In this document: positions 1 to 26,756 of the stretch, piece after piece | How the letters are laid out: every line of letters begins with the position of its first letter | Numbering within the stretch: position 1 is the first letter of the stretch | From: a virus | Lineage: Duplodnaviria > Caudoviricetes | Virus record (IMG/VR): IMGVR_UViG_3300009164_000304 | Location: 1 to 26,756 of that record | Length of the DNA stretch: 26,756 nt | Direction: 5' to 3' (one strand) | Translations under genes and position numbers: made by a program | Notes under the pieces: model-generated | The model's database searches: none | What the model was told of the DNA's origin: nothing | Seen by the model: the letters and a program-made list of their open reading frames with translations, nothing else

Positions 1-1
1 A

Positions 2-112
2 AAGCAGGTAATCGATCAGTCGGTTAAGGGTGGTGTTTTTGTTAACGCTGAGAGCGTTGTGATTGCACTACAGGCGCTTGACAAGATCGCAAATGCTATT
101 ATCAACAAGTAA
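2..112 (+). CDS. 3' end of an upstream phage gene (partial, hypothetical)
   Basis: Frame starting at nt 2 is open from the window edge (KQVIDQSVKGGVFVNAESVVIALQALDKIANAIINK*) to TAA at 110-112, 12 nt before the next ATG. Not in the ORF track. Confidence 0.7.
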   Translation, partial: KQVIDQSVKGGVFVNAESVVIALQALDKIANAIINK

Positions 113-124
113 CAATTTAAAACA

Positions 125-322
125 ATGCTAGTGTTAGACGACGTAAAGGTATTCATGGCAAATGTGGTTTGCTACATAACCATAAATATCCCGGTATTAA
201 ACTCCGACCTTCAAACACTAGTGTTGTTGTCTACAATCGTGTACACAATCGTTCGCACAGTTAATGAGATAAAAAGATTTACAAAAAAAAGGCACCAAGA
301 TGCAACTGACAAAAAACTTTAA
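125..322 (+). CDS. Small membrane protein, putative holin/lysis accessory
   Basis: 65 aa with hydrophobic segments (VFMANVVCYITINI; LVLLSTIVYTIV) and a basic C-terminal tail. Overlaps the endolysin start. Confidence 0.55.
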   Translation: MLVLDDVKVFMANVVCYITINIPVLNSDLQTLVLLSTIVYTIVRTVNEIKRFTKKRHQDATDKKL

Positions 323-746
323 TTTAACTGAACTAACTTTCAGTCCTACAGCCATCACCAAGGGAATCGATCAGACTCCATCAGACGAGGTAATAAAAAA
401 CTTACTAGCACTTTCAATAAATGTACTGCAACCACTACGTGATTTTATGGCAGAGTCCATTAAGATATCTAGTGGTTACAGAAGTTTTGAATTAAACAAG
501 AGCATAGGAGGGGCAAACTCAAGTCAACATTGTCATGGGGAGGCTGCAGACTTAATATGCTCAGATAGGAACCACGAGATGTTTAAGTTTATACGTAAGA
601 GTCTAGTGTTCGACCAACTAATATGGGAGTTTGGAGACGATAACAACCCTAATTGGGTTCACGTGTCCTTCTCAAGGACTCATAACAGGAAGCAGTGCTT
701 GAAGGCAACTAAACATAACGGAAGTACTAAATATACGGCAATATGA
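300..746 (+). CDS. Endolysin, peptidase M15 family (Zn D-Ala-D-Ala peptidase-like)
   Basis: M15A motifs ISSGYRS, SQHxxGEAAD and WVHVS (Zn ligands H, D, H). N-terminal LTKNFNLTEL is typical. Flanked by membrane proteins. Confidence 0.9.
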   Translation: MQLTKNFNLTELTFSPTAITKGIDQTPSDEVIKNLLALSINVLQPLRDFMAESIKISSGYRSFELNKSIGGANSSQHCHGEAADLICSDRNHEMFKFIRKSLVFDQLIWEFGDDNNPNWVHVSFSRTHNRKQCLKATKHNGSTKYTAI

Positions 747-1210
747 GCGATAGAAAAAAATTTAAAGATACCAAGATAGGTAAGTTTTTATCTGACAAGG
801 CACCAAAAATATTAAGTTCTGTTGGAGATATTCTTCCAAACACGGGTGTATTTGGTATAGTAAAAAACTTAATCTCTTCATCTGATGAGTTGTCTGTTGA
901 AGACAAGGCCGCAGCTATGGAGCAATTAAAGCAGGACATACAGATATTTGAATTGGAGATCAAGGACAGAGAGTCTGCCCGTAACCGTGAGGTTGAGATG
1001 GCAAAGACGGGTAAGCACGACTTCATGTTCACGTTGACGGGACTTATTGGTCTAGGAGTATTCTGCTTTATAGTGTACGCAATTGTGTTCCTACAGATAC
1101 CCGACAGCAACAAAGAAATATGGATTCACCTGATAGGTATATGTGAGGGTGTAGTGCTTTCAATCTTTGGATATTACTTTGGAAGCGCAGTAAAGAAAAA
1201 TATTCAGTAA
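743..1210 (+). CDS. Putative holin (C-terminal TM helices; resembles 3TM/GTA-type holins)
   Basis: ATGA overlap with the endolysin. EIKDRESARNRE coiled segment, two TM helices, and a C-terminal IFGYYFGS motif. Confidence 0.65.
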   Translation: MSDRKKFKDTKIGKFLSDKAPKILSSVGDILPNTGVFGIVKNLISSSDELSVEDKAAAMEQLKQDIQIFELEIKDRESARNREVEMAKTGKHDFMFTLTGLIGLGVFCFIVYAIVFLQIPDSNKEIWIHLIGICEGVVLSIFGYYFGSAVKKNIQ

Positions 1211-1219
1211 AAAAAGAGT

Positions 1220-1227
1220 TATATTTG
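1220..1227 (+). promoter_or_regulatory. Bacteroidota-type -7 promoter element (TATATTTG)
   Basis: Matches TAnnTTTG in the intergenic gap, 27 nt before the ATG at 1255. Confidence 0.6.
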
Positions 1228-1254
1228 TCTAATTAAAAATTAAATCTAAATAAA

Positions 1255-1494
1255 ATGCAAGAAAAATTAGAAGTAACACAGGAGGAACTTAGCAAAATTC
1301 AGGAAATGAATGCGGAGTTTAGCAAGGCAAAGGCCGCAATTGGTGACGTTGAACTGCAGAAGCATAACATTATCAAGCACATTGATGCATTAAAGGTTGA
1401 GTTCAATGAATACGAACAAATTTTAATTTCAAAATATGGCGCTGATTCTGTTATAAATATTCAGACAGGAGAGGTTACTAAAAAACAAAGTTAA
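1255..1494 (+). CDS. Small coiled-coil hypothetical protein
   Basis: 79 aa, heptad-rich, ending in YGxxxINIxTGE. AT-rich leader. Confidence 0.75.
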   Translation: MQEKLEVTQEELSKIQEMNAEFSKAKAAIGDVELQKHNIIKHIDALKVEFNEYEQILISKYGADSVINIQTGEVTKKQS

Positions 1495-1496
1495 TT

Positions 1497-1838
1497 ATGA
1501 CACCGGGAAAATTTATCGGAACACTGTTCCAATCAAGAGATACGATGCACATCGCTCACTTGCAGACAACTAGTTTTGCTGAGCACAAGGCATTGAATGG
1601 ATACTATGACGGCATCCTTGACCTAACCGACACGTTTACCGAGGCGTACTTTGGTAGATTTAAGAGGGTTGAGATCGTTATTCCTGAGTCAAAAATTATG
1701 GACGCAACTGCTCATTTAAAGGAGTTACAGTCAACGGTTGATACTGAAAGAAATAACTACCCGTCAGAAATTCAAAATATCATGGACGAAATTCTTGGCT
1801 TGATAGACAAGACACTATACCTATTAACGTTAAACTAA
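1497..1838 (+). CDS. Ferritin/Dps-like four-helix protein (DUF5856-like)
   Basis: HIAHLQT..FAEHKALNGYYDGILDLTDTFTEAY matches the Dps-like H..H..D...E ligand spacing. C-terminal IQNIMDEI...KTLYLLTL. Confidence 0.7.
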   Translation: MTPGKFIGTLFQSRDTMHIAHLQTTSFAEHKALNGYYDGILDLTDTFTEAYFGRFKRVEIVIPESKIMDATAHLKELQSTVDTERNNYPSEIQNIMDEILGLIDKTLYLLTLN

Positions 1839-1844
1839 TTAAAG

Positions 1845-3653
1845 ATGTCTAAGATAAGCACGTATCCATTCGCAACACCACCAACCTTGTCAGACTATGT
1901 TATTGGGACAACTCCCGGTAACTCAAATGCTACAAAGAATTTTAGGATATCAGACATCCTAACGTTAGGCGGTGCGAATTTATACGTGCCTTATACGGGC
2001 GCTACAGGAAGTGTAACACTAGGGGCATATAATATATCAGCCAATCAGTTAATAAAGATAGGTGGAACATCTTCCGAATTTTTAAAAGCAAACGGTTCTG
2101 TAGACTCTAACACATACGTTACGTCTGCAGTAGCTTTAGGATTTGTGCCATATACGGGTGCAACAGGAAACGTTACCCTAGGCACCCATAGTATCACGTC
2201 AGACTCTTTTATTAAACAGGGTGGAGTATCTAGTCAGTTCTTAAAAGCAGACGGTTCTATTGACTCAACAACCTACTTGTCGTCAGCAGTTTTAGCAGGT
2301 TACGTTCCTTACACGGGAGCAACCACAAGTGTTACACTAGGAAGTTATAACATATCAGCTACTCAGATAATTAAGATAGGTGGAACGTCTTCTCAATTCT
2401 TGAAGGCAGATGGTTCTATTGATTCTAGCACGTACCTAACATCGGCAGCATTGTCTGCATACGTTCCTTATACAGGAGCGACGGGAAGCATAACACTAGG
2501 AGCCAATAACATTACTGCCAATCAGTTTATTAAAGCAGGAGGAACATCCTCTCAATTTTTAAAGGCAGACGGTAGTTCAGATTCAAGTTCATATGTTCCA
2601 TACACGGGCGCTACAGGCAATGTAACGCTAGGTGCTAACAGCATCACAGCAAGTTCAATCATCAAAAGTGGAGGGACATCTAGTCAATTCTTAAAGGCAG
2701 ACGGTTCGATTGATTCTAGTACGTACCTAACATCTGCGTCTATATCGGGACTAGTTCCATATACGGGGGCAGTAAACGACGTGACACTAGGACTTTATGC
2801 ACTGACCGCTAATAATGTATCTGCAGTAAGTAGTTTAAATACAAACGGGCCATTAAAGATGCTTGGAGTTCCGGGAACTATTGGTCAAATTTTAGTATCT
2901 CAGGGCGCAAGTGGTGCTCCACTTTGGTCAGATCATACTGTATACGTCCCTTATCTAGGTGCTACAGGAGATGTAAATATAGGAGTGCACTCATTTGTTT
3001 CGAATGATGTTACGGGAACCAACGGATTAAATACAAGTGGGCCTATAAAATTAACAGGAAGTGCGGGAACAGCAGGACAACTATTGATGTCAAACGGAGC
3101 CGGAGTTGCTCCAACTTGGAGTAGCACGGTTGTAAATGCTAACTATGGTCTATTTGCTCAAACATCAGACTCAACACCTGTAACTGCTACAACAGTTGAA
3201 ACAACAATTTTAGGAGCAGGCGTAGGCACATTAACTGTTCCTGCAAACGGATTTTCTATTGGAGGTTCATTTCAAGCATCTTTAGATGGTATAATTACTT
3301 GTTTAAGTTCAGCAACATTACATATTCGTGTTAAAACATTAACAGGGGTCATCCTTGCTGATACAGGTATAATTGCTATGGAAGCTGCAACTTCAAAATC
3401 ATGGTTAATAAATTTATATTTTACAATAAGGAACATTGGTGGAACAACAGTAGCATCAATTTCATCAGGTGGATTATTTTCTTACATTAAAAATTCAGGA
3501 ATAAACTTTGAAGGATATGTATTAAGTACAGTAAATAACACAACATTTGACACAACAATAAACAATACACTTGTAATCACTGCACAATGGAATAGTACAA
3601 ATGCAGGAAATTCAATATTTACAAGAAACTTTACTCTAGCTAAAATATATTAA
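1845..3653 (+). CDS. Fibre-like virion protein (tail or head fibre) with tandem repeats
   Basis: 602 aa, rich in G/T/S/A. N-terminal anchor (KISTYP...TKNFRISD), seven VPY[T/L]GA-initiated repeats, beta-rich C-terminal domain. Confidence 0.75.
   Translation: MSKISTYPFATPPTLSDYVIGTTPGNSNATKNFRISDILTLGGANLYVPYTGATGSVTLGAYNISANQLIKIGGTSSEFLKANGSVDSNTYVTSAVALGFVPYTGATGNVTLGTHSITSDSFIKQGGVSSQFLKADGSIDSTTYLSSAVLAGYVPYTGATTSVTLGSYNISATQIIKIGGTSSQFLKADGSIDSSTYLTSAALSAYVPYTGATGSITLGANNITANQFIKAGGTSSQFLKADGSSDSSSYVPYTGATGNVTLGANSITASSIIKSGGTSSQFLKADGSIDSSTYLTSASISGLVPYTGAVNDVTLGLYALTANNVSAVSSLNTNGPLKMLGVPGTIGQILVSQGASGAPLWSDHTVYVPYLGATGDVNIGVHSFVSNDVTGTNGLNTSGPIKLTGSAGTAGQLLMSNGAGVAPTWSSTVVNANYGLFAQTSDSTPVTATTVETTILGAGVGTLTVPANGFSIGGSFQASLDGIITCLSSATLHIRVKTLTGVILADTGIIAMEAATSKSWLINLYFTIRNIGGTTVASISSGGLFSYIKNSGINFEGYVLSTVNNTTFDTTINNTLVITAQWNSTNAGNSIFTRNFTLAKIY
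1983..3126 (+). repeat. Intragenic tandem repeat: five type-A units (53,53,53,44,53 aa) and two type-B units (about 60-64 aa)
   Basis: Units start at 1983, 2142, 2301, 2460, 2592, 2751 and 2943. Type A: VPYTGATGxVTLG..IKxGGTSSQFLKADGSIDS. Type B: VPYxGA..LNTxGPxK..GTxGQxLxSxGAxxAPxWS. Confidence 0.9.
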
Positions 3654-3680
3654 TAATTATTAAAATCAAATTTATTTAAC

Positions 3681-3908
3681 ATGGATATCCGTAAAATATC
3701 GGTAGGGCCTGACTATAAGAACGGAGCCATGCACTATATAGTCGGACAACTTATTCTAGGAGAGACTCATGAGATTCACCTAATTAAGTGCGACCCGCAT
3801 ACACAGTCTTACTTAATATACATCATCAATAGAAAATCAGAGGTGGTGCTTTGGAAGGAGTTCACCTCAACAATTCCAATCTCAGTCGAATTTAATATAG
3901 ATTACTAA
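3681..3908 (+). CDS. Conserved hypothetical phage protein
   Basis: 75 aa, MDIRKISVGPDYKNGAMHYIVGQ. TAATG-coupled to the GroES-like gene. Confidence 0.8.
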   Translation: MDIRKISVGPDYKNGAMHYIVGQLILGETHEIHLIKCDPHTQSYLIYIINRKSEVVLWKEFTSTIPISVEFNIDY

Positions 3909-4471
3909 TGAAATCTCCATTCTACTTTATAGTCAAGCCAATGAATGGGAAACGATACGACAACACAAAACAGGTAGGAGGAATCGACCTGATAGTCAGC
4001 ACGTCAGAGGAAGACCACAAGTTCTCCAATAGGTACGCTGAGGTTGTAGAGTTACCATTGGGTTACACGGGGCCGATAAGCATCGGAGACACGCTACTAG
4101 TGCACCATAACGTGTTCAAGTTCTACAACGACATGCGGGGTAGGCAGAAGAGCGGAAAAAGTTTCTTTAGGGACGACCTATTCCTGATAGAACCCGACCA
4201 ATTCTTTTTATATAAAAAAGGTTCCACATGGAACACGTACGATAGGTACTGCTTCGTTAAGCCGATGCCTACAACCGAGTCGTACGTATACAAACCATTT
4301 TCTTACGAGCCACTTATGGGTATCGTCAAATATTCAAACCAATATCTGATCGATAACCACATTTTTCCAAACGATAAGGTGTGCTTCACGCCCGACAACG
4401 AGTACGAGTTTATAGTTGACGGAGAAAAATTATATCGAATTTCTGATAATCAAATAACAATCAAATTATGA
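3908..4471 (+). CDS. GroES/Cpn10-like co-chaperonin with two tandem domains
   Basis: Two GroES-like halves: FIVKP..GGIDLIV..AEVVELP..ISIGDTLLV and CFVKP..GIVKY..NDKVCF..EYEFIVDGEKLYRISDNQI (compare GroES EVKIDGEEYLILRESDI). Confidence 0.65.
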   Translation: MKSPFYFIVKPMNGKRYDNTKQVGGIDLIVSTSEEDHKFSNRYAEVVELPLGYTGPISIGDTLLVHHNVFKFYNDMRGRQKSGKSFFRDDLFLIEPDQFFLYKKGSTWNTYDRYCFVKPMPTTESYVYKPFSYEPLMGIVKYSNQYLIDNHIFPNDKVCFTPDNEYEFIVDGEKLYRISDNQITIKL

Positions 4472-4950
4472 ACCTGATAACATTCGACGACGTAATACTA
4501 GACCCGAAGGCGTACGTAAAAAATATATTTGAGTACGGCTTTCAAGACATAGCAGACGGAGAGAAGGTGTTTAAGAACATTCAACCTAGGGACACAAACG
4601 ACGAGTTTGCAAAGTGCATGAAGTATCTATTCCCGGCTTACAGGGTTGACTTTAATTTCGTAAGGCAGTCTCCATTAAATCAATTGGAGCCAAACTTCAT
4701 CCACAAGGACGACATGATGGGAGACCTAACAGCGTTGTTGTACTTGAACGAGGAGTATACACACGGTGACGGCACTACCTTGTACGACAAGGATAATAAG
4801 GAGGTGTGCAAGATGACGGCTAAGTTCAATAGGATGATTGCATTCGACGCATCTATCGCACATTCAAGGAACATATTCGATAACTTTGGCGAAGGTGACA
4901 GTTCTAGACTAATACAGGTCGCATTCTTAAAATTCTGCAATGGACAATAG
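4468..4950 (+). CDS. 2OG-Fe(II) dioxygenase superfamily protein
   Basis: HxD (IHKD), LLYLN...GDGTTLY, KFNRMIAFD, distal H (AHSR) and RLIQVAF (2OG-binding Arg). Confidence 0.85.
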   Translation: MNLITFDDVILDPKAYVKNIFEYGFQDIADGEKVFKNIQPRDTNDEFAKCMKYLFPAYRVDFNFVRQSPLNQLEPNFIHKDDMMGDLTALLYLNEEYTHGDGTTLYDKDNKEVCKMTAKFNRMIAFDASIAHSRNIFDNFGEGDSSRLIQVAFLKFCNGQ

Positions 4951-5221
4951 GAAGGTTAAACTTAAGATAATAGAGGCGGGGTACATTGCGGTAGATGAAC
5001 TGATTTCAATAGCAAAGGAGACTATAATAAAGAACGGACTTGATGGGGACATATCTGCAGACAAATTAAAAAATGCAGCCGCTACAAAGAAGTTGGCTAT
5101 ATTTGATGCGTTTGAGATTCTTACTAGAATAGAAGCTGAAAAGGATGCGCTTGACGCTATTGTCAACGGCGTAAGTAAAACAGACACAAAACAAGGATTT
5201 GCAGAAAGAAGGTCAAAATAG
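4940..5221 (+). CDS. terS: Putative terminase small subunit
   Basis: 93 aa helical protein directly upstream of and overlapping TerL; ADKLKNAAATKKLAIFDAFEIL motif. Assigned by synteny. Confidence 0.55.
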   Translation: MDNRKVKLKIIEAGYIAVDELISIAKETIIKNGLDGDISADKLKNAAATKKLAIFDAFEILTRIEAEKDALDAIVNGVSKTDTKQGFAERRSK

Positions 5222-7445
5222 CATATACACAATCGTCAAGGATTACATACAGCCACAGGCAGTCTCAAAGAAAAACGGGAACAGGTCATGGCTATATGGC
5301 TACGACGAGCAGTACGACGTTATTGTAATCTCAAAGACCGGGCAGATCGGTGAAATCTATAACATATCAGGCATACACATAGCGTTGCCACCCGCACCAA
5401 AGGACTGTCTTCAAAGACACAACTCAAGTTTTGAGCAATATTGGGAGAGGGAGGACTTTCCAAAGGAACTATCCAAGATATCCTCGATATTTCAATGGAA
5501 CGAGATGTCTTCTGAGTTCAAGAACAGGTGGGTTGGGTACATTGAGGAACAGTTTGACTACAGAGAGCAAGGTTTTTGGTTTAAAAATAATGGTAAGAAG
5601 ACTTACGTTACGGGTTCTCATTGGATGTACCTACAGTGGTCAAGTATTGACGTGGGTTATCCCGACTTTCGTGAGGCAAATAGGATATATTGGATTTTTT
5701 GGGAGGCTTGCAGGTCTGACTTTAGGTCGTTTGGATTAATATACCTAAAGATAAGGCGTTCAGGGTTCTCTTTCATGTCGTCATCTGAGTGTATAAACAT
5801 AGGGACGTTGGCCCGTGATGCTCGTGTTGGTATACTATCAAAGACGGGTGCGGATGCTAAGAAGATGTTTACCGACAAGGTGGTGAATATTAACAACAGG
5901 CTTCCGTTCTTCTTTAAGCCGATAATGGACGGGATGGATAAACCTAAAACAGAGTTATCTTTCAGGATACCTGCGTCCAAGATCACTAAAAAGAACATGT
6001 ATATAACCGAGGAGGAGGAGATAGAGGGGTTAGATACCACTATAGATTGGAAGAATACAGAGGAGAACTCGTACGATGGTGAGAAGTTACTATTTTTAGC
6101 GCACGATGAGAGCGGTAAATGGACTAAACCTAATAATATTCTGAACAATTGGAGGATTACCAAGACCTGTCTTAGGTTGGGTAGCAAGATAATTGGAAAG
6201 TGTATGATGGGTTCAACCTCAAACGCACTCAGCAAGGGTGGAGACAACTTTAAGAGCCTTTACGGTGACTCTAAGGCCACCACTAGGAACGCAAATGGCC
6301 AAACTAAAAGTGGACTATACTCCTTATTCATTCCGATGGAGTGGAACATGGAGGGATTCATTGATATATACGGATGGCCCGTGCTTAGGAAGCCAAAGGA
6401 GCCTGTTCGTGGGGTAGACGGGAACATGATTAAGAACGGTGCCATAGACTATTGGGAGGCCGAGGTTGAGTCTCTTAAGAATGATGCCGACGCATTGAAT
6501 GAGTACTACAGACAGTTCCCTAGGACAGAGTCTCATGCGTTCCGTGATGAAAGCAAGGAGGCATTATTTAACCTTACTAAAATTTACCAACAGATAGACT
6601 ACAACGACGGTATGATTACGGCACACTACCTAACCCGTGGGTCTTTTAGTTGGAAGGATGGTATAAAGGACACTCAGGTTATATTCTCTCCCGACTCCCG
6701 TGGTAGGTTCCTAGTAAGTTGGACTCCACCAAAGCATTTGCAAAATAATGTACACACAAGGAACGGTGTAAGGTATCCGGGAAATGAGCACATTGGCTCA
6801 TTTGGTTGTGACTCCTATGATATATCTGCCGTAGTTAGCGGGCGTGGGTCTAACGGCTCCCTGCACGGACTAACTAAGTTCCACATGGACGAGGCTCCTG
6901 TAAACGAGTTCTTCTTGGAGTACATCGCTAGACCACAGACTGCAGAGATTTTCTTTGAAGAGATTTTAATGGCCTGTGTATTTTACGGTATGCCGATACT
7001 TATAGAGAACAACAAGCCAAGGCTACTGTATCACTTCAAGAATAGAGGATACAGGGGATTCTCTTTGAACAGGCCGGACAAGCACTACTCAAAGTTGTCA
7101 AAAACTGAGAGAGAACTAGGCGGGGTACCAAACTCATCTGAGGATATAAAACAAGCGCATGCGTCTGCGATAGAGTCGCATATTGAGAAGTACGTAGGAA
7201 TTGATTTTGAGGGAAAGTATAGGGATAGTGACGAGATGGGAACAATGCCGTTCACAAGGACACTAGAGGATTGGGCAAAGTTTGACATAAATGATAGGAC
7301 AAAGTTTGATGCCTCTATTAGTTCAGGCTTGGCTATCATGGCTAATCAAAAACATCTGTACGTTCCCGAGAAAAAAGAATCAAAAATTAGCATTAACTTC
7401 GCAAGGTATAGAAACGATGGTACATCAAGTCAAATAATTTCATGA
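5199..7445 (+). CDS. terL: Terminase large subunit (start codon uncertain, TTG)
   Basis: Walker A-like LKIRRSGFS, Walker B FLAHDESGKW, motif C GSTSN, nuclease GCDSYD and late acidic FDASI. Directly precedes the portal. Confidence 0.9.
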   Translation: MQKEGQNSIYTIVKDYIQPQAVSKKNGNRSWLYGYDEQYDVIVISKTGQIGEIYNISGIHIALPPAPKDCLQRHNSSFEQYWEREDFPKELSKISSIFQWNEMSSEFKNRWVGYIEEQFDYREQGFWFKNNGKKTYVTGSHWMYLQWSSIDVGYPDFREANRIYWIFWEACRSDFRSFGLIYLKIRRSGFSFMSSSECINIGTLARDARVGILSKTGADAKKMFTDKVVNINNRLPFFFKPIMDGMDKPKTELSFRIPASKITKKNMYITEEEEIEGLDTTIDWKNTEENSYDGEKLLFLAHDESGKWTKPNNILNNWRITKTCLRLGSKIIGKCMMGSTSNALSKGGDNFKSLYGDSKATTRNANGQTKSGLYSLFIPMEWNMEGFIDIYGWPVLRKPKEPVRGVDGNMIKNGAIDYWEAEVESLKNDADALNEYYRQFPRTESHAFRDESKEALFNLTKIYQQIDYNDGMITAHYLTRGSFSWKDGIKDTQVIFSPDSRGRFLVSWTPPKHLQNNVHTRNGVRYPGNEHIGSFGCDSYDISAVVSGRGSNGSLHGLTKFHMDEAPVNEFFLEYIARPQTAEIFFEEILMACVFYGMPILIENNKPRLLYHFKNRGYRGFSLNRPDKHYSKLSKTERELGGVPNSSEDIKQAHASAIESHIEKYVGIDFEGKYRDSDEMGTMPFTRTLEDWAKFDINDRTKFDASISSGLAIMANQKHLYVPEKKESKISINFARYRNDGTSSQIIS

Positions 7446-9877
7446 AAGATATAGTAATAGACATATTATCCTCTGTTTTCCCTAGTCAGTTAGCAACCGA
7501 CGCAGAGAAGGCATCTGATGCTTATGGGTTACAGATTGGACAGGCCATTCAGTACGAGTGGTTTAGAAAGGATGGGAACTCCTGTAGGTATTACGGGCAA
7601 TGGAGAGAGTTCCATAGGCTAAGGCTTTATGCTCGTGGTGAACAGTCCATACAGAAATATAAAAATGAGTTGGCCATAGATGGCGACCTTTCATACTTGA
7701 ACCTAGATTGGACTCCTGTCCCGGTACTACCAAAGTTTGTAGATATCGTAGTTAACGGCATGTCAGACAGGTTATTTAAGGTGAAGGCGTACGCACAGGA
7801 TGCGATGTCTCAGGCAAAAAGAAGTAAGTATCAGGATATGCTTGAGGGTCAGATGGCTGCCAAGGATATCCTTACAACAATACAGGAAAATACGGGAGCA
7901 AATCCATTCATGATGGAGCCTGATAAACTTCCTGAGACCGACGAGGAGTTGGCGTTATATATGCAGTTGAATTACAAGCCTGCGATAGAGATTGCAGAGG
8001 AAGAGGCGATAAATACCATGTTTGATGAGAACAAGTACGACGATACACGCAAGAGACTAGACTACGACAATACGGTACTAGGCATAGCGGTAGCTAAGCA
8101 CGAGTTTCTTCTAGGGGAGGGGGTTAAAATATCCTACGTAGACCCTGCAAATGTGGTATATAGTTATACAGAAGACCCGTACTTTAGGGACTGTTTTTAT
8201 TGGGGTGAAATTAAAACGATGCCCCTAACGGAGTTGATGAAGATTGACCCGACTCTTACCAAAGAGGAACTACAGGAAATATCAATGTATAGTCAGGGAT
8301 GGTACGACTACTATAACGTGTCTCAATTTTATGAGAACAGCATGTTTGCACGTGATACGTGTACCTTGATGTACTTCAACTACAAGACCACTAAGAAGGT
8401 TGTATATAAGAAGAAGATACTTGAGAACGGTGGTTCTAGGCTTATTGAAAAGAACGACACGTTCAATCCTCCAAAGGAGATGATGGACGAGGGTAACTTT
8501 GAGAAAATTGAGAAGACTATTGACGTGTGGTACGAAGGTGTCATGGTAATGGGAACAAATATTTTATTGAAGTGGGAACTTTCAGAGAACATGGTTCGGC
8601 CAAAGTCTGCATCTCAACATGCGCTACCCAACTACGTGGCATGTGCGCCTAGGATGTATAAGGGAAGGATTGAGTCTTTGGTTCGTAGGATGATACCGTT
8701 CGCTGATTTAATTCAGGTGACACATCTTAAACTACAGCAGGTTATCGCAAGGGTTGTACCCGACGGTGTTTTCATTGACGCAGACGCATTGAGTGAGATA
8801 GACCTAGGACAGGGCAACGCATACAATCCCGAGGATGCGCTTAGGCTTTACTTCCAAACGGGTAGTGTGATCGGTAGAAGTTTTACAGGAGACGGAGACT
8901 TTAATAATGCAAGGGTTCCAATTACTCAGTTAAACTCAAACTCAGGCGCAGGGAAGACTCAAATGCTTATAGCTAACTATAACCATTACATGGACATGAT
9001 TAGGTCTGTAACAGGCTTAAACGAGGCTAGAGATGGTTCGTCTCCTGACCCAAGTTCATTAGTTGGTGTACAGAAGTTGGCCGCACTTAATTCAAACACT
9101 GCAACTAGGCACATACTTGAAGGTGGCTTATATTTATATAGGTCGTTAGCAGAGGCTTTGACCTACAGGATAGCTGACATATTAGAGTACGCAGACTTCA
9201 AGGACGACTTTGTTAACAAGATAGGGAAGTACAACGTGTCTATACTGAACGACATATCAGACCTGTACATATACGATTTTGGTATCTTTATAGAGATAGC
9301 ACCCGACGAGGAGCAGAAGGCACAACTTGAGGCAAACATTCAGATGGCCTTGTCTAAGGGAGACATTAATCTTGAGGATGCTATTGACATACGTGAGATA
9401 AGGAACCTTAAACTTGCCAATCAGTTGTTAAAAATGAAGAGGGTTAAGAAGCAGGAGCGTGAGGACAAGATGGAGATGCAGAAGCAGGCCATGACATCAC
9501 AGCAGCAGCTTAAGTCTCAGGAGATGGCCGCTCAGACTGCAATGCAGAAGATACAGGCCGAGACTCAGTCTAAGATGCAGATAATGCAGGCAGAGTACCA
9601 ACTAAGTTCTCAAAAAATGCAGGAGGAGGCTCAGTTAAAATCTCAGTTAATGAACGAGGAGTTTGGTTACAACCAACAGCTACACAATATGGAGGTAGGG
9701 AACTTATCTAAACGTGAGCAGGATAGGGAGGACGCAAAGGCTAAAAGGATTAGTCAGCAGAATACGGAGCAGTCTAAGTTAATAAATCAAAGAAAGAATA
9801 ACCTTCCACCTTTAGATTTTGAGTCAAACGAGGATAGCCTAGACGGATTCGATTTAGCTGAGTTTAACCCTAGATAA
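7442..9877 (+). CDS. Portal protein
   Basis: 811 aa, ATGA overlap with TerL. PVLPKFVDIVVNG and SVTGLNEARDG motifs, and a Q/M-rich C-terminal coiled-coil barrel as in P22/crAss-type portals. Confidence 0.85.
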   Translation: MKDIVIDILSSVFPSQLATDAEKASDAYGLQIGQAIQYEWFRKDGNSCRYYGQWREFHRLRLYARGEQSIQKYKNELAIDGDLSYLNLDWTPVPVLPKFVDIVVNGMSDRLFKVKAYAQDAMSQAKRSKYQDMLEGQMAAKDILTTIQENTGANPFMMEPDKLPETDEELALYMQLNYKPAIEIAEEEAINTMFDENKYDDTRKRLDYDNTVLGIAVAKHEFLLGEGVKISYVDPANVVYSYTEDPYFRDCFYWGEIKTMPLTELMKIDPTLTKEELQEISMYSQGWYDYYNVSQFYENSMFARDTCTLMYFNYKTTKKVVYKKKILENGGSRLIEKNDTFNPPKEMMDEGNFEKIEKTIDVWYEGVMVMGTNILLKWELSENMVRPKSASQHALPNYVACAPRMYKGRIESLVRRMIPFADLIQVTHLKLQQVIARVVPDGVFIDADALSEIDLGQGNAYNPEDALRLYFQTGSVIGRSFTGDGDFNNARVPITQLNSNSGAGKTQMLIANYNHYMDMIRSVTGLNEARDGSSPDPSSLVGVQKLAALNSNTATRHILEGGLYLYRSLAEALTYRIADILEYADFKDDFVNKIGKYNVSILNDISDLYIYDFGIFIEIAPDEEQKAQLEANIQMALSKGDINLEDAIDIREIRNLKLANQLLKMKRVKKQEREDKMEMQKQAMTSQQQLKSQEMAAQTAMQKIQAETQSKMQIMQAEYQLSSQKMQEEAQLKSQLMNEEFGYNQQLHNMEVGNLSKREQDREDAKAKRISQQNTEQSKLINQRKNNLPPLDFESNEDSLDGFDLAEFNPR

Positions 9878-9887
9878 AAAAATTCAA

Positions 9888-9908
9888 TTTTTTTGTATAA
9901 ATTTGTAA
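9888..9908 (+). promoter_or_regulatory. Bacteroidota-type promoter (TAAATTTG at 9898-9905) for the scaffold/capsid genes
   Basis: TAnnTTTG 21 nt before the ATG at 9927. 19/21 identical to 13351-13371. Preceded by the AT palindrome AAAAAAATT-C-AATTTTTTT (9876-9894). Confidence 0.65.
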
Positions 9909-9926
9909 CAATTAAAATCTAATCAA

Positions 9927-11021
9927 ATGGAAATGAAGGTAAGAGCAATCGAAATGATTGAGCCAAAAAGTGTTCAGGAGGTAGAAGAAAGTCTACTTGA
10001 TAAGCATGAACAACAGTTTGAGGATGCACAAGAAGATGTGCAGATTATTGAAAATAATGCACAAGATGATGTGCAAAATTTAGAAACAGAGTTAAAAGAA
10101 GAGGACGTTCTTTCATATATTGGTAAAAGGTACAACAAGCAGATCAATTCATTTGATGAGTTGATGGCTGAGAGACAAGAGCAGGAGCAGATGCCCGAGG
10201 ATGTTGCGTCTTATATGAAGTATAAGAAGGAGACAGGCAGAGGATTTGAAGACTTCCTTAAGTTAAAGAAGGACTTCGAGGAGATGAATCCTGACCAATT
10301 ATTAAAGGAGTATCTTTCATCTACACAGGAGGGACTTGACGAGGATGATATCGAGTCTTTGATGGAAGACTATAGGTACGACGAGGATTTGGATGACGAG
10401 TCTACCGTTAAGAAGGTAAAGATTTTAAAGAAAAAGACTATTGTTGAGGCTAAAAAGTACTTCAACTCTCAGAAGGAGAAATATAAAATGCCACTTGAGT
10501 CAAGCACGGCATCACTTTCCGATGATGAGAAGCAGGAGTTTGAAAGCTACAAGCAGTATACAAAACAGGCAAAGACTCTACAGGAGGAGAACAGTCGTAA
10601 GCGTCAATGGTTTGACCAAAAGACGGGAGAGGTTTTTGATAATGGATTCAAAGGTTTTGAGTTTAATATCAACGACAAGAAACTTACATTTTCTCCGGGG
10701 GATGCAACCGAACTTAAAAAGAATCAATCAACACCTTCAAACTTTATTAATAAGTTTTTAGACGAGAGTGGTTTAATTAAAGATGCGGTTGGATACCACA
10801 AGTCGTTGTCGATTGCAATGAACCCCGACAAGTTTGCTAGATTTTTCTACGAACAAGGTTTATCTGATGCAACTGAGGATGGGATGCGCAAGATTAAGAA
10901 TATAAACATGTCTGAGCGTAAGGCACCCGAGGTAGGAAAGATGACGGACGGAATGCAGGTGAAAGCAGTAAACCCTGATTCAGGTAAAAGCCTGAAAATA
11001 CGCAGTATAAAACGAGTTTAA
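9927..11021 (+). CDS. Putative capsid scaffolding protein
   Basis: 364 aa, very acidic and helical, located between portal and major capsid. Confidence 0.7.
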   Translation: MEMKVRAIEMIEPKSVQEVEESLLDKHEQQFEDAQEDVQIIENNAQDDVQNLETELKEEDVLSYIGKRYNKQINSFDELMAERQEQEQMPEDVASYMKYKKETGRGFEDFLKLKKDFEEMNPDQLLKEYLSSTQEGLDEDDIESLMEDYRYDEDLDDESTVKKVKILKKKTIVEAKKYFNSQKEKYKMPLESSTASLSDDEKQEFESYKQYTKQAKTLQEENSRKRQWFDQKTGEVFDNGFKGFEFNINDKKLTFSPGDATELKKNQSTPSNFINKFLDESGLIKDAVGYHKSLSIAMNPDKFARFFYEQGLSDATEDGMRKIKNINMSERKAPEVGKMTDGMQVKAVNPDSGKSLKIRSIKRV

Positions 11022-11043
11022 ATAACAATTAAAAACATTAAAA

Positions 11044-12468
11044 ATGGCAAGTGCATTATTAAATAATCCTACGTACGCCCTGCAACCGTCAGCGCAACAA
11101 GTAGCATTACAAACAAATTACATCACCAACTTCAACTTCTTGAATCAGTACTTACCTGATACCTATGAGAAAGAATTTGAGCGTTATGGTAACAGAACAG
11201 TTTCCTCATTCTTAAGAATGGTTGGCGCTGAGATGCCTTCTAACTCTGATCAGATTAAGTGGGCAGAACAAGGTCGTCTTCACATCAAGTACACCAACAT
11301 TACATCAGCAGCAGCTTTAGGTTCAGCAACAGCTACCTTCACTGTAGCAGATACAGGTGTTACCTCTAGTGCAATCAGAATCGGTCAGACCGTTATGATT
11401 CAAAACAATGCAGTAGGCGGTGGTGTTTATAACAAAGCAATCGTTACTGCGGTTCCATCTGCATTAACTTTTACAGTTGCTTACTATGAGGCAGCAGGTC
11501 AATCTTTTGCAGTAGGAACACAGTGTACTGTATTCATCTACGGTTCTGAGTTTAAGAAAGGAACCAATGGAATGATCGGTTCTTTAGAAGCACAGGATTC
11601 TATCTACAGCAACAACCCAATTATCATCAAAGATAAGTATGCGGTTAATGGTTCTGACATGGCTCAGATTGGATGGGTAGAGGTTACCACCGAGAATGGA
11701 GCAACAGGGTACTTATGGTACTTGAAGTCAGAGCATGAGACTCGTCTTCGTTTTGAAGATTACATGGAGACTGCTATGATCGAGGCCGTTCCCGCAGTAA
11801 GCGGTTCAGGTGCTGCTACAGCAGGCATGATGGGTTCTGAGGGCGTATTCTACGTTGTTAACAACCGTGGTAACGTATGGGGTGGTGGTACACCGACTTC
11901 ATTGTCTGATTGGGATTCTATCGTTAACCGTTTAGATAAGCAGGGTGCTATCGAAGAGAACGTAGTTTTCGTTAATCGTGGATTAAGTTTCGATATCGAT
12001 AACATGTTGGCCACATTAAATGGTTACACATCAGGTGGTGTTGCTCAGTCTGCATCCTTTGGTTTGTTCGACAACGACGTGAATATGGCGTTAAACTTAG
12101 GCTTCACAGGATTCCGTAGAGGTTACGATTTCTACAAGTCTGATTGGAAGTACTTGAACGACCCAACAATGCGTGGTGGTCTTAACAACAGTGCAGCTAC
12201 AGCTACAGGCACAATCACAGGTTTGATGGTTCCTGCAGGTTCTACCTCAGTATACGATCAGATCATGGGTAAGAACGCAAAGCGTCCATTCTTACATGTT
12301 AGATACCGTGCCTCTGAGGCCGAAGATCGCAGATACAAGACTTGGATTACAGGTTCTGCCGGAGGAGCACAAACAAGCGACCTTGATGCAATGGAGGTAA
12401 ACTTCTTGTCTGAGCGTTGCGTTTGTACACTTGGAGCAAATAACTTCGTATTGTTCCGTTATGGATAG
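11044..12468 (+). CDS. Major capsid protein
   Basis: 474 aa after the scaffold, followed by a strong terminator. YLPDTYEKEFERYGNR and IKWAEQGRLH motifs recalled from Bacteroidota podovirus MCPs. Codon usage suggests high expression. Confidence 0.85.
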   Translation: MASALLNNPTYALQPSAQQVALQTNYITNFNFLNQYLPDTYEKEFERYGNRTVSSFLRMVGAEMPSNSDQIKWAEQGRLHIKYTNITSAAALGSATATFTVADTGVTSSAIRIGQTVMIQNNAVGGGVYNKAIVTAVPSALTFTVAYYEAAGQSFAVGTQCTVFIYGSEFKKGTNGMIGSLEAQDSIYSNNPIIIKDKYAVNGSDMAQIGWVEVTTENGATGYLWYLKSEHETRLRFEDYMETAMIEAVPAVSGSGAATAGMMGSEGVFYVVNNRGNVWGGGTPTSLSDWDSIVNRLDKQGAIEENVVFVNRGLSFDIDNMLATLNGYTSGGVAQSASFGLFDNDVNMALNLGFTGFRRGYDFYKSDWKYLNDPTMRGGLNNSAATATGTITGLMVPAGSTSVYDQIMGKNAKRPFLHVRYRASEAEDRRYKTWITGSAGGAQTSDLDAMEVNFLSERCVCTLGANNFVLFRYG

Positions 12469-12485
12469 TATATAGTTGGAAATAA

Positions 12486-12526
12486 GGAGGGTGTCTTCAA
12501 GGACACTCTCCATTTTATTTTTTTTT
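12486..12526 (+). terminator. Rho-independent terminator after the capsid gene
   Basis: Stem GGAGGGTGTC / GACACTCTCC (one G-U pair), loop TTCAAG, followed by ATTTTATTTTTTTTT. Confidence 0.85.
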
Positions 12527-12548
12527 AACTTTAATTAAATTATATTAA

Positions 12549-13292
12549 ATGTCAACACCAAAGGCGTCAGTAGACAAGGTCTACAGACTAAAGGCAGGAA
12601 CTCCGCTTTCCTACACACTAGCATCAAGAAACCATCCAAGGTTCCCACTAATGTGGTACGATGAAAAAAATAATCAGAACCGTGCACTTAGGTACGCAAC
12701 AAACCAAAAGTCTCCATTTGAGGATGAACAGGACGGTAACGTAATGATTGAACCCATTATATTTGAGGATGGATTCCTTCGTGTTACAAGAACAAACCCC
12801 GTACTTCAAGAATTTTTACATTATCACCCATTAAACGGAAGCGTTTTTGTAGAGGTAGATAAAGAAAAAGATGCAAGCACTCAGGTAGAAGAGTTCAATA
12901 TCGAGGTTGATGCATTAATTGAGGCTAGACAGCTTTCAATAGAGCAGGTTGAGGTTCTTACCCGTGTTATGTTTGGTAAAGACCCATCGTCTACATCAAC
13001 TGCAGAGTTAAAGAGGGACATATTGGTATATGCTAAGACGTCCCCTAGGGAGTTTTTGAATATACTAAACGACCCCGAATTAAAATTCCAAGCAAAGGTT
13101 CGCATGTTCTTTGAGAACAAGTTACTAGCCTTAAGAAATAACGACAAAGAGGTTTGGTTTAATACCACAACTAATAAGAAAAAAATGTTATCTGTACCAT
13201 TTGGAGAGAGTCCATTTGATATAGTTGGACACTTCCTACAGAGTGATGAGGGTATCGACTCATTAAAAATGTTAGAGGCGTCTCTATTTTAG
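12549..13292 (+). CDS. Conserved virion-module protein (hypothetical)
   Basis: 247 aa immediately after the MCP; NRALRYATNQKSPFEDEQ and IIFEDGFL motifs. Confidence 0.75.
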   Translation: MSTPKASVDKVYRLKAGTPLSYTLASRNHPRFPLMWYDEKNNQNRALRYATNQKSPFEDEQDGNVMIEPIIFEDGFLRVTRTNPVLQEFLHYHPLNGSVFVEVDKEKDASTQVEEFNIEVDALIEARQLSIEQVEVLTRVMFGKDPSSTSTAELKRDILVYAKTSPREFLNILNDPELKFQAKVRMFFENKLLALRNNDKEVWFNTTTNKKKMLSVPFGESPFDIVGHFLQSDEGIDSLKMLEASLF

Positions 13293-13323
13293 TTTTATGT
13301 GTGTTTTAGTTGGTTACTAAAGG

Positions 13324-13357
13324 AAAGAAGGGTGCTCATTGCACCCTCTTTTTTTTT
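13324..13357 (+). terminator. Rho-independent terminator
   Basis: Stem AGGGTGC / GCACCCT with loop TCATT, followed by C and nine T. Confidence 0.85.
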
Positions 13358-13368
13358 GTGTATATTTG
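13339..13368 (+). promoter_or_regulatory. Bacteroidota-type promoter TTG-N19-TATATTTG overlapping the terminator
   Basis: TTG at 13339-13341, 19-nt spacer, TATATTTG at 13361-13368, ATG at 13383. Confidence 0.65.
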
Positions 13369-13382
13369 TAAAAAATAAACGA

Positions 13383-14357
13383 ATGATAAACTCAGTAAGA
13401 AACAGTGTCTTATCTGTGCTGAATAAGAATAATTACGGTTATATTTCACCATCAGATTTCAATCAGTACGCCCTAAACGCACAGATGGAATTTTTTGATG
13501 AATACTTTAATAGTTATAATAAAAGCATTAATGCTGAGAACGCAAGAATAACAGGCACAGACTACGCAGATATAACAAAAACAATTTCAGAGGTAATAGA
13601 AAGTTTTCTAATATCAAAATATTTACTACCAAAACCTACTCCTGCAGGAAATATTAACAATAGCTACTATATACCGTCGTTGATAACAACAGGTGACGAG
13701 TCTTATATGATAAATAAAGTTCTATGCTATACTAGCATGCTTGCTTTGGGAACTAATACATCTATAAGTGCATTTAATTTAGTAAACTCTGCAACGGTTT
13801 CATTTCTTACGTTAGGCATAAGTGTTGGAGATATAGTACTGAACATTACTAGGAAGACTTCTTCTACTGTTGCATCTATTACAAATGCAACAACAATTGC
13901 TTTAAATAACGACCTATTCTTTAACGTAGGAGACTCTTACGTTATTCTTTCAGCATCAATTTACAACGAGGCTGAGAAGGTTTCTACCGGGAAAATATCG
14001 TTGCTAAATGCATCACTGTTAACGGCACCATCAATTTACTATCCTGCATATAATATTATAGGAAATACAATGAATTTGTATCCGGCAACTATAAAGGGAT
14101 ACGGAATGGTGAACGCTACGTATTTCAGGTATCCGTACGTTCCAAAGTGGACTTATACAACTTTGATTGACGGAACACCTGCATTCGATCAGTCACAGCC
14201 GGACTATCAGGACTTTGAGTTGCCGCAGGAGGATGAATATAAACTAGTGGTTAAGATACTTGAGTACTGCGGTATATCAATCCGTGAGCAAGAGGTTGTG
14301 CAGTTTGCTATGGCACAAGAGCAGCATGAACAGCCTTCATTCAGTCAGAAACAATAA
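13383..14357 (+). CDS. Head-tail connector / tail ring (tubular A-like) protein
   Basis: True start is most likely ATG 13383 (MINSVRNSVLSVLNKNNYGYISPSDFN), since the upstream extension crosses a terminator. C-terminal DFELP..E.KLVVKILEYCGISIRE motif. Position after the capsid. Confidence 0.7.
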   Translation: MINSVRNSVLSVLNKNNYGYISPSDFNQYALNAQMEFFDEYFNSYNKSINAENARITGTDYADITKTISEVIESFLISKYLLPKPTPAGNINNSYYIPSLITTGDESYMINKVLCYTSMLALGTNTSISAFNLVNSATVSFLTLGISVGDIVLNITRKTSSTVASITNATTIALNNDLFFNVGDSYVILSASIYNEAEKVSTGKISLLNASLLTAPSIYYPAYNIIGNTMNLYPATIKGYGMVNATYFRYPYVPKWTYTTLIDGTPAFDQSQPDYQDFELPQEDEYKLVVKILEYCGISIREQEVVQFAMAQEQHEQPSFSQKQ

Positions 14358-14368
14358 AATAAATAATA

Positions 14369-15292
14369 ATGGCATATATATCACAGTATCAGTACTATGA
14401 GAACAATGGCAACACGCCACAGGATGCCAATTGGGGTTCCTATCAGTACGTCAGTTTGCAGGATATTATAACAAACTTCCTATTAATGTACTCGGGTAAC
14501 CACTCATTGGTAAATAACGAGGAGAGGTATAAGATTCTTTTCCACGCAAAGCGTGCGGTTCAGGAGTTAAACTACGATGCATTTAAAGAAATAAAGGTAC
14601 TAGAGTTGAGTGTAACTGAATCTTTGAGATTTGTGCTACCTTCCGACTACGTTAATTGGGTTCGTGTTTCTATGTACAAGGATGGATGGCTTAGACCTTT
14701 AAGTGAGAATATTCAGACGCTTTCTTCTAACGCATATCTTCAAGATCAACGTGGAAATATCCTGTTCGATCAGAACGGTAATATCCTATCTCCTCAGTAC
14801 TCTGAGATAGATTTCGATAGGATTATGAAGACCAAGAAGAGTATATACCTTAACCAAGGCAATCAATTTGATGGCAACTTGGGTTGGAACTACGACGGGA
14901 TGTGGTACTTCGAGTATAGTATAGGCACAGCCTTTGGTTTAAATACAGAGACGGCTAACTTCAACCCTACGTTTAACATAGATAAGAAGGCGGGCGTAAT
15001 AAATTTTGACTCTAGTATGGCTGACGAGTCTTGTATACTTGAGTACGTGTCCGACGGTATGGAGGGAGGAGACAACTCGTTAATTACAGTAAATAAATTA
15101 TTTGAGGCGTATATTTACGCAGCAATTGAGTACGAGATACTGAGTTCTAAGTTTGGTGTTCAGGAGTACATCATCACACGTGCTCGTAAAAAAAGAAGGG
15201 CGTTGCTAAATAACGCAAAGATTAGAATCAGTAACATTCACCCCGGCAGACTCTTGATGAACTTGAGAGGCATGGACAAGATAATTAAATAA
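14369..15292 (+). CDS. Structural protein, probable second tail ring protein
   Basis: 307 aa; WGSYQYVSL, LPSDYVNWVRVS and ILEYVSDG motifs. Located between the connector and muzzle genes. Confidence 0.7.
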   Translation: MAYISQYQYYENNGNTPQDANWGSYQYVSLQDIITNFLLMYSGNHSLVNNEERYKILFHAKRAVQELNYDAFKEIKVLELSVTESLRFVLPSDYVNWVRVSMYKDGWLRPLSENIQTLSSNAYLQDQRGNILFDQNGNILSPQYSEIDFDRIMKTKKSIYLNQGNQFDGNLGWNYDGMWYFEYSIGTAFGLNTETANFNPTFNIDKKAGVINFDSSMADESCILEYVSDGMEGGDNSLITVNKLFEAYIYAAIEYEILSSKFGVQEYIITRARKKRRALLNNAKIRISNIHPGRLLMNLRGMDKIIK

Positions 15293-15293
15293 T

Positions 15294-18200
15294 ATGGCAA
15301 AACTTTCAAGGAACTTTATAGCAGGACGGATGAATAAGGTTGTTGACGAGCGTCTTGTACCCGAGGGAGAATATATAGACGCCATGAACATAAGGATGGG
15401 TTCAACCGAGAACTCAGAGGTTGGTGTGATTGAGAACACCAAAGGCAACGTTGCGCTCACTAACCTTACCTATATTGACGGCACACCTTTGAGTGTAAGT
15501 GCAAGATGCATAGGTGCAATAGAGGACAGCGCAAAGGAGAACATCTATTGGTTCGTACACGACCCCGCATTTACGGGTTCTGCAACGGGTAAACTTGACT
15601 TGATTCTTTCGTACAATACATACACCGACTTGTTATTGTTTCATATTGTGAGTATAAACGACGGTAATGGATTGAACACTACACTTAACTTTAACCCCGC
15701 CTATTTAATAACGGGAGTAAATATAATTGAAGACTTGTTGTTCTTTACGGACGATTATAATCCGCCTAGATTTATTAATGTAAAGTCTTTATATGCAAAT
15801 CCTGTTATGGGAGTTGATGGTTTTAGTGCAGAGTCTATTCTTGTAATTAAAAAGCCACCAACAGAGGCACCAAAGGTTCAACCGATAGTAACAAGTAGTC
15901 AATCAAACTACATGGATACTAGGTTCATATGCTTTGCCTACAGGTACAAGTATGCAAACGGAGAGTACTCTGCCACGTCTCAGTGGTCTGCGCCTTCATT
16001 CATACCAAAACCGTTCTCGTTTACTCCCGCAAATTTTTTAAATGGTGGGATGACAAACCTTTGCAATACGGCAATCGTGACTTATAACTCAGGTGGCCCG
16101 CTTGTTGTTGCAGTAGACCTATTATTCAAGCAGTCTAGCAGTAATATAATAAAGGTAATTGAGAAGTTAAATAAGAAAAATTTAGGACTAGTTGACTACG
16201 TTGATTATACGTTTACTTTTAATAACAGTAAAATATTTACAGTTCTACCCGAGTCAGAACTTTTAAGACTTTATGACAACGTTCCACGTGTAGCAAAGGC
16301 TCAGACTATAATGGGGAATAGGTTAATGTATGGGAACTACCTTGAGGGATATAACCTGATTGACCATAACGGTAACCCAATAAAGTTAGAGTATAGCACT
16401 AAACTTATAACGGAGCCTATTGGACTTACTACCATAGGAGACACAACGGCACCAAGCAATTATAATATAAACGGTGCGCAGACTATTACAGACTCTTTAA
16501 TTGAAATAGACCTAGCAGGAGCAAATTTAGTTGAAGGGGCGTCGTTATCTATGCAGATAACCATATCACATAGTTTATTTACAGGGCAGACTCCGTTCCC
16601 TGCAGAAACAACGGGAGATACACGCATAACTTTTTCATTCTTTTTAAATAAAAGTTATACTTCTGTTTATCAGATGGCTACTAGTTCTGAGTTTCAGGAT
16701 GCTGTAGGAACCGCATTAAATATAAAACCTGTTTTTTCATCTGTTCCCGGAACTATGACGTCATGCGACGGTGTTACGTTTACGGACGCAATGAACTGTG
16801 CGCTTCCAAACAACTTGGACGCACTTACAAAATTTAGTAGTGGTATAAATACAGGAGGACAGCCTATAACTATAATAACATCACCCGCAAGCAAGGTGAT
16901 TGGATTTCAAGTTGTGGCGATGAGGTACGTTAATAATACAACGACTCCTATTCAAAACGTGTACGAGTACTATCAGGTGTCGTACGTTAATGCCACGTTT
17001 CAAGAGATTGGTAGTCCAAGGAGTTTACATAGCAACAGAGGTTATGAGGTTGGTATAGTGTACATGGATGAGTACCTTCGTGCAAGCACTACGCTAGTTA
17101 GTCCCGTCAATACGGTTCATGTACCGTGCGGATACTCTGCAAATAAGAACTCGATACAGGTCACAATTCCACCAACACAGATAGCACCCGCTTGGGCAAA
17201 GAGGTACAAGTTTGTTATACAACCCGATCAGGAGAACTACGAGACCATATACTGCTATTTATATTTCGCTGACCCTAATACTAACGAGGTTTACTTCCTT
17301 TTAGAGGGAGAGAACGCTAGGAAGGTTGAGACGGGGGATATACTTATAGTTAAGGCAGACACGAACGGCCCAACTAATAACTGCGTTTATGCAACGGTTC
17401 TTGAGAAAAAATCTCAGGCATCTGCATTTATTTCCCCTGTATCAAAGGCAATTGTGCCTGCAGGAGTGTATATGAAGATAAATCCTAACGACTTTGCAGT
17501 TGTTGAAGACCCCAACGCAGTTATAGCGCCGGGACAATTAAGCCAATCTACAAACGTTAGCGGCAACTATCCCGTACTGTCTTACCCGATGAATATACCC
17601 GACCCTAATGTTCCGGGACAGTATATTGACTACACGGTTCCTGCGGGAAGTAGAATCAGGATGTCTATAAGATTTGAAAGGAAAGGTGGTACAGATAACG
17701 GATGTCCAAAAAGAATTTATCAATTAGATAAGACATATATATCATCTGCTGCTTACGATAATATGGAGGATTGGTTCGTTGGAGATAATATAAAAAATAC
17801 ATTAAATGATGGTGTACAAGATATAGGAGGAGGAAACTGTCCTGCACAGAATATATTCATATCAGGACATGGCCCAATAACTGTATCTGACCTGTGTATA
17901 AACTACTACAGGTTTAATAGAGATATATCAAACAACTACCTATACCTTCAAATAAAGGGTACAAGAAGTTGTGGTGGATTCCCTAGGGCAAACAGGTGGA
18001 GGTCTACAGTTACCGCCACGTTTGAGATATTTCGTGCAGAAAACCTTTTGGTATTTGAAACTCAACCAAGTGAGTCACTTCCTGACGTATTCTTTGAGAA
18101 TGATTTATCGTTCTCTATAGACGACAATGGAAACCATTCAGGTAACGTTCAAAATCAAGACATAGCTTACGGTGTACCTGCAATTGTAAACACAGGATTC

Positions 18201-19943
18201 TTTAACTGTTTTGCTTTTGGTAACGGTGTGGAGAGTTATAAGATACAAGACTCAATAATTGGCAAGACATTTAATCTAGGCAACAGGGTTACGTCCGTAT
18301 CTGCCCAAGACTACAAGGCCTCCAATAGGTTCTCAGACATTACCTACAGTGGCGTGTATAACACCGAGTCCAATGTAAATAAGTTAAACGAGTTTAATTT
18401 AGGTCTGCTAGACTACAAGCATTTGGAGGTTTCTTTTGGGCCAATATTTGTCATGGATGGTAGGGAAACCGACGTTCTTGTTTTGCAGGAGGATAAGATT
18501 TCGTACGTACTTGCGGGAAAAAATTTGCTGTCAGACTCTGCGGGTGGTAATGCGGTAACGTCCGTGCCCGAGGTGTTGGGTACTCAGATTGCTCGTACTG
18601 AGAAGTATGGCATAAGTTTTAATCCCGAGAGTTATGTTCAGTGGGGATTTGATAGGTTTTTTACCGACGTTAAGAGGGGTGTGGTTGTACAACTGCAAGG
18701 AAACTCGTACTCAAACGAGCAGCTTAAGATTGTATCAGAACAGAACATGAGGACTTGGTTCCGTGATGAGTTTATTGCGTCTTTTAATACACAAAAACTT
18801 GGAGGATTTGACCCGTACATGAACGAATACGTTCTGTCAAATAATGACATATTACTTCCAACAAACCCTCAGTGTAGTAGTTGTGGTATTAATCAGGTTC
18901 ATACGTTAAGGAACGCAACAAATGACGAGATGGAGTTGGTGTACTGTGTTACATTAGGCCCAACAATTGGAGATACCGTTGTTAGTTGGACTGTTACTAG
19001 CATAGAACCCGATGCGGATGGGTTTAATATATCAGCAGACTACAACGGAGATACTGTATCGTCAGGATACACAACAACCGACGGAAGTATTACCTTCTAT
19101 AAGGACACCGTTTCAGTAGAGACCGTGTCTATAAGTATCAAGTACAAGGGAAGTATGGTACTTAACGTACTTGCAGACTGCTGTAATGCTGAGACATTGA
19201 CCGTAGTTCAAGTTGTATTTACAAACAACTCAGACTCGGGAATGACTACACATAATCAATACAGGTACACTAGCGGTTCTTATGTAGGGCCTTTGCAGTC
19301 TAACCTTGTGTTATTCCCTAGCGGAACAAGTAGTCCATTGGTGGCAAGCTATGGAGCCATAACGGGGTATGTTGGAACGGGTTCTATTCCTCCCGAGGGA
19401 AGCAACATGAGTTTGATTATGAATCAGATTAGTCCCGACGACTACGTATTTAACCCATTAAGTGACGAGTTTAAGTACCTAAGATCAAATACGTTATATA
19501 ATAACAATAGCACTGACATGCAGACGCTGCTGTCTTTATCTACAACAGCTACTCCAATAGTTGCAACGGACGCCACAACGTACCAAGCAAACTTTGCAGT
19601 TCCTAGTAGATCGTTAGGTGGGTACTTGTACTTAATTTGGGACTTAAGGGATTCAATTCCTACTAGTCTATGCTATGCAGAGAATATAAACGACGTTTGC
19701 TGTACATGTGCGCCTTGTACTACAGTGTGTCAACAGTATAACTTTCAAAACTTATCTAGTGTAAACGAGGCGAGTGTTTACCTAACCTACGGAAGGTGTG
19801 AAGATACAGGGCCTGTGACGATAACGCTTGAGCCGGGAGAGACGTATAGTACATGTGTAAATACTCCTATTGGCGAAACGAATATATTTGAGGTGTCGTC
19901 AGGTAACGTTTATGTTACTATACTAGACTGTATTTGTATTTAA
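15294..19943 (+). CDS. Tail stabilisation/muzzle protein (P22 gp10/tubular B-like), N-terminal main part plus Cys-rich appended domains
   Basis: 1549 aa; FIAGRMNKVVDERLVPEGEYIDAMNI, FFTDDYNPPRFIN, FAYRYKY..GEYS, GNRLMYGNY, LVLQEDKIS and YGISFNPES motifs recalled from crAss-like/Bacteroidota podovirus muzzle proteins. Confidence 0.75.
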   Translation: MAKLSRNFIAGRMNKVVDERLVPEGEYIDAMNIRMGSTENSEVGVIENTKGNVALTNLTYIDGTPLSVSARCIGAIEDSAKENIYWFVHDPAFTGSATGKLDLILSYNTYTDLLLFHIVSINDGNGLNTTLNFNPAYLITGVNIIEDLLFFTDDYNPPRFINVKSLYANPVMGVDGFSAESILVIKKPPTEAPKVQPIVTSSQSNYMDTRFICFAYRYKYANGEYSATSQWSAPSFIPKPFSFTPANFLNGGMTNLCNTAIVTYNSGGPLVVAVDLLFKQSSSNIIKVIEKLNKKNLGLVDYVDYTFTFNNSKIFTVLPESELLRLYDNVPRVAKAQTIMGNRLMYGNYLEGYNLIDHNGNPIKLEYSTKLITEPIGLTTIGDTTAPSNYNINGAQTITDSLIEIDLAGANLVEGASLSMQITISHSLFTGQTPFPAETTGDTRITFSFFLNKSYTSVYQMATSSEFQDAVGTALNIKPVFSSVPGTMTSCDGVTFTDAMNCALPNNLDALTKFSSGINTGGQPITIITSPASKVIGFQVVAMRYVNNTTTPIQNVYEYYQVSYVNATFQEIGSPRSLHSNRGYEVGIVYMDEYLRASTTLVSPVNTVHVPCGYSANKNSIQVTIPPTQIAPAWAKRYKFVIQPDQENYETIYCYLYFADPNTNEVYFLLEGENARKVETGDILIVKADTNGPTNNCVYATVLEKKSQASAFISPVSKAIVPAGVYMKINPNDFAVVEDPNAVIAPGQLSQSTNVSGNYPVLSYPMNIPDPNVPGQYIDYTVPAGSRIRMSIRFERKGGTDNGCPKRIYQLDKTYISSAAYDNMEDWFVGDNIKNTLNDGVQDIGGGNCPAQNIFISGHGPITVSDLCINYYRFNRDISNNYLYLQIKGTRSCGGFPRANRWRSTVTATFEIFRAENLLVFETQPSESLPDVFFENDLSFSIDDNGNHSGNVQNQDIAYGVPAIVNTGFFNCFAFGNGVESYKIQDSIIGKTFNLGNRVTSVSAQDYKASNRFSDITYSGVYNTESNVNKLNEFNLGLLDYKHLEVSFGPIFVMDGRETDVLVLQEDKISYVLAGKNLLSDSAGGNAVTSVPEVLGTQIARTEKYGISFNPESYVQWGFDRFFTDVKRGVVVQLQGNSYSNEQLKIVSEQNMRTWFRDEFIASFNTQKLGGFDPYMNEYVLSNNDILLPTNPQCSSCGINQVHTLRNATNDEMELVYCVTLGPTIGDTVVSWTVTSIEPDADGFNISADYNGDTVSSGYTTTDGSITFYKDTVSVETVSISIKYKGSMVLNVLADCCNAETLTVVQVVFTNNSDSGMTTHNQYRYTSGSYVGPLQSNLVLFPSGTSSPLVASYGAITGYVGTGSIPPEGSNMSLIMNQISPDDYVFNPLSDEFKYLRSNTLYNNNSTDMQTLLSLSTTATPIVATDATTYQANFAVPSRSLGGYLYLIWDLRDSIPTSLCYAENINDVCCTCAPCTTVCQQYNFQNLSSVNEASVYLTYGRCEDTGPVTITLEPGETYSTCVNTPIGETNIFEVSSGNVYVTILDCICI

Positions 19944-19965
19944 TATATAAAATAAAATTTAAAAA

Positions 19966-20925
19966 ATGCCCATACCACAACCATTATACTTAAATGCAAC
20001 CACTCTTGGTGATTCAACAACTGTATTCCTTGATAATCAACTTCTAAATCCTGCGCCTGATGGATTCTATTCAGATGGCGTAATAGCAAGACAGCAAGTT
20101 AGTGGGGTTTTATTACCTCAGCAGTCTTGCCCATCCTGTGGTATTCTATGTGGTGGAACTATATCAGGGGCAGGCGCTCAAGGAGTTTATTTATTAAATA
20201 TAAACATGGGGTCTACTGCATCTGACTTGGGGGCAATAATTATAAAATTTGACCCGTACGGTATCCCTGATGGGATACAGGCGGTATTTAATGGTGTTGT
20301 TTACAATGAACTCAGTTCTCCTAGTTTTGGGTACCTTGCAGGCGCAGCAGGTTTTCCAACATACATCGGTAACGTTGCTTCGTCATGCTCTGTAGTAACG
20401 GACGGTGGTACTGTAGTCTTGGATGAATTTTTATATAACGGTACATCATTTTTATCTACGGGAAACACTCCGTCTATAACTATCAATACTACTCAGGTGT
20501 CTCTTACTTTAGGTGGCCCGGGACTTTGTGTTATGGTTATACCAAAGACAAGTGCGACACCGTCTGATATAAGCATTACGTGTATTGGAGCGTGTGCTAG
20601 TACAGGTTTCAATATAAGCGTAAACTGCCCAATACTTTTACCATCATTTTTAGCGACGATAGCTACAACACATGTGGTAGGAGGAGCCAACTGTTTATTG
20701 CCATGGAACCAAACATATTACGTAGCTAAGGTAGCGCCTGACCCTACCCCACCAACTGTACCTCCTGTATTGGGGTTATATGATTGGGTATTTACGGATG
20801 CGTTTGGCTCGTCAAAACTTGCTGATGGTTGGTATATAACAAACAGCCTTGGCCCCGGAGGTCTTGATTCGTTTCATATTGTAAACGGTGTAATAATAGA
20901 ATTTGATTCACTTTGTAACTTATAG
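19966..20925 (+). CDS. Cys/Gly-rich beta-structured virion protein (tail appendage candidate)
   Basis: 319 aa; related N- and C-terminal motifs (APDGFYSDG..VSGVL; LADGWY..VNGVI) and CPSCGILC. Lies between the two muzzle-like ORFs. Confidence 0.6.
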   Translation: MPIPQPLYLNATTLGDSTTVFLDNQLLNPAPDGFYSDGVIARQQVSGVLLPQQSCPSCGILCGGTISGAGAQGVYLLNINMGSTASDLGAIIIKFDPYGIPDGIQAVFNGVVYNELSSPSFGYLAGAAGFPTYIGNVASSCSVVTDGGTVVLDEFLYNGTSFLSTGNTPSITINTTQVSLTLGGPGLCVMVIPKTSATPSDISITCIGACASTGFNISVNCPILLPSFLATIATTHVVGGANCLLPWNQTYYVAKVAPDPTPPTVPPVLGLYDWVFTDAFGSSKLADGWYITNSLGPGGLDSFHIVNGVIIEFDSLCNL

Positions 20926-20930
20926 TAAGC

Positions 20931-21743
20931 ATGGAAAATACTTTAACATACAGCCAATCCGTTCAGGGTTGGCCTTCTTTCTACTCCTACCATCCCGACT
21001 TCATAATCGGTATGAACAACTACCTGTACACGTTCAAGGGCGGTGATTTGTATAGGCACAACGTTAATACGAAGAGGAACACGTTCTACGAGCAGTATTG
21101 GAACAAGGTGGGTAGGCCACTTGAGGCGTTTAAGCCGTCACAACTTAAGAGCGTATTCAATGCGGTTGTGCTTGAGAATAAGTTGTTCAAGACCATAGAC
21201 CTAGAGGGCGACTCTGTTTGGGATTTTACTCTTTATACCGACCTACAGGACTCGGGTATAATCACGTCTACTTGGTTTGAGAAGAAGGAGGCATCGTACT
21301 TTGCGTTTATTAGGAACACAAGTTCAGGAGAGATTAAGTTAAGGAGTCTTAACGGAATAGGTAAAAGTTATGCAACCAATATAGTAGGAACCGTAACAAC
21401 TGCAGACTTCTCTGTGTCCCCAATGGTGTCACTAGGCAGCATAATAAGCATAGGAGACTTGGTCTACTTCTTGAAGTCTACCAACGTCCCATTATTTGCA
21501 GGAAAGGTTTCTGCAATAACTGTCGACTATCCCGCAGGCGTTAACAGGCTTACCATAGACACGTCTCCCGTAGGAACCGTGCCACTTGATAGAAATAATG
21601 CATACTTTTTGTATATAAAGAACTCGGTTGCGGAGTCGCATGGAGTTTTAGGTCATTATTGCGTCTTTGATATCACAAACAGTGAGAACAAGAAGGTAGA
21701 ATTATTTACTGTTCAGTCTGAGGTTATGAAAAGTTTTCCTTAA
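20931..21743 (+). CDS. Tail protein resembling the C-terminal part of the muzzle/stabilisation protein
   Basis: TLTYS..VQGWPSFYSY.P, LYTFKGGDLYRHN, NKLFKTIDLEGD and FEKKEASYFAFIR motifs. Confidence 0.65.
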   Translation: MENTLTYSQSVQGWPSFYSYHPDFIIGMNNYLYTFKGGDLYRHNVNTKRNTFYEQYWNKVGRPLEAFKPSQLKSVFNAVVLENKLFKTIDLEGDSVWDFTLYTDLQDSGIITSTWFEKKEASYFAFIRNTSSGEIKLRSLNGIGKSYATNIVGTVTTADFSVSPMVSLGSIISIGDLVYFLKSTNVPLFAGKVSAITVDYPAGVNRLTIDTSPVGTVPLDRNNAYFLYIKNSVAESHGVLGHYCVFDITNSENKKVELFTVQSEVMKSFP

Positions 21744-21749
21744 ATTCGA

Positions 21750-21757
21750 TACCTTTG
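21750..21757 (+). promoter_or_regulatory. Bacteroidota-type -7 promoter element (TACCTTTG) for the GNAT/ejection genes
   Basis: TAnnTTTG in a 30-nt intergenic gap, 16 nt before the ATG at 21774. Confidence 0.6.
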
Positions 21758-21773
21758 TAGCAATATACAATCT

Positions 21774-22184
21774 ATGGCGTTAAATATACGGGCGTTAAAT
21801 GAGACTGATTACGACGACATCCTTGTTGGGTGGTGGAAGGATTGGAAGTGGGACGCCCCTAGCAGGGACTTTCTACCAAACGACGGGAAGGGTGGCATAA
21901 TGATACTAGACGACGATACGCCAATATGTGCAGGATTTATGTACATAACCAACTCCAAGGTTGCGTGGGTAGATTGGATTATATCAAGCAAGACGTACAA
22001 TATAAAGCCAACAAGGTCGGAGGCTATAAGGTTGTTAATATCATCACTTACGGCAACGTGTAAGAGCACGGGAAGTAAGTACGCATACGCATTAATTAAA
22101 AGTCAAAGTCTTAAGAAGACTTATAAGGAACTAGGGTACATGGAGGGGGACATTTATTCAACCGAAATGATAAAAAATTTATAA
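21774..22184 (+). CDS. GNAT-fold acetyltransferase-like protein
   Basis: IRALNETDYD start, PICAGFMY, AWVDWIIS and YKELGY end motif. Same position as P22 gp14/T7 gp13-like genes before the ejection proteins. Confidence 0.7.
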   Translation: MALNIRALNETDYDDILVGWWKDWKWDAPSRDFLPNDGKGGIMILDDDTPICAGFMYITNSKVAWVDWIISSKTYNIKPTRSEAIRLLISSLTATCKSTGSKYAYALIKSQSLKKTYKELGYMEGDIYSTEMIKNL

Positions 22185-22185
22185 T

Positions 22186-23001
22186 ATGGCAATAGGAACA
22201 GCAACAGCAATAGCGATAGGTGGACTAGCATTAAGTGCGGGTAGCACTGCAGCATCGTTTGCACAGGCAGGAAAACAAAAACAACTACAGAGACAGGCCC
22301 ATTCAGATGCCGACAAGGCTATGCAGGAGGCAAGACATAAGTTAGAGGCAAACTACTACGATCAGTTATCTATAAAGAAGGAACCGTACGAGTTGGAGCG
22401 TGAGGCTTTGGCATCACAAGGTGCTCAGGCTATTCAGGCGGGCGTTGAGAGTGAAAGGGGTGCGGCTGCCACGGCAGGACGTGTTCAGATGGGGATGAAC
22501 GAGGCACAGGCGGGAATAAGGACAGCGCAAGGGAAGGAGATGTCTGACCTTGAGAAGTTAAGTGCAAACGAGCAGAGTAGACTACGTGACGTTAACGTTC
22601 AACTAGACTTAGGTCAGGTTGAGGGAGCACAACTTGCCGAGGCAAATGCACAAAAACTAGCTGCTGCTTCTACAACACAGGCTATGCAAGGTTTAACTAG
22701 TGTAGTACAGCAGGGTATTCAGTTAGGTGTTCCATTATATTTCCAACAAAAAGGACTAGACCCATTAACGGGTTTACCTTTAAAATCAGCACAAATGCAG
22801 TCAGCACAAGCTGCGGGGCAGTCAGTTTCACCTGTTTCATCTGAAAGTATTAGAGCGCAACCTAATACTCAAATAAATCCATTAAGTCCTTACTATCAGA
22901 ATCCTTATATTATGGCAGGATTAGGTGCACCACTTAATTCATCTCAAGATTTTAGGACTAATCCTAACACACAAATTAACCCATTCCAACTAAATTGGTA
23001 A
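22186..23001 (+). CDS. Internal virion (ejection) protein 1
   Basis: Gly/Ala-rich hydrophobic N-terminus (MAIGTATAIAIGGLALSAG) and an A/Q-rich helical body; first gene after the GNAT. Confidence 0.65.
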   Translation: MAIGTATAIAIGGLALSAGSTAASFAQAGKQKQLQRQAHSDADKAMQEARHKLEANYYDQLSIKKEPYELEREALASQGAQAIQAGVESERGAAATAGRVQMGMNEAQAGIRTAQGKEMSDLEKLSANEQSRLRDVNVQLDLGQVEGAQLAEANAQKLAAASTTQAMQGLTSVVQQGIQLGVPLYFQQKGLDPLTGLPLKSAQMQSAQAAGQSVSPVSSESIRAQPNTQINPLSPYYQNPYIMAGLGAPLNSSQDFRTNPNTQINPFQLNW

Positions 23002-23002
23002 T

Positions 23003-24823
23003 ATGAGTACTTACTATAAATACGCAGAGCGGAATGTTGATAGCCAAGTAAATTGGGGTGAGATTGGCAAGAACATGACCGACATGCTTGCGAGCGAGAA
23101 TAAGATCAGGGAGGACAAAAAGGCCGCACTTGATGAAGCATCTCGTCAGTATGGATTAAATCTATCTGAACCACCGCAGGGGACAAACACGTCCCTTAAT
23201 AGTTACGCATTAAAGTACGCAGACGACGCCCAAAGTGCTCGTCTACTACAGGATAGGTTGTTAAGGGGTGGTATACTAAAGCCTAGGGACTACGTGCTGC
23301 AGAGGCAGAACCTTACCGACGGGACTAGTGGCCTATTCAATGTAATGAAGGACTACCAAACCGAGTACGGTGTAAAGATGGAGCGTTATAAGACCGACAA
23401 GTCTCAGGATTTGGAACAGTGGCTAATGGCTCAGGCAGAAGGATTTGCTAACTTTAATAACTCTAAGCCTGTCATCAACCCAACAGACTACACGTTGAGT
23501 ATAGCCAAGATGGTAAAGAATGAGAAGACGGGCGTGATGGAGATGGACAAAGACCCCAACTCATTCACGACAGTTGCGGGTCTACAGAACAGGATTAAGG
23601 CCACGTTTGATAAGTTTGACGTACCGCAAACACTTAATGGATTTGTAAAGACAATAGGTAAGCAATTGGATGCGGTAAAACTTGTTGGAAGTGAGACTAG
23701 GACGGGAAGCATAACCGAGACACTTGATATATCAAAAAGGAAGGGATTTGGAAAGTATGCGGGAGTTTTAGATAACTTTGAGAAGGCAGAGACTGCGGCA
23801 CTAAAGTCATACCTTACCAACCCGTATAACACGTCTTCTGTACTTACAAATAGTTTAGGATTGGCACCAAACGGTGAACGCTACACGTTCTCATACAAAC
23901 CCGAGGATATTAAGCCGGGTGGTAACATTATTTTGTTAAAGGACGACGGCAAGACGGGAACTCCAATGCCAAACTTTACACCCGAGCAGGAGACTGCTGC
24001 GCTAGAACACTTGCGTACGCAGGCTAGGCTAATGTACGACAAGACTACAAACATACAGGCGGTAACCGAGCCTAGGAAACGTGAGCCAAACGAGTGGGAA
24101 TACAATGCTGCTCAGAAAGCTAAGGAAAACTTAACTGCCGCAGGAGCATGGAATCAGGTCTACACAGGCAAGACCCCTGCTGAAAAACAATCGGCTTTAA
24201 ATATATTGCTAGGAACTCCACACGCACGTGCGTTAGGATTGCAGGCAATAGATTTAGATAAAAATGGAGTATTAAATCTTAAATATGAAGACCCTAGTAA
24301 GAATCGTACAATAAAATACCTTGACGAAAACGGTAAGCCTATTAGTGGGTCAGATTGGGCGGCTATAGGAACAGAACTTACAGGAGAGGCTGATAGGAAT
24401 AAGGCAATTAGAGCAGGTGGTGGTTTAGCGGGTGGATACGGTGGAAATGTTTCTGAATTAATTTCAGCAAAAAGGACAGGCCCAACCGTTGAGACTCCTG
24501 CAAATGAGAAGTATAAGCAGATTGTAACAGGGACACCTGTTAGTACAAAGGGTAAAGAAGATACTGTAATACCTGACCTGCAGGCTAAGTTTGGTGATTT
24601 TGGGTTTACATTTGAACCTTCGGGTTATTGGGGTACAAATAATGTAAAAATTACATCACCTGATAAGTTGACTTCAATTGTAGTAGGACTTAATAATAAA
24701 AATGAACAAGACGAATTAGATGCAAATCAAAAAATAAAACAGTTCTTATCTACAAACATGACCGAGGCTAAATTAAAAGAAATACCTGCGTCTACTTTAG
24801 GCGGAAGTATGAGTAAGTACTAA
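23003..24823 (+). CDS. Internal virion (ejection) protein 2
   Basis: 606 aa hydrophilic helical protein; synteny within the podovirus ejection trio. Confidence 0.6.
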   Translation: MSTYYKYAERNVDSQVNWGEIGKNMTDMLASENKIREDKKAALDEASRQYGLNLSEPPQGTNTSLNSYALKYADDAQSARLLQDRLLRGGILKPRDYVLQRQNLTDGTSGLFNVMKDYQTEYGVKMERYKTDKSQDLEQWLMAQAEGFANFNNSKPVINPTDYTLSIAKMVKNEKTGVMEMDKDPNSFTTVAGLQNRIKATFDKFDVPQTLNGFVKTIGKQLDAVKLVGSETRTGSITETLDISKRKGFGKYAGVLDNFEKAETAALKSYLTNPYNTSSVLTNSLGLAPNGERYTFSYKPEDIKPGGNIILLKDDGKTGTPMPNFTPEQETAALEHLRTQARLMYDKTTNIQAVTEPRKREPNEWEYNAAQKAKENLTAAGAWNQVYTGKTPAEKQSALNILLGTPHARALGLQAIDLDKNGVLNLKYEDPSKNRTIKYLDENGKPISGSDWAAIGTELTGEADRNKAIRAGGGLAGGYGGNVSELISAKRTGPTVETPANEKYKQIVTGTPVSTKGKEDTVIPDLQAKFGDFGFTFEPSGYWGTNNVKITSPDKLTSIVVGLNNKNEQDELDANQKIKQFLSTNMTEAKLKEIPASTLGGSMSKY

Positions 24824-24844
24824 ATATAAAATAACACAACATAT

Positions 24845-26756
24845 ATGAATGAAGAAGCAATAAAGGACGCATATAACTTATTTGTTCAAAATGGATACAA
24901 GAAAAGTATCGACGAGTTTAAGACCTTAATGTCTTCAACACCCGAGGCATTAAACGACTCGTATAATATATTCGTAAAAAACGGGTATAATAAAAGCATT
25001 GACGACTACAAGACGCTAATTGGTGTAAGTGGAGGTCAACGGGCACAACCTGTGCAGCCTACACAACAGGCGCAGGATATGCAGCAAGAGCAGCCTGTAG
25101 ATGAAGGGCATGCACAGCCACCATTAAAAAAAAAAGAACAACCAAGTTTTTCGGCATTGCCATTGGCAGATGGTTCGTCGGCGTTACCTACTACCCAAGG
25201 AACTCCTAGTCCATTACCTCAACCAACCGCACAGCCTGCAACACAGCCTGCTGTTAATACTGCAGTGCAACCAACCGCACAGCCAACAGGACAGGTTCCT
25301 ACTAAACCTGTAGATAATAAAGAAAAGTATTTTACCAATTGGGCAGGCGTGTTGACGCCTGATACTGTGCCAAACAGGGTAGAGAATGCTGTACAGGAGT
25401 ACACAACCGTTCCGTTAACTAAGTGGTTCCTTGAGTCTGCAGATAATATAGTTAACGCATCTAAGAACATACTGACAGGGACAGGTTTTTTTGGGGAGGA
25501 CATACCCGACACTGAAACCCCTATAACAGACGCACTGAAACAGCAACAGCAAAAAAAACAAGTTGATAAAAATGGTAACATTATAACAACTGCATTTGGT
25601 ATGTTAGGAAAAACAGGTGACGTTGTTGCATCCATTATTATAAACTCCGTGCTACCTCAAGACACGAAGAACAAGTTAATAAGTAACCTAAACAATGCAT
25701 CTGCAGCCAATAAGGAGTACCTTAAGTCAATGCAAGAGGCTGAGGGTAAGAACCAAGACACAAACATTGCGTCTAGGGCAATAAAGGGCATTGTTGGCAT
25801 GGCGCCTGACTTACTACTAGCCGCAGAACTTGGGCCACAGGCGGCAGAGGCTAAACTAGCTAAGTACGGTGAGACTATAACAAAGAATGCCGCACCTTTA
25901 TTAAAAAAACTTGTACCGAATGCGTTGGGATTAATAGAAAGAGGCGCACAGTCAGGATTTACAAAACTGATGGCTATAGAGGGCGCAGTTAAAGGGGTTG
26001 CTGAAACTAAAAAAGACGAGAATTATTTTTGGAATGGTATAAAGGGGTCTGCAGAGGGTGCACTAGAGGGCATGTACATGCACGGACTTGGTGAGGCTGC
26101 AGGCGCTGCCGCTACTCCTATAGCAAAGTTGGTGTCAAAGACCGGGGTTAACAGCGCAATAGCAACGGCTATAGCCACCCCTCTTGCAAATGCGGGAGTT
26201 TTTGCGACAGCAAAGGCGTTAAGGATGGGTATTACAGAACAGAAACTTGTGTCAGGAGAAGACCTTGCGATGGAGGCCGCAACAGGTGTTGGATTCAGTC
26301 TTTTGCATCTTGGCAGTCAGTACAAGAACCATAAAGAACTTAACCACTACTACGACAATGTACTTAAGGACGACGCCGCAGATTCATTCACTAGGGTTAT
26401 AAATGAGACAAAGGCTAATTTAGATGTGGCATACACTCCCGACCTTACACCGGAGCGTGTTAAGGAACTACAGACCGCAAGGGATGAGATAAAGGACGCA
26501 ATATTAAAGGAACCCGACCTAAAAAATAAGACCATACTAGGCAACGAGGCTATAAAAATTCAGAACCAATTAGATGCACACGCTTCTATAAAAGGAATAG
26601 TAGAGAATAAGGACTTCCTTGTAAACGAGATAGCACAGAATGAAAAATTAGATCAAAAACAGAAGGACTTCTACACAAAGAAGATAACTGCAATTGCAGA
26701 CGCATACGACACGTCTCCTCTTGGTATACAGAAGAGGGAGTTTAACAATAAGATAG
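24845..26756 (+). CDS. Large internal virion (ejection) protein 3, truncated by the window end
   Basis: Manually translated: ATG 24845 (MNEEAIKDAYNLFVQNGY...) is open for 637 codons to the window edge. P/Q/T linker followed by Gly/Ala-rich helices. Absent from the ORF track. Confidence 0.85.
   Translation, partial: MNEEAIKDAYNLFVQNGYKKSIDEFKTLMSSTPEALNDSYNIFVKNGYNKSIDDYKTLIGVSGGQRAQPVQPTQQAQDMQQEQPVDEGHAQPPLKKKEQPSFSALPLADGSSALPTTQGTPSPLPQPTAQPATQPAVNTAVQPTAQPTGQVPTKPVDNKEKYFTNWAGVLTPDTVPNRVENAVQEYTTVPLTKWFLESADNIVNASKNILTGTGFFGEDIPDTETPITDALKQQQQKKQVDKNGNIITTAFGMLGKTGDVVASIIINSVLPQDTKNKLISNLNNASAANKEYLKSMQEAEGKNQDTNIASRAIKGIVGMAPDLLLAAELGPQAAEAKLAKYGETITKNAAPLLKKLVPNALGLIERGAQSGFTKLMAIEGAVKGVAETKKDENYFWNGIKGSAEGALEGMYMHGLGEAAGAAATPIAKLVSKTGVNSAIATAIATPLANAGVFATAKALRMGITEQKLVSGEDLAMEAATGVGFSLLHLGSQYKNHKELNHYYDNVLKDDAADSFTRVINETKANLDVAYTPDLTPERVKELQTARDEIKDAILKEPDLKNKTILGNEAIKIQNQLDAHASIKGIVENKDFLVNEIAQNEKLDQKQKDFYTKKITAIADAYDTSPLGIQKREFNNKI
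25126..25209 (+). other. A10 slippery tract and overlapping -1 frame coding segment (candidate programmed frameshift)
   Basis: TTA AAA AAA AAA GAA in frame 0. The -1 frame reads KKKRTTKFFGIAIGRWFVGVTYYPRNS* (TAG 25207-25209). Confidence 0.5.

Follow-up and report, generated by a model that had tools for sequence, protein, structure and literature searches.

A conserved slip site in a giant, likely ejection, protein gene of aquatic phages and its probable short product

In Thermus thermophilus dnaX, a 9-base homopolymer within a long open reading frame (ORF) yields a full-length product and a shorter one (tau and gamma) with the same N terminus, and in other bacteria ribosomal frameshifting achieves the same result (PMC5009743). 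The phage locus described here resembles dnaX in both respects. It differs in that both other frames of T. thermophilus dnaX stop nearby and only truncate the protein (PMC5009743), whereas here the -1 frame adds a conserved tail, the +1 frame is kept open, and the gene is a phage virion gene. Similarly, a -1 shift in Escherichia coli copA and in the carboxysome gene csoS2 frees the N-terminal part of the protein as a short form (70 aa versus 834 aa for CopA), but that shift is ribosomal, CsoS2A has three new-frame residues, and the descriptions in the available text of PMC5009743 mention no conserved folded tail. The alphavirus 6K/TF pair likewise carries a hidden, overlapping -1 tail on a structural gene, and TF is found in virions (PMC5009743), although this is an animal RNA virus that uses a ribosomal shift and has no sequence relation to the present gene.

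Two phage systems are also comparable. Lambda gpG/gpGT is encoded by a morphogenesis gene, with a fixed product ratio (here a proposal) and a shared domain joined to a -1 domain (PMC5009743); the -1 domain of gpGT binds a second part (PMC5009743), and the heptamer G_GGA_AAG is also used by a sister class of the site studied here. Unlike the present case, G/GT belongs to long-tailed phages, its frame-0 product is the short one, and its gene has another position, before the tape measure gene; here, frame 0 encodes 3,698 aa and the -1 product 121 aa, and the gene follows two smaller virion-module genes, which does not fit a G/GT chaperone. In Alteromonas virus H4/4 (genes 39/40), a putative -1 shift lies at the front of a podovirus internal virion protein gene, as here, but that shift is proposed to make the internal virion protein from two overlapping genes (PMC5658483), whereas in the present gene frame 0 is unbroken and shifting would yield the short form. 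Overall, the site appears to work like dnaX or copA, outside the G/GT family and without the stimulator of a standard -1 cassette.

Literature searches, which covered open-access text, listed none that describes this recoding site. The word "frameshift" is absent from the available main text of PMC8776804, PMC13540731, PMC13434306, PMC10172136, and PMC13288928, and the available part of PMC10885494 centers on tail chaperones. We regard the site as real and conserved, and as programmed recoding that is ordinary in kind and new in place.

The giant gene and its hidden frame

The window (the whole stretch of DNA analyzed, 26,756 nucleotides of the IMG/VR record IMGVR_UViG_3300009164_000304) contains the virion module of a tailed phage, with terminase, portal, major virion protein, and tail genes (Table 1). 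The tail genes are followed by three genes of 271, 606, and >637 codons, in that order, and frame 0 of the last is open for 3,698 codons in a longer assembly (G001) of the same sequence. This layout, with three consecutive genes after the tail genes and a giant one at the end, is of the ejection type, and a three-protein ejection scheme has been described (PMC13434306); gene order and this analogy suggest that the giant gene likely encodes an ejection protein. Compared with named ejection protein families, the giant protein gave no Pfam family and two PHROGs without assigned function. In the giant protein (L119), two PHROGs of unassigned function cover residues 1076 to 1244 and 1411 to 1492, and an HExxH motif lies in the middle third. 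Elsewhere in the window, a gene at 1497 to 1838, within the lysis/fiber region, matches phrog_858 (labeled as a starvation-inducible regulator), and positions 1845 to 3653 encode a 602-aa protein with several imperfect repeats of ~50 residues, likely a fiber.

TABLE 1 Coordinates of the features discussed, numbered from the first letter of the window
Feature	Position	Strand	Basis or remark
Terminase, portal, and major virion protein genes	5199..12468	+	Indicate kinship to cultured Flavobacteriia phages
Small virion protein with hydrophobic N terminus; likely first ejection protein	22186..23001	+	phrog_13764 virion structural protein; role inferred from position
606-aa protein; likely second ejection protein	23003..24823	+	phrog_35506, function not assigned; role inferred from position
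Giant virion (likely ejection) protein gene, frame 0	24845..26756, past window end	+	3,698 aa in G001; blastp to elemoA gp21, E 1e-18
N-terminal two-repeat helical domain, common to both products	24845..25030	+	Alignment; a relative modeled with four helices (low confidence, mean pLDDT 64)
Q/P-rich linker; -1 frame closed by TGA 25102-25104	25031..25125	+	
A10 slip site	25126..25135	+	A9-A11 in 66/75 clustered relatives
-1 frame tail, 24 codons + TAG (25207-25209)	25135..25209	+	
-1 frame motif FGIAIGRWFVG (consensus YGIxFGRWFFG), predicted beta-hairpin	25150..25182	+	
+1 frame open to TAG at 25311	25136..25313	+	Stops avoided across the motif zone, as is usual in the A-run class; no conserved peptide

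The major virion protein matched 85 phage records, one of them uncultured and the others infecting Flavobacterium, Cellulophaga, or Maribacter; these matches belong to Elemovirus, Pervagoviridae, and Pachyviridae, and the cultured ones share 25 to 49% identity with it. Part of the giant protein shows homology to elemoA gp21, but blastp gave no match to the giant proteins of phi38:1, phi18:3, and Panino. Genes at the giant-gene position in phi18:3 and phi40:1 have been annotated from virion MS/MS; of the cultured phages compared, only elemoA provides a sequence homologue (gp21). Prophages were tried as a second route to the host, but 28 of 40 genome matches had frame 0 closed and look like chance matches, and the phage-like ones were short contigs in bins of mixed phyla. 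As these matches are uninformative, the host assignment rests on the cultured kin, from which we infer a host within the Bacteroidota.

Frame 0 reads the A10 run as A AAA AAA AAA after codon 94 of the giant ORF, and the heptamer A_AAA_AAA occurs in frame twice within it. An earlier sequence-only reading had singled out this run, and the analysis bore it out, the run being the sole A run of at least 9 in the window. There are also two T9 runs (12518 to 12526 and 13349 to 13357), which lie just 3' of the major virion protein gene and of the next gene and are likely terminators. After the A run, the -1 frame reads KKKRTTKFFGIAIGRWFVGVTYYPRNS and ends at the TAG. The same reading had held that this segment has no start of its own and would complete a 121-aa product, and indeed no ATG follows the upstream TGA, with 97 + 24 = 121 residues predicted; the KKK...DGS pattern that it put forward for related proteins, as a frame-0 shadow of the -1 motif, is real as well. 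The short hairpins that it saw 3' of the run did not hold up: three stretches folded no better than shuffles (z = 0.36, 0.00, and 0.45), and the longest stem starting 4 to 9 nt after the run has only 5 bp, short of the 3' stem or pseudoknot of a ribosomal cassette.

Conservation of the -1 peptide and the signals leading to it

Relatives were gathered by homology of the N-terminal domain only, not by the motif, which gave 97 unique loci and 75 cluster representatives, including the window's own copy; three loci were dropped (one nonhomologous and two at contig ends), and the cultured copies L372 to L374 and the nonhomologous L386 and L387 were excluded. In 66/75 representatives, the run was located at nt 150 to 520 of the gene (56 A10, 8 A9, and 2 A11), while no A run of at least 9 occurred at nt 520 to 1500 in any of the 75 genes. 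A motif score of at least 17 of 25 was reached in the -1 frame by 40/75 representatives, compared with 0/75 in frame 0, 0/75 in the +1 frame, and 0/71 in a downstream control; the matrix was hand-written after the peptides had been seen, and the other 35/75 representatives score below 17. Neither run nor motif was present in five representatives (L098, L112, L378, L381, and L385). The sequences are related, so that these counts and the Fisher p-value are not independent, and the N-domain tree is poorly resolved. Two tandem motif-like units were observed in the -1 tails of Panino (L123) and L091.

Within the 40 motif-scoring loci, third positions of the -1 codons vary most (1.36 bits versus 0.79 and 0.63). 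Of the codons that differ, 40% are synonymous in the -1 frame, 13% in frame 0, and 4% in the +1 frame. Not one stop was found among 351 -1 codons between run and motif, compared with 12.8% upstream and 12.0% downstream, and the -1 stop then comes 3 to 11 codons past the motif. Moreover, the -1 frame after the run is open for 16 to 43 codons in all 66 run-bearing representatives, whereas a null model that keeps the frame-0 protein and resamples its codons predicts 18.5 open frames; under the same null, 0.5 motifs are expected, compared with 37 observed. From the third-position variation, the synonymy, the stop-free frame, and the resampling null, we conclude that, as judged by sequence comparison, the -1 peptide is under selection as a peptide. 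The sequence tests proposed beforehand for a conserved recoding site with a conserved aromatic tail, namely, the run, the motif, synonymous variation in the -1 frame, and a near -1 stop, were thus all passed.

These data also bear on the possibility that an RNA or DNA signal, or a frame-0 motif, is what is conserved, with the -1 peptide as its shadow and no short protein made. Frame 0 is indeed constrained too, toward a hydrophilic linker (hydrophobic share, 0.19 versus 0.33 expected), and the local nucleotide word is well kept. However, all four bases occur at the glycine third positions, Y/F/W and I/F/L replace one another conservatively, the spacers of 2 to 92 nt are stop-free, and several different slip sites are all in phase, which makes such a shadow very improbable.

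The different slip sites were recognized from three run-less relatives (L035, L109, and L033), which keep the motif behind G_GGA_AAG, G_GGA_AAA, or A_AAG. A pattern scan for G_GGA_AAR followed by the motif returned 33 in-phase matches with frame 0 open, among 111. In addition, a motif-only scan, which covered 18 of 64 parts, found at least 120 loci, with an estimated total of ~430. The short aromatic -1 peptide is shared, in conserved form, by hundreds of related sequences from aquatic phages. Among its 114 unique matches, 113 lie inside an open frame-0 gene and one has an ATG in the motif frame; the entry sites comprise 67 A runs, 26 G_GGA_AAN, 10 A_AAG, 2 X_XXA_AAR, and 9 without class; within this last group, four have G_GAU_UUY and two seem to be chance matches. 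The N-domains vary widely between matches while the tail is kept, and all five heptamer-type contigs checked carry the same major virion protein family (51 to 58% identical). Both G_GGA_AAG and A_AAG have been reported to be prone to frameshifting in E. coli (PMC5009743). A stem of at least 6 bp starting 4 to 9 nt after the site was found in 28/36 heptamer or tetramer sequences, compared with 5.3 expected, typically starting ~6 nt downstream of the slip site; the A-run class showed no enrichment (31/61 versus 23.0 expected), and the proposed hairpin stimulator fails for that whole class as it does for the window. The convergence of unrelated slip signals on one peptide is the strongest argument that the product is made. 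A tree of the entry classes was also tried; one change fits, but with weak support. In L033, L035, and L418, the GGATCC of the stem loop recurs ~25 nt downstream at the motif start and could form a pseudoknot, and in heptamer-class loci (e.g., L418, L459, and L495), the -1 spacer contains many CxC pairs, perhaps as a shadow of the RNA stem or as a metal site.

Polymerase or ribosome at the A run

In the proposed mechanism, the A10 run would send part of giant-gene expression into the -1 frame, most likely because the host RNA polymerase adds an A, and the outcome would be a 121-residue protein in which the N-terminal domain and linker of the giant protein are followed by a basic patch and an aromatic tail predicted to form a beta-hairpin. 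On the sequence record, this short product is very probably made. For the A-run class, the balance tips slightly toward slippage mainly at transcription, and the explanation as a whole, which combines a conserved slip site, a probable polymerase route, and the 121-residue product, is the one that we moderately favor. Polymerase and ribosomal shifting may both act at the A run, and the choice between them has been narrowed, not settled.

Several observations favor the polymerase. The run lengths cluster at 9 to 10 in all three phases (51 A10, 14 A9, 2 A11, and 1 A8 of 112), which fits the 9- to 10-bp hybrid and the 9-A slippage threshold (PMC5009743). The lack of an enriched stem in the A-run class and the finding that 0/20 KKK tripeptides further down the A-class genes are all-AAA were counted on the same side. 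Stops in the +1 frame over the motif zone occurred in 3/63 A-class sequences compared with 24/45 of the other classes, where they were spread over six positions, and a T preceding AA, AG, or GA in the +1 frame of that zone was found in 3/126 compared with 32/148 cases; the classes are lineages, and these counts overstate independence. The +1 frame is thus kept stop-free in the A class, as if both other frames were entered, which favors polymerase slippage. It holds no conserved peptide in this class, however, that would account for its openness (64/66 versus 47 expected under a joint null), which was counted against our preferred explanation. The run of at least 9 A or T inside an ORF typical of transcriptional slippage is present, but near stops in both nonzero frames are not, the -1 stop coming after 24 codons and the +1 stop at 25311. 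A further point against the preferred explanation is that A runs induce less slippage of E. coli polymerase than T runs do (PMC6260861).

A ribosomal origin of the same short protein, by tandem -1 slippage at A_AAA_AAA or by sliding on AAA codons with the mRNA unchanged, is a serious competitor but seems somewhat unlikely. The sister lineages use G_GGA_AAG or A_AAG with a stem, which is impossible as homopolymer slippage; an in-frame X_XXY_YYZ heptamer is present in the window, and every A9 run also contains an in-frame A_AAA_AAA, which tells against a polymerase-only reading. E. coli ribosomes slide on AAA codons (PMC4363877), and such sliding could also explain entry into the +1 frame. Nevertheless, the stimulator of a ribosomal cassette, a 3' stem 5 to 9 nt after the site, is absent from the window and the A class, runs of A7 to A8, which would be enough for a heptamer, are rare, and A_AAA_AAG is not the form that the A class keeps.

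Cultured phages provide a further view of the run. The elemoA_7-9A gp21 gene, phi38:1, phi40:1, and Calle_1 have A10 with frame 0 intact, and their -1 tails are aromatic and Gly-punctuated but divergent, and were left outside the motif scoring. In contrast, the deposits of phi18:3, phi13:2, phi19:3, phi46:3, and Panino (L126:34786-35120, L127-L129, and L123:25700-25900) have A9, and their giant gene is annotated as two genes. Of the 24 sequencing runs listed for the phi18:3 record, 4 were compared, each in contig form. Two are DNA runs, which were flagged as potential sources of the deposited DNA and have one more A, giving A10; the other two are RNA runs and yield A9 contigs, not A11 (L372:2197; runs X8 and X12). 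Given the two DNA runs, the phi18:3 deposit likely undercalls the run by one A. The A9 in RNA lies in the wrong direction for the tail frame and argues against a simple picture in which the extra A dominates; it may be due to reference-guided decoding of SOLiD reads or to the stock. The A9 deposits suggested that Pachyviridae might depend on the shift to produce the giant protein at all. This idea was rejected for phi18:3 because its DNA runs carry A10, and 8/11 metagenomic relatives of the phi18:3 N-domain, which have an A9 to A10 run with frame 0 intact, also argue against it. The phi13:2 (L127:4119-4270) and phi18:3 (L126:34786-34983) genes have different N-domains, with near-identity starting at the A run, and from such alignments N-domains appear to be swapped at the slip site. 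No gp101 peptides were found in the available text of PMC13288928 or in the four supplements examined.

The five A9 deposits could also indicate an assembly artifact, or a tract in the genome whose phase variation turns the giant gene on and off. Frame 0 is also broken in two loci, L077 (A11) and L087 (A9), whose near-identical siblings carry A10. Such an origin is scarcely credible, as frame 0 is intact in nearly all loci, the DNA runs restore A10 for the phi18:3 record, and the heptamer classes have no homopolymer.

The short product and its meaning

An AlphaFold model of the tail is a two-strand hairpin (mean pLDDT 77, pTM 0.30); in the model of a relative, which has low confidence, the N-domain forms four helices and the tail has no defined structure. 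Searches for function by homology or fold against Pfam, PHROGs, PDB sequences, Foldseek PDB, BFVD, and ESM Atlas gave nothing usable. A tail profile search among 1.84 billion proteins returned 34, all short and 33 with the motif at the C terminus of a short N-domain protein. They were considered as possible stand-alone genes encoding the short form, but the 10 of the 34 that were looked up belong to small clusters (8 of one member and 2 of two members), best read as indel artifacts and not as evidence.

Our tentative proposal, which is the weakest step of our interpretation, is that the short form acts in assembly as an adaptor and is produced in constant proportion to the giant protein. Its shared N-domain would engage the same partner as that of the giant protein, and its hairpin tail, like the T domain of lambda gpGT, would attach to a conserved component of the virion. 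The partner of the tail is likely conserved, since the tail is conserved across phages with unrelated N-domains and giant bodies; the adaptor role is favored because the tail outlasts both, and by analogy to gpGT. Membrane anchoring by the tail is a live rival. Alternatively, the shift might only lower the amount of giant protein, with the tail as a disposal or membrane-parking tag and not a structural adaptor. Aromatic-rich protease tags exist, and the tail is C-terminal, basic, and hydrophobic. Giant ejection proteins are moreover needed in fewer copies than the adjacent proteins, 4 +/- 1 versus 12 in N4 (PMC13434306). Still, this alternative is quite unlikely, as a stop right after the run would be simpler, and the three glycines and their spacing, kept across unrelated N-domains, suggest a folded binding element.

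Taken together, the sequence evidence indicates that the giant gene likely makes both a 3,698-residue protein and a missed 121-residue one. More broadly, and with less confidence, a Bacteroidota short-tailed phage group may encode a missed small morphogenesis protein inside its giant ejection gene, with interchangeable N-domains and one universal beta-hairpin tail. Some lineages would reach this tail by ribosomal frameshifting and others by polymerase slippage; in the latter, the A run would give three products and both hidden frames would be selected. The cultured Flavobacteriia phages phi38:1, elemoA, and phi18:3 carry the run, which makes the proposal testable, and at least one reference genome (phi18:3) probably has a homopolymer error splitting the giant gene. 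If true, the finding would mean that a conserved protein has been missed in an abundant group of aquatic phages and in cultured model phages for which proteomes exist. It would also widen the range of phage recoding from capsid and tail-chaperone genes to ejection genes, and would allow two recoding routes that lead to a single product to be compared in nature.
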